Shown one piece after another: positions 1 through 64,000 of a stretch of DNA of 64,000 nucleotides. Where the stretch lies: assembly GCA_963815195.1 (NCBI GenBank), contig CAWFGE010000015.1:352001-416000 (forward strand). Reading direction: 5' to 3'. Position numbers and translations under genes: made by a program. The first letter of the stretch is position 1. Every line of letters starts with the position of its first letter. Source of the DNA: an uncultured Planctomycetaceae bacterium. Its GTDB lineage: Bacteria > Planctomycetota > Planctomycetia > Planctomycetales > Planctomycetaceae. The notes beneath the pieces are model-generated. The model was not told the origin of the DNA and did not search any database. It saw only the letters and a list, made by a program, of their open reading frames with translations.

Positions 1-93
1 GACCAGGAAATCATGGAAACACTGGAAATGATCGATCCCGTCCCGTCAAGGCAGTTGATTTCGTACTTACGCCGTCGCGACGATAAGGAATGA
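1..93 (+). CDS. 3' end of an upstream gene (partial, unknown product)
   Basis: Open frame from base 1 (DQEIMETLEMIDPVPSRQLISYLRRRDDKE) ending in TGA at 91-93. Confidence 0.5.
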   Translation, partial: DQEIMETLEMIDPVPSRQLISYLRRRDDKE

Positions 94-193
94 CCTCCGA
101 AAAATAACGTCCTCACTATTTGGCAACAGGGAGAAGTTGTCGCCCCTTTGTGTTTTGGGGCGGGAACTTTTTCTTTTTTGATGCCCAGTTGCC

Positions 194-487
194 ATGACCG
201 CTTCCCCGCCCGAACCGCAACGTTTGTACGTGTCCCCTTTGGAATACGTTCAGCTCAGCGGACTTTCTCTTTCGACTGTTCACCGGTATCTCAAATCCGG
301 TCGGATTCCCTTCGAGCAGCCGGGTGGGCCGCGGAGTCGGATTCTCATCCCTGTCAACGCCCTCCAACAAAGGCCTTCATCTCACGATTCCGCTGAGGAA
401 CCGTCTGCGGATGCGCCTCTCACTTCGCAGTCCAACCAACGGCCATCTTCGGGTCCGCAGCCTCGCTGGATGAACAAAAGAACCTAA
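194..487 (+). CDS. Excisionase-like helix-turn-helix protein
   Basis: 97 aa with YVSPLEYVQLSGLSLSTVHRYLKSGRIP, resembling an Xis/MerR-type HTH; directly upstream of the integrase. Confidence 0.75.
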   Translation: MTASPPEPQRLYVSPLEYVQLSGLSLSTVHRYLKSGRIPFEQPGGPRSRILIPVNALQQRPSSHDSAEEPSADAPLTSQSNQRPSSGPQPRWMNKRT

Positions 488-522
488 AACGTCTGTTGTC
501 TACCAATTTGGGATAAATCATC

Positions 523-1776
523 ATGCCCAAACGAAGAAAATATGAACTGATTCAATGCCGCTATTTTCGCTGGCGTCTCAAACCGCGAAACGGGATTTGG
601 CACGCCGATGGCCGATCCAACGAAACGGATTTGGGTCGCCATTCTCTCGGAACGCGCGATGCCAGCGAAGCAAAGCAACGGCTTCAAGAACTCGATCTTG
701 TCAAAGCCGTGGAACATGGGTTGGCGAACTCCAACCAACTCAATCAAATTCCGGACGCCCCGCTGTCTCTGGAAAAGGGCCGTTTTCTCTACGAACAGCA
801 CGTGAGCCGCCCGCAGATTGTCGGGGGAGCCCGCCCCAAAACCGTGCAGCGTTACAAAGCCGTGTTGGATAAATTCTTGCCCTTTGCACTCAAAAATGGC
901 GTTCGCTGCTGGAATGATGTGGATGGGCGACTCCTGGAAAAATACGCCAAACACCTGGAAAAAGAGGAATACGCGTATCGCACGATCTATTTGGAACTCA
1001 ATACGATCAAGCAAATCGTGAAATGGCTGATTCGGGAAGGTCACTTGAAGGGCAAGACCCCCATTGATCTTCCGGTCGAAAAAGCCGACGGAACTCCCAC
1101 GTATTGTTGGCGTGCGGAAGAAGTGGAAGCCATGGTGGAATGGTGTGCCAACCATCCCGAATTGGCTTGGTTGGGCCACATCATTATTGCCCTGGCCTGT
1201 ACCGGACTTCGGATCTCGGAACTCGCATCCTTACGATGGACCGATTTAGATCTGGAGAACGAACGCGTGCGACTGACCGATGAAACCGCGGCGTCGCGGC
1301 GACAAACTGCCGACCGACGGACGACCAAAAGTGGCCGTGGACGGACCTTTCCGATCCATAGCGACTTACTCGCTGTGCTGAACACGCTGCCGAAATCCGG
1401 GCCGTTTGTCTTTTACGGGCCTCGGGGCGGTCGGGTGAAACCCGATACCATCCGCCGCATTCTGATCCGCGATGTGCTGACTCCGTTGGCTGAGCGTTTT
1501 CCCACCGCTGAAGGAGAAGTGGGTTTTGCGGAGGGTCGCCTCCACAGCTTCCGTCATTATTTTTGTTCGACCTGTGCCAACAACAATATTCCCGAACAGA
1601 TGGTGATGCAGTGGCTTGGCCACCAAGAAAGTGATATGGTGAGGCATTATTATCATTTGCATGACGAGGAAGCTCGTCGGCGAATGCGTGGATTGAACTT
1701 TTTGGGAAAGGCCGGTGGAGCGTCCACCGGCGCCCAACAACTCGAGAACGGAGGCTCCGAAGCCAAGGCGTCTTGA
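523..1776 (+). CDS. Tyrosine recombinase / phage-type integrase
   Basis: Catalytic motifs TGLRISEL (R), TTKSG (K), LHSFRH (HxxR) and WLGH...MVRHYY (H/Y); ends about 100 bp from a tRNA 3' end. Confidence 0.95.
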
Positions 1777-1783
1777 ACCAACT

Positions 1784-1817
1784 TTGGCACAGTGATTGGC
1801 ACAGTTGACTGTGCCAA
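1784..1817. promoter_or_regulatory. Putative integrase arm-type binding sites
   Basis: TTGGCACAGT at 1784-1793 and 1796-1805, plus the inverted copy ACTGTGCCAA at 1808-1817, between the integrase stop and the tRNA. Confidence 0.55.
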
Positions 1818-1874
1818 TTAAATTCGCCGCTGTAACTCGTTGTTATTTCAGCAGTTACAACGGCGGCTCAAATC

Positions 1875-1965
<91 letters not shown>

Positions 1966-2089
1966 GAATTGGGGGATAGTCTAGCATACCAGACACAACG
2001 CGTCACGCGGAGGCTCGCATTTTTTCTGCGGGGCTCGCCGGATGGCTGAGGCTGTCCCCGTGAGAATCACGCCTTGCGTTTCCGCGGGT

Positions 2090-2839
2090 TTATTTGATCG
2101 AGCTGAACGCCAGGGCGGCCAGGAGGCCTCCGAGAATCGGGGCAAGGACCGGGATCGGGGCGTAGGACCAGTCGCTGTCGCGTTTGCCGGCGATGGGCAG
2201 CAGTGCATGGGCGATGCGAGGCCCCAGATCGCGGGCGGGGTTGATGGCGTAGCCGGTCGTGCCGCCCAGACTGAGGCCGATGGCGAACACGACCAGTCCC
2301 ACGCGGATCGCCCCGAGCGAGCCCAGGCCGACTTGGATGGTTTTGGTTTCGCCCGTCAGAGCGGGGAGTTCAAACGAAGGATCCGCCGCCAGCAGCACCG
2401 CGGCCACGAGGATGAACGTGGCCACGGTTTCGCAGAAGAAGTTTCTGGAAAACGCGCGAATGTTGGGAGCGGTGCCGAACGCGGCCAGTTTGAGGTCGGG
2501 ATCGTCCGTCGCGTCGAAATGATCTTTGTAACACAGATAGACCAGCCCGGCTCCGCAGAAGGCGCCCAGCATTTGGGCGGCGATGTAACCGGGCACGAGC
2601 TGCCAATCGAATTCTCCCGCAGCCGCCAAAGCGAGCGTGACCGCGGGATTGATGTGCGCCCCGCTGAACTCGCCCACGCAGAGCACGGCGACATACACCG
2701 CGAACCCCCAGCCGGCGGTAATCACGATCCAGCCGGATTGATGGCCTTTCGTTTGATGGAGCACCACGTTGGCCACGACGCCGTTGCCTAAGAGAATCAG
2801 AATCGCCGTGCCCACCCATTCCGCGACATAAGCGTGCAT
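2090..2839 (-). CDS. glpF: MIP family channel (glycerol uptake facilitator / aquaglyceroporin)
   Basis: Two NPA motifs (SGAHINPAVT, GYAINPARDLGPR) and multiple hydrophobic helices. Confidence 0.9.
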   Translation of the reverse strand: MHAYVAEWVGTAILILLGNGVVANVVLHQTKGHQSGWIVITAGWGFAVYVAVLCVGEFSGAHINPAVTLALAAAGEFDWQLVPGYIAAQMLGAFCGAGLVYLCYKDHFDATDDPDLKLAAFGTAPNIRAFSRNFFCETVATFILVAAVLLAADPSFELPALTGETKTIQVGLGSLGAIRVGLVVFAIGLSLGGTTGYAINPARDLGPRIAHALLPIAGKRDSDWSYAPIPVLAPILGGLLAALAFSSIK

Positions 2840-2998
2840 TCGCAGCCATCCACTCGTTCAAGCGCCAAGAGATCAAAGATTTCCCGCGCTCAACACGCTG
2901 AGCCGGGCACACAATGTTTACCAAAACGGCCGGTCCCCTTAAACTATCCGCAGTGACGATCGCTGGTTTTTTTCCGGATTCTATTGATTGACCATCCC

Positions 2999-3976
2999 AT
3001 GATACGACGACCGCTTGGACAGACGGGGATCGAGATCACGCCCGTGGCGATGGGCTGCTGGCCGATTGCCGGGGTGACGAGCATCCACGTCACCGAAGCC
3101 GACAGCCTCAGGACCCTGGAAGCCGCGCTCGATGCGGGGATCAGTTTTTTCGACACCGCCTACTGCTACGGCTACGAGGGCGAAAGCGAACGCATGATCG
3201 CCCGGGCGCTCGGGCATCGGCGGGATGAGATCGTGATCGCGACCAAAGGCGGCATTCATTGGGAAACCGGCGCCGACGGCAAAAAAACGCAAGGCCGCAA
3301 CGGTTCGCCCGAAACCTTGCGGGCCGAATTGGAGGCCAGCCTCCGCCGGCTCGGCACCGACCGGGTGGAGCTATATTACCTGCATGCTCCCGATCCGCGG
3401 ATTCCGATCGAGGAATCCGCCGAAGCGATCAAGGCGTTTTTGGACGAAGGCAAAATCCGAAGCGCCGGCGTGTCCAATGTGAACGCGGAACAACTCGCAG
3501 GCTTTGCGAAAGTCTGCCCGCTGTCGGCGTATCAACCGCATTACAACATGCTGCAGCGCGAAATCGAAGACGCCGAACTCCCCTGGTGCCGGGCGAACGG
3601 CGTTTCGGTAATCGTGTATTGGCCGTTGATGAAAGGCCTCCTCGCCGGCAAGCTCGCCCGCGATCATCAATTCGACCCCAAAGACGGGCGGCGGAAATAT
3701 CCAATGTTCCACGGCAGCGAATGGGAAAAGAACCAGGATTTTCTCGATGAGCTGCGGCCCATCGCCCAAGCGCGGGGGAAATCGGTGGCGGAGGTCGTCA
3801 TCAACTGGACGATCCATCGGCCCGGGATCACGGCCGCCCTTTGCGGAGCCAAACGCCCCAGCCAAATCCGCGAGACCGCCGCCGCGATGACCTGGGAACT
3901 CTCCGCCGACGACACCCGGCAGATCGACGCCGCGATCAATCACCGCGGTCCGATCATGTCCCGCGGCGCGGTGTGA
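2999..3976 (+). CDS. Aldo/keto reductase
   Basis: FFDTAYCYG, IATKGG, SLRRLGTDRVELYYLHAPD, GVSN and YNMLQRE motifs. Confidence 0.93.
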   Translation: MIRRPLGQTGIEITPVAMGCWPIAGVTSIHVTEADSLRTLEAALDAGISFFDTAYCYGYEGESERMIARALGHRRDEIVIATKGGIHWETGADGKKTQGRNGSPETLRAELEASLRRLGTDRVELYYLHAPDPRIPIEESAEAIKAFLDEGKIRSAGVSNVNAEQLAGFAKVCPLSAYQPHYNMLQREIEDAELPWCRANGVSVIVYWPLMKGLLAGKLARDHQFDPKDGRRKYPMFHGSEWEKNQDFLDELRPIAQARGKSVAEVVINWTIHRPGITAALCGAKRPSQIRETAAAMTWELSADDTRQIDAAINHRGPIMSRGAV

Positions 3977-4000
3977 ATCGGCATCGCCGGAAAGCTCTCG

Positions 4001-4543
4001 CTACATTCCGCTCCAGGTGCCGATGACGTTGCCTTGGATCGGGTCCAGACGCTCGATTTGGACGACTTTCCAGACACCGGCTTCCTTTTGCCAGGTGAGA
4101 TTCCACCGCGTGGCGAAGTTGCTCGACAAGGTCTTTCGGAACGTTCCGCTGCCGTTGGCGTGGAAGTCGGATTGGGCCTGAGTTCCCTCGGGGTTCACCT
4201 CGACTTTGAGGCCGGTGATCCGCAGTTCCTCGAACTGGATGTCATCCACATGCGCGGCGACTTGCTGGCGGAGCGACTGGGCGTCGGCGGCGAAGTATCC
4301 CTGGACCTGTTCCTTCTCGCCGTGGCGGACGGCGTCGGCAAGCGCCAATACCCGCGATTGCACCTTTTCCGATTCGGTCTCGATCATCTCCTCGCCAACG
4401 AACACAGCGAAACCCAAGAACAGCATCCCCGCCGCCAAAAGCAAAAACACCTTGCGCCGCGTGGCATTCCAAGCCAACCCGAATACGACGGCAAACACCG
4501 CCAAAATCAACACCGGCGGCCAGGGATCTTCAGTAAACCACAT
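4001..4543 (-). CDS. Hypothetical membrane protein with NTF2/SnoaL-like C-terminal domain
   Basis: Two N-terminal TM segments; C-terminal RWNLTWQKEAGVWKVVQIE pattern. Confidence 0.7.
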   Translation of the reverse strand: MWFTEDPWPPVLILAVFAVVFGLAWNATRRKVFLLLAAGMLFLGFAVFVGEEMIETESEKVQSRVLALADAVRHGEKEQVQGYFAADAQSLRQQVAAHVDDIQFEELRITGLKVEVNPEGTQAQSDFHANGSGTFRKTLSSNFATRWNLTWQKEAGVWKVVQIERLDPIQGNVIGTWSGM

Positions 4544-4608
4544 GGAGGAAACCTTGCGAGGATGTTGAGAAGTGATGTGCCTTCAGTGTAGGCCCCGCAG
4601 AATCTCCT

Positions 4609-5263
4609 CGCAAGCGGATTCTGGATGTGAAAGACATTCCAGGTTAGAGGATGGAAGATACTCAAACTGTAAGGGGAGAGGGTGGCTGGGGCGTAAAGGA
4701 ACGGATCAAGCGAAGAACGCATTCCGAAAGCTGGGGCCATGGGATCTATTTCCCTCGCCCATCGCCCCAGGATTCGCTTGCCTCACTTTATTCATAGAGA
4801 AATCTGCCCCCAGCCACCCAACCGCAAGCGGATTCTGGATGTGAAAGACCTTCCAGGTTAGAGGATGGAAGATACTCAAACTGTAAGGGGAGAGGGTGGC
4901 TGGGGCGTAAAGGAACGGATCAAGCGAAGAACGCATTCCGAAAGCTGGGGCCATGGGATCTATTTCTCTCGCCCATCGCCCCAGGATTCGCTTGCCTCAC
5001 TTTATTCATAGAGAAATCTGCGCCCAGCCACCCAACCGCAAGCGGATTCTGGATGTGAAAGACATTCCAGGTTAGAGGATGGAAGATACTCAAACTTTAA
5101 GGGGAGAGGGGGGAGAGGGTGGCTGGGGCGTAAAGGAACGGATCAAGCGAAGAACGCATTCCGAAAGCTGGGGCCATGGGATCTATTTCTCTCGCCCATC
5201 GCCCCAGGATTCGCTTGCCTCACTTTATTCATAGAGAAATCTGCGCCCCAGCCACCCAACCGC
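4609..5263. repeat. Three tandem ~214-bp units, each containing a 140-bp palindromic MITE/REPIN-like element
   Basis: Units start at 4609, 4823 and 5037; each core is bounded by GGGTGGCTGGGGC...GCCCCAGCCACCC-type inverted repeats (e.g. 4680-4819). Confidence 0.95.
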
Positions 5264-5344
5264 TTACAGTTGTTGCATTTTGCAATCCTCTAACCTCCAT
5301 CCTCTAACCTCCATCCTTATGCTGAATGTCAGCCAGCGCGGAAT

Positions 5345-7012
5345 CTAGTTCCCGTCCTTCGCGCCGCCCAAGGTGACCGTGATTTTGTACTCGTTCTGCA
5401 AATGGGCGTGGGCCTGGCTGGCGTGGCCGTCTTTGGGATAGCGCTGGCAGACGCCTTGGAACTGTTTGATCGCCTGCTCTTTCTTCCCGGCTTGCTCCAA
5501 AGTGTAGCCGATTTGAAGGGCGGCCCACGGGGCGGTCGATTCCGAGCCGCCCACGATCTGGTTATAAAGCACGATCGCTTCGCCATATTCCTTCAAAGCC
5601 CGGTGACAGCCGGCCATCCGCTGATAGTTGCTGGGGAAGTTCGTGCATTGCCGATAGTGCCCGATGGCGAGCTTGTACTGCTGACTGCGTTCGTAATCGT
5701 AAGCGAGGTTCCACAACCATTTTTGCGTATTGTCCGCATCTTGTTTGAGGAGTTGCTGATAGACCTCGATCGCTTTGGGGAATTGGTTGTTCTCATCATA
5801 AGTCGCGGCCATTTGTTCGAGCCACTTCGGCGCGTTTTCGGGCTGATCGGCCGCCACCAGATTTTGATAGGTCCTCACCGCCAACTCGACTTTGCGCTCA
5901 TCGCGGTAGCTTCTGGCGATCTGGTTTTGGCTTTCGATCTTGTCTTGATAGAGGCCGTAAGTCTGCCGGGCTTTGTCGTACTGCTTGATCGATTTCCACC
6001 AGCCGGCATAGCGGCCCAGGATCGCATCGTCGCTGCCGAATTTTTTGAGCATCTCTTCATAGACGGCGATCACGTCTTGATCGCGGCCGGCGGCGGCATT
6101 GACATCGGCCAGATAATACCAATGCTCGATCACCTTCTGTTTTTCTTCCGGCGTCGTCTTGGCCTGCGGGATTTTCGTTTTTATATAGCCCAACGCGAAG
6201 TCGGCGAGCTTTTCTCCCTTGGCTTTGGTCTTGGAATCCGCGATCAGATTCCGCAGCACGCCGGTGACTTGTGAAACGGCGGTCCCGACGATTTGCTCTT
6301 GGTTATAGGTGGTTTCCAAGGCCTTGACGCCTTCGTTCAACGCCGCGTTTTCAAAATAGTGCCGGGCCAAATCCCGCGAGGCGCCTTCGCATATTCGGCG
6401 GATCTCGCGGTCGCTTTCGCGGTTAATATCGAAGGTCAGCTTTTTCTCTAGCTCCACGCATTCGTCGGCGTTGTTTTCCTGCGCGTTGATCTTCAGGAGT
6501 TGATCGAGCGCATACGCGGCCACATCCTGCTTGCCATAATCGGCTAAGAGTTTCTTATAAGCCTTCTTCGCCTTGGCGACTTCGCCGATGTCTTCATAGG
6601 TTTTGCCGATGTAATACGCGGCGGAGACGGCGTCCGCGGAATTGGGCCAATAATCCACCACGGACTGAAACCCGTCGGTGATTGCCGTGTGTTTGTTCTT
6701 GAGGCCCGACTGGCAAATGCTCCACTTGAGCTGCGCATAGGACGCGGCTTCGCTGCGCTCGTAAAGCGTGAGATATTTTTCATACTCCGCCGCCGCGACT
6801 TTCCAGTTTCTCTCCTTGTAGTATTTCTCGGCGATGTTGAGTTGATAGACTTCGACCTCGCGGAGTTTCTTCCAGCGGTCCACCGCCATCTCGTCCAACC
6901 GCCCCGCGCGGGCGGCCCCAACGAATGCCGTCACCAGAACAACGGTCGTCGCAAAAATCCGCCGCCAAAACCGGTGAGAGGAAAGGGCGGAAATGGTTTC
7001 GCGTTTGATCAT
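5345..7012 (-). CDS. Secreted tetratricopeptide-repeat protein
   Basis: 555 aa; signal-peptide-like N-terminus; repeated TPR helices (AAYYIGKTYEDIGEVAKAKKAY, AALQIGYTLEQAGKKEQAIKQF). Confidence 0.85.
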   Translation of the reverse strand: MIKRETISALSSHRFWRRIFATTVVLVTAFVGAARAGRLDEMAVDRWKKLREVEVYQLNIAEKYYKERNWKVAAAEYEKYLTLYERSEAASYAQLKWSICQSGLKNKHTAITDGFQSVVDYWPNSADAVSAAYYIGKTYEDIGEVAKAKKAYKKLLADYGKQDVAAYALDQLLKINAQENNADECVELEKKLTFDINRESDREIRRICEGASRDLARHYFENAALNEGVKALETTYNQEQIVGTAVSQVTGVLRNLIADSKTKAKGEKLADFALGYIKTKIPQAKTTPEEKQKVIEHWYYLADVNAAAGRDQDVIAVYEEMLKKFGSDDAILGRYAGWWKSIKQYDKARQTYGLYQDKIESQNQIARSYRDERKVELAVRTYQNLVAADQPENAPKWLEQMAATYDENNQFPKAIEVYQQLLKQDADNTQKWLWNLAYDYERSQQYKLAIGHYRQCTNFPSNYQRMAGCHRALKEYGEAIVLYNQIVGGSESTAPWAALQIGYTLEQAGKKEQAIKQFQGVCQRYPKDGHASQAHAHLQNEYKITVTLGGAKDGN

Positions 7013-8616
7013 TAGTCAGCCTCTTGTGCTCTTCGCCATTTGTCGTGCTCTGCCAGAGCATAATTGATAACATTCGTTCCGAGTTGGTAGCAGGCGTCCC
7101 AGATTTCGGGCGGCACGCCGGAATGGTCGTCGGCCCAGGCGTCGCCGATGTCGCCGGGATGATAATACGCGACCCACCGGCCGTCGACTTTCCAGCCAAG
7201 GGCGACGTTTCCGCCGTGCGGGGCGACGTAGGGCAGGCGGGGAATGGGATAGGGCACGCGGTGGATGATATCGTCGCGGGGAATCTCGACGGGGCGAACC
7301 TCGGGCAGCACGCGGTTCATCATTGCGATCAGCTGATTGTGAAAATGCCCGCTGCCGCCGTTGTCGATGAACAACATCCCGTGCTTGTCCAACAGGTATT
7401 CGCGGAGGATGGCCGTCTCGCTCTTGGACAGCGAGATGTTCCGCTGGCCGGTCATAAAGACGAAGGGCGGGCTTTTGAGCGGGGCGAAGTTTTTGAGCTG
7501 GGCGACGGTGCGGGATTCGGTTTTGTCGGCGACTTTTTGCTGCGTGCGGATGCCGTACTCGATCAGCATGTTGAGGTCCGCCCCGATGCCGAAGTCCTGG
7601 TCCCAATCGCCGCCGGTGTATTCCAGGCGGATAAACCGCACCTTGCCGGATTTTGTGCCGCTGGCATAGCCCGCCCCTTCGCCCGCTCCCTGGCCGATCT
7701 TATATGCGTGCTTGGTGACTTCCAAGAGTTGCAGCTTGACCTCGTCGATCGGCGGCACGCGGAAGTTGATCGCGCTGAAGGGGTTGACCACGAACTTCTT
7801 TTTGATGATCTTTTGGACCTTGACGACCTGGGCGAGTTGTTTTTGCTCGCCGCCGCCGGCGGGCATTTCGTACATTTCCTCGCAGCCGCCGATGTTCGAG
7901 AGCACCAGAAACATCAACAGAAACGCGAGGCTATACCCCGCGAGACCGGACAGCGATTGATTGAGTTTTCGCTGCGGGCGAGTCTGGGCGTCGGCGTTCC
8001 GCGCGGCGAGTTCCGAAACCAGCCGCGGCCAAAGGCTCGGCGAGATCAGATCGGACGCCTGCAGGTTATAGTACCAGGCATTGAGATCGAGCGGGTTCCA
8101 GATCGGCCGATCATGATAGACGACCGCAACGCCGGCTTGCACGGCCCCGCGGCTTTTGCCCGACGGCTCATCGCCTAAAAGTTTTTTCAGCCGGCGGTCG
8201 TCGTAGTCCCGGGACCTGGTTTCCATCAACCAGATGGTCCATAACAGTCCGAGAACGAAAAACCCAGCGGTGCCCAGCCGGGCAAGATGCGTCCGCAAGA
8301 CATCGAAGCCGGCTTCATCCGCGACAAACACCCCGAACTGCCAGAGGCAGGGATAAGACAGGCTGCCGACGACAATCACCCAAAACACCCGCCGGCCGGG
8401 TCTCCGCATCGCCCACACGAGCCACGCCAAACAAATCCCGGCAGCGAGCGGAAACACCAGCCAATACAGGAGGGGGACTTCGACGGGGCGATCGTTCAGC
8501 GGCAGGGCGAGGCGAATCTGCGCCAGGCGGAAGAACCACATCCAATCCGCGAGGCAGACCAGCCAGATCAGCCCGGCGAGTCCGGTGAGTATGCCCCCTA
8601 TTTTCGCGCGGTTCAT
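7012..8616 (-). CDS. Membrane-anchored DUF4159-domain protein
   Basis: N-terminal TM helices; C-terminal GGDWDQD, PFVFMTG, LREYLLDKHGMLFIDN, YHPGDIGDAW and LGTNVINYA motifs recalled as typical of DUF4159. Confidence 0.8.
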   Translation of the reverse strand: MNRAKIGGILTGLAGLIWLVCLADWMWFFRLAQIRLALPLNDRPVEVPLLYWLVFPLAAGICLAWLVWAMRRPGRRVFWVIVVGSLSYPCLWQFGVFVADEAGFDVLRTHLARLGTAGFFVLGLLWTIWLMETRSRDYDDRRLKKLLGDEPSGKSRGAVQAGVAVVYHDRPIWNPLDLNAWYYNLQASDLISPSLWPRLVSELAARNADAQTRPQRKLNQSLSGLAGYSLAFLLMFLVLSNIGGCEEMYEMPAGGGEQKQLAQVVKVQKIIKKKFVVNPFSAINFRVPPIDEVKLQLLEVTKHAYKIGQGAGEGAGYASGTKSGKVRFIRLEYTGGDWDQDFGIGADLNMLIEYGIRTQQKVADKTESRTVAQLKNFAPLKSPPFVFMTGQRNISLSKSETAILREYLLDKHGMLFIDNGGSGHFHNQLIAMMNRVLPEVRPVEIPRDDIIHRVPYPIPRLPYVAPHGGNVALGWKVDGRWVAYYHPGDIGDAWADDHSGVPPEIWDACYQLGTNVINYALAEHDKWRRAQEAD

Positions 8617-8627
8617 GCTTGGGCCTG

Positions 8628-9140
8628 TCAGTCAATCCCGTCCAGAAGTTTGTCGATGTCCGAGCCGGAATCCAGCGGGTTCTTTTTGGGGTCGGCCGCT
8701 TTGGTTTCGCCGATGCCCAGCTTGTCGGGGAGCGTGTCCACGGGATTCGCGGTTGCCGGTTCCGTGCCGGCCTGGGGCGGCGCGGCGGCGGCTTGCTTCG
8801 CGGGCGAGTCGGGTTTCTCCGCGGGGGCTTCGGCCTGTTGGGTTTTCGCCGGCTTCGCGGACGCCGCGTCCGCCGAGAGTCGATTGAGCGCATAGGGGAT
8901 GACCGAGCCCACGACCAACAGCACGATGCACCCGATCGTCGCCAGCACGATTCCCGAGGCCAACCCGCTTTGGGCCACGACGCCCAGGACCTCCTGCGGA
9001 CTCTTGCCTTGGACGCTTTTGAGAAATTCGCGAATCTCGGCCGCCGACGCCTGGCCGTTTTGCCGCAAGTGTTTCAGTTCGCCGCCGACGCCCGGCCGCG
9101 TGGGTGCCGGCTCGTTCAAGCGGTCTTTAATGCTCGACAT
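8628..9140 (-). CDS. Hypothetical bitopic membrane protein
   Basis: 170 aa, one TM segment followed by an Ala/Pro/Lys-rich linker; tightly packed in the operon. Confidence 0.75.
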   Translation of the reverse strand: MSSIKDRLNEPAPTRPGVGGELKHLRQNGQASAAEIREFLKSVQGKSPQEVLGVVAQSGLASGIVLATIGCIVLLVVGSVIPYALNRLSADAASAKPAKTQQAEAPAEKPDSPAKQAAAAPPQAGTEPATANPVDTLPDKLGIGETKAADPKKNPLDSGSDIDKLLDGID

Positions 9141-9257
9141 GATGAAATACTTCCTCGGTGGGATGGTTTTCTTTTTTCTTCAAGATGGGGGATCCAATTT
9201 TGTTGGATACGATCATAGGGCTTACGCGGGCACCGACCGTAGGTTGGTCGGCTCGCC

Positions 9258-9658
9258 TTATTTCTCTTCATCTAAAATGTGCACGATTTCGCCGCCGGCT
9301 TCGCTGACGGCTTCGATAATCGGCTCAAACCGCTGGGCCTGGGCTTCCTTGTGAATTTTGAGGAGCACGGTGCGGTCGCCCGCGGGCTTGTTTTTGAGGA
9401 GGTTGTCGATCCGGCCGCTGAGCTGGGCGATGCCCAGTTCCTTCCCGTTGAGGTACAGCCGATTGTCCTTGTCCACGACGATGCTCACCAGCGAATGGCC
9501 CGCGCTTTCCAGATCGGCGGCCTTCGCGGGGTTCCATTTCAGATGGCTGTCGTCCTGGCGCGGGCCAGGATCACGAAAAAGATCAACAGGTTAAATGCAA
9601 TGTCCCCCATCGCCATGCTGGGCACTGTCGCCTGGGAGGTTCGCCGTTTGATTTTCAT
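9258..9658 (-). CDS. exbD: ExbD/TolR family protein (one frameshift near 9560)
   Basis: MKIKRR...SMAMGDIAFNLLIFFVIL (conserved TM Asp) joins SIVVDKDNRLYLNG...VLLKIHKEAQAQRFEPIIEAVSEAG in another frame. Confidence 0.85.
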
Positions 9659-9740
9659 GGGACTGATGTGGTTAAGCGTTGAGACTGAAGCAAAAAGAGG
9701 ATTAAGATTAAGAGTATGATTAAGATTAAGATTAACAGAT

Positions 9741-10169
9741 TTACTCAGGCAGTTGGACGGTGCGTTCTTCTTCGAGTTGGAGGGTGATGATCCCGCCCGC
9801 GTCTTCGATTGAGGACGTGACTTTGATCCAGTGGTCATAGGGCACGTCGGGTTTGCTTTTCACAATCACCACGCGGTCGTCGGGCCTGGTTTTGCCCGCG
9901 AGCTTCTGCTGAATATAGGCCTGGAGCCGATCCACGGGCACGGGCTCGGCGTTGACCGCGACGGTGGTGCGGGTGAGATCGACCTTCAGGTTTTCCGTCT
10001 GCTTTTGCTCTTCGACCGTTTCGCTTTTGGGGAGCGTCTGTTTGCGGCCCGTGTCCGGCTGGACCGAGGCGCACACCAGAAAGAACACGATCAGGTTGAA
10101 TGCAATGTCCCCCGTCGCGCTCGCGGGCGATTCGATGAGCAGGTTCTGCTTGCGTCGGCTGCGCTTCAT
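9741..10169 (-). CDS. exbD: ExbD/TolR family protein
   Basis: ATGDIAFNLIVFFLV TM segment with Asp; VVIVKSKPDVPYDHWIKVTSSIEDAG periplasmic motif. Confidence 0.88.
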   Translation of the reverse strand: MKRSRRKQNLLIESPASATGDIAFNLIVFFLVCASVQPDTGRKQTLPKSETVEEQKQTENLKVDLTRTTVAVNAEPVPVDRLQAYIQQKLAGKTRPDDRVVIVKSKPDVPYDHWIKVTSSIEDAGGIITLQLEEERTVQLPE

Positions 10170-10172
10170 GGA

Positions 10173-11083
10173 TTACACCGCGGACGTGGTTTCGGCGGGC
10201 GAGTGATTGCCGGCGTGGGCCGCGTCGGCCTCTTTGCAGCGCCATTTGCAGGGTCACGGTTTCGATCAAGTCGGTCGCGGATTCCTCCACTTCCAAGACG
10301 AAGCGGTTAATCACGCTGGAGAAATAATTGAAGGCGATAAACGCGGGGATGCCGACGATCAAACCGAAGCAGGTCGTTAACAAGGCGACGCTGATCCCCG
10401 CGGCGGCGGCTTCGACGATATTGGTTTCGCCCAGCTTGGCCACGATGTCGTCGAACGACACGATCATGCCCTGCACCGTGCCCAAAAAACCGAGCATGGG
10501 GGCAACGCTGGAGACGGTTGCGAGAATCGGCAGATGGCGTTCGAGGGCCGCGACGATGTGGATGCTGTAATCGTCCATCGCCTTGACGACTTGCTCCTCG
10601 ATGCGGGCCGCATCGTAATTCAGCCGCCGGAGCACGAGATACTTCCTGAGCCCGGCGCTCAAGATCGCGGGCACGGGGCCTTGTTCCCGGTCGCAGAGGG
10701 CGAGGGCCTCTTCGATTTGATCGTCGGCGAGCAGCTCGTGCACCTGCCGGCGGACGGCCGCGTTGTCGGCGGTGAGGAGTTTCAAACTGCGGTAGCGTTC
10801 GATGATCACGCCGGCGGCGATGATGCCCATGATCAAAATCGGCCACATGAAAAACCCGCCCTCGAGCAACAGCCCGATCGCGCCGGAGTGCAGAATGCCC
10901 TCCACCGGTTTGGCGGCGTCGTCTTTGGCGGCCGGCTTTTCCGCGGGCTGTTCGACGGCTGGTTCCGGCGGAGCGGCTTGGGGTTCGGGCGGGTTTCGCT
11001 TCTCCCGCGGGTTCCTGTGCCAAACCGGCGGAACATGAAAAGGCGAACGTCAATGCGAGTAAACAAACGAGTGGTTTCATCAT
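10173..11083 (-). CDS. exbB: MotA/TolQ/ExbB proton-channel protein (frameshifts near 10995 and 10245)
   Basis: GGFFMWPI, LATVSSVAPMLGFLGTVQGMIVSF and AGISVALLTTCFGLIVGIPAFIAFNYF motifs; the signal peptide MKPLVCLL and the C-tail lie in adjacent frames. Confidence 0.88.
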
Positions 11084-11137
11084 TAATCGGTTGGGCTATA
11101 TTGCGATAATCGGGGTGCGCGAGTTTCAATCAACCGG

Positions 11138-11245
11138 GGCGGACCACCCTGCGGGCGGTGCCCCCCTGCGGGCGGGGTGGGCGACCCCCTGCGGGCGGTG
11201 CCCCCCTGCGGGCGGTGCCCCCCTGCGGGCGGTGCCCCCCTGCGG
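11138..11245. repeat. GC-rich 17-bp tandem repeat (CCCTGCGGGCGGTGCCC)
   Basis: About six full or partial copies, intergenic. Confidence 0.85.
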
Positions 11246-11252
11246 CTGATCC

Positions 11253-14200
11253 TTAGTTGTCATTATCGAGGCTGTTCACCTCGGCTTCGAATTGTTGGAG
11301 CATTTCCGGAAGGGCCAGGCGGCCGCGGGCGTATTTGGCCGCTTCGCTGGCGGGGAAGTCCCAGCGGCAGCGGTTGTAGCGCTGGAACGCCAGGCGGTTG
11401 TTTTTCGCCATGCGGAAACTCTCGCCGGACCAGAACAAGGCGTCCGAACACAGTTCATCGTCCGGGAACCTTTTGGCGAAGCGGTCGAACGCGTCCCCGG
11501 CTAGGGCATAAGTCTTGTCCTTGTAAAAACATTGCCCGATGCGGAACGCGATCCGCGCAGGCGTATTTGTGGCTCTCGAATTTCTCCAAGAACTTCTCGC
11601 CCACCTGGGCCGCGACTTTGAAGTTTTCCTTTTTGTAGAAGTGGTCGCAGATGCGGATCATCACGCTGGCGATCAAGCGGGCTTCGCGGGATAAGTCGCC
11701 GCGAGCGTGACGTAGGCTTCCAAGGCCTGGTCGAAGTCGCCCGCTTCTTCATAGCTTTGGGCCAGCTTGTATTGGGCGTCGGGAGCGAGCGAGTGTTCGG
11801 GATAGCGGCGGATGATGATTCGTAAGAATCGATCGCCTCGTCCCATTGCCCGAGTTCCTGGGCGAACTGTCCCAACAGATACGCCACGCGCGGCGCATAT
11901 TTGGGGCTGGGATAGTCTTCCATCACTTCGCGAAGAATCCGCCGGCCCGCTTCCAGGTCGGCTTTTTCTTCTTCGGATCGGCCCAGCGTCTTATGGCTTT
12001 TGAACAGCTCGAAATAGCTCTCGGCGATGTGGAATTTGGTTTCCACCGCGAGCGTTTCATCGTTGAAGGTCTTGCTGAACGCCGTCACCAGCCCGTCGGT
12101 GCCGATGACCACGGGAATATCCTGCAGGATCGTCAGATTCGCCGGTCTCGGTGCCCGCGGCGGGGTCGGCGTATTTCACATGCAGCGTATCGCCGAAGTA
12201 GCATTCGATGGCAGGCTCCGCCGGGTCGAATTGTTGGGCTTGGGCTCTGCGTTGGATTTCAAAGTCAGCGATCCGGAAAACTGCCCGCTGTGGGCGAGCG
12301 TTTCCTCGAGTTTGACGGATTCCTTTTCACCGAATTCGGAGGTGATTTCCACGGTCACGGTGTCGCGGTCGTCGGTGCGGTCTTGGTCGGCATCGGCCAC
12401 AAGCAGAAACAACTTCTCGCCGACGTGCACGCGTTCGATCTTGTTGTCGTAATTGCGATCGGTGCACGCGAGGACGCCGTTGGTCACCAACCGGCCCGTG
12501 GAAGTCAGATTTGTCGCCGGCCCGCTGCTGCGGAGCTTGTCGGCATAAGTCGCCGTGACCACGTCCTTGCCGGCGATGATTCAAGACCCGCGTGACGAGG
12601 TTGCGGTTCAACGGCGGAGGCGGTGTTTTTTTCCTCGGCGTCGGGATCGAACGGTTCGCCGAGAGGTTCCGGGGCATGTCGATCGTGACGGGCACCAAGG
12701 AGGTGCTGTTTTTGCTGCCGAGCTGCATGACGACCTGCCCCATGAACCGCCCTTCGGCGAGAGCCCAATTCTGAACGCCCGCGGGGGCCGGGTTCTGCGA
12801 GAAGGCCGGCGAAATGTCGCATCGCACCGCGACGTCGGCCCCATCGGTGGTTTTGAGGTTCACCGTGACGGAACTGCGGCGTCCTTGGCGGCGTCGGGGT
12901 CGATGACTTCCATGGTCAACGGGGCTTCAAACGCCACGCTGGCTCTGCTTTGCGGTTTCATCATTCGGCAGATACACGGTGCGAGCGGGGGTTTTGGTCT
13001 CGGGGTCGGCGGGGATTGTGCGGGTCTCCAGAATCCGCACCCGCCCGTCGGCCGGCTGGTTGACATACACGACGGCTTCACGGGCCACCGCATGGCCGGG
13101 GAAGGTGTTCTGCAGATCGAGATACCGCAGGAACACCTGGTCGCCCTTTCGCACGGTCAGCTTGCCTTCTTCCTGGCCGGGGGTGGTGTCGATTTCCTTG
13201 GTGAAGGTGCCGGAGTAGTTGTCGTTCTCGGTCGCTTCCAGGAAGACCGGTTCGCCGTCGTTGACGATGACTTCAAACGGGACCGTGTCCGGCTTGTTGG
13301 ATTGATCGCGGTCGTAGTCCACGATCTCGACGATGATCCGCTCGCCGGGATCGATCCGCATGAGTTCCTTGCGGGTCCGGTTAACGCCCCCGCCAGAGAG
13401 CCGCTCGAAGTCGTACGCGATCGGCGAGACGACGGCGTTGTAATAGGTCGCGGTGAGTTCGCGGGTGAGCAGCCGGCTGGCTCCGCTTTGCAGTTGGGTG
13501 AACTCGTCGGTGTAGGTCGCTTCGACCATGTCGCCGCCGGCGATTTCGAGGGTGGTGTTGTTGGCGAGCGAGAGCACATCCGCCTTAGTGGGGATGTAGA
13601 ACAGCCCGGGTTCGGTGCCGCCGATCTCGACGTTGTTGACCGCGACCGCTTCGCCCAAGTACTCATCGATCACAAAGCGAACATACCGCAGATCGTGCGG
13701 GGCGAAGGTAAAGTTCCATTCGGTTTCGCTGAGTTCCGCCTGGGCCGGTTCGCGGGCGATCGCGGGCTTCGCGGTGGGGGCGGTCAGGTCGAAGTCGGAT
13801 TTCTGGAAGGGAATCAGATTGACTTGGGCCGAGTTGTGATCCGCGCGGGCGATGCGGGCCGAGACAGTCTGATTGGCCGCGGACGTGGCGGCGAAGATCG
13901 TCAAATCGTGCGTGCCCTGGTCGAGCCAAACATCGGCCGTGCGGTTGCCCGGTCCGACGTTCAATTGCAGGATGCCGTCGATCGCGAGCGCCGTCGTGGT
14001 GGCCGAGATCGAAATCCGCGCGGCCCCCGGGCGAGGCTGCACCAGCTTGCCGAACCACACCGCGGCGAACGGCGTCTTTTCGTTTTTCTGCTCGGTCTCG
14101 TTGTCCTCGGCGGCCGGCTCGGGCAGCGTGTAGGAGAGTTCGCTCGCCGGGCTCTCGGCGTCGGGTTGGCTGTTTTTGACGAGGTTGACGACCTGGTCCC

Positions 14201-17200
14201 AATTGGAAAACCGCCAGCGGTTGCCGCGGTAGATCCGCTGGGTCATCCGCCCGTAGTCTTCCGCCACGGGCTCGGCTTTAGGCAAGGGCGGATTGCTCGC
14301 GAGCGGGAACCAGAACCGGCCGTCGTCGCTGCCCAACAGCTGCCCGCGGACAAACGCCCGCCGATCGGGTTCCGGCGTGGACAACTTGATCCGCGCAACT
14401 CGCTTGAGGTCTTTCATGTCGATGGTGAGCGACTTGGGCGTGGCCCCGTCGGGCTCGCAGAGCCAAAAGGTCGTTTTGTCCTGATCGATCGCCATCAGCG
14501 GGCTGTGCTCGATCGCGGTGTCGCTGGCAAGGGCTCCCGCCGGCAGTTCGCCGGTCTGGGCCGTGCCTTCGAACACGCCGGTGTGGGTCCCCGTCTCGGT
14601 GAGCTTGACCTGCACCTGGTCGCCGCTTTCGGCCGCGAGCTTGACGATGACTTCATCCGCCTTCGGGCCCAGGTCGCGGTCGGCATCTTTCACGCGGAGG
14701 TAGACGAGGTTCCCCGGCTTGATCTGGTTGGCCGGGCGGAACTGCGACACCCGCTGGTCCTCATCCTCGGCATTGGCTTCGTTCTGCAATTGCGTGGTGA
14801 TGGTCTGCTCTTTCGCGTCCACAATCAGGCTGCTCGAAATCTCAAACTCGCCGTCCGAGGCGATGCGGATATCCACATCCGAAAGCGGCACGCGGTGGAA
14901 CTCTTTTTTGAAGTCGTCGGGGTAATCGCATTTGATCGTCTCCCGCCCCGTGAGCTGCAAGACCCCGTCGCGCGGCACGACATCGCCCAGGCGGGTATCC
15001 AAATCGGCCCGGAACAAGCCTTTGCCCGCGCCGCCGCTGGTGAGTTTGACTTCTTCCACATCGCCGCCGGGCAGCGTGGTGACGATCACGCGGATCTCGC
15101 TGCGGCCGCGGCTGATGCCCAGGTCGCTGTCTTGCACGACGATCGAGAGCGCCTGCCCCGGGCTATGCCAGCGTTTGCTCCGCCGGCCCAATCGGCCCAC
15201 GGTCCGGAGCAGATTCAACTGATCGATATAGCGTTCCTCGTCGCCGAAGACTTCCGCGAGATTAAACAGCGCCCGGTTCGCAAGTTCGATGTCGGGCACG
15301 CGCTCGAGAACGCCGCGGAAGATGTCGCGGGCTTCGTCGCGGTCGCCCCGGCGATGGGCGAGGACGCCCCGCAGAAACTCCGCCCGCACGACGACGTTCG
15401 CGTCCCGGCTGCCCGCGAGCTTCTCGAACACGACCTCCGCCTGGTCGAAGACTTTTTGCTCCATCAACGTTTCGCCGATGCCGAACTCCGCTTCGAGGGC
15501 CTGCGGCGTTTCGGGATAGCGGTTGAGGACCGTGGTGAACTCGCTGCGGGCCACATCGTACCTTTGGGCCTTCGCGAAGTTCCGCGCGAGGAGCAGTTGC
15601 ACCTTGGCTTTCGTTTTGTCGTCATACTGCTTGGCTTCGCTGTGCTTGATGATCCACGCCCGCAGGATGTCTTCCACGCGCTCGAAGTTCTCGTCCCCGC
15701 CCGCGGCCATGTGGCTTTCGCAAATGAACAACAAGAGATCGACCGGCACTTCCTCGCGGTGCTCGTCGAACAGCTTCTTGTTCTGAAGATAGGTTTCGTA
15801 AGCGATTCGCTTATCGCCCAACCGCAAATAGAGCGCGGCCTGGAGCAGCGGGGCGATCTCGCTTTCGCTGTCGATCGTCAAACCCACCGCTCCCATGCGG
15901 GAATAACTCTGGGCGACCATCTGCCGGCCCGTTTGCTTGCGGCTTGGATCGGCGCCGGGAATGTTTTCGAGCATCCCCGAGAGCAGCGTGGCCGCGACGA
16001 GATAGTCGTCCCGGCTGAGGGCCGCATCGACATACGGCCGAATCCGGTCCCAATCGTAAGAGCCGTCGTCCACCATACAGGTCGCCGTCTGATAGGCGAT
16101 CAACCGCTCGACGGGCGGGCGTTTGTCCGCGGGCTCCAATTCCAACAGCGCCAACCGCGCGGCGGCGGAAGCGCGGACGATGTCCAAATCCTCGACGACG
16201 GAGAACACCTTTTGTTTTTGCTCCGGCGTGGCGTCTTCCTTCGCGCGGATTTGATCGACCCATTGCTGCGGCGGGTACTCTTCCATGCCCCAGGTGCGGA
16301 AGGGGCGTTCGTTCTGAAGGGCCCGGCTCTTCTGGAGCGTCTGCTCGAACGCGTCCCATTGCCCGGCCGCGTAATATTCGTTGGCGAGCCACATCGCATA
16401 CGTGCCGTGGTAGTCGGTGGGCGTCTTCAAGAGGTTTTGGAGGAACGAAATTCTCGCCGGCCCTTCGAGCGGTTTTAAAAGCCGCTCGGCACAACTCCGC
16501 GCATCGTTGTGGCCGGGATCCATCTCCAAATGCGACCGCCAATAGTCGGCGGCCTCTTTTTCCATGCCGTACTTCGCCAGCACATCGCCGATGTAATACG
16601 CATAGCCCAACTGCCGGCTGTGCTTTTGCTCGGCCTTTTGGATCCAGGCGAGGGCCTTCTTCGCGAGGTCGGCGTTTTTCTCTTCTTCCTTCGTGAAGTC
16701 CGCCGTGAGCATCACCCGCCGGAGCAAATCGTAATAGGCGGTGGGCGGATCGAATTTCATCAAATGCAATGCCGCTTCCTGGGCGAGTTCCTTGGGGCCG
16801 TAATCGGTCGCGGCTTGGAGGTAATCGAGCGCGGCCTGCTCATCCTGCGGGAAGCGCTTGATCATGCGGGCATAGATCGCGGACGTCTGCGACCGCTGAT
16901 TGCCCGGCCCATAGTGCCGATAGTAATAAGCCTGCGAAGACAGCAGCTGCCGGGCCGCGTCGTCGCTGAGCCCGTTGAACGTCGCCGGTTGCAAAAGTCG
17001 TTCTCGCGACTGGGCGGCTTGGGCGCTCGACGTGCTCGCGGAAGCGGCGGCCCAGTCCTGGAAGTATTGGTCGGCGTCTTGTTTGTCGGCGGCGGCTTTG
17101 GCGAAATCGGCATGGGCTTTGAGGTTCTTGTCCCGCCGGGCCGACTTGGCCCACGCCTCGAGCATGTTGCGGAAACTGGAGAGATGAATGTAGTCCCGCC

Positions 17201-18593
17201 GGGCTTTGAGGATCGCCGCGACATCCGCCTGGAACTCCGGCTCGGTCTGGGCGTTCGACAACAGCCAGCTCACCGCGTTCTGCGTGTAGCCGTCGTTCGT
17301 GGGCGACTTGGTGATGAGTTCCAACAGCGTCTGCCGGGTCTTGGCGGGGTCTTTCATGCGGTCCCGCTGGACTTCAAACGCCAGCACATAACGCAGGTAG
17401 TTCGCGTCTTCCGGCAGCTTGGCCTGGCCGACGGCGGCTTTCAGAGTTTGCTCGATGCCGGGATAGGTTTTCTCATCGGTGGCGCTCAGGCGGACCCACT
17501 GCGACGCGTTACTGTTCTCGCGCGGAGCCGTCGGCAAGAGGGCCTTGAGTTGATTGAGTCCGCTGGCTTTCTCGCCGGCGTTTTCGCTTCGCAGAGAGAC
17601 CCACGCCAGGTGACTTTGAGCCGTGAAGCGGTCGTTTCGCTTGGGATACTTCTGGACATAATCCGCGACGACCGGGGCGAGTTCCGCGGGCTTGGTCGCG
17701 GTGTTCTGGTACATGGCCTGGATCAACTGCATGTGCACGTCGGGCGTGGCCCGAAGCTGATGGGCCGCACGGAAGCTGGCGACGGCGTTCGACCATTGGC
17801 CGAGGTTCCGGTAGTTCTCGCCCATGTAATAATGCAGTTGCCGCTGGCGTTCGGGATCGAGCGGGAGCTTTTTCGCGAGCATGCGGTTGCCGGTGAGGTT
17901 GCTCTTGGCCCATTCGCCGCCCCGCCGCCATTGATGAAACCCCTGCCAACTCGTCTCCGCGAGGTAAGAGCCGGCGGGCAGTTTTTCCAGAAGCAGATCG
18001 GCGAGTTCGGCGGCTTTTGTGTAGTCGGCTTTGTTGTTGAGCCCTTGATACTGCCGGATCGCGAGTTCCGCGTGCTTTTTGCCGATGTCGCTGGCGGGCT
18101 GGCGGAGAGCGATCGCGCGGTGGGCGTCGGCGGAGGCCCGGCGGTCGGGCATTTGATCGAGCGTCTTCGCGAGGCGGATTTCAATCGCCGGAACTTGCGG
18201 AGCGTTCGGGTAGCGGTCCAAGAACTGCCGGCAGGCGGCGGTCATATCGGCGTTTCGCGACGTCGCTTCCAGGCCGTCGATGTACTGGAGCATCACGGCC
18301 GCGTGCCGTTTGTCCGTGGGGTGCGAACTCACGAACCGCTGGGCGATGCGGACCAATCCGAACACCCGCCCGTGCTGATGATAGAGACCTGAGAGCTTGA
18401 CCATCACATCGGCCGCGACGGGATCGGTGTCTTTATATTTGCCGAGCTCCCCTTCCAGCCGGGATGCTTCCTGGTTGATCTGGTCCACGGCGGCTTTGGC
18501 GTTCGCCGCATCGTCCTGACCGAAAACCGGAGCGGCGAGCAGCGATAAACACAGGAGGGGGAGGAAGAAATCTTTCATGATGGGATGACTCAT
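11253..18593 (-). CDS. Giant secreted TPR protein with Ig-like repeats (about 2,400 aa; several frameshifts between 11450 and 12930)
   Basis: The 1888-aa ORF (signal peptide, TPRs) continues through ORFs 12327-12863, 12176-12562, 11501-12112, 11455-11676 and 11253-11438, ending in TPRs (APDAQYKLAQSYEEAG, ALFWSGESFR). Confidence 0.8.
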
Positions 18594-18614
18594 CGAAAGT
18601 TGATAAGCTGAGAA

Positions 18615-18710
18615 GCGATTGCTGTCGCCGCTTCGCGGCTTATTGGATTTTGGGGGTCCGGGTTCTGCGGGCTGACGCCCGCAGCGATCTGCTGTCGCCG
18701 CTTCGCGGCT
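18615..18710. repeat. REP-like element (TGCTGTCGCCGCTTCGCGGCT twice with internal hairpin)
   Basis: Direct copies ending at 18640 and 18710; hairpin CTGCGGGC-TGAC-GCCCGCAG; related copies at 25250-25326. Confidence 0.75.
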
Positions 18711-18712
18711 AT

Positions 18713-21118
18713 TTAATTGCCCGCCTTCGCCAGCGCGTCGGAGATTTTCTTGGCGTCCGGGGCGAGGGGGCTTTCGGGGTAGTCGGCGATGAGCTGGTCG
18801 AACCGCAGCCGGGCCTGGTCCCGGCGGTTCATGCGGTACAGGCAGCGGCCGTAGTTGAACAAAATCACGTCCAGGAATTTCGCGTCAGGATGATTGGCGA
18901 GCACGGTTTCAAACGTGTCGATGGCCCGGCTGAAGTCTTTCTGCTGGTAGTAATAGTTTGCCATCTTCGCGACCGCTTCGCCGACGCGGCCACTTTCGGG
19001 GAACTGCTCGTAGACTTTTTGATATTCCTGAAACGCCCGGTCGTAAAGCTGCGAGGAATTGTTGGCCGGGGCATCGACGGCCATTTGCTCGTAGCATTGG
19101 GCGATGCCGAACTGGGCTTCGCCGCGAAGTTGGCTGTCCTTCATGTTGACGAGCCGGGTATAAATGCCAATGGCCCGGCGGAGGTTGTTCTGTTTCCGCG
19201 CGACGTCGGCCAACTGCAACAGGGCATCGTCCACGAAGCCGCTGTTGGGGAACTCGCGCTCGAGCCGCTCGGCCATCGCCGCGGCGAGTTCCAGGCGGTC
19301 CATCTGGAAATAGATCTGCCAAAGCTGCACGTAAGATTGCTCGAGCAGCGTCCCGCCCAAGGCCCGCGCGTCCCGCATCACATCTTCGCAGATGGAGAGG
19401 GCCTGCCGATACTTGGCGTCGGCGTTGTCTTTGAGGCCGAACTCTTTGTAGCGGTTGCCGATGTTGGTGAGGGCGTTCGCACTTTTGAGGGCGGTCTGGA
19501 TTCGCAGTTCCTGGTCGTTGATCACCGCCCGCGTCACGCGGACGTTGCTGAGGTCGCCTTCGATCGCGCGGGCCTCGGCCTGAGCCTGTCGCACGCCTTC
19601 GCCGGTATTCTTCTCATCGAGATAGGTCACGCGGATCACATCCCCGGACACGGCTTGCAGCATGTCATCATTCGCCACGGCAGTTTCCAATTTCGCCAAC
19701 GGCACGCTCGCGCGGAACACGCCGGTGTGGACTGAATCGTCCTTCGACTGGGCGGCGGGCGGGTCGGACTTCTTTGAAGACTCGGCCTCTCCGCCCGGTT
19801 TGGATTTCGCTTCGCTGTTATTGGGATTGCCAGCTTCGGTTGCTTCTGCTTTCGGTTCGGCTTTGTCTGCTCGAGGGCCAACCGCGGCGTCTTCCAAACC
19901 AAAGCGGCGTTCCTGGATTTGGGCTTCCGTGAGCACGACTTCCACGCGGTCCACGAGCTTGAATTTGTCCTGCTCGGTTTTTTCCGCCGCGGCTTCTTCG
20001 GCCGTTTTTGGCGTTTCGCCTTCCTTGACCGCGGCATCGACCAGCTCGGCTTGGAGTTCCGCTTCGGTTTTGCGGCGGTAGACTTCCACGACGGCTTTGA
20101 TCACGTCGGCTTTGGGGGTCAAATCGCGGTCGGGATCGGTGATCTGAATGTTGACGACTTTCCCCAACACCGCCCCGCCGATGGCTTCGCTGTAGGCTCC
20201 ATCCGTCACCGCGGCGAGGGCGTCACCCACCACGGTCGCGTCGAAACTCACCGGCTGATCGAACTTGCGGTCCGCGGTGTGCTTGTCGATATACGTGACT
20301 TTGACCTTGTCGTCGCCTTTGACTTCGAGCGTGCCGTTGTAGGACGCGGGCGTTCCCAGCCGGGTGACGATGCTCCCGAGCACGATCCGCACGTTCCGGC
20401 CGACGGGATAACATTTGACGGTCTCGGTGTCGCCGCTGGTGGTTTCGCATTGGACCTCGACGGCTTCGCCCGGCTCCAGGACGGCGAGGTCGGCGTCTTC
20501 GATCTTGACGAAGAAGCGTTTGCCGGCTTCGATCTTGTCGACGCGGCTGTCGTCGGCCGAGAGGGTGGTGCCGACTTTCTCCAAAGCCGCGATGGCCCGG
20601 CTGTAGTGCCCCAACTGAAAATGCCCCAGGCCGATGTAATAGTAGGCTTCGTTGACGTGTTTTGAGACGGGAAACTTCTCGATCACGTCCCGCATCACCT
20701 GGAAGCATTTGCCGTAGTTGTGGGCGTGATAGAAACAGGTGCCGATTTTGAGCGTGGCCTGGGCCCTTTGGTCTTCGTCGCGGTTCTCTTCCGAAGCGAT
20801 GGCTTCGAACTGGGCGCGGGCCCGGTCGTAAGCCCGCTCGCGGTCCAGAAAATAATTCCCCAGCCGCATGTGCGCTTCAAAGCGGACCCGGCTGCGGGGA
20901 TAGCGCTCGATGACCGACTGCCAGATCTCGACGGCCTTTTTGGTTTCCTCGGCTTCGATGCGGGCATCGCCGGCTTCGATCAGTTTTTTCGCCGCCCGGT
21001 CTTCCACCAGCGATCCGCGAAGCGGAGCCGGGGCCGGGGAATCCTGTGCGAAAGTTCGAGAGCCCACAGCAGCCAGGGGAAGGATGACAGCGGCGGCGAT
21101 CAGAAAGGATTTGCGCAT
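18713..21118 (-). CDS. Secreted TPR (BamD/CpoB-like) protein with Ig-like repeats
   Basis: Signal peptide MRKSFLIAAAVILPLAA; N- and C-terminal TPRs (EAYYYIGLGHFQLGHYSRAI, EAQFGIAQCY). The ORF-track extension to 21220 runs into a REP. Confidence 0.85.
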   Translation of the reverse strand: MRKSFLIAAAVILPLAAVGSRTFAQDSPAPAPLRGSLVEDRAAKKLIEAGDARIEAEETKKAVEIWQSVIERYPRSRVRFEAHMRLGNYFLDRERAYDRARAQFEAIASEENRDEDQRAQATLKIGTCFYHAHNYGKCFQVMRDVIEKFPVSKHVNEAYYYIGLGHFQLGHYSRAIAALEKVGTTLSADDSRVDKIEAGKRFFVKIEDADLAVLEPGEAVEVQCETTSGDTETVKCYPVGRNVRIVLGSIVTRLGTPASYNGTLEVKGDDKVKVTYIDKHTADRKFDQPVSFDATVVGDALAAVTDGAYSEAIGGAVLGKVVNIQITDPDRDLTPKADVIKAVVEVYRRKTEAELQAELVDAAVKEGETPKTAEEAAAEKTEQDKFKLVDRVEVVLTEAQIQERRFGLEDAAVGPRADKAEPKAEATEAGNPNNSEAKSKPGGEAESSKKSDPPAAQSKDDSVHTGVFRASVPLAKLETAVANDDMLQAVSGDVIRVTYLDEKNTGEGVRQAQAEARAIEGDLSNVRVTRAVINDQELRIQTALKSANALTNIGNRYKEFGLKDNADAKYRQALSICEDVMRDARALGGTLLEQSYVQLWQIYFQMDRLELAAAMAERLEREFPNSGFVDDALLQLADVARKQNNLRRAIGIYTRLVNMKDSQLRGEAQFGIAQCYEQMAVDAPANNSSQLYDRAFQEYQKVYEQFPESGRVGEAVAKMANYYYQQKDFSRAIDTFETVLANHPDAKFLDVILFNYGRCLYRMNRRDQARLRFDQLIADYPESPLAPDAKKISDALAKAGN

Positions 21119-21197
21119 GAAAGAGTTGTCACAAAGGAAGGCACCAAACGGGGCCGCATCCTGCGAGTGTTCCAAGCGCATCCTGACGCTGTTTTCT

Positions 21198-21257
21198 GTA
21201 GGGTCCGCTGTGCGGACCAAAAATAACGATTCCCATCGAACAAATGGTCCGCACAGC
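21198..21257. repeat. GTAG-type REP pair (variant F)
   Basis: GTAG-GGTCCGC-TGT-GCGGACC at 21198-21218; truncated inverted partner GGTCCGCACAGC at 21246-21257. Confidence 0.8.
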
Positions 21258-21326
21258 TATCTTTTCTAATCAATAGGCCGGGGTGGATGCTATTGATCGA
21301 CCCCGGCCTGGGAAATCTTTTCAATC

Positions 21327-22589
21327 TTAGGAGAACAACTCCGCGATCGGCTTGCCGTTGTCCACGAGTTTCATCGGCCGTTGCAGCGGCGTGAGGACTT
21401 CGGTGTTGGGATCGATGCCCAGGGCCCGGCAGAGGGTGGCGTGGATGTCGGGCACCTTGACGGGGCGGTCTTTCGGTTGATAGCCGTCTTTGTCGGACGA
21501 GCCGACGACCTGGCCGCCTTGGATCCCGCCGCCCGCCAGGAAGCAACTGAAGCAGTTCGCCCAGTGGTCGCGGCCGGCGTTCATGTTGACTTTGGGGGTC
21601 CGGCCGAACTCGCTGATCATCACGATCAAGGTTTTTTCGAGGAGGCCCGACTCGGCGAGGTCTTCGACGAGGGCCGCGAGCGCGGGGTCCATGACGTCGC
21701 CGTGGGCCTGGAGAGCCGGGAAGTTGTTGCTGTGGGTATCGAACCCGCCGCGGTTGACCTGCACAAACCTGACGCCGGTTTCGACCAGCCGTTTCGCGAG
21801 AAGCGCCCCGCGGCCGAAGGTCGTGTCGCCGTAGCGGTTGATGGTCGTCGTGGGCACGGTGTCGAGTTCGAAGGCCTTGAGGGCCGGGCTCCGCATGAGC
21901 TCGACAGCGTCTTTCGTGGCGGTCTGGGTGTTTTTGAGCTTCGGCCCGCCTTTGCCCTGGTTGAACTTCTGATTGTACTTGGCGAGCACTTCCAACCGCC
22001 GATCGCCGCGGACTTTGGCGATGCCTTCGGGAAATGACAGATAAGGATCCTGCTCGCCGGGCGCGGGCACATAGTAGGCTTCGCACTCTTGCCCTAAATA
22101 AGAAGCCGTGCGAGCGCGGCCGCTCAAGGAAATGTACGCGGGCAAATCACCGAGGCGGTCGAGTTGATGGGCCACGACCGAGCCGATGCCCGGATGCACG
22201 AGGTTCCCCGCCTGGGTGTAGCTGGTCTGGAGATTATAAGTCGCCGGTCCGTGGGCTCCCTGGGTGCCGGCGATGGAGCGAATGAGCGCGGCGTGGTGCA
22301 TCTGTTGGGAGAGCATCGGGAAGATTTCGGAAATCTGCACGCCGTTGGCGGAGGTGTCGATTGGCGAAAACTCGCCCTGCGTGGGCCGGCCCGGTTTGGG
22401 ATCCCAGGTATCGAGGTGCGTCATCCCGCCGCCGTTCCAGAACAGGATCACATGCTCGGCCTTGGCTTTTTTGTCGCCCGTGCCCGCATAGGCGAGCAAG
22501 TGGCGGACCGGCAAACCGAGAATGGTGGCCCCGGTGGCTCCCAACAACGCACGCCGTGTGACACGGTAATCTTCGCATGAACTGAACAT
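21327..22589 (-). CDS. DUF1501 domain protein
   Basis: Tat-like TRRALLG; GGMTHLDTWDPKP, LAKRLVETGVRFV and SEFGRTPKVN...GRDHW motifs. Confidence 0.92.
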   Translation of the reverse strand: MFSSCEDYRVTRRALLGATGATILGLPVRHLLAYAGTGDKKAKAEHVILFWNGGGMTHLDTWDPKPGRPTQGEFSPIDTSANGVQISEIFPMLSQQMHHAALIRSIAGTQGAHGPATYNLQTSYTQAGNLVHPGIGSVVAHQLDRLGDLPAYISLSGRARTASYLGQECEAYYVPAPGEQDPYLSFPEGIAKVRGDRRLEVLAKYNQKFNQGKGGPKLKNTQTATKDAVELMRSPALKAFELDTVPTTTINRYGDTTFGRGALLAKRLVETGVRFVQVNRGGFDTHSNNFPALQAHGDVMDPALAALVEDLAESGLLEKTLIVMISEFGRTPKVNMNAGRDHWANCFSCFLAGGGIQGGQVVGSSDKDGYQPKDRPVKVPDIHATLCRALGIDPNTEVLTPLQRPMKLVDNGKPIAELFS

Positions 22590-22633
22590 AGATCGCTCCA
22601 TTTCGGGAAGTGAAACAAGTCACCGAGGTTTTC

Positions 22634-22714
22634 TGAGCGGTAGGCGCTAGCCTCCGGTCTCGATGAAGGGAAATCCCTCCAAATCAAAACCGGCAGCTAG
22701 CGCCGTGCCGCTCA
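22634..22714. repeat. REP-like inverted pair (TGAGCGG...GCTAG family, 'A')
   Basis: TGAGCGGTAGGCGCTAGCCTCCGGT ... ACCGGCAGCTAGCGCCGTGCCGCTCA; same family at 36053 and 37369. Confidence 0.75.
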
Positions 22715-22752
22715 CTTTTGCAAAGGAATTCATTCTCAAATCGGCTGTCAGA

Positions 22753-24906
22753 TTAGGGCAGGAATCGGAATTCATTCGAGTTCAAAAGAACCCAACGCAA
22801 GTCGGCCATGCCCGCGAGCTGGTCTTCCGAGGCTTTGACGACTTCCTGGGCCATCTGGATTTCCTCCGCGGTCGGCCGGCGGGTGAGGATTTCCTGATAG
22901 GCCAGTTCGATGGCTTCCTTCAGGTCGGCGGTTTTGCCGGCGAGGAGACCATACATCGGCTCTTTCTCGCCGACGCGCGAGGCTTCGTTCACGAGCCGGC
23001 CGTTTAAGATCATGAGTTGCTGCCGCATGGTGGCGGATTCATCCCGGAAATCGCCCAACTCCGATCGGCCCGGCTGCCCGAACACGCGGAGAAAATGCTC
23101 CGGCGGCGCGGGCGAGGCCATCAAAAACGCCGAGGTGAATTTCGGGTTGTCGTCGATCACCGTCTTCACGAAACGGTCGAAATACTCGGCCTGGCGTTTT
23201 TGGCTTTCGGCCAGCATTCGCTCGGCTTCGATTTCCTCGGCGGACTTGGCCACCATCTTATCGACCATCGCCGCGTCGTCGCCGCCGTCTTTGAGGATCT
23301 GGTTGAAGTCCACTTCAATCGCCCGCTCCAAATCGTAGCCGGCCTTGGGCTTTGCGGGTTTCTTTCCGTTCGACATCGCAGGCTTCGCGGGCTTGGCCTG
23401 GGCGATTTTGGCGGTGTCCAGTTTGGTCCCGCCTTCGGCCGGGTTTTTCATCACGCGGGTCTGCTGCCAGACGACTTTCATGTTCTTGCCCGCGGCATGC
23501 TTCGCGTCGAACAGATGCCCCGCCGTCACGATGCTGTCGTAAAGCGTCTCGCTGATCATCCGCCGCATCGGCGTGGCGAGGAAGGCCTGCTCCATGTCCA
23601 ACCGGGTCGATTCATCGACACTCTCGGCGTGGCTGCGCTGATAGGCTTCGCTGGTGACGATCCTCTGGACCAACATCCGCAAATCGTAGCCGTTCGCGAC
23701 GAACTCCTCGGCAAGATCGTTGAGGGTCTCCGCGTGGTGCGGCGGGTTGCTGTCGCTGAAATCGTCGATCGGCTCCACAAATCCCAGTCCCACGAGTTCC
23801 TTCCAGACCCGGTTGACGAACGCCCGCGAGAAGTAGCGGTTTCGCGGATGCGTGATCAGCCGGGCCAACTCTTCGCGGAGTTCGCTCGGCTGATAGCCCG
23901 CTTCGTTCACGTTGATTTTCTGCACGTCCTTCTTGGCTTCTTCGAGGACGCCCAAACCGCTGTCGATGTCTCCGGCAGTCCGCCGCTCCGCCCGGTCCGC
24001 GGCCGAGGCGAGCAGATCATCAATCGAAGCCTCGGCCGGTTTCTCTGTTTTTTTCTTGGCGGAATTGGCTTTTTGCTTCGAAGCCCGCAGTTGGCGGAGG
24101 CGGTCGATGTAGGCCAGCGAGCGAGAATCATCGACGAGGGCGACCGGGAACTTGGGCGGGACGGGTTTGCGGTTGTCGTCATCGATGCCGGGCGGCGGCC
24201 AGAGCACGGCGGTCTGATTCACTTCGGTGGTGTACGTTGCGAGAATGCGGTTGTTGAATCGCCGCTCGATCCGCCGGGTCTTGCCGAAGTAGGCCGCGAA
24301 TCCGTAAAAATCTTCGCGGGTCCATTTGTCGAAGGGGTGGTCGTGGCACTCGGCACAGGCCATCCGCACGCCCAGAAACACCTGCGACGTAATCCCCGCC
24401 AAGGCCAGCGGGTCGGCATTGTCGCTTAAGATGTAGCCCACTTCGGGCACCGCCCCGGACTTGCCGCCCGCCGAAATCAGCCGGCGGGCCAACTCATCGT
24501 AAGGCATGCGGTCTTCGAGCGACTTGTGGACAAAGGCCGTCAGTGCCGCCCCGCCCTCGGCGTTCGTTCGCAGGCGGAGCATGTCGGCGAAGAACGCCGT
24601 CCACCGCACGGAAAACCGCTCGTCGGCGAGCAGTTTCTCGACCGCCTGCTCCCGGCGCGTGGCTTTAGGCCAGGCGAGATATTCGTCGATCTCGCCGGCG
24701 GTCGGGATGCGGCCGATCAAATCCACGGACACCTTCCGCAGATAAGCCAGATCATCCACCAGCGGAGCCGGCTGAACTTGGACGCCCGCTTTGGCGTTCT
24801 CGGCATTCAAGATCTGATCCAGACCCCGGCCCGGCATTTCCGCGGCTAAAGGAGCCGCCAACAAAAACCCCACCGCGGGGAACAAACACAACGAGAAGCG
24901 ATTCAC
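22753..24906 (-). CDS. DUF1549/DUF1553 domain protein
   Basis: YLRKVSVDLIGRIPT, FLGVRMACAECHDHPFDKWT, FSRAFVNRVWKELVGLGFVEPIDD and DLRWVLLNSNEF motifs; GTG start. Confidence 0.92.
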   Translation of the reverse strand: MNRFSLCLFPAVGFLLAAPLAAEMPGRGLDQILNAENAKAGVQVQPAPLVDDLAYLRKVSVDLIGRIPTAGEIDEYLAWPKATRREQAVEKLLADERFSVRWTAFFADMLRLRTNAEGGAALTAFVHKSLEDRMPYDELARRLISAGGKSGAVPEVGYILSDNADPLALAGITSQVFLGVRMACAECHDHPFDKWTREDFYGFAAYFGKTRRIERRFNNRILATYTTEVNQTAVLWPPPGIDDDNRKPVPPKFPVALVDDSRSLAYIDRLRQLRASKQKANSAKKKTEKPAEASIDDLLASAADRAERRTAGDIDSGLGVLEEAKKDVQKINVNEAGYQPSELREELARLITHPRNRYFSRAFVNRVWKELVGLGFVEPIDDFSDSNPPHHAETLNDLAEEFVANGYDLRMLVQRIVTSEAYQRSHAESVDESTRLDMEQAFLATPMRRMISETLYDSIVTAGHLFDAKHAAGKNMKVVWQQTRVMKNPAEGGTKLDTAKIAQAKPAKPAMSNGKKPAKPKAGYDLERAIEVDFNQILKDGGDDAAMVDKMVAKSAEEIEAERMLAESQKRQAEYFDRFVKTVIDDNPKFTSAFLMASPAPPEHFLRVFGQPGRSELGDFRDESATMRQQLMILNGRLVNEASRVGEKEPMYGLLAGKTADLKEAIELAYQEILTRRPTAEEIQMAQEVVKASEDQLAGMADLRWVLLNSNEFRFLP

Positions 24907-25597
24907 GTGATGGACTCCTTGATCTTCAGGACGGGCAGGCCTTCGAAAAACCCCTGCTCTCTGGAAACGGAGTAAACCGATCTACAACTACTTATTGGTT
25001 CGGAACACCAAAGGGTTTCGGCCAATTTTCGATCTTTTTGCCAATCCGCCGGGAAAACCTGTTGACCCCTGGAAAACCAACAAACTAAGGGATTTCCCTA
25101 TCGAGCATACATAAACAGCATTTTATTTCAACTCCAACTCCATTTTTCCCCTTCGAGGTCTTACGATCTTCGGTATTTTTTTGTTCAGTAAAATCAACTC
25201 CAAAATAACCCAAACGGCAAAGAGCCAGTTTTTGAAGTTCCGCCGTCTTAGCCACGAAGTGGCGACAGCATGTAGAAAGGACTTGTTAATACGCCCAAGG
25301 TTATCTGCTTCCGTCGCTTCGCGACTCCGGAAAATCGCAACTTCAAAACTTGCGTTTGGGGCTTAGGGAGCAATTTACCGGATAGAGCGTGGTGTCCTTC
25401 TTTCGAGCTTTGGGACTTATCCGCGCTACGCCCAGGTTTGGTTTGGCTTCGTTCTGGGCGGGATGAAATTTCGAGGAATCTTTCGCCAACACGCCGCGAC
25501 CGTTTGACGGGCGGCCTGTTTCGCGGATAATGGGCGATGTTGGAGGCCACCACGCGGACAACCCTTATTTTTGTTGCCTTCGGAAAGGGAGAACATC

Positions 25598-26701
25598 ATG
25601 ATCGCGAAACGTTTGGGAATGGTTGCAGTCGCCTTGGCCATGTGCCTCGGACGCACGGGATTCGCAGCGGATGATGGCTTGGAGAAGGGCACGCCGAAAA
25701 TTCAGTCGGCGGGACCGATGGCGTTCGGTCCCAATGGGATTTTGTTCCTGGGCGATCCGAAGTCGGCCGCCATCTTCGCCGTGGACACGAACGACACCTC
25801 CGGCGACGCCGCCAACGTCTCCGTGAACGTGCCGAAACTCAACGAAAAAGTCGCCTCGCTTTTGGGCACCAAAGCCGACCAGGTGCAGATTGAAGACATG
25901 GCCGTCAACCCGGCCAGCGGGAACGTGTACCTCTCGGTGTCCCGCGGGCAAGGGCCCAAGGCCCAACCGGTCGTGGTGAAAGTCGATGCCTCCGGCAACC
26001 TGAGCGAGTTCTCCTTGAAGAACGTGCGGTTTGCCAAAGCCGACCTGCCCAACGCCCCGGAAGACAAAGTCGTCGGCGAAGGCCGGCGGGCGCAGAACAA
26101 CCGCCTGTTCTCGATCACGGACATGTCCTACATCGACGGCCGGGTCGTGGTCGCGGGTCTCAGCAACGAAGAGTTCTCCTCGAACCTGCGGGCGATTGAG
26201 TTTCCGTTCTCCGACGTCGACGCCGGGGCCAGCGTGGAAATCTTCCACGGCAACCACGGCCGCCTGGAAACCCGCTCGCCGATCCGCACGTTCGTGCCCG
26301 TCATGCTCAACGGCAAACCGGAAATCGTCGCGGCCTACACCTGCACCCCGCTCGTGCGGATGCCGCTCGCCCAACTCAAATCCGGGGGCAAAGTCACCGG
26401 CACCACCGTCGCGGAGCTCGGCAACCACAACCGCCCGCTGGACATCATCGCCTACGAAAAAGGCGGCAAGCAATACCTGCTGATGGCCAACAACCCCCGC
26501 GGGATGATGAAAATCGACACCGACGGGATCAAGGCTCAGAAAATCAATGAGAAAGTGAAAGAAGAGAAAGCCGGCTTGAAGTACGAAACGATCGATTCGC
26601 TCAAAGCCGTGGTCCAAATGGATCGGCTCAACAAAGAGCACGCGGTCGTCCTCATGCAAACCGACGCCGGGACCGACCTGCAAACCATCGCCCTGCCGTA
26701 G
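25598..26701 (+). CDS. Secreted hypothetical protein (likely beta-propeller)
   Basis: RBS AAGGGAG and signal peptide; blade-like motifs MAFGPNGILFLGD and DMAVNPASGNVYLSV. Confidence 0.8.
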   Translation: MIAKRLGMVAVALAMCLGRTGFAADDGLEKGTPKIQSAGPMAFGPNGILFLGDPKSAAIFAVDTNDTSGDAANVSVNVPKLNEKVASLLGTKADQVQIEDMAVNPASGNVYLSVSRGQGPKAQPVVVKVDASGNLSEFSLKNVRFAKADLPNAPEDKVVGEGRRAQNNRLFSITDMSYIDGRVVVAGLSNEEFSSNLRAIEFPFSDVDAGASVEIFHGNHGRLETRSPIRTFVPVMLNGKPEIVAAYTCTPLVRMPLAQLKSGGKVTGTTVAELGNHNRPLDIIAYEKGGKQYLLMANNPRGMMKIDTDGIKAQKINEKVKEEKAGLKYETIDSLKAVVQMDRLNKEHAVVLMQTDAGTDLQTIALP

Positions 26702-26738
26702 TCGGCCGAAAACCGATTTGTGTCTGGTCTCACCATCG

Positions 26739-26767
26739 GCCCGGTTCCGCGCGGAGCCGGGCTTTTT
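26739..26767 (+). terminator. Rho-independent terminator
   Basis: GCCCGGTTCCG-CG-CGGAGCCGGGC followed by TTTTT. Confidence 0.7.
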
Positions 26768-26797
26768 GATGGAAATGTTCGCGAAAGGAAATCCACG

Positions 26798-27968
26798 ATG
26801 ATGCTCCGTCCCCGCGCCGCCTGCTGTCTTTCCTTCGTCGCCTTCGTGTTCGCCATCGCCTTTTGCCAATCGGTCTTTGCGGGAGACGATGACGCAGTTT
26901 CTTCGCCAAAGATCCTGATTGACCGCGCCGGATCAACCGGAAGACCGCACGATTGAAGTGCAAAACGTGCCGGCGGCATGGCAAAAGCAAATCCAGGCTT
27001 GGAAAGAAGACGATCCGCATTGGCGGGAATGGTTCGCCGTCTATGTGGGCCAGGCCCCCAAGCCCGGCCAGCCGGCGATGCTGGGATCGTTTGAACCTTT
27101 GAAAACCGGGTTCCGCTTCGTGCCCCGGTTTCCCTTGGAGCCGGGCACGACGTATTGTGCGAAGTTGAATCTGCCGGGCCAAAAAAGTCAGCTTGAAACT
27201 TTCGCGCTCCCCGCCGACAAACCCGAGCATCCCACCACGATCGCGGCGGTGTATCCGACCGCTCAAAAACTTCCCGAAAACCTGCTGCGGATTTACATTC
27301 ACTTCTCGGCCCCCATGAGCCGAGGCCGATCTTACCGCCATCTGCACCTGGTCGATCAGACAGGCGAAGAAGTCCAGAACCCGTTTCTGGAATTGCCGCA
27401 GGAATTGTGGAGCGCGGACCGCACGCGGCTCACGGTGCTGCTCGATCCCGGCCGCGTCAAGCAGGGGCTCAAGCCGCGCGAGCAATCCGGCCCCGTGCTC
27501 GAACCCGGCCATCGCTACACGTTCACGATCGATGAGGATTGGCACGACGCCAAGGGCTTTCCGCTGGATAAATCGTTCAAGCGAACATTCCTCACAACCA
27601 AAGCCGACATCACGCAACCGAACCCCGCGGAATGGAAAATCGCGCCGCCGAAAGCCGGCACCCGCGAACCGGTCTCCGTGACGTTCGATGAACCGCTCGA
27701 CCACGCGATGCTCGAGCACGTGCTGAGCCTCGTGGGAGCAGACTCCGCCGAGGTGGCCGGCGGCATCGAAATCGATCAACATGAAACCCGCTGGCGGTTC
27801 ACGCCCAAAGAGCCGTGGAAAGCGGGGCGGTATTCGCTCAAGATCCAAACGAGTCTCGAAGACCGCGTGGGCAACAGCATCGCCCGGCCGTTCGAAGTCG
27901 ATCTCAACGAACCCCAACCGGCAGAAGTGCCGAAGGTGTTGCTGCGGGGTTTTGAGATCAAGAACTGA
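26798..27968 (+). CDS. Secreted hypothetical protein with Ig-like domains (frameshift near 26915)
   Basis: Signal peptide in ORF 26720-26956 joins ORF 26919-27968; LPENLLRIYIHFSAPM, VTFDEPLD and LEDRVGNSI motifs. Confidence 0.7.
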
Positions 27969-28002
27969 GTCATCGAGCGATCCGGAAAGATTAAGATTAA
28001 GA

Positions 28003-28147
28003 CGGTTGGGTGGCTGGGGCGCCAGATTCCTCTCTGAATTGTGGGAAGCGAATACTGGGGCAGTGGACGCGAGAGAAATCACGCACATGGCCCCAGTTTT
28101 CGGAACGCGTTTTTCGCTTGATCCTTTTCTCTGGGCCCCAGCCACCC
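28003..28147 (-). repeat. Diverged, inverted copy of the 140-bp element found at 4680-5260
   Basis: Same GGGTGGCTGGGGC/GCCCCAGCCACCC ends and a colinear interior in reverse complement; flanked by GATTAA/GAGTAA hexamer runs. Confidence 0.85.
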
Positions 28148-28233
28148 TCCGGAAAGAGTAAGAGTAAGAGTAAGAGTACGATTAAGATTTAGACTCCGTT
28201 GATGATCGCAGCTTATTGTCCGAAGTTTCCGCC

Positions 28234-29186
28234 ATGCCCAACACTCTTGAAAAAATCCAAGTCATCGACAGCCACACCGGGGGCGAACCCACGCGGGTCG
28301 TGATTTCCGGCGGGCCGGATTTGGGCGGCGGGCCGCTGACCGAACGGCGGGCAAGGTTTCGGGAGGAGTTCGACGAGTTCCGCTCCGCCGTGGTCAACGA
28401 GCCGCGCGGCTCGGATGTGATCGTGGGGGCGATTCTCTGCCCGCCGACCGATCCCGCGTGCATCACCGGCGTCTTGTATTTCAACAACGTCGGCTATCTG
28501 CACATGTGCGTCCACGGCACGATCGGCTTGGTCGTGACGCTCGCGCATCTCGGCCGGATCAAGCCCGGCGAACACAAGATCGAAACCGTCTGCGGCATCG
28601 TCACCGCGACGCTGCACGAAGACGGCCGGGTCACCATCAGCAACGTGCCCAGCTACCGCAGCGCGAAAGATATTTCTCTCGATGTCCCGGCGCCGGCCGG
28701 ATCACGGGCGATGTGGCCTGGGGCGGGAATTGGTTTTTCCTGGTCAACGATCACGCGGAAAACATCGATCCCGCCAACGTGGAGCGGCTGACCGAAGTCA
28801 GTTGGAAGATCCGCAAGGCTTTGGAAGCGGCGGGCATCACCGGCGACGACGGCGGCGAGATCGATCACATCGAACTCTTCAGCCCCACCGATCTCGCCGG
28901 GGCCGACAGCCGGAATTTCGTGCTCTGTCCCGGCGGGGCTTACGACCGTTCTCCCTGCGGCACCGGCACGAGTGCGAAGCTCGCCTGTCTCGCGGCCGAT
29001 GGAAAACTCGAGGAAGGCCAAACCTGGCGGCAGGCGAGCATCGTGGGCAGCGTCTTCGAAGGCCGGGTGACGCCGCTCGCAGGCGGCCGGGTGATTCCGC
29101 ACATCACCGGCTCGGCTTATGTGAGCGCCGAGGCCACGCTGCTTCTGCAAGCGGACGATCCGTTCCGCATGGGGATTCGCCGATGA
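28234..29186 (+). CDS. Proline racemase family / 4-hydroxyproline 2-epimerase (frameshift near 28690)
   Basis: [16 protein letters not shown] and DRSPCGTG catalytic Cys motifs split over two frames. Confidence 0.88.
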
Positions 29187-30442
29187 CCGGCGAGCGCGGG
29201 CATGTCGCGATCATCGGCAGCGGCGTGATCGGGACGGCATGCGCTTATTATCTTTCCGAAGCCGGCTGGCGGGTGACGATGCTCGACCGCGGCGGCTTTG
29301 GGAACGGTTGCTCGCACGCCAACTGCGGGCTCGTTGTGCCCAGCCACATTCTCCCGCTCGCGATGCCAGGCGCGGTCCGCTCCACGCTGCGAACGATCTT
29401 TCAAAAAGACTCGCCGTTGGTCATCAAGCCCGGCTTGAACTGGGGACTGTATCGTTGGCTGTTTCAGTTCGCCCGCCGCTGTAAACATCGGCCGATGATG
29501 GAAGCCGGCCGCGCGAGGTCCGCGCTGCTCAATTCCTCCGTGGAACTTTACCAAGACCTGATCGAAAAAGAATCCCTGGACTGCGAATGGCAGACCGCAG
29601 GGGCGCTGTTCGTGTACCAGTCGAAACACGCCCTCGAGCACTTTGCCCGCACCGATGAAATGCTCCGCGAGCACTTCGGCATGGGAGCGAAGCGGCTCGA
29701 CGGCGAAGAGCTTCTCGAAATCGAACCCGCTCTCAAACCGGGTCTCGCGGGGGCCTGGCTTTACGAACGCGACGGCCACCTGCGGCCCGACCGTTTGCTC
29801 ACCGCCTGGCGAAACGTGCTCGAGGATCGGGGCGTGACCATTCGCGAGCACACGGAGGTTCTGCACTTTCGCGAAAACAAAACGTCGCTGACTTCGTTGG
29901 AAACCAGCCAAGGCGAAGTGGCGGCGGATGCGTTTGTGGTCTCGGCGGGGGCGTGGACGCCGCTATTGAATCGGGAGCTCAAATGCCGGATTCCGATTCA
30001 ACCGGGAAAAGGCTATTCGCTGACGATGCCCCGCCCCGCGGTTTGTCCGAAGCGGCCGCTGCTCTTGGAAGAGCATCGCGTGGCGGTGACGCCGATGCAG
30101 ACCGGTTATCGCTTGGGCTCGATGATGGAGTTCGTCGGCTACGACACGTCGCTCGATCCCCGCCGATTGCAGATTCTGAAAGACGGGGCCGCGGTGTATT
30201 TGAAGGAACCCTGCGCCGAACCGGTGGAGGAACGCTGGTTCGGCTGGCGTCCCATGACTTACGATGGGATTCCCATCATCGGCCGGGCTCCCGCTTATGA
30301 TAACGTAATGATCGCCGCCGGGCATAACATGCTGGGCCTGTCGATGGCTCCTGCGACGGGAAAACTCGTCGCCGAGCTGCTCGCGGGCGAACCGCCGCAC
30401 GTGGATGCGAAACCATACCGCGTCGAGCGGTTTTCCTCGTGA
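29183..30442 (+). CDS. FAD-dependent D-amino acid dehydrogenase
   Basis: IIGSGVIG Rossmann motif, [23 protein letters not shown] and [18 protein letters not shown] overlap with the epimerase. Confidence 0.9.
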
Positions 30443-30500
30443 GGAATTCGTTGAAGAACACGTCCCCCAAATCAAGGAACCCCAGCCAACGGTGACAAAC

Positions 30501-31880
30501 ATGATGAACCCGATCGGTAAGATTCTCCTCGCGGCGTTTTTGCTCTGCGGGGTGCCCAAGGCTTTACTGGCCAAGCCGCCGCACGTTTTGTTGATCATGG
30601 CCGATGATCTGGGGTGGAAAGATTTGCATTGCCAGGGGAACGCGGTGCTCTCGACGCCGCGGCTGGATGCGTTCGCGAAACAGGGCGTGCGGTTCACCAA
30701 CGCCTATGCCGCGGCTCCGGTGTGCTCGCCCACGCGGGGGGCTTTGATCACCGGCCTCGCGCCGGCCCGGCTGCACATCACGCAGCACGGGGCCGACGGC
30801 AAGCCGTTCTGGCCCGAAGACCGCCCTGTCCAGCCGCCGCCGGCATTGCACGAACTCTCCCACGACACGACCACGCTCGCCGAGCGGCTCAAAGCGGCCG
30901 GCTATGCGACGGGCTTTTTTGGCAAATGGCATTTGGGCGGCGACAAAAAGTTCTGGCCGACGGAGCAGGGTTTCGATGTGAACGTCGGTGGTTGCGGGTA
31001 TGGCGGCCCGCCCACGTATTTCGATCCGTATCGCATCCCCGCCTTGCCGCCGCGGAAGAAAGGCGAATACCTGACCGACCGCCTCGCGGACGAAGCGATC
31101 GCGTTTATGCGGCGGGAGAAATCCCAGCCGATGTTCCTCTGCTTGTGGACTTACAATCCGCACTACCCGTTCGAGGCTCCCGCCGAGTTGATCGAACACT
31201 TCAAAGGAAAAACGGGGCCGGGGCTCAAGAACCCGATCTACGGCGGCCAGCTGGAAGCGACCGACCGGGCCGTCGGCCGCGTGCTCGATGAACTGGATCG
31301 GCTGGGCCTCGCCGAGGAGACGTTGACGATTTTCACCAGCGACAACGGCGGCTGGTCGGGGGCGACCGACAACCGCCCCCTCCGCGCGGGCAAAGGTTTT
31401 CTGTACGAAGGCGGTTTGCGGGTGCCTTTGATCGTCCGCTGGCCGGGCGTGACCAAAGCGGGGACGGTGAACGACACGCCGGTGGTGAGCATGGACTTGT
31501 CCGCGACGATTCTCGATGCCGCGGGAGTGGGGCTCGCGAAGGAGGAATCCCTCGACGGCGAAACGCTGCGGCCTTTGTTTAAGGGCGGCAAACTCGAGCG
31601 GGATGCGCTGTTTTTCCATTATCCGCATTTCGCGTTTCACAAAGCGAACCGGCCGGGCTCCGCCATTCGCCGGGGGCAATATAAATTGATCCTGCGGTAC
31701 GATGACCAGTCGGTGGAGTTGTTCGATTTAGAAAGCGATCTGGGCGAAACCAAGAACCTCGCCGCCGCCCGGCCGGAATTGGCCCGGCAATTGAAAGCTC
31801 GCCTGGAACGCTGGCTCCATGAGACAAAGGCGAATTTGCCGACGGCTCGATCGGCTGAACGAGCCAAAACAGAACGTTAG
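30501..31880 (+). CDS. Sulfatase
   Basis: ADDLGW, CSPTRGALITG (CxPxR), GKWHLG and FTSDNG motifs. Confidence 0.95.
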   Translation: MMNPIGKILLAAFLLCGVPKALLAKPPHVLLIMADDLGWKDLHCQGNAVLSTPRLDAFAKQGVRFTNAYAAAPVCSPTRGALITGLAPARLHITQHGADGKPFWPEDRPVQPPPALHELSHDTTTLAERLKAAGYATGFFGKWHLGGDKKFWPTEQGFDVNVGGCGYGGPPTYFDPYRIPALPPRKKGEYLTDRLADEAIAFMRREKSQPMFLCLWTYNPHYPFEAPAELIEHFKGKTGPGLKNPIYGGQLEATDRAVGRVLDELDRLGLAEETLTIFTSDNGGWSGATDNRPLRAGKGFLYEGGLRVPLIVRWPGVTKAGTVNDTPVVSMDLSATILDAAGVGLAKEESLDGETLRPLFKGGKLERDALFFHYPHFAFHKANRPGSAIRRGQYKLILRYDDQSVELFDLESDLGETKNLAAARPELARQLKARLERWLHETKANLPTARSAERAKTER

Positions 31881-32159
31881 CGCGGGTGGAAACGCGCCCG
31901 AATTCTTGCCGCTCGTGAAAAGGCGCTCGCTGCGCACCGCCCGCTGTTCCAGTCCCTTCTCGACGTTTCTGGCGATCGCCCCCCAGTTTCGCCGGCGGGT
32001 TTCCGGGAGGACTGTTTCCATGATTTCACTCGGTTCCCGCGGGAAAATTCCCCACGCGGGTTTCATTGGAGGCCCGATGTTGCCGGCGGCGGTTGCGGGC
32101 TAGAGTGGCTTTAGTCACCCGAGTTGTTTTTATGCCCGCTGTCATAAAGGATTTGATTG

Positions 32160-34013
32160 ATGCCGATCGCCACTGTGGGAAAAGGGAAAACGGATGTCGG
32201 CCCCGGCGGTACGGTGGCCGATTATATTCTCCACCGCCTGAATGAATGGGGCATCGAGCGGATTTTCGGTTACCCGGGAGACGGGATCAACGGGTTTCTC
32301 GGGGCGTTCCACCGGGCGGAAGGGCACCCGGAATTGATTCAGGCCCGCCACGAGGAACTGGCGGCGTTCATGGCCACCTCCCACGCCAAGTTCACGGGCG
32401 AGGCGGGGGTGTGCATGGCCACGTCGGGGCCGGGGGCGGTGCATTTGCTCAACGGCCTTTATGATGCGAAGCTCGACCATCAGCCGGTCGTCGCCGTCGT
32501 GGGACAGCAAAAGCGGATTTCCGTCGGGGCCGATTACCAGCAGGAAATCGACCTGTCCACGCTGTTTAAGGATGTGTCGGCCTACAGCACGACCATCATG
32601 CACCCGGGAGCCGCCCGCCATGCCATCGACCGGGCGGTGCGGATCGCGCTCGCCACGCGTTCGGTCTCGACGATCATCATTCCCGAAGACGTGCAGGAAG
32701 AGGATGCCCTCGAAGGCCCGCCGCGAATGCACGGCGCGGTGTATTCTTCGATCGGCTACATGGAGCCGGAAATCATTCCGCAGCGCGTGCAGCTGGAGCG
32801 GGCGGCGGCGGTTCTCAACAGCGGCAAAAAGGTCGCGATGCTCGTCGGCCAGGGAGCGGCCAAGGCCGAGGACGAGGTGATCGAAGCCGCCGACCTCTTG
32901 GGCTGCGGCATCGCCAAGGCCCTGTTGGCCCGCGCCCATCCGCCGGACGATCTGCCCTTCGTGACCGGCTCGATCGGCCTGTTGGGCACCAAGCCCAGCA
33001 ACGAGATGATGATGAACTGCGACGTGCTGTTTATGATCGGCACGAGCTTTCCGTATGCCGAGTGGCTGCCCGAAGAGGGCAACGCCAAGTGCGTGGAAAT
33101 CGACATCGACGCCCGCTACCTCGGCCATCGCTTTCCCGTCGATGTGCCGCTGGTCGGCGATTCTAAGTCCACCCTCCGCGCACTGCTGCCGCTGTTGGAA
33201 CGCAAACAGGACCGCTCCTGGCGGGAGCAGATCGAAAAGAACATCAGGGAGTGGTGGGCCATCCTGGAAGACCGCGCGATGCAGGACGGCGACCCGATGA
33301 ACCCGCAGCGCGTCGTCTGGGAACTTAGCAAACGCCTGCCCGACCGCTGCATTCTCACCGCGGATTCCGGCTCCTCGACCAACTGGTGGGCCAGGCATCT
33401 CAAACTCCGCAAGGGGATGGACGCCTCGCTGTCCGGAACCCTCGCCACGATGGGCCCGGCCATGCCGTATGCGATCGGAGCCCGATTCGCGTTTCCCGAT
33501 CGGCCGATCATCGCCACCATCGGGGACGGGGCGTTTCAGATGAACGGCATGAATGGTTTGATCACGATCAAACGCTACCAGGACCGGCTGATGGCCAGCG
33601 GCGCGCCGATGGTGTTTTGCGTGTTCAACAACCAGGATCTCAACCAGGTGACCTGGGAGCAGCGCGTGATGTCCGGCGATCCGAAATTCCCCGGTTCCCA
33701 GTTCATCCCGAACTTTCCCTACGCTCGATACGCCGAGCTGTTGGGATTCAAAGGGATTTACTGCGACAGCGCGGACACGATCGGCGCAGCCTGGGACGAG
33801 GCCCTGTCCACGACGGACCGCCCGGTGCTCTTGGAGGTCAAGGTCGATCAGGAAACCCCGCCTTTGCCGCCGCACATCACGTTCGAGCAGGCCAAGCACA
33901 TGATGTCCGCACTGATGGGCGACGAACCGGAGCGGTGGGGCATCATGAAGAAATCGCTCAAAGGCAAAGCGGTCGAGTTCAAGCACGCCATCACCGGCGA
34001 CGGCAGCGATTGA
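32160..34013 (+). CDS. Thiamine-pyrophosphate enzyme (pyruvate oxidase/dehydrogenase-like)
   Basis: FGYPGDGING, ARHEE, TSGPGAVHLLNGLYDA and the GDGAFQMN...NN TPP motif. Confidence 0.9.
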   Translation: MPIATVGKGKTDVGPGGTVADYILHRLNEWGIERIFGYPGDGINGFLGAFHRAEGHPELIQARHEELAAFMATSHAKFTGEAGVCMATSGPGAVHLLNGLYDAKLDHQPVVAVVGQQKRISVGADYQQEIDLSTLFKDVSAYSTTIMHPGAARHAIDRAVRIALATRSVSTIIIPEDVQEEDALEGPPRMHGAVYSSIGYMEPEIIPQRVQLERAAAVLNSGKKVAMLVGQGAAKAEDEVIEAADLLGCGIAKALLARAHPPDDLPFVTGSIGLLGTKPSNEMMMNCDVLFMIGTSFPYAEWLPEEGNAKCVEIDIDARYLGHRFPVDVPLVGDSKSTLRALLPLLERKQDRSWREQIEKNIREWWAILEDRAMQDGDPMNPQRVVWELSKRLPDRCILTADSGSSTNWWARHLKLRKGMDASLSGTLATMGPAMPYAIGARFAFPDRPIIATIGDGAFQMNGMNGLITIKRYQDRLMASGAPMVFCVFNNQDLNQVTWEQRVMSGDPKFPGSQFIPNFPYARYAELLGFKGIYCDSADTIGAAWDEALSTTDRPVLLEVKVDQETPPLPPHITFEQAKHMMSALMGDEPERWGIMKKSLKGKAVEFKHAITGDGSD

Positions 34014-34035
34014 ACGTGCTGCCAGGTCGTGGAAA

Positions 34036-36028
34036 TCAATCCTTCCATTCCACGGCCACGACACCGTAGACTTTGATTTTTGGCACCTGAAACATGGCTT
34101 TGCCGTTGGATTGCTCGAACTTCAGCGGCAAAGCGTTTTCGATATCGGGGGCCAATAACATCACGCGGGAGGCTCTCTTGTTCTCGGGCAGGCGCAGATG
34201 CACCGCGATGTTTTGGGCGGGTTTGGGCCGTTCCGTTTCCGGGCCGGTGCGGTTGTTTTCCGGGGCGCCTTCTTCGCGGTTGTAGTTGACGAGATGCAAC
34301 AGCATCCGCTCCGGTTGCGTGTAAGCCGCCGCCCGCACGGTCCAGGGGGCTTCGATGTTTGAGCCGCCGCGTTGCTGTAATGCCTGCTCAATTTCCTCGG
34401 CGGCACCTGCTGGGGTTTTGTTTTTAATCGGCTGAGCACGGGGAATGCCTGCGTCGGCTCGGAATTCGCCGCGTTCGGTGAGTGCGCCCGCATCGCCTTC
34501 TGTGAGGATTAGATTTCCCTTCGCGGCGAAATCCCAGAGGGCGGCGAGTTGTTGATCGGACAACGACAAGACCCTGGGCAGAATCACGGCCGGATATTGC
34601 GAAAGCCGTTCCGGCGTGATGTTTTCATCCGCCAAGACATCCAACAGCACTTGCCGCTCCACAAGGGCCTGGCCCAGGTCGCGAAAGGCGGCGAGCGATT
34701 CGGGCTTTCCATTCCAGACGCTTTGCCGGGGCAGCACCAGCGCGGCATCGGCGCAGGGCTTCGCGCCATCGTAAAATGTCGCGGTGCCGGTGCATGAAGT
34801 TCGTGTAGCGGGCGAGGACTTCAAAACCCGCCGGCTCCTCGAACCGCATATACCGTCCCATGCCCATCCCGCCGGTGGCGTAGCCCTCGGCCATGCTGAC
34901 CGCCAAACGCGTGTGGTCGTATTTGCCGATGACGAACGGCTTCCCGCCGGTCAGCTCGCGGACGTAAAGACAACTCAACCAGGCATCGCCGGCTTTGCCT
35001 TCCTTGAGGTTCAAGTTCTTCCCCACAAACGCCGCCCCGCCGGAGTACCAGAAATAATCCTCGCCCCGGCCGAACTTTGAGATCGGCAGAAACATCCGCT
35101 CTTCGCTCTGGCTGACGTGGCTCAGATGATCCCACTGGGCGATGAGCAAATCCTTTTTCAGCGACCGCCCGTAGTCCAGAAAAATCTCGTCGAACTTCTC
35201 CTTGAAATGCTCGGCTCCCCACCGCATCGCGAGCCAATCGAGTTCCGTCGCCGTCGCCGGATCGGGATAGCCCCCGATCTTTGCGGGGAGGTTTTTGAAG
35301 GTGTGCTCATCGAGGTTTTGGATGCCGAGCTTCGCGTTCAGTTCCTCCGGCGTCGGCTGAGTTTTGAGCCAACTTTTGAAAGCCGACTGGCAATGCGGGC
35401 AGGCGCAGCCGAAGCGGTAGTTGTATGTGGTGTTGACGCCGTCAATGCCCTGATCGATCGCAACCTTGAGCATTTGCTTGAGCATCTTCCGGGCGTGCGG
35501 ACTGCTGAGGCAGAGGGCCAATTGGCTTTGATTGTAACGGCCGAGTTGGATCGGCTCGCCGTTGGCGTCCCGCTGCAAGAGTTCCTTGAGTTTGGGGTGC
35601 GGCTTGGGGCCCAAAAGTTCCGCGGGCCAGCGGTGGTTGTAGTATTCGACGAAGCCGGTTTGCTCTTTCCAGTTCCCCATAACTTTCACCAGCCGAAAGT
35701 GCCCGACGACGGTGAGCCCAACGCGGTGCACCTCGGCGTTGAGTTTTCGCTGGTACTCCAACGCCGCCCGTTCGCCGGCGACGGGCAGCTGCATCGGCCA
35801 GCCGGTGGATTTTTGGTCGTCGGCATAGCCGTGGAACATCGCCCCATAGTTCCCGATCTGCACGACCTGCGGCCGAGCGGTCTTGAGGAAAGGCAGCAGC
35901 TTTTCATGCGTCAGCGACCGCGTGACAAAAAACGTCCGCAGCGGCTTTTGATCTTGCGAGCAAGCCGTTCGGTGCCCCAGCAAAACGATCAGCAGCGAAC
36001 AAAACATCGCGAGACGAGAAGAGAGCAT
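34036..36028 (-). CDS. Secreted putative glycoside-hydrolase-like protein (frameshift near 34780)
   Basis: Signal peptide; CACPHCQ motif and C-terminal YPAVILPRVLSLSDQQ...LLHLVNY resemble GH42-type barrel plus trimerisation domain. Confidence 0.55.
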
Positions 36029-36113
36029 GTGGGATTCGCTTTCTGTTATTTGTCTGCCGCAAACGTGAGCGGCTGGTGCTAGCCGCCGGTCTTGGTCTTG
36101 ACGATGCCAAAAT

Positions 36114-36242
36114 CGCCGGGTGCCACTGGCAGTTTGCTGCCAGTGTTTTCCTCAGATCACATTCCAGTTTGATGGGAGCGTTCGTCAGCCTACTCCGTAA
36201 AAGCACTGGCAACAAGTTGCCAGTGGCACCCGAAAGATTTCT
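36114..36242. repeat. REPIN-like element B, copy 1
   Basis: CGGGTGCCACTGGCA...TGCCAGTGGCACCCG inverted ends; direct repeat of 37243-37371. Confidence 0.92.
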
Positions 36243-36323
36243 TATTGAGAGGACAACGAATTAAACTAACAGTGCCACCCCGCCGGGAAGCCCCCTTATG
36301 GAATCAAAAAGCCGCCCTTACAC

Positions 36324-37217
36324 TTACTTACGAGCTTGTTTTCTGGAAATCGCTTGGCGAACAAGCTCGTCTTTGTCTCCTTGGAGCCGGTCGACCATTT
36401 CTTGGGTGCGAAATTCCGAATGTTGGCTGAGAATCTCGGCGACATAGAGGCGGACCCACCATTCGTTATCCTTAGACAACTCGTCAAGCGCCGCAACGGC
36501 GTCCCGGCTCGCCTCTGTGAGTTTGCCTTTCTTGTTGAATCGTTTGAGCGCTAGCACATGACGCACGGAGTACTCCGCCCATCGGATCGCCCGCGTTCGA
36601 TCCGTTTCTGGACCACTGTAGTAGGCCTTCGTCATTGTCAAAAGTGCAGCCCCCGGTCCCTTTCGATAAAGAAATTCAACGGCATTCCTCGGCGGCAATT
36701 CCCCTTGGTCGGCGTAGCCCCTCAAGTAGATGTATTTAAAGCCGTGCTGTTCGCGAAAGCCCGGCTCCATTTCCACGATTAAGCGTTCGAGATTTATCCG
36801 GAACAGTTCGTCCTCGGCTCCCACATAGGGCAAAAGTGCGGAGAGAATCTGCCCCTCGCTGATCCCCAAAAATTGGATAATTATTCCCGGTGCCATCCCC
36901 TCTTGGACATCCTTTCCTCGGCTCAAGTAGTAAACGAGATTCGGGACCAACTTGCTGTAATTCTTGCCACCGCGCTTCGTAAGGAGATCCAGAGTCTCAA
37001 AAAAGGCCTCGCCCTCTTTTTTTCCTCCTGTAGTATACGCAACTTTGTTGATCAGCTTCTGAGTCTCCGGGTCCGGCTCGAAAGTGATTTTCATTTTCGT
37101 GGGCGGATCCGCAAGAGAGATGCTACTCATCACGATCAACCCCAGCATTAGCCAAAGTGACAGTAATCGGGACGATCTCGTGCAGTAATCAAGGCACAAA
37201 CCATTTCGCGAGTTCAT
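36324..37217 (-). CDS. Orphan secreted protein with HEAT-like C-terminus
   Basis: Hydrophobic N-terminus; DNEWWVRLYVAEIL and DKDELVR motifs; visibly lower GC than neighbours. Confidence 0.7.
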   Translation of the reverse strand: MNSRNGLCLDYCTRSSRLLSLWLMLGLIVMSSISLADPPTKMKITFEPDPETQKLINKVAYTTGGKKEGEAFFETLDLLTKRGGKNYSKLVPNLVYYLSRGKDVQEGMAPGIIIQFLGISEGQILSALLPYVGAEDELFRINLERLIVEMEPGFREQHGFKYIYLRGYADQGELPPRNAVEFLYRKGPGAALLTMTKAYYSGPETDRTRAIRWAEYSVRHVLALKRFNKKGKLTEASRDAVAALDELSKDNEWWVRLYVAEILSQHSEFRTQEMVDRLQGDKDELVRQAISRKQARK

Positions 37218-37242
37218 ATAAATCTCCCCAGTCAACGGTCGA

Positions 37243-37371
37243 CGCCGGGTGCCACTGGCAGCTTGCTGCCAGTGTTTTCCTCAGATCACATTCCAGTTTG
37301 ATGGGAGCGTTCGTCAGCCTACTCCGTAAAAGCACTGGCAACAAGTTGCCAGTGGCACCCGAAAGATTTCT
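37243..37371. repeat. REPIN-like element B, copy 2
   Basis: 129 bp, near-identical to 36114-36242 (one substitution seen). Confidence 0.92.
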
Positions 37372-37467
37372 GCCGCAAACGTGAGCGGCTGGGCGCTAGC
37401 CGCCGGTCTTGGTCTTGACGATGCCAAAATCGCATCATCGAAGCCGGAGGCTAGCGCCTACTGCTCA
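37369..37467. repeat. Complete element A; its first ~64 bp are duplicated at 36053-36116
   Basis: TCTGCCGCAAACGTGAGCGGCTGG...AAAATCGC occurs at both sites; only this copy has the inverted partner CCGGAGGCTAGCGCCTACTGCTCA. Confidence 0.85.
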
Positions 37468-37484
37468 GATTTTGAAACACCTTC

Positions 37485-38576
37485 CTATTCAAACGGAATT
37501 CCGGTGTCTTTTGCAATCGTTCTGAGTTCGTTGACGACGGCGGGGATCAACGGGATCCCGTCGCGGCGGTGGATTTGTTCGGCTTCGTGTTCGGGTTGGC
37601 CGGGGATCAGCGGGCCTTGGGTGCCGGGGGCGGGGCGGGAGTTTCGCATGGTGCGGATCCAATCGTCCACCTGGCGTTTGAACTCCGTCACATCGGTGAA
37701 GGCTTCGATCTGCATGGCTCCGAAGAAATGGCCGAGGCCGAGGCCCACCTGCCGTTCCGGTTCGCCGTGCGAGACGGTGAACGCCGGGGTGAACGGCCCC
37801 CAATTCGCTCCGCCCAAGGGACCGGAAAGCAGATCGACCATCGCCGAGAGGCAGTAGCCTTTGTGCCCGCCGCGCTCGCGCGTGGAGCCCAGAGGCAACA
37901 AGGCCCCGCCGCTGGCGACTTCGTGGGGATTGGTCGTGCCCCGGCCGTCGGGGCCGATCGCCCAGCCTTCGGGGATGGAGGTGCCTTTGCGGATGGCCAT
38001 TTCCACTTTGCCGTACGCCGCCGCCGTGGTCGCCATGTCGATCACCACGGGCGGTTCTTCGAGACCGGGAAAGGCGATGGCGATCGGGTTGGTCCCCAGC
38101 ATGCGGTCGGCCCCGAACAGCGGAGCCACGATGCGGCTGGTGTTGGTCATCGCCCAGCCGATCTGGTCTCGCTTTAATGCTTCCAGGACATAATATCCCG
38201 CGATGCCGTAGTGGTGGGAATTGCGGACGGCGACCCAACCGGTGCCCACCGTCTCGGCTTTCTCCATTGCGATTTCATTCGCCCGCGGACCGACGACGAG
38301 GCCCAAACCGTTGTCGCCATCCACAGTGGCGGTGGAAGGAGTTTCGCGGATGATGCGGATATTGGGCCGCGTGTTGATCCGGCCGTCTTTCAACAGGCCG
38401 ACGTAACTCGCCAGCCTGGCGACGCCGTGCGAGTCGATGCCTCGCAGATCGGAGAGAGCCAGAACCTCCGCCGCGACGCGGGCTTCGCGCACCGGCACGC
38501 CGAAGTGTTGAAACACGCGGGCCGTAAAGTCTTCGAGGTGCTCGGCGGGATAGGATTGACGTGCGGGATCTGTCAT
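37485..38576 (-). CDS. Ldh_2 family oxidoreductase (malate/L-lactate/pyrroline-carboxylate reductase family)
   Basis: GIDSHG, VDGDNGLG, RNSHHYG, GTNPIA, DMATT and HKGYCL motifs. Confidence 0.92.
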   Translation of the reverse strand: MTDPARQSYPAEHLEDFTARVFQHFGVPVREARVAAEVLALSDLRGIDSHGVARLASYVGLLKDGRINTRPNIRIIRETPSTATVDGDNGLGLVVGPRANEIAMEKAETVGTGWVAVRNSHHYGIAGYYVLEALKRDQIGWAMTNTSRIVAPLFGADRMLGTNPIAIAFPGLEEPPVVIDMATTAAAYGKVEMAIRKGTSIPEGWAIGPDGRGTTNPHEVASGGALLPLGSTRERGGHKGYCLSAMVDLLSGPLGGANWGPFTPAFTVSHGEPERQVGLGLGHFFGAMQIEAFTDVTEFKRQVDDWIRTMRNSRPAPGTQGPLIPGQPEHEAEQIHRRDGIPLIPAVVNELRTIAKDTGIPFE

Positions 38577-38625
38577 CGTTGGGTCGCTTTCAAATCCGTC
38601 ACGATACCCGAGCGGCGCCGGCGGC

Positions 38626-40125
38626 TCAATCGGTCGGAAGGACTTTGACGGCGATCGCGGTCATGTCGTCGCGCTGTTTGCCTTTGCCTACGAACTCGCG
38701 GACGGAATCCAACAGGCCGCGAAGGATTTCTTTCGCCGACTTGTGGCGGTTTTGGCGGATGCAGTTGAGCAGCCGTTCTTCGCCGTAGAAGTTTTTGTCG
38801 GTCGTCATGGCTTCGGTGATTCCGTCGGTCAGCAAGATCAGCACATCGCCCGGTTTGAAGGGGATCGGCTCGGAGAGTTGATATTCCGAATCGCGGAACC
38901 AGCCCAAAGGCGAGCCTTTGCTGTCGAGTTGCACGCGGACGTTGCCGAGTTCGTCCATGATGTAACCCGGCGGATGCCCGGCCCCGGCGAATTCGAGCGT
39001 TTTGCGTCCGGGGCTGAGGCGGACCAGGAACAACGTCAAATACTGTTCGGGCGGCGAATCGTCGATGAGCAACTCGTTGGTGATCGAAAGCACGGTCGCC
39101 AGGTTTTTTTCGGTCCGCGCGAGGGCGCGGAGATAGGAATGGGCGGAGGCCGTCAGAATCGCGGGGCCGAACCCGTGGCCGCTCACATCGCCCACGAGCA
39201 CCGCCACCTGCCCGTTCGGAAGCGGGATGAAATCGAAGAAGTCGCCGCCGCAGGCTTCGGCGGGCTTGGCGAAGCCGGCGATGTCGAGGCCCGGCACTTT
39301 GGGGGCGCGGTCGGGCAGCAGGGCCTGTTGGATGTGGCGGGCGACGTTCATTTCCTCCTCGATCTGCCGGCGTTCGGTGATGTCGAGGGCCACGCCGATC
39401 ACGCCCGCCACCGGGCCGCCGCCGGGCCGCCAAGGTTCCACGTGCACCTGCTGCGTTCGCCCGCGGACCTTGGTTTCAAAGCTGATGGACTGGCCCTCGA
39501 GCGCTTCCAAATGGGCGGCGAGCGGGCCGTCGTTTTCCTGCTGGACCTCAAAATACTCGGCGATCGTCATGCCCACGACCTGGTTCGGCCGCAGGTTCAG
39601 CCGGGCGAGACCGGCCCCCAAGGACGACGTGATCTGGAGATCGCAGTCCGTGGTCCACAGCACCGCGGGCAGTTGGTCCGTGAGCAGGCGGATGTCGTTT
39701 TCCCGCCGCAAGAGTTGCTCCTGCGCCTGGTGCCGTTCCAAGGCGTGGCGGATCGTGCGAGTCAAAAGTTCCTCGGTGAGGTGCCCTTTCACAAGATAAT
39801 CCTGGGCCCCCTTGCGGACCGCTTCGACGCCCGTTTGAGCCTCGTCGCGGCCGGTCATGATCAAAATCGGCACCCCGGGCGAATGTTTAAGGGCGGTTTC
39901 CAGCGTGTCCAGGCCGAAGCTGTCCGGCAGCGAAAGATCCAACAGCACCAGATCGGTCTGCCCCTCCGCCAGGCATTCCAGACCCGCCGCCAAGGTGCCC
40001 GCCGTTTGGAGCACGTGCGGAAACCCCTCCGCCTGTTTGAGCATCTCCTCGACGAAGACCACATCGTCGGGGCTATCCTCAATCAGCAGGATTCGTCTGG
40101 CGGCTTGGGCGGGAGAATCGGACAC
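38626..40125 (-). CDS. REC-PAS-SpoIIE (PP2C) phosphatase
   Basis: LIEDSPDD/LLDLSLPD receiver domain, a PAS domain, and GGDFFD, GDVSGHG, TDGITEA and DDMT PP2C motifs. Confidence 0.92.
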   Translation of the reverse strand: MSDSPAQAARRILLIEDSPDDVVFVEEMLKQAEGFPHVLQTAGTLAAGLECLAEGQTDLVLLDLSLPDSFGLDTLETALKHSPGVPILIMTGRDEAQTGVEAVRKGAQDYLVKGHLTEELLTRTIRHALERHQAQEQLLRRENDIRLLTDQLPAVLWTTDCDLQITSSLGAGLARLNLRPNQVVGMTIAEYFEVQQENDGPLAAHLEALEGQSISFETKVRGRTQQVHVEPWRPGGGPVAGVIGVALDITERRQIEEEMNVARHIQQALLPDRAPKVPGLDIAGFAKPAEACGGDFFDFIPLPNGQVAVLVGDVSGHGFGPAILTASAHSYLRALARTEKNLATVLSITNELLIDDSPPEQYLTLFLVRLSPGRKTLEFAGAGHPPGYIMDELGNVRVQLDSKGSPLGWFRDSEYQLSEPIPFKPGDVLILLTDGITEAMTTDKNFYGEERLLNCIRQNRHKSAKEILRGLLDSVREFVGKGKQRDDMTAIAVKVLPTD

Positions 40126-40268
40126 GGCAACTTACCTGGTGACCGCGACGGAGAAACCGCGGCGGACGGGCGGGACCAACGAAACGACGTGCCTGAGTGG
40201 GAACCCCATTATGAGGCAAAACGGGCGGGAGATCGACGTAGTATTTCGCAGAAAATCGGAATTACCCA

Positions 40269-40688
40269 TTATTCCGCGGAGGCGGGGGCGGACGTGTTTT
40301 CCACCCGAAGCTGCGAGGTGGCGACCTCCGAGTCCACTTCCCGATCCAGCAGCAGGTGCGAAATCGTGGAGGCCGGGGAATGGACATCGCCCGCGACCTT
40401 CGCAAGTTCGATAAGGAACACGCTGTCGCCCAACAACAGCCGGTCGCCCGGCTGCACCCTCGCATATTGGACAGTCTCGCCGTTGAGGATCGTGTGGTTC
40501 GTGGACTCCATGTCCCGCACGATCACTTCGCCGTCCGCGAGGCTCCACTCGCAATGCAAGCGGCTGATGAGCGGATGCGCGAATTGGACATCCGCGCGGA
40601 GGCTCCGTCCGAGGACAACCGGGTCTTTTGAGACCGTGAATTCGATGTCGGCGTAATTTCCGTTTTCGCTAATGAGTTGGACCCGCAT
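40269..40688 (-). CDS. FHA domain protein
   Basis: LGRS, ISRLHC and DMESTNHTILNG FHA motifs. Confidence 0.88.
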   Translation of the reverse strand: MRVQLISENGNYADIEFTVSKDPVVLGRSLRADVQFAHPLISRLHCEWSLADGEVIVRDMESTNHTILNGETVQYARVQPGDRLLLGDSVFLIELAKVAGDVHSPASTISHLLLDREVDSEVATSQLRVENTSAPASAE

Positions 40689-40988
40689 GGGAGGAATGAG
40701 TGTGTGCTGAAGAGGTTGGGGGGAGCGTCCTGCGGGAAGAAAAGGGGCCTCGTGCGCCACGACTTTTCCGGGGGGGAAGTTTCTGTCGAATTGAAGAACT
40801 GTGCGGAGTGTGGGGAGGGTTCGTTGGGGGAGGCTGTTCTATTACCTACTCATCGAAGGGTTCTGGGAGGTTGGAAATTGAGGAATGAAAGGATATTAAC
40901 TTGGGACCGGCGAAGAATCAAGCGTATAGAGAACTCTTTTCCACGCGATTTTGCGACCGATTTCGTAAGTTTCTCGTCAGTTTCATGA

Positions 40989-41045
40989 GGCCGAAGCGCA
41001 AGGGAGGGTCTTCATAAGTTCAACCCTCGCTTGCGCTTCGGGCTA
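40989..41045. repeat. REP-like hairpin
   Basis: CCGAAGCGCAAG(G)GAGGG ... CCCTCGCTTGCGCTTCGG imperfect inverted repeat. Confidence 0.6.
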
Positions 41046-41099
41046 GAATTTGCTTGACGACGACTTCCCAAGACCTACGGATCGACTCGCAAAGGGGCT

Positions 41100-42473
41100 T
41101 TAAATCACTTCGTGGATCGGTTCGATGCCTTGATCGACGAGGTACCGCGGGGTGCCGCCGCCGTCGAAGATGCGGGTGCCGTTGAGGTCGAGGCCGATGT
41201 TGTGGTACAGCGTGGCGAAGACTTCCTGAAACTTGACGGGCCGTTCGACTGCGTATTCGCCGTAGCGGTTGGTCTGGCCGATGACTTGCCCGGTCCGCAT
41301 GCCGCCGCCCGCGAGCATCGCGCACGAGACCTTCGGCCAGTGGTCGCGGCTGTTGTTCTGGTTGATCTTCGGGGTGCGGCCGAACTCGCCCCAGACGACG
41401 ACCGAGACATCTTTGTCCAGGCCGCGCTCGTGGAGATCGGTGACGAGCGCGGAAAGTCCTTGATCCAAGAGCGGAAACTCCTCGCGCGAGCGGGGAAAGT
41501 TCATGCCGTCGCCGCCGTGCCAGTCCCAGCGGCTGTAATTGAGGGCCACGAACCGCGCCCCGGCTTCCACCAATCGGCGGGCGATGCAGAAGTTCTCGAT
41601 CATTTTCGGGGCGCCGTCCCGTTGGAACTTTTCAATGCTTTTGCCGTAGCGGGCGACGATCTTCGGATCTTCTTTGGACAGGTCGAGGGCATCGGCGAGC
41701 GTGGACGTGGTAAGAATGCCCATCGCCTGTTGGGAGTAGACATCCATGCCTTCCATCACGCCGTTGGAGTCCATGCTCGCGCGGAATTGATCGAAGGCTT
41801 TCATCAATTGCCTGCGGTTCCTGAGGCGTTCGAGCGTGATGCCTTGGAGGACCATATTCTCCGCGGAGCTGCGGGCTTCCCGGCCGACGAGATTGAACGG
41901 GTTATGCTGGAGGCCCAAAAACCCTCCCGTGCCCGGTTCGCCCCACGTGCGGTTGCCGGTCTGGTACATGAGGGCGACATTCGGCGGCATCGCGGAATTG
42001 ACTTGCCCCTGGAGCTTGGAGACGAACCCGCCCGCCGACGGCCAACCGCCGGGCGGCTGCCGGTCCCCGACTCTGCGGCCCGTCATGCACTGGTAGCAAT
42101 CGTGCCGGCCGTCCGCGTCGCTGATGGACCTGATGGGGATGAACTTATCCATCATCTGGGCCATGCGGGGGAAGAGTTCGCAAATCTCGATGCCCGGCAC
42201 GTTCGTCGGGATCGGCTCGAACTCGCCGCGGATTTCTTTGGGGGCTTGGGGCTTTTGGTCCCAGAGATCGATATGCGACGGCCCGCCCGGGAGATAAATG
42301 TTGATGATCGCCCGGTGATTGCTGCCCGTGCCGCTGTTGCCGTCGGCCCGCAGCGCGTGCGGAAGGGCAATCCCGCCCAACGCCATCCCGCCGATTTTCA
42401 AAAAATTCCGCCGGGAGTAACCGTCGCAGAACTGTTTCCGAGTTTTATCCGCACGCCCAAAGATCGTGAGCAT
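41100..42473 (-). CDS. DUF1501 domain protein
   Basis: Tat-like SRRNFLKIG; GGPSHIDLWD, ARRLVEAGARFV and GEFGRTPKIN...RDHWP motifs. Confidence 0.92.
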   Translation of the reverse strand: MLTIFGRADKTRKQFCDGYSRRNFLKIGGMALGGIALPHALRADGNSGTGSNHRAIINIYLPGGPSHIDLWDQKPQAPKEIRGEFEPIPTNVPGIEICELFPRMAQMMDKFIPIRSISDADGRHDCYQCMTGRRVGDRQPPGGWPSAGGFVSKLQGQVNSAMPPNVALMYQTGNRTWGEPGTGGFLGLQHNPFNLVGREARSSAENMVLQGITLERLRNRRQLMKAFDQFRASMDSNGVMEGMDVYSQQAMGILTTSTLADALDLSKEDPKIVARYGKSIEKFQRDGAPKMIENFCIARRLVEAGARFVALNYSRWDWHGGDGMNFPRSREEFPLLDQGLSALVTDLHERGLDKDVSVVVWGEFGRTPKINQNNSRDHWPKVSCAMLAGGGMRTGQVIGQTNRYGEYAVERPVKFQEVFATLYHNIGLDLNGTRIFDGGGTPRYLVDQGIEPIHEVI

Positions 42474-42599
42474 GGTGTTCCTCTCCAATGATGATGGGCA
42501 AAATCTCGTCGCGTATCGGTATCAACCGACGCTTATATCATAAAATCCTCCCGCGAGTTCGTCAATCGGATCGTCGCCGGAGCCTCGACGGCAAAGGCA

Positions 42600-42640
42600 T
42601 AAAAAAAATCGAGACCGGCGAGTAATACGCCGGCCTCGAT
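42600..42640 (-). terminator. Rho-independent terminator
   Basis: Minus-strand AATCGAGGCCGGCG...CGCCGGTCTCGATT hairpin followed by a T run, downstream of the STAS-like gene. Confidence 0.7.
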
Positions 42641-42688
42641 TCGCTGTGTTTCCCTTTGCCCCTGTGTGGCCTGTGCTCCTTCTGAGAT

Positions 42689-43126
42689 CTACCGCTCGCT
42701 CGTGACGTAATGGTTCGGCTGCTCGAGTTCTTCCCAGAGGCTCTCATCGGTCCAGTCGGTGTTGTCCTCGGCGAGCAATTCCAATTTGGGCTCGCTGTGC
42801 AGCCGATAGCCGCCGTTTTCGTCCGCATCGAAAAACTGCCGGAACCAGAGCATGTTGGCCACGTTGGGCTGCGGGGAATACAGGAAAATCTCGATCCCGC
42901 GCTCGTGGCAGTCGTAGAGCATGCCGAAAAAGCCGCTGGGGACGTATTTCACATAGGCCATGTTGACGCCGATGGCCCGGTGCTTTTCGACATCGACGAG
43001 CCGATGCAGCGTGTCCCTGAGCAAAGCCAGATCGGCACCGTCCCAGATTTCGATGGCCCCCAGATCCATCACCGCGACGTTCTGGTGATTCACGATATTC
43101 ATACGTTGTTTTTTTCGAGACCCCAT
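42689..43126 (-). CDS. STAS-like (anti-anti-sigma) domain protein
   Basis: IGVNMAYVKYVPSGFFGML resembles the STAS 'dlsgV.yidSsglg.L' motif; YSPQPNV also fits. Confidence 0.65.
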   Translation of the reverse strand: MGSRKKQRMNIVNHQNVAVMDLGAIEIWDGADLALLRDTLHRLVDVEKHRAIGVNMAYVKYVPSGFFGMLYDCHERGIEIFLYSPQPNVANMLWFRQFFDADENGGYRLHSEPKLELLAEDNTDWTDESLWEELEQPNHYVTSER

Positions 43127-43509
43127 AATCACCTGCCCTTTGAGTCTGCCGTCACAAGGAATGCGTTGTTCGACAAAGAAAACGCCGAACCGACGGGCGG
43201 GGAAAAACGCAAAGCCCGCGCCGCTTTCAGGCCCGCTCGACGGACATTCGCCGTAAACCCCGGTTTGCATTCGGATAATGGAAAATGATCCGCGCCTCGC
43301 CGTGCGGAGATGGAACCGGTGATGTTTCCGCGATGAAACGGCGAAGCGGCGAATGTTGCGTTTGCACAACAAGTTTCCCCTCTCGTTCCCAAGGTCCAGC
43401 TTGGGAACGCACTCCGGGGAAGCCCGATGACGAACAAATCGGACCGCTTTCCCTTGGGGAAGGATCTCGGCATACTGGTTGGAGTTTCCACCCCGAGCCG
43501 AGGCCGCTT

Positions 43510-44626
43510 ATGCGAATCCAAACTGTTGAAGCCATTCCCCTCACCGGGGCCACCGTGGACGGCGGTTGGCCGCAAGGCCACGAGTCGGAAGAAAACCTGC
43601 ACACACTGATCGAAATCACGACCGACGAAGGTCTCACCGGCGTGGGAAGCTGCTTCACGTCGGGCACGCTGGTCCGCGGAGCGCTCGAGTCTGTTGACGC
43701 CGCTCTTAAAAGATGAGTCCGCCGTCGAACCGGAACGCGTCACGGAGAAACTCCGGCGGTCCTCGTTCTGGCAGGGACGCGGCGGCGCGGTGGAGCACGC
43801 CATCAGCGGCATCGACATCGCCTTGTGGGACATCATGGGCAAAGCCTGCGGGCAGCCCGTGTCCCGGCTGTTGGGGGGCAACTATCGCAACCGCATCAAA
43901 CCCTACGGCTCCATCCTGTTCGATGAACCGGACGTGCTCGCGGCCCGATTGGAGGAAACCGTGGGCCGGGGTTTCCGGGCCATCAAAATGGGCTGGCGGC
44001 CGTTCGGCCGGCGGGACCGGAAGTTCGACGAGTTCCTGATTCGCACCGCCCGCAAAACCGTGGGCGACGACATCGAGCTCATGGTGGACGCCGGCGGCAG
44101 CGAGCAGTTCTGGCCGCACGGCCTCAACTGGGCGAAAGAGACCGCGAAGATGCTGGCGGATTATCACATCGTCTGGTTCGAGGAAGCCCTGCCGCCGGAC
44201 GACATCGAAGGCTATATCGAACTTACGAAACAATCGCCGGTGCCGATCGCGACGGGGGAAGTGCTGACCCGGCGGGAGTCCTTTCTGCCGTGGCTCGAGC
44301 GGCGGGCCGTGGACATCATCCAACCGGACTCGACGAAAAATGGCGGCCTGAGCGAATCCCGGCGGATCGCGTGGGCGGCGTTCGATCACAACATCCAACT
44401 CGTCTCGCACGGCTGGAACACCGCCGTGGGCCTGGCCGCCGACCTGCAGCTCGCCGCCGCGATGCCGGTGGCCCGCTATGTCGAATACTTGACGCCCTGC
44501 GCTTACGTGGAGGACCTGATGACGGAGCCCTTTGTGCTCGATGCCGAGGGCTATTTAGAGATCCCCGCGCGTCCGGGCCTGGGCTTTGAACTCGATCACG
44601 ACAAACTCAAGAAATACCGCCGATGA
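43510..44626 (+). CDS. Mandelate racemase/muconate lactonizing enzyme family (frameshift near 43690)
   Basis: EITTDEGLTGVG, AISGIDIALWDIMGK, MVDAG, WFEEAL, ATGE and DIIQPD motifs. Confidence 0.88.
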
Positions 44627-44696
44627 AGTGGGCGGCACGGCGCGAGCCGCTCTCTTGACTAAGCATTGCACCTGTTTCGCACCGCAGATGATTTGG

Positions 44697-44829
44697 AAGG
44701 AAAAAGCCGCGGAGCGACTCCGGGACCTCCAGGCATGGCGTCGCGAGGTGGATGCGGAGATGATGGAGCCAAACCCGGACTACATCCCCGACGACCCGGC
44801 GAAAGCGAAGCCATATCGAGGCAATCTCC
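44697..44829 (+). pseudogene. Possible remnant of a sulfatase C-terminus
   Basis: KAAERLRDLQAWRREVDAEMMEPNPDY resembles sulfatase C-tails; no upstream gene body. Confidence 0.5.
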
Positions 44830-46527
44830 ATGAGCGGACTCAGGTGCACTTTGTCCTTTGTGATCCTAATTGTTTTCGCGGCCGGTCAAACCGTCGCAGC
44901 GCCGCCGCGGTATGACGCGGACGTTTGCGTTTACGGCGGCACATCGGGAGGCGTTGTCGCAGCGGTCCAAGCGGCAAGGATGGGGAAACGCGTGGTTCTC
45001 GTCGAACCCGGCCGGCACTTGGGCGGGATGACCTCCGGCGGTTTGAGTGCGGTGGACATCGGCGATCCCCGCAGTGTGGGCGGAATCGCCCGCGAGTATT
45101 TCACCGGACTCGTCGCCCGCTACGGTAAGAAACTCCGTTGGGATCAGCCGTTTCGACGCACAGGCGGTCCCGCGACCGGCGGTGCCTACTCCATCGAACC
45201 GCACGTGGCCGAGGCCGTCTTCGACGAGATGGCCAAGGAAGCCGGCGTCATCGTGCTGCGGGACGCGCAGCTCAAATCGGCGAAAAAAGCCGACGCACGG
45301 ATCACGGAGCTTGTCACCGAAGACGGCTCGACGATCCGGGCGAAGATGTTTATCGACGCGACTTACGAAGGCGATCTCCTGGCGGCCGCCGGCGTGACTT
45401 ACACCGTGATGCGGGAGGGAAACGCCAAATACGGCGAAAAGTACAATGGCATCTATTACAGCCCGAAATACAAACCGCGAACCAATCACAAACAACCGGG
45501 GGCCAATGGCCGCGTCCCCGGCGGGCAAGGCGTCTGGGACCGGGATTTTCCGCTCGATCCCTACATCGTGAAAGGCGATCCGTCGAGCGGCCTTTTGCCG
45601 CTGGTCAACACAGGCGAGCCGGGCAAACCGGGAGAGCCGGCCCCGGGCGTTCAGGCCTATTGCTTTCGGTTGTGTTTGACGACCGAGAAGGCCAATCAGA
45701 TGCCCGTCACTCCGCCGCCGAATTACGACCCGAAGCATTATGAGTTGGTCGCGCGATTCATCGAAGCCTGCAAAGCCAATGGCGACGACATGGACCTGCG
45801 CTGGTTCAGCAAGCACGATCCACTCCCCAACGACAAATGGGATTTCAACACCGCCACGTTCGGAGCGAATCTTCCGGGGGCCAACTGGGAATGGCCCGAA
45901 GCGAGTGACCAACAGCGATCGGAAATCGCCAAGAAAATCGAAAACTACCACCGCGGACTGTTGCACTTTCTGGCGACGGATTCGCGCGTCCCGGAGAAAG
46001 TCCGCCGCGAGATAGAGCGGTTCGGTCTTCCGAAAGACGAGTTCACCGACAACGGCGGCTGGCCGCATCAGATTTACGTTCGCGAAGGCCGCCGGATGGT
46101 CAGCGATCTGGTGATGACCGAGCATCACACCTTCGGCCGCAAGACGGCTCCGCGTTCGATTGGGCTGGGCTCCTACGGGACCGATGCCCACGAAATCCGG
46201 CGGATCGTTAAAGACGGCGTGGTGACCCGCGAAGGCAAGATTGCCACCGGCCGCGGCGGGTTTGGCCCTTACCAGATCGGCTATGCCGCCATCGTGCCCA
46301 AACAGAGCGAGTGCGAAAACCTGTTGGTCACCTTCGCATTGTCCGCCAGTCATTCGGCCTTTGCCAGCATCCGCATGGAGCCGGTGTTCATGGTCACCAG
46401 CCAGTCCGCGGCGACGGCCGCTTGCCTGGCCGTTGATGCCGAGACGTCGGTGCAAAAGGTGGACTATGACAAGTTGCGAAGCCGACTGCTGGCCGATCAC
46501 CAGGTTTTAGAATGGCCCGTCCAATAA
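44830..46527 (+). CDS. FAD-dependent oxidoreductase (FAD_oxidored family), secreted
   Basis: YGGTSGG, LGGMTSGG, FIDATYEGD, YVREGRRM and SIRMEP motifs. Confidence 0.9.
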   Translation: MSGLRCTLSFVILIVFAAGQTVAAPPRYDADVCVYGGTSGGVVAAVQAARMGKRVVLVEPGRHLGGMTSGGLSAVDIGDPRSVGGIAREYFTGLVARYGKKLRWDQPFRRTGGPATGGAYSIEPHVAEAVFDEMAKEAGVIVLRDAQLKSAKKADARITELVTEDGSTIRAKMFIDATYEGDLLAAAGVTYTVMREGNAKYGEKYNGIYYSPKYKPRTNHKQPGANGRVPGGQGVWDRDFPLDPYIVKGDPSSGLLPLVNTGEPGKPGEPAPGVQAYCFRLCLTTEKANQMPVTPPPNYDPKHYELVARFIEACKANGDDMDLRWFSKHDPLPNDKWDFNTATFGANLPGANWEWPEASDQQRSEIAKKIENYHRGLLHFLATDSRVPEKVRREIERFGLPKDEFTDNGGWPHQIYVREGRRMVSDLVMTEHHTFGRKTAPRSIGLGSYGTDAHEIRRIVKDGVVTREGKIATGRGGFGPYQIGYAAIVPKQSECENLLVTFALSASHSAFASIRMEPVFMVTSQSAATAACLAVDAETSVQKVDYDKLRSRLLADHQVLEWPVQ

Positions 46528-46586
46528 TGCCCGCGCACTTCCTTTGGTTTACCGTCGTTCCGCGATTTCTTCACAGGTGCATTCGG

Positions 46587-48266
46587 ATGACATCCCCAGT
46601 TTTCAAAACAAGTCTCAGTCAGCGGACGCTCAGGTTCCTCGCTTTCCTTTGTGTCTCGTTCGCAATTCCCAGCTTGGCCGCAGAGAAAAAGCCGCCCGCG
46701 TTCCCGGGTACGCCAAGCGATTGGCACGGCTTTTCGCGGTACGATTTTGAGGTGGACGGCAAATCCGTTCTGGTGGCCGCTCCGAAGCAACCCGCGCCGG
46801 GGCGGCCTTGGGTTTGGCATGGCGAGTTCTTCGGGCACAAACCCGCCCCCGACATCGCCTTGTTGAAGCGGGGGTTCCACATTGTTTATATGCGGGTTCC
46901 CGACATGCTGGGGGCGCCCAAAGCGGTGGCCCATTGGAATGCGTTTTATCACGAACTGACCGAGAAATACGGGTTCGCCGAGAAGCCCGGGCTCGTCGGT
47001 TTGAGCCGGGGCGGGCTGTACTGTTACAACTGGGCGGCCGCCAATCCGAAAAAAGTGGCCTGCCTTTACGGCGATGCTCCGGTTTGCGATTTCAAAAGTT
47101 GGCCCGGTGGAACAGGCACAGGCAAGGGCAGCCCGCGAGACTGGAAACTCGTCCTGAAGGAGTATGGCTTCCAAAACGATGCGGAAGCCTTGGCGTACGA
47201 CAAGAACCCCGTCGACAATCTCGCCCCGCTCGCTGCGGCGAACGTTCCTTTGTTGCATGTCTACGGAGAAGCCGATGACGTCGTGCCTTGGACAGAGAAC
47301 ACGGGCCTCGTTGCAGAGCGTTACCGCAAGTTGGGCGGGGAGATCACGCTGATTGCCAAGCCAGGCGTCGGCCATCATCCGCACGGACTGGAGGATCCCA
47401 CCCCGATCGTCAATTTCATCGCCGAACATGCTTCCGTCGAGAAGCCCCCCGCCAAATCCGGGCGGAAGGATCCCGTGGGAAAACTGGCGGCCGACCTCGA
47501 ACCGGATCGGCTCGTGGTTTACAAAAAAGCGGCAGGCCGCGAACTCTATTTGCATGTCTTCGAGCCCGAGGGTTGGAAGCCCACGGACCGGCGAGGTTGC
47601 TTTCTGGTGATCCACGGCGGGGGTTGGACGGGGGGAGAACCCCGCCGGATGTATCCCTTCGCCGAGCATCTCGCCGGGTTGGGGCTGGTGGGCATCAGCC
47701 TCGAATACCGTTTGCGGAATCCCCAGCAGGGCACCACGGTTTTTGATTGCGTGAAGGACGGCCGCTCCGCCGTGCGGTTTATCCGCTCTCATGCGGAGAC
47801 TCTGGGGATTGCTCCCAACAAAATCATCGTCAGCGGAGGTTCGGCGGGCGGACATGTCGCGGTCGGCACCGCTTTGTTTGAGGGCATCGATGAAACGGGA
47901 GATGCGACCGAGATTCCCTGCACTCCCAATGCCTTGGTGCTGTTGTTTCCCGTGATCGACACATCCAAAGCCGGCTATGGGAACGCTAAAATCGGCGAGC
48001 GTTGGCGGGAACTTTCGCCCGTTCATCAGGTCCGCGGGAAAGTTCCTCCCACGCTGATTTTCCATGGCACGGGAGACACCGTCACACCCTTTGCCGGTGC
48101 GAAAGCCTTTCACGCCGCGATGCAAAAAGCCGGCAACCGCTGCGAATTGGAAGTCCATGACGGCGGCAAACACGGTTACCTGATGTTCGATCAAGCACTC
48201 TACCTCGACACGTTGAAAAGGACGGAGGAGTTTTTGAGTTCCTTGGGTTTGATTTCCAAACGCTGA
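46587..48266 (+). CDS. Tandem alpha/beta-hydrolase (two esterase domains)
   Basis: GLSRG nucleophile in domain 1; HGGGW and GGSAGG in domain 2. Confidence 0.88.
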   Translation: MTSPVFKTSLSQRTLRFLAFLCVSFAIPSLAAEKKPPAFPGTPSDWHGFSRYDFEVDGKSVLVAAPKQPAPGRPWVWHGEFFGHKPAPDIALLKRGFHIVYMRVPDMLGAPKAVAHWNAFYHELTEKYGFAEKPGLVGLSRGGLYCYNWAAANPKKVACLYGDAPVCDFKSWPGGTGTGKGSPRDWKLVLKEYGFQNDAEALAYDKNPVDNLAPLAAANVPLLHVYGEADDVVPWTENTGLVAERYRKLGGEITLIAKPGVGHHPHGLEDPTPIVNFIAEHASVEKPPAKSGRKDPVGKLAADLEPDRLVVYKKAAGRELYLHVFEPEGWKPTDRRGCFLVIHGGGWTGGEPRRMYPFAEHLAGLGLVGISLEYRLRNPQQGTTVFDCVKDGRSAVRFIRSHAETLGIAPNKIIVSGGSAGGHVAVGTALFEGIDETGDATEIPCTPNALVLLFPVIDTSKAGYGNAKIGERWRELSPVHQVRGKVPPTLIFHGTGDTVTPFAGAKAFHAAMQKAGNRCELEVHDGGKHGYLMFDQALYLDTLKRTEEFLSSLGLISKR

Positions 48267-48279
48267 GGGCTTGCCCGGA

Positions 48280-50163
48280 ATGTCAAAGGTCGTCACGACT
48301 CATCACCTGGACTGCGACGCGCTAATCGCCGGTGGCGGAGCGGCCGGAGTGCCCTGCGCCTTGGCGGCCGCGCGTGGCGGGGCCAGGGTGATTCTCTGCC
48401 AGGATCGCCCCGTCCTGGGCGGCAACGCCTCCAGCGAAGTGCGAATGCACATCGTCGGCGCCAATGGCACAGGCCGCTTCGACCGCGGGCAGGAACTGGA
48501 AACCGAAGCCCGCGAGGGCGGCATCATCGAGGAAATCCGCCTGGAAACTTGCGTGCGAAATCCGCAGCGGTCGGCTGCGATGCTCGATCTGATCCTCTAC
48601 GAAAAATGCCGAGCCGAGCCCAATCTCACGCTGCTGCTCAACACCACCGTGGTCGGCGTGGACAGAGAGGGCGAGCGGATCGAACGAGTCATCGCCACCC
48701 GCGAAAGCACCGAGGATCAGTTTCGGATCGGGGCCAAGATCTTCATCGACTGCACCGGGGACGGGCGGCTGGGCGTGGAAGCCGGGGCCTCCTATTTGGA
48801 GGGGCGGGAAAGCTGCGAGCAGTTCGGCGAATCCCTGGCTCCCGAACGGGCAGACAACAGCCGGCTGGGTTCGACCCTCTTGATGCAAGCCCGCCGGCAC
48901 GACCGACCGATGCCCTTCGTCGCGCCGCCTTGGGCCAGAAAGTTCCGCAAAGACGAATTGGAGCTGCGGCTGTATGCCACGCCCGGCGAGGAAGAACCCA
49001 CGCACGAATACGGCTACTGGTGGGCCGAGTGGGGCGGGACGCGGGATACGATCAAAGACAACGAAGCCATCCGCGATGAATTGCTGGCCATCGTGCTGGG
49101 CGTCTGGGACCATGTGAAGAACGGCCCGCCGGACACATCGGAGACCGACCCGTTCCAGGCATCGCATTGGGCGCTCGATTGGTTCGGCTTCCTGCCTGGA
49201 AAGCGGGAAAGCCGGCGTTTTCTTGGGCAACACGTTCTCACCGAGCGGGATGTCCTCGAATCGAAGCGGTTTGACGATGCGATTGCCTATGGCGGTTGGG
49301 CGCTCGATCTGCATCCGCCCGCCGGGGTCGATGCCGCGAACGAACCGCCCTGCGAGCAACATCCGGTTCCGTATCTCTACGACATTCCACTCAGGTGCTG
49401 CATTTCGCGAGATGTTCCGAATTTGATGTTCGCCGGTCGAAACCTGTCCGCGACGCATGTGGCGTTTGCGTCCACGCGTGTGATGGCCACGTGCGCAACG
49501 GTTGGACAAGGCGTGGGAACCGCGGCCGCGTTTGCCGTCAGAAACAACCTCGATCCTGCGGACCTCACAGCACGCCGCCCCCTCCTTCATGCCGTCCGGC
49601 AACAGTTGCTTCGGGACGATTGTTACCTGATCGGCTGCCGAAATGACGATTCCGAGGATCTCGCTCGCGAAGCGACGATCACCGCGAGCAGCGAACAACC
49701 CGGCGGCGAAGCGATTCATGTCATTTCCGGTCAAACCCGGAGCGTGCACGGAGAACGCGGTGCCCCGCCGGCACGTTCCAATCCGGGAACGCACCGCTGG
49801 ATGTCCGATCCCGCTGACGGATTTCCCGTCGCAATCCAGTTGGATTGGGCGCGCCCCATCACGCCTCGCGAGATTCAGCTCATCTTCGACACCGGCCTGC
49901 ATCGGCACCTGACGCTCAGCCACCACGACGGCTACACGTCCAAAATGGTTTGGGGCCGTCCTCAACCGGAAACGATCCGGGACTTTTCCATCGAAGGGAA
50001 AAGCGGCGAGGAGTGGATTCCTTTGGCGGAAATCCGCGACAATTCCCAACGCCGCTTGGTCCGTTCAATTGAAAAACCACGCCCCGTCACATCCCTTCGC
50101 CTTCTTGTCAACGGGACCAACGGCCTGGACCACGCCCGGCTCTGCGAGATTCGAGTTTATTGA
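48280..50163 (+). CDS. FAD-dependent oxidoreductase with C-terminal beta-sandwich domain
   Basis: GGGAAG, LGGNASSE, FIDCTGDG, KRESRR and STRVMAT motifs. Confidence 0.88.
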   Translation: MSKVVTTHHLDCDALIAGGGAAGVPCALAAARGGARVILCQDRPVLGGNASSEVRMHIVGANGTGRFDRGQELETEAREGGIIEEIRLETCVRNPQRSAAMLDLILYEKCRAEPNLTLLLNTTVVGVDREGERIERVIATRESTEDQFRIGAKIFIDCTGDGRLGVEAGASYLEGRESCEQFGESLAPERADNSRLGSTLLMQARRHDRPMPFVAPPWARKFRKDELELRLYATPGEEEPTHEYGYWWAEWGGTRDTIKDNEAIRDELLAIVLGVWDHVKNGPPDTSETDPFQASHWALDWFGFLPGKRESRRFLGQHVLTERDVLESKRFDDAIAYGGWALDLHPPAGVDAANEPPCEQHPVPYLYDIPLRCCISRDVPNLMFAGRNLSATHVAFASTRVMATCATVGQGVGTAAAFAVRNNLDPADLTARRPLLHAVRQQLLRDDCYLIGCRNDDSEDLAREATITASSEQPGGEAIHVISGQTRSVHGERGAPPARSNPGTHRWMSDPADGFPVAIQLDWARPITPREIQLIFDTGLHRHLTLSHHDGYTSKMVWGRPQPETIRDFSIEGKSGEEWIPLAEIRDNSQRRLVRSIEKPRPVTSLRLLVNGTNGLDHARLCEIRVY

Positions 50164-51624
50164 GCAGCCCCATTTCTCGGTTTGATGGAGTTGACACGGA
50201 CGTGTCGCGTTCGTCTGCGGGCCGGGTCCGCCCTTCAGGGTGCAGCGGGCGGCGGATTCCGGCGGTGTGTGATCCAGTCGCCGGGACGCTCCATACAAAC
50301 CGATCCCCAACACAATCACCAGCACGAAAATCATCGCGCCTAAAATCACCCGGTTGTTCAAAATCGCCGACCAGCGAAACGCTTCGGGCTCCGATTTGCG
50401 GGGTTGCTGTTCGCCCAGTTTCGCCGGTCTCGGAACAAAGTCGGCCTCGAGCAGTTTCTCGAGGACTTGTTGATCGGTTTCGGCCGCCTCGGCGTCGGCG
50501 TCGCCGTAATCGAGCCGGTAGCTCCGCCCAGGCTTCGCCAGAAAATCGACCTCATAGATATTTCCTCGCGCGATAACCCCGGTGATGTTCAAGGGCGGGT
50601 TGTCCCGGTTTTCGAGAACGATCCGAAACTTGCGTTCCCGCTCTTCCGGAAAACGGATGGAGAGATGCTCCCGCGCGAAGCCCTGAAAGTCGATCCGCGT
50701 GAGCGTGGCCTCGCCGATCGCCCGCCAACTCCGCCGAACGCCGTCCACGTCTTCCACCTCCACAATGGCGTGGCGGCTGAAGTTTTGCTCGGGCGTCTCG
50801 ATCGTGAGCGAAGTGATCGGCTCCTGCCGCATGCCGATGAGGATCTGCGTTTGCTTCTCTTTGGGGTCTTGTTCCACCTGAAAGCTTCGGCCGGGATAGG
50901 TCTCGGTCACATCGGACTTGGGGACCTCGCGCGCGCGTTCCTGCCAGAAGTCGATGCGATCGACGCGAAACGGTCGCCGTTGAATCGAGATCCGTTCCTC
51001 GCGGCTGATTTCTTTGGCCCCTTCCAGCCGGCGCGTGAGTTCCAGAAGCTCCGACTGCTCTTTCGCCGTGACATTGTCGATCAGGACCCGCACATGCCGG
51101 CGGTCGGTTTGGGGGAAGGAGACGCTGTCGTGCCGGACATCCACGTAGCGGGAATAATCGAAGATCAGCGAATGGGCGACTTCCTCCCATTGCCCGCCGT
51201 CCGCCGAAGTCTCCACGCGAACCCGCTTTTCGAAGTTGTCCAAGGGCGTGACCAGCGTGAGTCCGTTCGGAGCCGGGTCGTCGGGATCGAGTCTCAGCGT
51301 GATTTCCAAACCGCCGTCGTCGGTCGGGCGGGCGGAGAGAATTTTTCCCATCCATGTTTGGCGCACGGTTTGTGTGCGGGTCGTCTTGATCTGACGCAGC
51401 AGAAAGGGAACAATCTGTCCCGCATCGTCCAAGAGCCGCAAGTCCTCCTGCCCGGTCTGCGTCGCATCATAAATCGGGGAATCCAATCGGACGGAAAGCA
51501 GCTCCTCGCGTTCCAGCGAAGGGATCTCGATCGGCCGCGTGAACTGAAACGCCGGTTCCGCGGTGAAGGCCATCGTGGTCAGAAGCCAAATCAAACCGGC
51601 GGCCCCGCATGTGTGCTTGCTCAT
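50065..51624 (-). CDS. DUF3999-like membrane-anchored protein
   Basis: Signal peptide at [23 protein letters not shown] and a C-terminal TM; overlaps the DUF2339 stop. True stop may be near 50235 if frameshifted. Confidence 0.65.
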
Positions 51625-54139
51625 AAGTCTTTCTCCTCTTTGCGGGGCGTCTCCAACGCAAAGCTCTCCTGAAATCTGAGATACAGGAACGACCCGCCGA
51701 CCGTCAGGATGCCCAGCGTGATAAATGCGACAATGCGATAGAAGGAATCGAGCCGCGACAGATCGACGAAGAACACCTTCCAGGCGACGATCGCAAACAG
51801 GCCCAATCCCAAATACCTTAAGGACCGTTCCCGCCGGGCGATGCCTCGCAGGATCAGGCCGAGCGCGAACAAAGACCACAGAATGGAGACGCCTCCCGCT
51901 CGCAGACCTTCGACATAAGCGGAGAGAAAAGTGTTCGTTTCGAGCGTCAGATAGAGGAACAGCATGCCCAGGCTGCAAAAGCCCAGAAACCGGCCGACGA
52001 CGCGAGCCGAGAGCCGCCCGCTCAGCCAGGCCGCTGCAAACGCCAGGAATGCGACCACCGCCCCAAAGTCCAGGAGCCGGAGTGCCGCGTCGCGGAACGA
52101 GTACGGCCCCTGATAAAGAAAACTTTGCGTGACATCCCAACTGGGCAAATCGAAGACCAGCAGCTTGATCAACAGGCCGGAAACAAAGACCACCAGCAGC
52201 CCGAGGAGCCAGCGGTTCTCCCGCTCGAGAACCTGCCAGGTCAAAAGTCCGCACATCGCCAGCCACAACAAAGTGAGCAAAGGCAGCTTCATGGGCTGAT
52301 AAAAATAGCCCATCGTCTGGTTGAATTCGAGATGCAGATAAAGAAACAACATCCCGAGGGCGATGCCCGCCGCGAGCCGCACGATCCCCGCGGGAGAAAT
52401 CCATTCGGGAATGTCGTTGTCGCGGGACACAGGCCCGTCGGCATCGAGGTCTTGCTTCCTCATCAATCGGCACGCCCCGGCCAAAGAGGCGATCGGCACA
52501 CCAAACATGATGATCCGCTCCCCGAGGATCCGCAGGTAATCTTCCATAGGGATTTCGGCCAAAGACGGCTGTAGAAATTGAGCCGGAAGATCAATCAGCC
52601 CGAACCGGAACAGCACGATCCCATACAGCAGATAGGCCAACTGCTGCAGAAATCGGCTGCCCAGCTTGCCCGCAATCCACACCATCACAATCGCTTGGAT
52701 CGCCCAACTGGCCGTGATCCATTCCCGCGAGAGCACCAGAGGCATCGTCACCGCCAAAAAGAACGCCGCCAGTCCCATAAAGCTGACGAGCAACTCGCGG
52801 TCGATGATCCGCCACTTGAGAAACACCATCACATGCAACGTGTAAAAGGCCGCGAGCGACAACGTCACGACGGCCACCCACTCCCGGCCATAGACCGGCT
52901 CGATCAGCCAGTACGACAGAGCATAGAAAATCCCCGCGTTCGCGAAGAGGGCCAACAGATCCAGCAGGTTGGATTTGGTCCGATTGACGAGTTGATACAA
53001 AAACGTCATCGTCGAAAACAGCGCGAAGTAGGCGATGGCAAACGGGAACACCTCCCACAGATGACTGGAATTATATTGCTCGAGCGCCGCGAACAGCAGC
53101 CCGAAGGTGGCGGCGAAACTCAGGTAATTGACGAGCCGCCAGTTTCTCCAATAGCAAATGCCCAACACGCCCACGCCCAGAACAACCACGTAACCCAACA
53201 GGCCCGGAAAATTCACCGCGCCGGTGGAGAGCATGACGGGCGTTCCATATCCGCCGATGATTCCCAGCACCGCCACGAGAATTGAATTGAAGCGGACCGC
53301 AATGCCCCCCGCGAGCGCGGTGATCAGACTCATCAGCAGAAAACCGACGGGGACTTCGACGAGGTGGTAGAAGTTGACCGCCGCAAAGACGGCGAAATAC
53401 AAGGTGGCGAGCCCGCCGCCTTGAAGACCCTGGCCCAATATGTCGTATCGCCGACCCAACAGGCGCGTCCCGGCGATCAGCATTCCCAAGCCGGCGATGG
53501 CCGAGAGCGCCACGCGGCCGATTTCATTGATGAGGCCATGCTCGACAGAGTATTTCAGAAAGAAGCCGACACCCACCACGAAGATCAATATGCCGATCCG
53601 CAAAAGCCATTGGCTCGCGATGGCGTACTCCATCGACATCCCCGCGGGGACGTGCTCCTCGCCGACAATGATCCAGTTCCAAATCCGCCGGAGCGTTTCC
53701 TTGGCCGCTGTTTCCCAAGCGGGCGGCTCGCGATGCGCGACCGGGGGAAGCTCGCCGCGGTGCGAAGCCAATACCGGAATCGGAGCCGCCGGCCTCCGCT
53801 CGGGTCTCGCCCCGGCGGGTTCCGGTCTCTCCACAACTTCAATTTCGTCCGGCGGCACTTCCTCGGACGTTTCTTCGACGCCGGGCTTGGGTGGGATCTT
53901 GTGCTGCGGCTTTGGTCTTTTGCTCGACGAGTCCTTCCCATTCGGCCTCTTGGCCGGCCGGTTTCTCGGCGGTCCATCGTTTGAGTTGCTGGCGAAGGTC
54001 GCGGAGTCTCCGTTCGCAGCGATTTCAGACCGGCCTCGTGTTCCCGCCGGAGATTGCTGAGCGTGACCGCGATGATCACCGGCAGCGCAAACACCGCCAC
54101 AAGAACCCCAATGCCCAACAGGAACAGGATTGCATCCAT
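51621..54139 (-). CDS. DUF2339 multi-pass membrane protein (frameshift near 54000)
   Basis: [32 protein letters not shown] and [19 protein letters not shown] motifs; N-terminus MDAILFLLG lies in another frame. Confidence 0.82.
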
Positions 54140-54582
54140 GGACGGACCTCGGATCAAGCTCTGCGGAAGCCTGAGTTTCTGGGTGAGAGGACGTAGATAA
54201 AGTCATCATTCTACCCCCAAGGCGGTATCTTTTGGCGAATATCACGCCGCATCCCGGAATTCTTCCCATTCCTTCAGCGACGTGAAAAGTCGTGGCCAGA
54301 CGCGCGTCATAGCCGCATACCCGTGAATCGTGGCCGCTCCCCATTGAATGCGAACAGATCGTGAGGGACATCGGCGGGGCGGCATTTATGGCCCTGGCAA
54401 AAATCCGTCAAACGGATGAACTGTGTGTGCCACTGGCTCTGCCAGTGCGTTTTTGAGACAATCGTTGAGACGAAGCTCGGCTGGGATCGTGTTCTGCTTC
54501 GGAGACAATCTGCTGTTGTTGGGAGCAAGAAATCAACAAGCCCTAATCGCACGAACACTTCACCAAGGCGCTGGCAGCTTCC

Positions 54583-54902
54583 GTAGGGCCGGCTCCCGCC
54601 TGCCTTCCTTTGGTGGTACGATTTGAGGATGCCCAATTATCGTCGGGCCCTCCAGCGACGCTATTACGAATCTCAAAAGGAAGGCTGCCCTACACTTACT
54701 AAGAGTCTTTCGGGTGCCACTGGCAACTTGTTGCCAGTGCTTTCCAGCAGCATGGAATCGGGGGGCGTTTCAAAACTCGCTTGGTTCATACGATTCACAC
54801 TGGCAGGCAAGCTGCCAGTGGCACCCGGCGGGAGCCTGCCTTACATCTACTGCCCACCGATTATCAAACAGCTTCGAGAATGGTGGGCGATGCCCACCCT
54901 AC
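54583..54902. repeat. Composite cluster of REP elements C, B and E
   Basis: C at 54583-54693; B at 54711-54827; partial C end at 54828-54844; E GGTGGGC-GAT-GCCCACC-CTAC at 54882-54902. Confidence 0.85.
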
Positions 54903-55012
54903 ACGACTCCACACAGGATTACACCGTCGATGAACAAGGCAATTTTGATCCTCAATTCGAGAAATTCAAAATGGACAATTTGAAGATCATTCGCTCAATC
55001 CTTCAACCTTAA
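54902..55012 (+). pseudogene. Start-less C-terminal gene fragment beginning at a REP end
   Basis: 36 open codons (HDSTQDYTVDEQGNFDPQFEKFKMDNLKIIRSILQP*) followed by GGAG RBS and ATG at 55027. Confidence 0.5.
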
Positions 55013-55026
55013 ATCTGGAGAACAAG

Positions 55027-55951
55027 ATGTTTCGATTTAGCCTTCTCACAATAACCGTATTTGGTTTGATGGTCGCCCCGGCCAAGTGCGAAGATCCTAA
55101 ACTCGAATTAAAGCTCTCCGTTTCCAAGAGCGAAATCGTTCAATTGGAGCCAATTGTTCTAACAGTCTCTGTGCAAAATCTGTCGAAAGAACCTCAAAAA
55201 ATTTATCCGATATTTGATCCAGATGCACATTACCTAAAGATTTTCTTAACAACGGACGAAGGAAAGACCTCTTGGGTACGTTCAGGACTAATTAGCGATA
55301 TTTCCTGCAAGCCATACACGTTTTCTCCAAAGGACGTGATCCGCTATAGGCTGATGCTTTCGGGACAACCCAAGGACTGGACGGATAGGCCGGGCGAGTA
55401 TAAATTGCACATTACGTTTAGTTGTCTCAAAGACGCCAAACCGCTGGAATCCAAGCCGGTGAAGTTGACCGTCAAACCGGCGGAAGGGGTCGATAAAGAG
55501 GCTCTGGATCGGTTTCGCGGGTATCCGCAAGCCGAGTTTCTCGCCAGGGGATCGACAGCCGAGGCCATCGCTGAACAATTTCGGTTCGTGATCCGAAAAT
55601 TTCTCGAACGATCTTTATACCCCGTGGTGTTATTACATCCTGGGCTGGGCCGCGCAAAACGACGACTTTGCCTCACAGGAGTCAAAAGCAGATGCTGCCA
55701 GAGATTATTATGGAAGGCTTCTCAAGGAATATCCGAAATTCCCCATGAAGACCGAAGTGGAATACGAAATGGCCCGCGAGTTATTGCGGCTGGGAAAGGA
55801 TGATGAGGCAGCCATCGACCAAATCGAAAGCCTTGTCAACAAACATAAAGACCTCAATGTGTTTCGGGATGCTAGTTTCACATTAAATTCATTCCGTGAA
55901 AGAGGCAGAATCGCCCCCGCAGAAGAATTGCCGCCCCACTATCCGCAATAA
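55027..55951 (+). CDS. Orphan secreted protein (frameshift near 55600)
   Basis: Signal peptide and beta-rich N-domain; TPR-like tail (EVEYEMARELLRLGKDDEAA) in ORF 55745-55951; lower GC. Confidence 0.65.
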
Positions 55952-56160
55952 CCCGAAACCGCCATGTCTCCCCACGGCCTCAAAGGTCGTGAGGATTCTT
56001 CTTCAGAAAGAATTGGACTCGTCCCGAATCCGAGGTTATAGTGAAGACGACATGGGAATTTTACTGCACTGGAAATGCACGCAATGGGTGCCAGAAGGGG
56101 CAAAATCAAGCCGATGCGAGCGAATGCGAGTTGCACATCTAAGCCTAGAAAACAGTAAGT

Positions 56161-56302
56161 GTAGGGCAGGCTCCTGCCTGCCTTCCTTAACAGCATTTCC
56201 CGACTATGTGGAAACCTTCAACCGGGGACGTGGGCTCGACGATCAATGGGCGTCCTCGCATCCAACCGAAGGAAGGCAGGCGGGAGCCTGCCCTACTCGG
56301 CT
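56161..56302. repeat. GTAG REPIN, variant C
   Basis: GTAGGGCAGGCTCCTGCCTGCCTTCC...GGAAGGCAGGCGGGAGCCTGCCCTAC-TCGGCT; inverted relative to 54583-54700. Confidence 0.9.
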
Positions 56303-56884
56303 GGGCGGCCATTTCTAGCGCTCGAGGCACCTTCAACAGACTTGACAACGGCTCCAAAGCTTGGGAGTGTACCACGGGTTCGTCAAAAGTTTGACGCCAC
56401 ACAACTCAGCGAAGAAGCGGTCGACATTGCAATTGCGAAGTCGATCCGCCGAAAATCGGGGGCAACCGGCAACTCATCAAGACAAATTGTAGCAACACAG
56501 GATCAAGCCGAATTCATTTTGAAGAAAATGACCGTATGGCGTAGAAATGTGCATGCCGAGAATCCACATTTGGCGTCCTTGCCTTCCAACGTTAAAGGCA
56601 CAATCCTGCATAGTTCCGTATCGAAAAGGATGAGGCGACTAAATGTTGCTGGCTTACGGATTAATGAAAGGTTGTACTCACCGTTCCATGCACCCGGCAC
56701 GAGTCAGTATCGGAGTCCCATAACCGGTCAACCCTACACTTACCGAATTCCCGACTTTAGGATGCAACCTACTATCTTCGATATCAAGCCGAAAGGAACT
56801 CCGCTCACGGGTCCTCAAGTCGATGACTTCATGTCATTTGGTAACACCAATGACATTCGATTTATCTATTACAGACCATTTTGA
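56303..56884 (+). pseudogene. Orphan polymorphic-toxin C-terminus, PD-(D/E)xK nuclease-like
   Basis: GTILHS...YRIPDF...IFDIKP motifs; the ORF-track start lies inside the REP. Confidence 0.65.
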
Positions 56885-56889
56885 TTGAG

Positions 56890-57297
56890 ATGAATAAAAT
56901 GCTGACCCGAGCTGAAATATTGAAAATGCTTGTTGGTTTGAAAGAGGTCAACGACATTGACCTGCTAATGGATGATGACATATTGAATGCCAGTTGCATT
57001 GAATCAGACAAGCCAACCGTTCGAGCTATGGCTACCATCATCGACCAGATCTACAACGACTTCGACTACGAGTCAAGTCCTGAGTTTTTGCAGAAGATCG
57101 AGGGCAAGTCCGAGCAAGTGCAAGCCATGCATCGAAGGTTGCTTAACGAGGAAAAGCTCAAGCAGGCAGGAAAGCGACTTGGCGAATCGCTAACGGCCAT
57201 TTTGGATTCAGAAGATGCCTTTAATCTCGTGACTGTTGCTCATCATGACCGATTGGAGGCACTAAAGGAACTAGCAAAGTCACTATCTGAAACGTAG
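56890..57297 (+). CDS. Putative immunity protein
   Basis: Small acidic protein starting 6 bp after the toxin-tip stop. Confidence 0.6.
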   Translation: MNKMLTRAEILKMLVGLKEVNDIDLLMDDDILNASCIESDKPTVRAMATIIDQIYNDFDYESSPEFLQKIEGKSEQVQAMHRRLLNEEKLKQAGKRLGESLTAILDSEDAFNLVTVAHHDRLEALKELAKSLSET

Positions 57298-57688
57298 GTT
57301 CATTGCCGTTGCCCGTGTGTGCCCGTCTTAATTCTGATCGCATTCGTTGCCGAATTAACGCTGTAGGGGTTTTGGCTTGTTGATTGCCGTTTTGCCGAAT
57401 TGTTGCGAATTCTGGAGAGGGTGGGTGCGATGGTCTTGGACAACTCGCATCTTGCGTTGCTGTTCGTTGGTCGTTGGTCGCGGACAGAAGGTCACCCGCG
57501 CGCCACTCGCACATGTTCCACCACATCCTCCCGCACGCCCTCGCAAACCAAGCGAACGCCCGCAGGCAACCCAGAAGCCACCATCCAAAGCCCGCCAGCA
57601 TCCGTGCCCCCATACTGCCATTCCTCCTGTTCGGCGACGATTGGTTTTCCACTTTAGCGGCGATTAGAATTTCTGCCGAGTCGGTGAA

Positions 57689-57958
57689 TTAACGCTCCGA
57701 AGGTGCCTGTGAGTCTTTGCCAGATTTGGCTTCTTTTGCCGTTTCCACGCGGTAGCTGGGGACGTTCAATTCCAGGATGACGCTGTGGTGGACTAGGCGG
57801 TCGATGGCCGCGGCGGTCGTCATCGCGTCCTTGAAGATTTGGTCCCACTTGCTGAAGGCCAGGTTGCTCGTCAAGAGCACGCTGCCGCGTTCGTAGCGTT
57901 CGGCCAACAGCGTAAACAGCACTTCCATCTCCTCGCGACTTTGCTGCACATAGCCGAG
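57689..57958 (-). pseudogene. istB: 3' fragment of IS21-family ATPase IstB
   Basis: LGYVQQSREEMEVLFTLLAERYERGSVLLTSNLAFSKW...AAAIDRLVHHS...PSYR; the 5' part is replaced by REP D. Confidence 0.88.
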
Positions 57959-58096
57959 TAGGGCCGGCTGTGCCGGCCTTTTGTTTTTGACACAACGATT
58001 TTTCTCGCACCAAATGGCCGGCATACCCAGCCGCCAATTGGGCATAAGTATGATTCCCTTCGTCGAAAAGGCCGGCACAGCCGGCCCTACTCGGCT
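57952..58096. repeat. GTAG REPIN, variant D (145 bp)
   Basis: AGCCGAGTAGGGCCGGCTGTGCCGGCCTTTT...AAAAGGCCGGCACAGCCGGCCCTACTCGGCT terminal inverted repeats. Confidence 0.92.
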
Positions 58097-58821
58097 TATT
58101 TGGCATCCGGCAAAAGCGTTTTGGCCCCTGTTTCGATCTTCTTCAAAGTGAAAACAAACGTCGTCGTGCGGGGACGATTGGGATTGAGCAAATCTTGAAA
58201 CTCCACCTTCGCGGCAAGCAGCCCCGTGGGAACTTTCCCGTGGGACCAGAATTGATAGTGGCATTTTGCGGATTGCTGGCCGTCTTGAAAGGTCTTTAGG
58301 GCCTTGGTGCCGGCTTTTGCGACGAGTTTTCCCGATTGATACTCGACAGTCTTCGCCTCGTTGAGTTCCGACATTTCTTTGAAAGCATTCGGGAGAAAAA
58401 ACGCCGCCAGATAAGCATCCTTGGTCTTGGCAAAATTCTGTTCGACGCGTCGTGCTTTAAGCGAAGTTCCTCCAACCCAAATTCGCTTGATGCCATCCAG
58501 GGACGACTTGCCGTTGCCAATCTGTTGCTCGGAAACCAGGATTTTTTGAACCATGTGGACGATCGGTTTGCCTTCATTGAGATCGCGAATCACAAATTCC
58601 AGCCATCGGCAAGGCTCGCCGTCTTCAGTGGTGCGGTTGAGCGTCTTGACAATCAACTCGGCCACCATGGGATCCTTCTGGCCCTCGCCTTTGAGTTCGA
58701 GATGGTAATAAACCGCCTCGCCTTCTTTGGGCAATCGCTGCACCAGAAAATTCGCAAAAGCCGAGTTCGTATGTCCCGCGGCAGCGAGGAGCACAACAAG
58801 TTTAAGGAGATTTCGCATCAT
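58096..58821 (-). CDS. Orphan secreted hypothetical protein
   Basis: 241 aa with signal peptide; stop codon abuts REP D. Confidence 0.75.
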   Translation of the reverse strand: MMRNLLKLVVLLAAAGHTNSAFANFLVQRLPKEGEAVYYHLELKGEGQKDPMVAELIVKTLNRTTEDGEPCRWLEFVIRDLNEGKPIVHMVQKILVSEQQIGNGKSSLDGIKRIWVGGTSLKARRVEQNFAKTKDAYLAAFFLPNAFKEMSELNEAKTVEYQSGKLVAKAGTKALKTFQDGQQSAKCHYQFWSHGKVPTGLLAAKVEFQDLLNPNRPRTTTFVFTLKKIETGAKTLLPDAK

Positions 58822-58860
58822 CGGGCCTTTCGCAAGAGAGTATTCCGGTTTTATCGAAGA

Positions 58861-58977
58861 TTAAGCGAATATGAGCCTTCCACGCGGCGTAGGTATCGGA
58901 CGGCCGAGTTCCTTTGCCGTCTCAATCCACTCCCGGATGACGACTTCCATATTCGCGAGCGCCTCCTGGTAAGTTTC
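58861..58977 (-). pseudogene. hicB: C-terminal half of a HicB-family antitoxin
   Basis: ETYQEALANMEVVIREWIETAKELGRPIPTPRGRLIFA*, starting immediately after the REP end CCCTAC. Confidence 0.82.
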
Positions 58978-59047
58978 GTAGGGTGGGCACTGCGGTGGGC
59001 ACTGCCCACCAATTCTAAAAAACTCCGATTGGTGGGCGGTGCCCACC
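58978..59047. repeat. GTAG REP pair, variant E, interrupted by an IS
   Basis: GTAG-GGTGGGC-ACT-GC (12-bp duplication) ...GCCCACC; the partner at 59031-59047 lacks its CTAC where the IS begins. Confidence 0.82.
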
Positions 59048-60515
59048 CACCCCTTTCAACATGTTAGTTTTTTGCTATAAGTCGCTTCTACAGGGATTGT
59101 TGTATCAAACCTTATGGAGGCGGCAAGGATGTGGCCCGACGCTGTGCTTGATCGTTTTGTGGAACAATGTCCAGCAGCAGTGATGGTTCGAGCGACGCTC
59201 GAGAATCTTGTGTCGCCGGATCGCCTGGATGAGATTTTCGCCGACGCTTCGCAGAGACAATACGAGAAAGAATTGCTGTTTTCGCAAGTGGTGGCCCTGA
59301 TGATGGGCGTGGCGACGCGGACGCACAAGTCGGTCCATGCCGGGTACTTGGCGGCCAAGGAGCAACTGGCGGTTTCGCCGGCCGCACTTTATGGCAAGTT
59401 GAACCGTCTGGAACCCGGCCTTTCGGCGACGATGATCCGGGAAACGAGCCAGGACGCGGCTCAAGTCATCGATTCCATGCCGGGAGCGTGCCGCGAACTT
59501 TTGCCGGGCTATCACGTGCAGTATTTGGATGGGAATCATTTGGCGGCGACTGAGCATCGGCTGGCGGAATTGCGCGTCACGCGGGAAGGCCCTTTGCCCG
59601 GCCAGACCTTGGCGCTTCTGGACGCGCAGCGGGATCTGATTTCGGAACTGCTCCCGTGTGAAGACGGGCATGCTCAGGAACGTTCGCTTCTGCCGGAGCT
59701 TCTGGAATGGATCCGGGCCGAGACGGTGACAATCGCCGACCGGAACTTCTGCACGACCAAGTTTCTGTTTGGAATTGTCAAGCAGTCGGCCTACTTTGTC
59801 ATTCGCCAACACGCTTCGACACTCACCTGGAAACTCGTCGGTCGCCGGAAACGCATCGGACGCATCGAAACGGGTGTTGTTTTCGAGCAGTCGGCCGAGC
59901 TGTCCCAGGGTGAAGAGACGTTGCGAGTCCGGCGGATCACCATCCAATTGGATACGCCCACAGAGAATGGTGACACTGAGATTCACATCCTGACCAACTT
60001 GCCTGTCAAAGTCGCCAATGCGCAAAAAGTGGCTTTTCTGTATCGCAAGCGCTGGACGATTGAAGAAGCCTTCCAAACTCTGACCGAGGTGTTGCGCTGC
60101 GAAGTGGAGACGCTGGGCTACCCCAAGGCGGCGCTGTTCGCCTTCGCCACGGCGGTTTTGGCTTATAACACCTATGCCGTGGTGAAAGCGGCGCTGCGAT
60201 CGGTTCACGGTGAAGAAACGATCGATGAAGAACTGTCGGACTACCACCTGACGCAGGACGTGACTGCCACGACGGTGGGCATGAACATTGCCGTGGACGC
60301 CGAAGCCTGGCAACACTATCAAATCATGTCTGCTGGAAAACTTGCGAGCGAGTTGGTGCGACTTGCTACACGCATCGACTTGACGCGTTACCCCAAAAAG
60401 AAACGCGGGCCGAAAAAACCACAGCCTCGAAAAAAGAGCGGCAAACGGAATCACCATATCTCCACCGCGCGAACTCTGGCCAAATCCAGGGGTAAGTGAC
60501 ATGTTGAAAGGGGTG
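59048..60515 (+). mobile_element. IS4-superfamily insertion sequence (1468 bp)
   Basis: Perfect 17-bp terminal IRs CACCCCTTTCAACATGT (59048-59064) and ACATGTTGAAAGGGGTG (60499-60515); no target duplication visible. Confidence 0.88.
59114..60499 (+). CDS. IS4-family DDE transposase
   Basis: YLDGNH, IADRNF and the YREK-type LYRKRWTIEEAFQTL motif. Confidence 0.92.
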   Translation: MEAARMWPDAVLDRFVEQCPAAVMVRATLENLVSPDRLDEIFADASQRQYEKELLFSQVVALMMGVATRTHKSVHAGYLAAKEQLAVSPAALYGKLNRLEPGLSATMIRETSQDAAQVIDSMPGACRELLPGYHVQYLDGNHLAATEHRLAELRVTREGPLPGQTLALLDAQRDLISELLPCEDGHAQERSLLPELLEWIRAETVTIADRNFCTTKFLFGIVKQSAYFVIRQHASTLTWKLVGRRKRIGRIETGVVFEQSAELSQGEETLRVRRITIQLDTPTENGDTEIHILTNLPVKVANAQKVAFLYRKRWTIEEAFQTLTEVLRCEVETLGYPKAALFAFATAVLAYNTYAVVKAALRSVHGEETIDEELSDYHLTQDVTATTVGMNIAVDAEAWQHYQIMSAGKLASELVRLATRIDLTRYPKKKRGPKKPQPRKKSGKRNHHISTARTLAKSRGK

Positions 60516-60590
60516 ATTGACCGCATCGTAACTGTAGCTGTACCGGCCCGTGGCATCGCTCATGAGGGTTCGGTTGCCGACGCTATCGAA
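60516..60590 (-). pseudogene. Rhs/YD-repeat fragment
   Basis: Reads FDSVGNRTLMSDATGRYSYSYDAVN, cut at the IS right end. Confidence 0.75.
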
Positions 60591-60665
60591 GGGTGTCCTA
60601 ATTCCGAACGCCCTCTTGGCATCTTTTGGCCAGCACAGCTTTACCCGACAATTCTGATTGGCCCT

Positions 60666-60959
60666 TCAGAAATTTTGGTAACCAATAGTTCTGAGTATCT
60701 CCATATCAAGCAAAAAAAAGACGCGTAGCCAATAAAATGGCTTTACAATGATACTGTCAGGAAAATAAGCCACCCACCAAATCACTGGTTGGTATAACAA
60801 AACCCACCAAGTGGGAGGGGCAAATCCAAAAAAACCACCTTGGCCCTCTGGGACGATTAACCCTTCCATATCAGCCCAACATCGAAGAGTTGGAGCTGCA
60901 CTAGCAAGATAGAGGAACGCAAATACAGAAAAATCCAACCACGGAAGAGACAATACCAT
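60666..60959 (-). CDS. Small orphan membrane protein (immunity-like context)
   Basis: 97 aa, hydrophobic, AT-rich DNA. Confidence 0.55.
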   Translation of the reverse strand: MVLSLPWLDFSVFAFLYLASAAPTLRCWADMEGLIVPEGQGGFFGFAPPTWWVLLYQPVIWWVAYFPDSIIVKPFYWLRVFFLLDMEILRTIGYQNF

Positions 60960-61082
60960 AGCAATACGAACAGCTTTCTCACGCTTTACATCCTTCTGCT
61001 TATTGGGTGAACCTATTCCTTCGGTTCGGTAAGCCCTACTTTAATCGCCAAGTTCTGTTTTGTTGTGGAAATGTTTTGAGCG

Positions 61083-61354
61083 AGCCGAGTAGGGCCGGCT
61101 GTGCCGGCCTTTTGTTTTTGACACAACGATTTTTCTCGCACCAAATGGCCGGCATACCCAGCCGCCAATTGGGCATAAGTATGATTCCCTTCGTCGAAAA
61201 GGCCGGCACAGCCGAGTAGGGCCGGCTGTGCCGGCCTTTTGTTTTTGACACAACGATTTTTCTCGCACCAAATGGCCGGCATACCCAGCCGCCAATTGGG
61301 CATAAGTATGATTCCCTTCGTCGAAAAGGCCGGCACAGCCGGCCCTACTCGGCT
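61083..61354. repeat. Tandem pair of REPIN D
   Basis: Copies at 61083 and 61210 match 57952-58096; fused through an AGCCG microhomology at 61210-61214. Confidence 0.92.
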
Positions 61355-61482
61355 GGTTACAAGATATGATGAATAACCACATAGGACATGAATGCGCAGG
61401 TAAAGTCGCGTTCGCTATGGCCCCTTGGGGTTTATTTAAATGTATAACGTGTGATGATTGCTGTAAAACGAAGAGGAGATAA
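61354..61482 (+). pseudogene. Start-less Cys-rich C-terminal fragment (toxin-tip-like)
   Basis: WLQDMMNNHIGHECAGKVAFAMAPWGLFKCITCDDCCKTKRR*, beginning at the REP end; next ATG 4 bp after the stop. Confidence 0.55.
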
Positions 61483-61485
61483 TGA

Positions 61486-61806
61486 ATGCCGAAAGGATCT
61501 GTAACTAACTCGCATTTGCTGAAGTGTTACAGCATCACCTTTTTAATCATAGGTGCGTGCCTTTTGCTCTATTCTGTTTTGGGAAGCCCGTTGTACACTT
61601 ACGCATTAGCCGAACTGATCGAAGAACGTATTTCACAAAACTCTAACCCAAACGATACACGAATGACCATTTGGGAGCTTCTTTCAGCGAGGAACTTTGT
61701 TGGGAATATAGTAATGGGAGTTTCCGGAGGATTAATCTCCTTATTGTCAGTTTTATCATACTGGACGATACGGCAACTGGGCCAATCTGGACAGGAAGTG
61801 ACGTAG
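61486..61806 (+). CDS. Small two-TM orphan protein (immunity-like context)
   Basis: 106 aa, AT-rich, GAGGAG RBS upstream. Confidence 0.65.
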   Translation: MPKGSVTNSHLLKCYSITFLIIGACLLLYSVLGSPLYTYALAELIEERISQNSNPNDTRMTIWELLSARNFVGNIVMGVSGGLISLLSVLSYWTIRQLGQSGQEVT

Positions 61807-61813
61807 CCTCGTG

Positions 61814-61897
61814 GTGCGGACCGATCCGACTACATCCTCACACCGCAATTGGTCCTCACAGCCTCGTAGGCTCCGGGCAGCGCGGTGCCCACCCTAC
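61814..61897. repeat. Degenerate REP remnants (F and E types)
   Basis: GTGCGGACC, GGTCCTCACAGC and GCGGTGCCCACCCTAC. Confidence 0.65.
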
Positions 61898-61900
61898 CTT

Positions 61901-64000
61901 TTAATCCACATACAAAAACTCATTCGAGTTAAACAACACATGGCAGAAGTCGGTGAGTTTTTCGCCGTTTTCTTTGTCGTCGGTGCCGTACACGAAGGTT
62001 TTCGCGGCTTTTAGTTCTTCGGGACTGGGATTGCGGCCCCAGGTGGTTTGGATCGCGGTTTCGATCGTGTCCGCCGGGGTGGAATTTTGCTTCCGCAATC
62101 GCTCGGCGAGTTTTTTGGCCTGGCCCAGAGAGTATGGGCCGTTGATCATCAACAGCGACTGCGTGGGCGTAGTGGTCGTGTTTCGTTCGGGCACGCTCTT
62201 GAGGCCGTTCGCCATGTCGAAGGCGCTCAAAAACGGATCGGGCGTGTTGCGGAGGGCTTTGACATACAGGCCGCGGCGGGGGACCTTGGCGTCGACGCTG
62301 GGGCCGCCGACTTTGGGTTGAAGCTCGCCGCTGGCCAGGAGCATCGCATCGCGGATTTGCTCGGCGTCCAACCGGCGGATCCGCGAGCGCCAGAGCAGCG
62401 TCTCGCCCGGGTCTTTCTGTTGATATTTCGCCGCTGCGGGATGATGCGCCGACTGCCGCCAGGTGGCGGAGGTGAGAATCAGCCTGTGCAGCGCCTTCAT
62501 GCTCCAGCCATTTTCCACATAGGTCTTGGTCAGCCAATCCAAAAGCTGGGGATGCGTGGGCGGTTGGCCGAGGTGTCCGAAATCGCTCGCGGACGGGGCG
62601 ATGCCCTGGCCGAAGTGGTACTGCCAGACACGGTTGACGATGACCCGCGTGGTGAGCGGGTTGTCGGGGCTGCCGATCCATTCCGCGAGCGCGGTCCGCC
62701 GGCCGGTGGTGTGCGAATCGACCGAAAGCTCCGGCCGATCGCCACCGAGCACGGTCAGAAAGCCCGGCTGGACGGTTTCGGGATCCGAGCCGACGGGAAT
62801 GACCGTGGGGGAAATCTCGCCTGCGAAATCGGTGACGGTCATCACCTCGCCGAGCGGTTTGGGTTTGATATCGTCAAACGCCGCGAGTTCTTTTTGGAGG
62901 GCCTCGTATTTGGCCTTGTCGTCTTTCTTCATGCTCTTTAAGGGCCCGCCGCCTTCTTCTTCGAACTGGCGGGACACGAGATAGGCCATCTGATGCTCCC
63001 ACGAGTTCCGCTCGGCCACCGGCTTATAGAACGCGGCCTGGATGTCCAAGGGAAACTTGTCGGCGGTCGATTTCCATTTCTTGTCGTAATAAGGTTTTAA
63101 GAGGGCGTCGATCTTGGCGCGAATCTCCGCCGTTTGTTCTTCCCAGGCGGCTTTTTGTTTTTCGTATTCCTGTTTTTGGTCGTTCGTCGCGTAGGGAATG
63201 TCGTCCCGCCAGATCAAAGGCTCGAAGAACGCCCGCAGCTTGAAATAGTCCTTTTGCAGGAGCGGATCGAATTTGTGATCGTGGCAGCGGGCGCAGGCCA
63301 TGCCCATCCCCAAAAACACGTCGCCCGTGACATCGGTGATCTCGTTCATGATGTCGTCCCAATGCGAGCGGGCGTCGCGCTGGTTGTATTCGTAAATCCC
63401 CAGCCGCAAATAGCCGACGGCCGCGAGAGGCTCGGGATCGCCAGAGGGCATCTCGTCGCCCGCGAGCTGCTCGCGCACAAATTCGGGATAAGGCTTGTCG
63501 CTGTTGAAGGAATCGATGACGTAATCGCGATACCGCCACAGTTGCGGGCGGAAGGCGTCCTGGTTCCAACCGTCGGACTCGGCGAAGCGGACGACATCCA
63601 GCCAATGCCTGGCCCAATGCTCGCCGTACCGCGGATCGTCCAACAGCCGATCGATCAGATTCTCCCAAGCCTTCGGCGAGTCATCGCGGATAAAGGCGTC
63701 GACTTCCTCGGGCGTCGGCGGCAGGCCGATGAGATCGAAATACAGCCGGCGGACCAGCGTCAATCGATCGGCTTCGGGCGCCGGATGCATGCCCTTTTCG
63801 GCGAGGCGGTGATAGACGAAGCGGTCGATCGCATTCGCGGACCAGTGGTCGCCTTCGTCTTTCGGGACAGCGGGTTTTTCCACCGGCTGGAAGGCCCACC
63901 ATGTTTTATCGCTTTCGGTGATCTTCACCGAGCCTTCCCGCAGTGGGCCGAGGTTCTCCGGCCAGACGGCGTTCTCGCGAATCCAGCGCTCGAAGCGGGC
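61901..64000 (-). CDS. DUF1549/DUF1553 (planctomycete cytochrome c-associated) protein, 5' end outside the window
   Basis: WWAFQP, YGEHWARHWLDVVRFAES, CARCHDHKFD, RVIVNRVWQYHFGQG and FNSNEFLYVD motifs. Confidence 0.92.
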   Translation of the reverse strand, partial: ARFERWIRENAVWPENLGPLREGSVKITESDKTWWAFQPVEKPAVPKDEGDHWSANAIDRFVYHRLAEKGMHPAPEADRLTLVRRLYFDLIGLPPTPEEVDAFIRDDSPKAWENLIDRLLDDPRYGEHWARHWLDVVRFAESDGWNQDAFRPQLWRYRDYVIDSFNSDKPYPEFVREQLAGDEMPSGDPEPLAAVGYLRLGIYEYNQRDARSHWDDIMNEITDVTGDVFLGMGMACARCHDHKFDPLLQKDYFKLRAFFEPLIWRDDIPYATNDQKQEYEKQKAAWEEQTAEIRAKIDALLKPYYDKKWKSTADKFPLDIQAAFYKPVAERNSWEHQMAYLVSRQFEEEGGGPLKSMKKDDKAKYEALQKELAAFDDIKPKPLGEVMTVTDFAGEISPTVIPVGSDPETVQPGFLTVLGGDRPELSVDSHTTGRRTALAEWIGSPDNPLTTRVIVNRVWQYHFGQGIAPSASDFGHLGQPPTHPQLLDWLTKTYVENGWSMKALHRLILTSATWRQSAHHPAAAKYQQKDPGETLLWRSRIRRLDAEQIRDAMLLASGELQPKVGGPSVDAKVPRRGLYVKALRNTPDPFLSAFDMANGLKSVPERNTTTTPTQSLLMINGPYSLGQAKKLAERLRKQNSTPADTIETAIQTTWGRNPSPEELKAAKTFVYGTDDKENGEKLTDFCHVLFNSNEFLYVD

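Follow-up and report, generated by a model that had tools for sequence, protein, structure and literature searches.

The systems closest to the locus described here are the REP sequences of E. coli and the REPINs. According to the parts of Ton-Hoang et al. 2012 (PMC3333891) on which we draw, the E. coli enzyme TnpA-REP requires the GTAG motif, cleaves at C|T, transfers strands and, on single-stranded DNA, also cleaves at a distance of more than 400 nt. REPINs, in the corresponding part of Bertels & Rainey 2011 (PMC3116915), are REP doublets that form hairpins. Here we analysed a 64,000-nt stretch of DNA from an uncultured Planctomycetaceae bacterium (hereafter the window), for part of which an earlier note had proposed that foreign gene fragments were captured at REP ends. 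Our analysis indicates instead that this dispensable, lower-GC part of 7 kb is likely a record of cut-and-rejoin at REP ends in which resident genes were trimmed.

The abundance of GTAG REPs and REPINs in this interval and its low GC content (0.44–0.58, against 0.60–0.66 in the flanks) were confirmed. Positions 54583–61897 hold 13 REP arms of four families; the genome has 257 arms in all, so that 5% of them fall within 0.083% of its sequence (Table 1). Families A (GTAGGGCCGGC...), B (GTAGGGCAGGC...) and C (GTAGGGTGGGCA...) are GTAG hairpins with 47, 49 and 22 arms in the genome at three or fewer mismatches; family D is non-GTAG. Such clustering recurs: a neighbour of a different family lies within 3 kb of 83 of 160 REP units (random mean 12.6, maximum 26 in 500 trials), and the genome contains 23 REP islands, lower in GC. 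Among the 290 scanned ORFs, of 437 in these islands, are genes for immunity, toxin-antitoxin and ankyrin proteins as well as IS genes.

Table 1. Features of the REP island and its left edge, in window positions; matches elsewhere in the genome are given as contig:position.
Feature	Position	Strand	Details
Partial copy of ~190-nt repeat, family-D-like hairpin	54389..54577		92% to C8:152738-152928
REP mosaic, BIME-like, B/D/B/C	54583..54902
Mosaic: B arm	54583-54604	+
Mosaic: degenerate B arm	ends 54693	-
Mosaic: D REPIN	54696-54830
Mosaic: partial B arm	54827-54844	-
Mosaic: C REPIN remnant, complete arm	54882-54902	-
36-codon 3' stump, upstream gene of paralogous pair	54902..55012	+	tblastn 55%, E 2e-5, C14:8022-8114
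Secreted TPR-tailed protein gene, pseudogene	55027..55951	+	frameshift near 55600-55665
Family-B REPIN	56154..56302		arms 56161-56182 and 56275-56296; outer ends AGTAAGT- / -TCGGCT
Orphan Rhs-type toxin C-terminus	56303..56884	+	conserved domain 56381-56884
138-aa acidic ORF (135 from ATG)	56890..57297	+	overlaps toxin stop; without family match
End fragment of 1.44-kb IS	57317..57492		copies at C15:314249-315684 and others
End fragment of 1.56-kb repeated element	57501..57626		C14:105814-107372, C9:44454-46010
IS21 3' stump	57619..57955	-	istB profile positions 162-237 of 238, plus IS end
Family-A REPIN	57952..58096		two 'left-type' ends (AGCCGA.../...TCGGCT); hybrid of two copies
241-aa secreted protein gene, intact ORF	58096..58821	-	stop codon abuts REPIN A
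hicB 3' stump	58861..58976	-	residues 40-77 of 77-aa HicB, 89% identical
Family-C REPIN	58978..59047		right arm interrupted by IS4-family element
IS4-family insertion sequence	59047..60515	+	transposase 59114-60499
Rhs YD-repeat core scrap, 28 codons	60507..60590	-	severed by IS4-family element
97-aa hydrophobic ORF	60666..60959	-
Family-A REPIN, 1.9 tandem units	61083..61354		right end TCGGCT
38-codon Cys-rich ORF with own ATG (61366)	61366..61482	+
106-aa membrane-protein-like ORF, intact	61486..61806	+
C-like hybrid REP	61866..61897		directly after stop (61901) of DUF1549/DUF1553 gene

The REP units themselves are rearranged. The genome's roughly 15 family-A REPIN copies are 97–100% identical, and 11 of 15 have a right end of the form ...CCCTACGTCACT (GTCACT). 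Only the two window copies instead carry an inverted left end, ...CCCTACTCGGCT (TCGGCT), while retaining the inner sequence of the right arm; both are hybrids of two copies, recombined REP by REP. In the tandem copy, the left end of unit 2 is fused at C|T within the hairpin loop of unit 1's arm, and at the island's left edge the ~190-nt repeat is severed at a CT in its hairpin loop by the first B arm (junction alignment C15_406583_L_B).

Four of the five gene tails previously placed at REP termini (54902, the toxin tip at 56303, istB and hicB) are real genes that have lost their 5' part and begin at the outer end of a REP, matching it to within 0–1 codon and, for istB, to the base. The fifth, the Cys-rich tail at 61354, has its own start codon, and a search for a homologue found none. 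All four verified stumps are 3' ends. The first aligns to the C-terminal end of the protein encoded just upstream of paralogue C14:8147-9073; its intact relative (C14:7233-8117) ends in a HEVGH zincin-like region. The toxin stump matches the last 170–190 residues of 406–587-aa proteins bearing the Rhs 'RWYDP..SPDPLG' hallmark, with the break in a linker ~150 residues beyond a DPxGL-type motif. Its domain, in which the H..H..PD..DxK residues are invariant, is predicted to be a PD-(D/E)xK nuclease, with Tox-REase-9 as a lead, and the adjoining acidic ORF is, from its position, likely the immunity gene. The IS21 stump is 98.5% identical to an intact copy (C14:127417-127753) and is severed by REPIN A at native ..AGC|C.. 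/ GGC|T, where the intact copy continues CAAGTCG..; its lost 5' part is absent from the rest of the assembly at about 98% identity. A complete gene had been reported after four tails, which holds for the ORFs at 56890, 58096 and 61486 but not for the TPR-tailed gene, frameshifted relative to single-ORF paralogues at C14:8147-9073 and C23:558221-559267. After istB there is only the IS end and no gene.

No RAYT gene lies in the window, as the earlier note had stated. The genome-wide search that it proposed returned nine Y1-transposase matches, including three full-length RAYTs above the NF047646 cut-off, one of which (163.6 bits) sits between family-A REPs at C12:908693/909337, in agreement with RAYT-type REPs. 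An AG (CT on the other strand) occurs 5–7 nt outside GTAG in 95 of 118 arms, against a frequency of 0.046 per position. We scored REP-to-flank joints for which an uninterrupted homologue exists elsewhere in the genome (17, of which 16 have the REP-end CT), and the homologue carries CT at the exact joint in 13 of the 16 (P about 1e-13 at 1/16 each), the native CT being missing in three. Simple insertion, which would leave the missing half across the REP, does not account for the joints: that half was found in one of 21 judged flanks genome-wide (120/120), with one partial case (42/120) and the rest at 11–17/120, and for none of the four broken genes in the window. Together, native-CT joints and one-sidedness make REP ends look like RAYT-type break-and-join points rather than simple insertions. 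CT is also the dinucleotide that the E. coli enzyme cleaves (PMC3333891), and the joints at native CT support RAYT-type REPs.

These regularities bear on two other explanations. The REPs might be bystanders in a degraded graveyard of Rhs/polymorphic toxins and IS elements, where the usual displacement recombination yielded orphan modules and REPINs piled up in tolerated DNA, by chance at old breakpoints. Orphan Rhs modules are well known, and in the island an orphan Rhs C-terminus is followed by a small ORF and accompanied by an Rhs core scrap, IS fragments and the stump of a toxin-antitoxin gene; two IS-disrupted Rhs genes lie 75–110 kb away on the same contig. We nevertheless regard this account as improbable, since it predicts neither four breaks so close to REP ends nor the genome-wide CT coincidence and one-sidedness, and since the break in the Rhs stump falls in the linker, outside the conserved core on which displacement recombination acts. 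An assembly artefact, in which the 145-nt REPIN A and 1.47-kb IS4-family repeats mis-joined unrelated contigs at repeat edges, deserves very little credence: although the junctions lie at multi-copy repeats and no contig from four public runs bridges a REP-flank junction, like joints with a specific CT signature occur at 17 independent loci, the hybrid REP ends are internally consistent, run X1 contains unique parts of the island at 100% identity, and the contig spans 795 kb.

We give roughly an even chance to the reading that this is a decaying accessory island, a long-lived REP hot-spot whose genes were cut to 3' stumps by one-sided break-and-join at REP ends. In its favour, a REP of a different family comes immediately after the DUF1553 stop in all four congeners, with variable DNA beyond it. 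Before trimming, the island would have carried competition and mobile modules of an ordinary kind, namely an Rhs toxin and its immunity gene, hicAB, a pair of cadherin-repeat and zincin genes, and an IS21 nested among other IS copies. Carrying the catalysis over from the E. coli enzyme, we infer that a REP-bound RAYT would cut the CTAC-bearing strand at C|T 4–7 nt past CTAC and make a second cut at a more distant C|T. The REP-side 3'-OH would then be ligated to the distal T with loss of the intervening DNA, converting REP-C|T...X-C|T-Y into REP-C-T-Y. Further deletions may have occurred between two same-orientation REP arms, and extra breaks may stem from IS insertion and IS-adjacent deletion. 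Several observations count against trimming. Deletion alone predicts heads as well as tails, yet all four verified stumps are tails; gene heads at REPs exist elsewhere (RAYT pieces at C20:247090 and C15:625671). Homology at the hicB joint begins directly after CTAC and not at CT. No untrimmed ancestral island was found, congener G001 shares nothing with the island, and synteny between the compared genomes is fragmented into 1–6-kb blocks.

Additive capture is the mechanistic form of the earlier note's idea: single-stranded pieces lying between C|T sites near a REP would be cut out by a RAYT and inserted at the C|T of another REP end. REP clusters would thereby build up as mosaics of gene pieces, either copied or imported. 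Elsewhere in the genome, partial copies 99–100% identical to intact donors are CT-joined to REP ends, at C11:88118 (donor C11:81570, 84 nt), C20:125714 (C20:123493, 87 nt), C20:247085 (the C12 RAYT locus, 326 nt) and C20:247413 (C21:4938-7227, a 2.3-kb transporter-like gene), and for most donors the distance to a REP is no more than about 1 kb. Such pieces require copying or pasting, for which deletion alone is insufficient, although some of the short 'copies' terminate inside palindromic repeats of other families, to which they may simply belong. The C|T fusion in the REPIN-A hairpin loop also fits capture, as does the unrelated DNA, about 0.9, 2.4 and 7.6 kb long, that follows DUF1553 in three congeners. 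Ton-Hoang et al. (PMC3333891) likewise suggest that variable BIME pieces are excised and integrated.

For this island, we nonetheless consider capture unlikely and favour trimming of residents over addition of pieces. The search for donors yielded the intact IS21 relative of the istB stump but a high-identity genomic donor for none of the window's cassettes. Nor do the pieces look foreign, as had been supposed: the istB stump belongs to a resident IS21, cassette 1 has genomic paralogues, and the 241-aa gene has family members in 31 of 121 genomes from the same taxonomic family, one of them G000. In both cassette 1 (the C14 paralogous pair) and cassette 2 (toxin and immunity), the tail and the gene after it naturally occur side by side. 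The IS21 stump keeps its natural end and abuts two IS end fragments and the immunity-like gene, a nesting that points to an in-situ history and is easier to explain by building in place than by import. A RAYT-style framing of the cassettes was not found either, since the segments sit outside REPIN units with GTAG ends toward them, unlike the RAYT gene, which is framed between REP ends. Nearly all segments had been described as REP-bounded, but about half of the island's breakpoints lie at IS ends or at no repeat. Among the features previously overlooked are several of these non-REP breakpoints, both IS end fragments and the Rhs scrap, which is 78.6% identical to residues 1446–1473 of the Rhs protein at C15:296153-301405 (E 1e-8). 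The IS4-family element lacks a target duplication, indicating that its right flank was rearranged. With pieces on both strands, a pseudogene among the 'orphans' and so many breaks away from REPs, the interval does not support an ordered, integron-like cassette array.

Orphan Rhs and CDI toxin-immunity modules are a well-known kind of locus, reportedly described by Poole et al. 2011 (PMC3150448) and Koskiniemi et al. 2014 (PMC3967940). The island resembles them in having a toxin C-terminus without its delivery part, a small ORF next to it and a variable region; unlike them, its stump has no preceding Rhs core homology, breaks off within the pre-toxin linker where a REP ends, and has no full-length rhs gene adjacent. 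Recombinase-associated orphan-immunity arrays (rAID) have reportedly been described by Ross et al. 2019. As in these and in integrons, short cassettes lie between repeats, with immunity-like genes both in this island and in two further ones (Imm22), but the nearest integrase, a tyrosine recombinase, is 53 kb from the array, many pieces are dead, and the island has no attC-like sites, common orientation or promoter logic. REP-targeting IS elements reportedly include IS1397, ISPpu9/10 and others (Tobes & Pareja 2006). Similarly, 4 of 15 copies or fragments of the 1.47-kb IS4-family element, the window copy included, lie inside a family-C REP hairpin; it differs in belonging to another IS family and in having most copies elsewhere, and it accounts for one island breakpoint, not for the gene stumps. 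ISPpu9 appears as a REP-targeting IS in the parts of PMC8450116 and PMC12288879 considered.

Compared with REPINs as the cited part of PMC3116915 presents them, family A is likewise made up of doublets, here of 145 nt with inverted ends of 31 nt, and has one cognate RAYT, but joints here are one-sided, with one simple insertion among 21 judged, and the two island copies have two 'left' ends. The E. coli 'REPtron', as characterized in the relevant part of PMC3333891, shares GTAG at the hairpin foot, inverted pairs and mosaic clusters, a REP-framed RAYT gene, tandem and hybrid units, and joints at C|T a few bases past CTAC. Here, by contrast, the host is a planctomycete with about 20–50 arms per family and several REP families per island, and REP ends join not just short linkers but the interiors of coding genes and IS copies, with lengths from hundreds of bases up to kilobases. 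What is new is the native CT and the one-sidedness at REP-to-flank joints.

The interval 54583-61897 lies between two minus-strand genes, one for a DUF2339 membrane protein (51621-54371) and one of the DUF1549/DUF1553 type (from 61901), in a planctomycete-like genome (8.87 Mb, 25 contigs, GC 0.597) in which the window corresponds to C15:352001-416000; the interval's GC of 0.44-0.58 compares with 0.60-0.66 in the flanks. The earlier note had REPs bounding nearly all segments. Six REP clusters punctuate the interval (see table), which is the largest of the 23 islands with at least four arms (single hairpins) and holds, in 0.083% of the bases, 13 of the genome's 257 arms of families A, B, C, D and F. 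At the 5′ end of the DUF2339 gene (54000-54140), two frames occur near 54007, and the true start (MDAILFLLG.., ATG at 54139) lies outside the frame of the main ORF; since a contig from a public metagenome run has one base fewer at 54007, which would restore the frame, the split reflects either a mistake in the assembly or variation between strains. None of the metagenome-run contigs (Logan, depth about 2-6) bridges a REP junction, and the parts they leave uncovered are uninformative.

In families A, B and C alike, GTAGGG precedes a GC-rich hairpin; family D, GGGTGCCACTGGCA, is without GTAG. Genome-wide, A, B and C count 47, 49 and 22 arms, and their 11-12-mers occur in 50, 53 and 25 copies where 13.6, 9.2 and 1.8 are expected. 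GTAGGG by itself is under-represented, and GTAG followed by any hairpin is not enriched over control tetramers (467 versus 449-1654), enrichment being confined to the specific families. These short multi-copy palindromes carry GTAG at the 5′ foot of the hairpin and form inverted doublets (REPINs; 15 copies of a 145-nt A doublet, as well as B and C doublets) and mosaic clusters (BIMEs) in 23 islands; for 83 of 160 units a neighbour from another family occurs within 3 kb, where 500 random placements gave a mean of 12.6 and at most 26. The repeats thus belong to the REP/REPIN-RAYT class, and GTAG REPs in Planctomycetes are already noted in PMC3733652. This genome also has more abundant repeat families, among them one with a 16-mer that occurs 264 times and another GTAG family, GTAGCGGCGGC.., of about 54 arms.

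Y1-transposase matches number nine in the genome and none in the window, in keeping with the earlier note, and the genome-wide search for REP-flanked RAYT genes that it proposed was successful. Three full-length RAYTs score above the NCBIfam cut-off, and the best of them (C12:908730-909341, 163.6 bits on NF047646, cut-off 80) is framed by its own inverted family-A REPs at 908693(+) and 909337(-). Another three RAYT-like genes survive as fragments, two of them ending at REPs, and a 326-nt copy of the C12 RAYT locus lies at C20:247090, beginning at a family-B end. The fragments starting at C15:625671 and C13:936589 come from one RAYT-like gene (223-nt overlap, 99.1%), of which the assembly holds no intact copy.

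Coordinates of REP clusters in the window, RAYT fragments, and REPs at the DUF1553 site in the source genome (G000) and its congeners (G001-G003); C numbers denote contigs of the source genome and L numbers individual loci
Feature	Location	Remark
B/D/B/C REP mosaic	window 54583-54902	
Family-B doublet	window 56154-56302	
Family-A doublet	window 57952-58096	
Family-C doublet	window 58978-59047	
Family-A, 1.9 tandem units	window 61083-61354	
C-like hybrid REP	window 61866-61897	
RAYT fragment	C15:625671-626102	cut at REPIN-A end
RAYT fragment	C13:936589-937194	adjoins D-like hairpin
C-like hybrid REP	G000, window 61866-61901 (cluster 61866-61897, after DUF1553)	
A-like REP	G001, L029:19128-19193	after DUF1553
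B doublet	G002, L031 about 10744-10790	after DUF1553
C-like REP	G003, L032:11798-11880	after DUF1553

Five coding tails had been described as beginning at REP ends. Four are verified stumps (54902, toxin tip at 56303, istB and hicB), all of them tails, and stumps that are gene heads occur only elsewhere; the fifth, a Cys-rich ORF, has its own ATG and found no relative in homology and family searches. The first tail (54902-55012) shares 55% identity (E 2e-5) with the C-terminal end of the gene just upstream of paralogue C14:8147-9073, a gene that ends in a HEVGH zincin-like region and is preceded by a cadherin/Big_9-repeat ORF. Its partner in the same paralogous pair, 55027-55951, is a single ORF in both paralogues and split over two frames here, so the idea that an apparently complete orphan gene follows four of the tails does not hold at this position.

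The toxin tip (56303-56884) is homologous to C-terminal Rhs tips: it aligns, at 58-62% identity, with the final 170-190 residues in four proteins of 406-587 aa, and in three of these longer proteins the Rhs hallmark RWYD..SPDP(L/M)G lies about 180 residues upstream. The stump starts at a REP end, about 25-45 residues before the toxin domain (56381-56884), which is predicted to be a PD-(D/E)xK nuclease from its invariant H, H, PD and DxK residues and a weak Tox-REase-9 lead in a language-model search. Overlapping the toxin stop is a 138-aa acidic ORF without a family match, likely the immunity gene to judge by its position only. The istB stump (profile positions 162-237 of 238) is part of a 337-nt IS21 piece 98.5% identical to C14:127417-127753; intact IS21 reads ...CACATAGCC and then CAAGTCG, and the window reads ...CACATAGCC and then GAGTAGGG. 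The hicB stump, missed by a PF15919 genome scan and recovered by homology search, comprises residues 40-77 of a 77-aa HicB (89%) and begins one codon past the CTAC of the REP. No Pfam, NCBIfam or PDB sequence match was obtained for the short tails, the 241-aa, 97-aa, 106-aa and Cys-rich ORFs, or the toxin tip.

Overlooked by the first reading were an Rhs YD-repeat scrap at 60507-60590(-), cut by an IS4-family element, and IS end fragments at 57317-57492 and 57501-57626. The IS4-family element (59047-60515) sits within a family-C hairpin and lacks the ~10-bp target duplication that most other copies show, so its right flank is rearranged too; given the Rhs scrap, the IS ends and this flank, roughly half of the island's breakpoints lie away from REPs. 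Across its 15 copies or fragments (the window's and 14 elsewhere), this 1469-nt element, with ~10-bp target duplications, lies inside a family-C REP hairpin four times, and it appears to be a REP-targeting IS. Elsewhere on the contig, outside the window, C15:296153-333184 carries two large, disrupted Rhs genes in inverted orientation with five or six 1.4-1.5-kb IS copies between them, and C15:248576-253000 (locus L041) a run of ankyrin-repeat genes with REPIN-A copies between, one gene being interrupted by an IS4-family element.

Of 118 arms, 95 have an AG at a distance of 5-7 nt beyond GTAG, against a frequency of 0.046 per position for this dinucleotide, so that the unit ends in CTAC-N4-CT on the CTAC-bearing strand. 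The outer flanks of all A, B, C and F arms, 155 in number, were compared with the remaining genome, and for 34 of them a match began no more than 12 nt from the arm; the homologous copies of 13 abut a REP too, and the remaining 21 have an uninterrupted homologue elsewhere in the genome. Those 21 flanks comprise three natural IS4 ends, one simple insertion and 17 joints aligned base by base, one of which involves an arm without CT. At 13 of the other 16 joints the homologue has a CT at the exact place of the REP unit's CT (three are without it), a coincidence with P ~1e-13 at 1/16 per joint, and this native CT lies 4-7 nt from CTAC in 12 cases and 10 nt in one. Searching up to 1.5 kb on the other REP side of the 21 flanks found the continuation once (120/120) and part of it once (42/120), the rest scoring 11-17/120. 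REP-flank joints are thus one-sided and placed at a CT native to the flank. Simple REPIN insertion into the four stump genes was rejected, as their other halves are absent across the REP.

We favour REP-anchored deletion of resident accessory modules as the explanation, giving it about an even chance of being correct, and we infer both RAYT catalysis and the direction of events. Trimming in place is favoured by the IS21 stump, which keeps its natural end and abuts two other IS scraps and an immunity-like gene, a pile that looks built in place; by the tail and following gene of cassettes 1 and 2 (cassettes being segments that begin at REP ends), which are natural neighbours; and by the layout of the island, whose segments are external to the REPIN units and have GTAG ends toward them, the RAYT gene lying inside its REP frame. 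Two types of event are visible. In one, a REP end is joined to a distal CT: this is seen at the IS21 joint, where the first B arm is joined into a D-like hairpin loop (54577-54583), and where the second REPIN-A unit is joined at CT in the hairpin loop of the first. In the other, REP arms recombine with each other: 11 of 15 REPIN-A copies end CCCTACGTCACT, and CCCTACTCGGCT, an inverted left end, is found only in the two window copies, which retain the inner sequence of the right arm. Such hybrid ends could arise by deletion from the right arm of one copy to the left arm of an oppositely oriented copy. Inversion between inverted REPINs would leave a right-right hybrid, seen in 0 of 15 copies, and hairpin-primed copying of the left flank does not match a right flank that is not its reverse complement.

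Pieces might instead be added at REP ends, an account that seems improbable to us overall and yet would cover what deletion does not explain, namely REP-joined pieces 99-100% identical to intact sequences elsewhere, with donors mostly near REPs. These are 84 nt at C11:88118 (from C11:81570), 87 nt at C20:125714 (from C20:123493), the 326-nt RAYT piece on C20, near-identical to the C12 RAYT locus, and a 2.3-kb segment at C20:247413 matching C21:4938-7227 at 99.8% and starting 27 nt before the ATG of a gene that reads as transporter-like. The 84- and 87-nt pieces end inside other palindromic repeats and may belong to those elements, and the check for an intact donor of each window cassette returned no 99-100% donor in the genome. 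The patchwork at C20:245604-249705 (locus L050) consists of B REPINs, the 326-nt RAYT-locus copy with an A REP, and the 2.3-kb C21 copy, every piece joined at a REP end. A broader proposal, which we hold to be improbable too, is that RAYTs drive cut-and-paste on neighbouring DNA, such that genes beside REPs would be trimmed, pieces bounded at the C-T step (from 84 nt to a 2.3-kb gene) would be copied to other REP ends, and REP clusters would be self-growing patchworks collecting accessory, toxin-immunity and foreign fragments; if true, this would give 'domesticated' RAYTs a real in-vivo role, recurring across phyla.

Directly after the DUF1549/DUF1553 stop lies a REP in four of four congeners, of a different family in each, followed in the congeners by variable, unrelated lower-GC DNA; G001 and G002 both have, as their next conserved gene, a homologue of C10:62470, itself beside a REP island in the source genome. 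The REP in all four and the C10:62470 link identify this spot as a long-lived, REP-occupied plasticity site, and the source-genome island lies at a synteny breakpoint. REPs turn over at this fixed site. Comparison of the DUF2339-to-DUF1553 interval, as the earlier note suggested, showed that G001 keeps both genes, 4.6 kb apart with DUF1553 inverted and three other genes between, but no ancestral state is readable, because the two genomes (85-88% nucleotide identity) share synteny in 1-6-kb blocks only. Such gene-order shuffling is unusually heavy for two species of one genus. Of the 437 ORFs in REP islands, 290 were scanned and most of these have no Pfam family; those with a family in other islands include two Imm22-like genes, a nucleotidyltransferase, a PemK toxin, Uma2, transposases, ankyrin genes and, next to a REPIN, a truncated ABC domain.

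The cellular role of RAYTs and of REP/REPIN populations is a long-standing question. To our knowledge, direct evidence so far consists of in-vitro cleavage between C and T and slow REPIN duplication. New in this analysis is the one-sided native-CT joint signature, a countable in-vivo footprint in which REP outer ends are joined one-sidedly, at native CT, to the interiors of genes and ISs. It should serve as a practical and testable mark of RAYT-type action on nearby genes, since the family-A RAYT, its 145-nt REPIN and a predicted cleavage site are in hand. Should RAYTs have made the joints, REP systems would remodel accessory DNA through deletions and possibly also through the transfer of pieces, and REP clusters would mark hot-spots of genome plasticity; if they are mere decay scars, the island would be an ordinary junkyard.

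Of the array once proposed for this interval, the breaks at REP edges are real and above chance, but the likeness to an integron is unsupported. The island is not an integron, since no integrase lies within 53 kb (no intI or attI beside the array; 36 PF00589 matches in the genome), no attC-like sites end its pieces, and these lie on both strands without a common orientation; REPs of four families, IS ends or nothing separate them. A tyrosine recombinase gene (PF00589, 81 bits) occupies window positions 1111-1668, 53 kb from the island. Nor is the island CRISPR-like in spacer/repeat layout: its segments, of 0.5-2 kb, are gene remnants set between repeats of different families. The toxin piece resembles an orphan Rhs tip, yet is without the core remnant that defines such orphans, the sole core scrap lying 3.6 kb off on the opposite strand and none directly upstream. 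Literature on REP/RAYT-mediated deletion or gene capture, covered mainly outside subscription journals, did not describe gene stumps attached to the ends of REPs. According to passages of Ton-Hoang et al. (PMC3333891), E. coli TnpA-REP requires GTAG, cuts single strands between C and T beside inverted REPs, in linkers and more than 400 nt off, and performs strand transfer, an activity from which those authors proposed that BIMEs diversify. Cleavage and joining between C and T beside REPs by a RAYT would be consistent with the footprint described here, which fits the chemistry of the E. coli enzyme, yet extends into genes.
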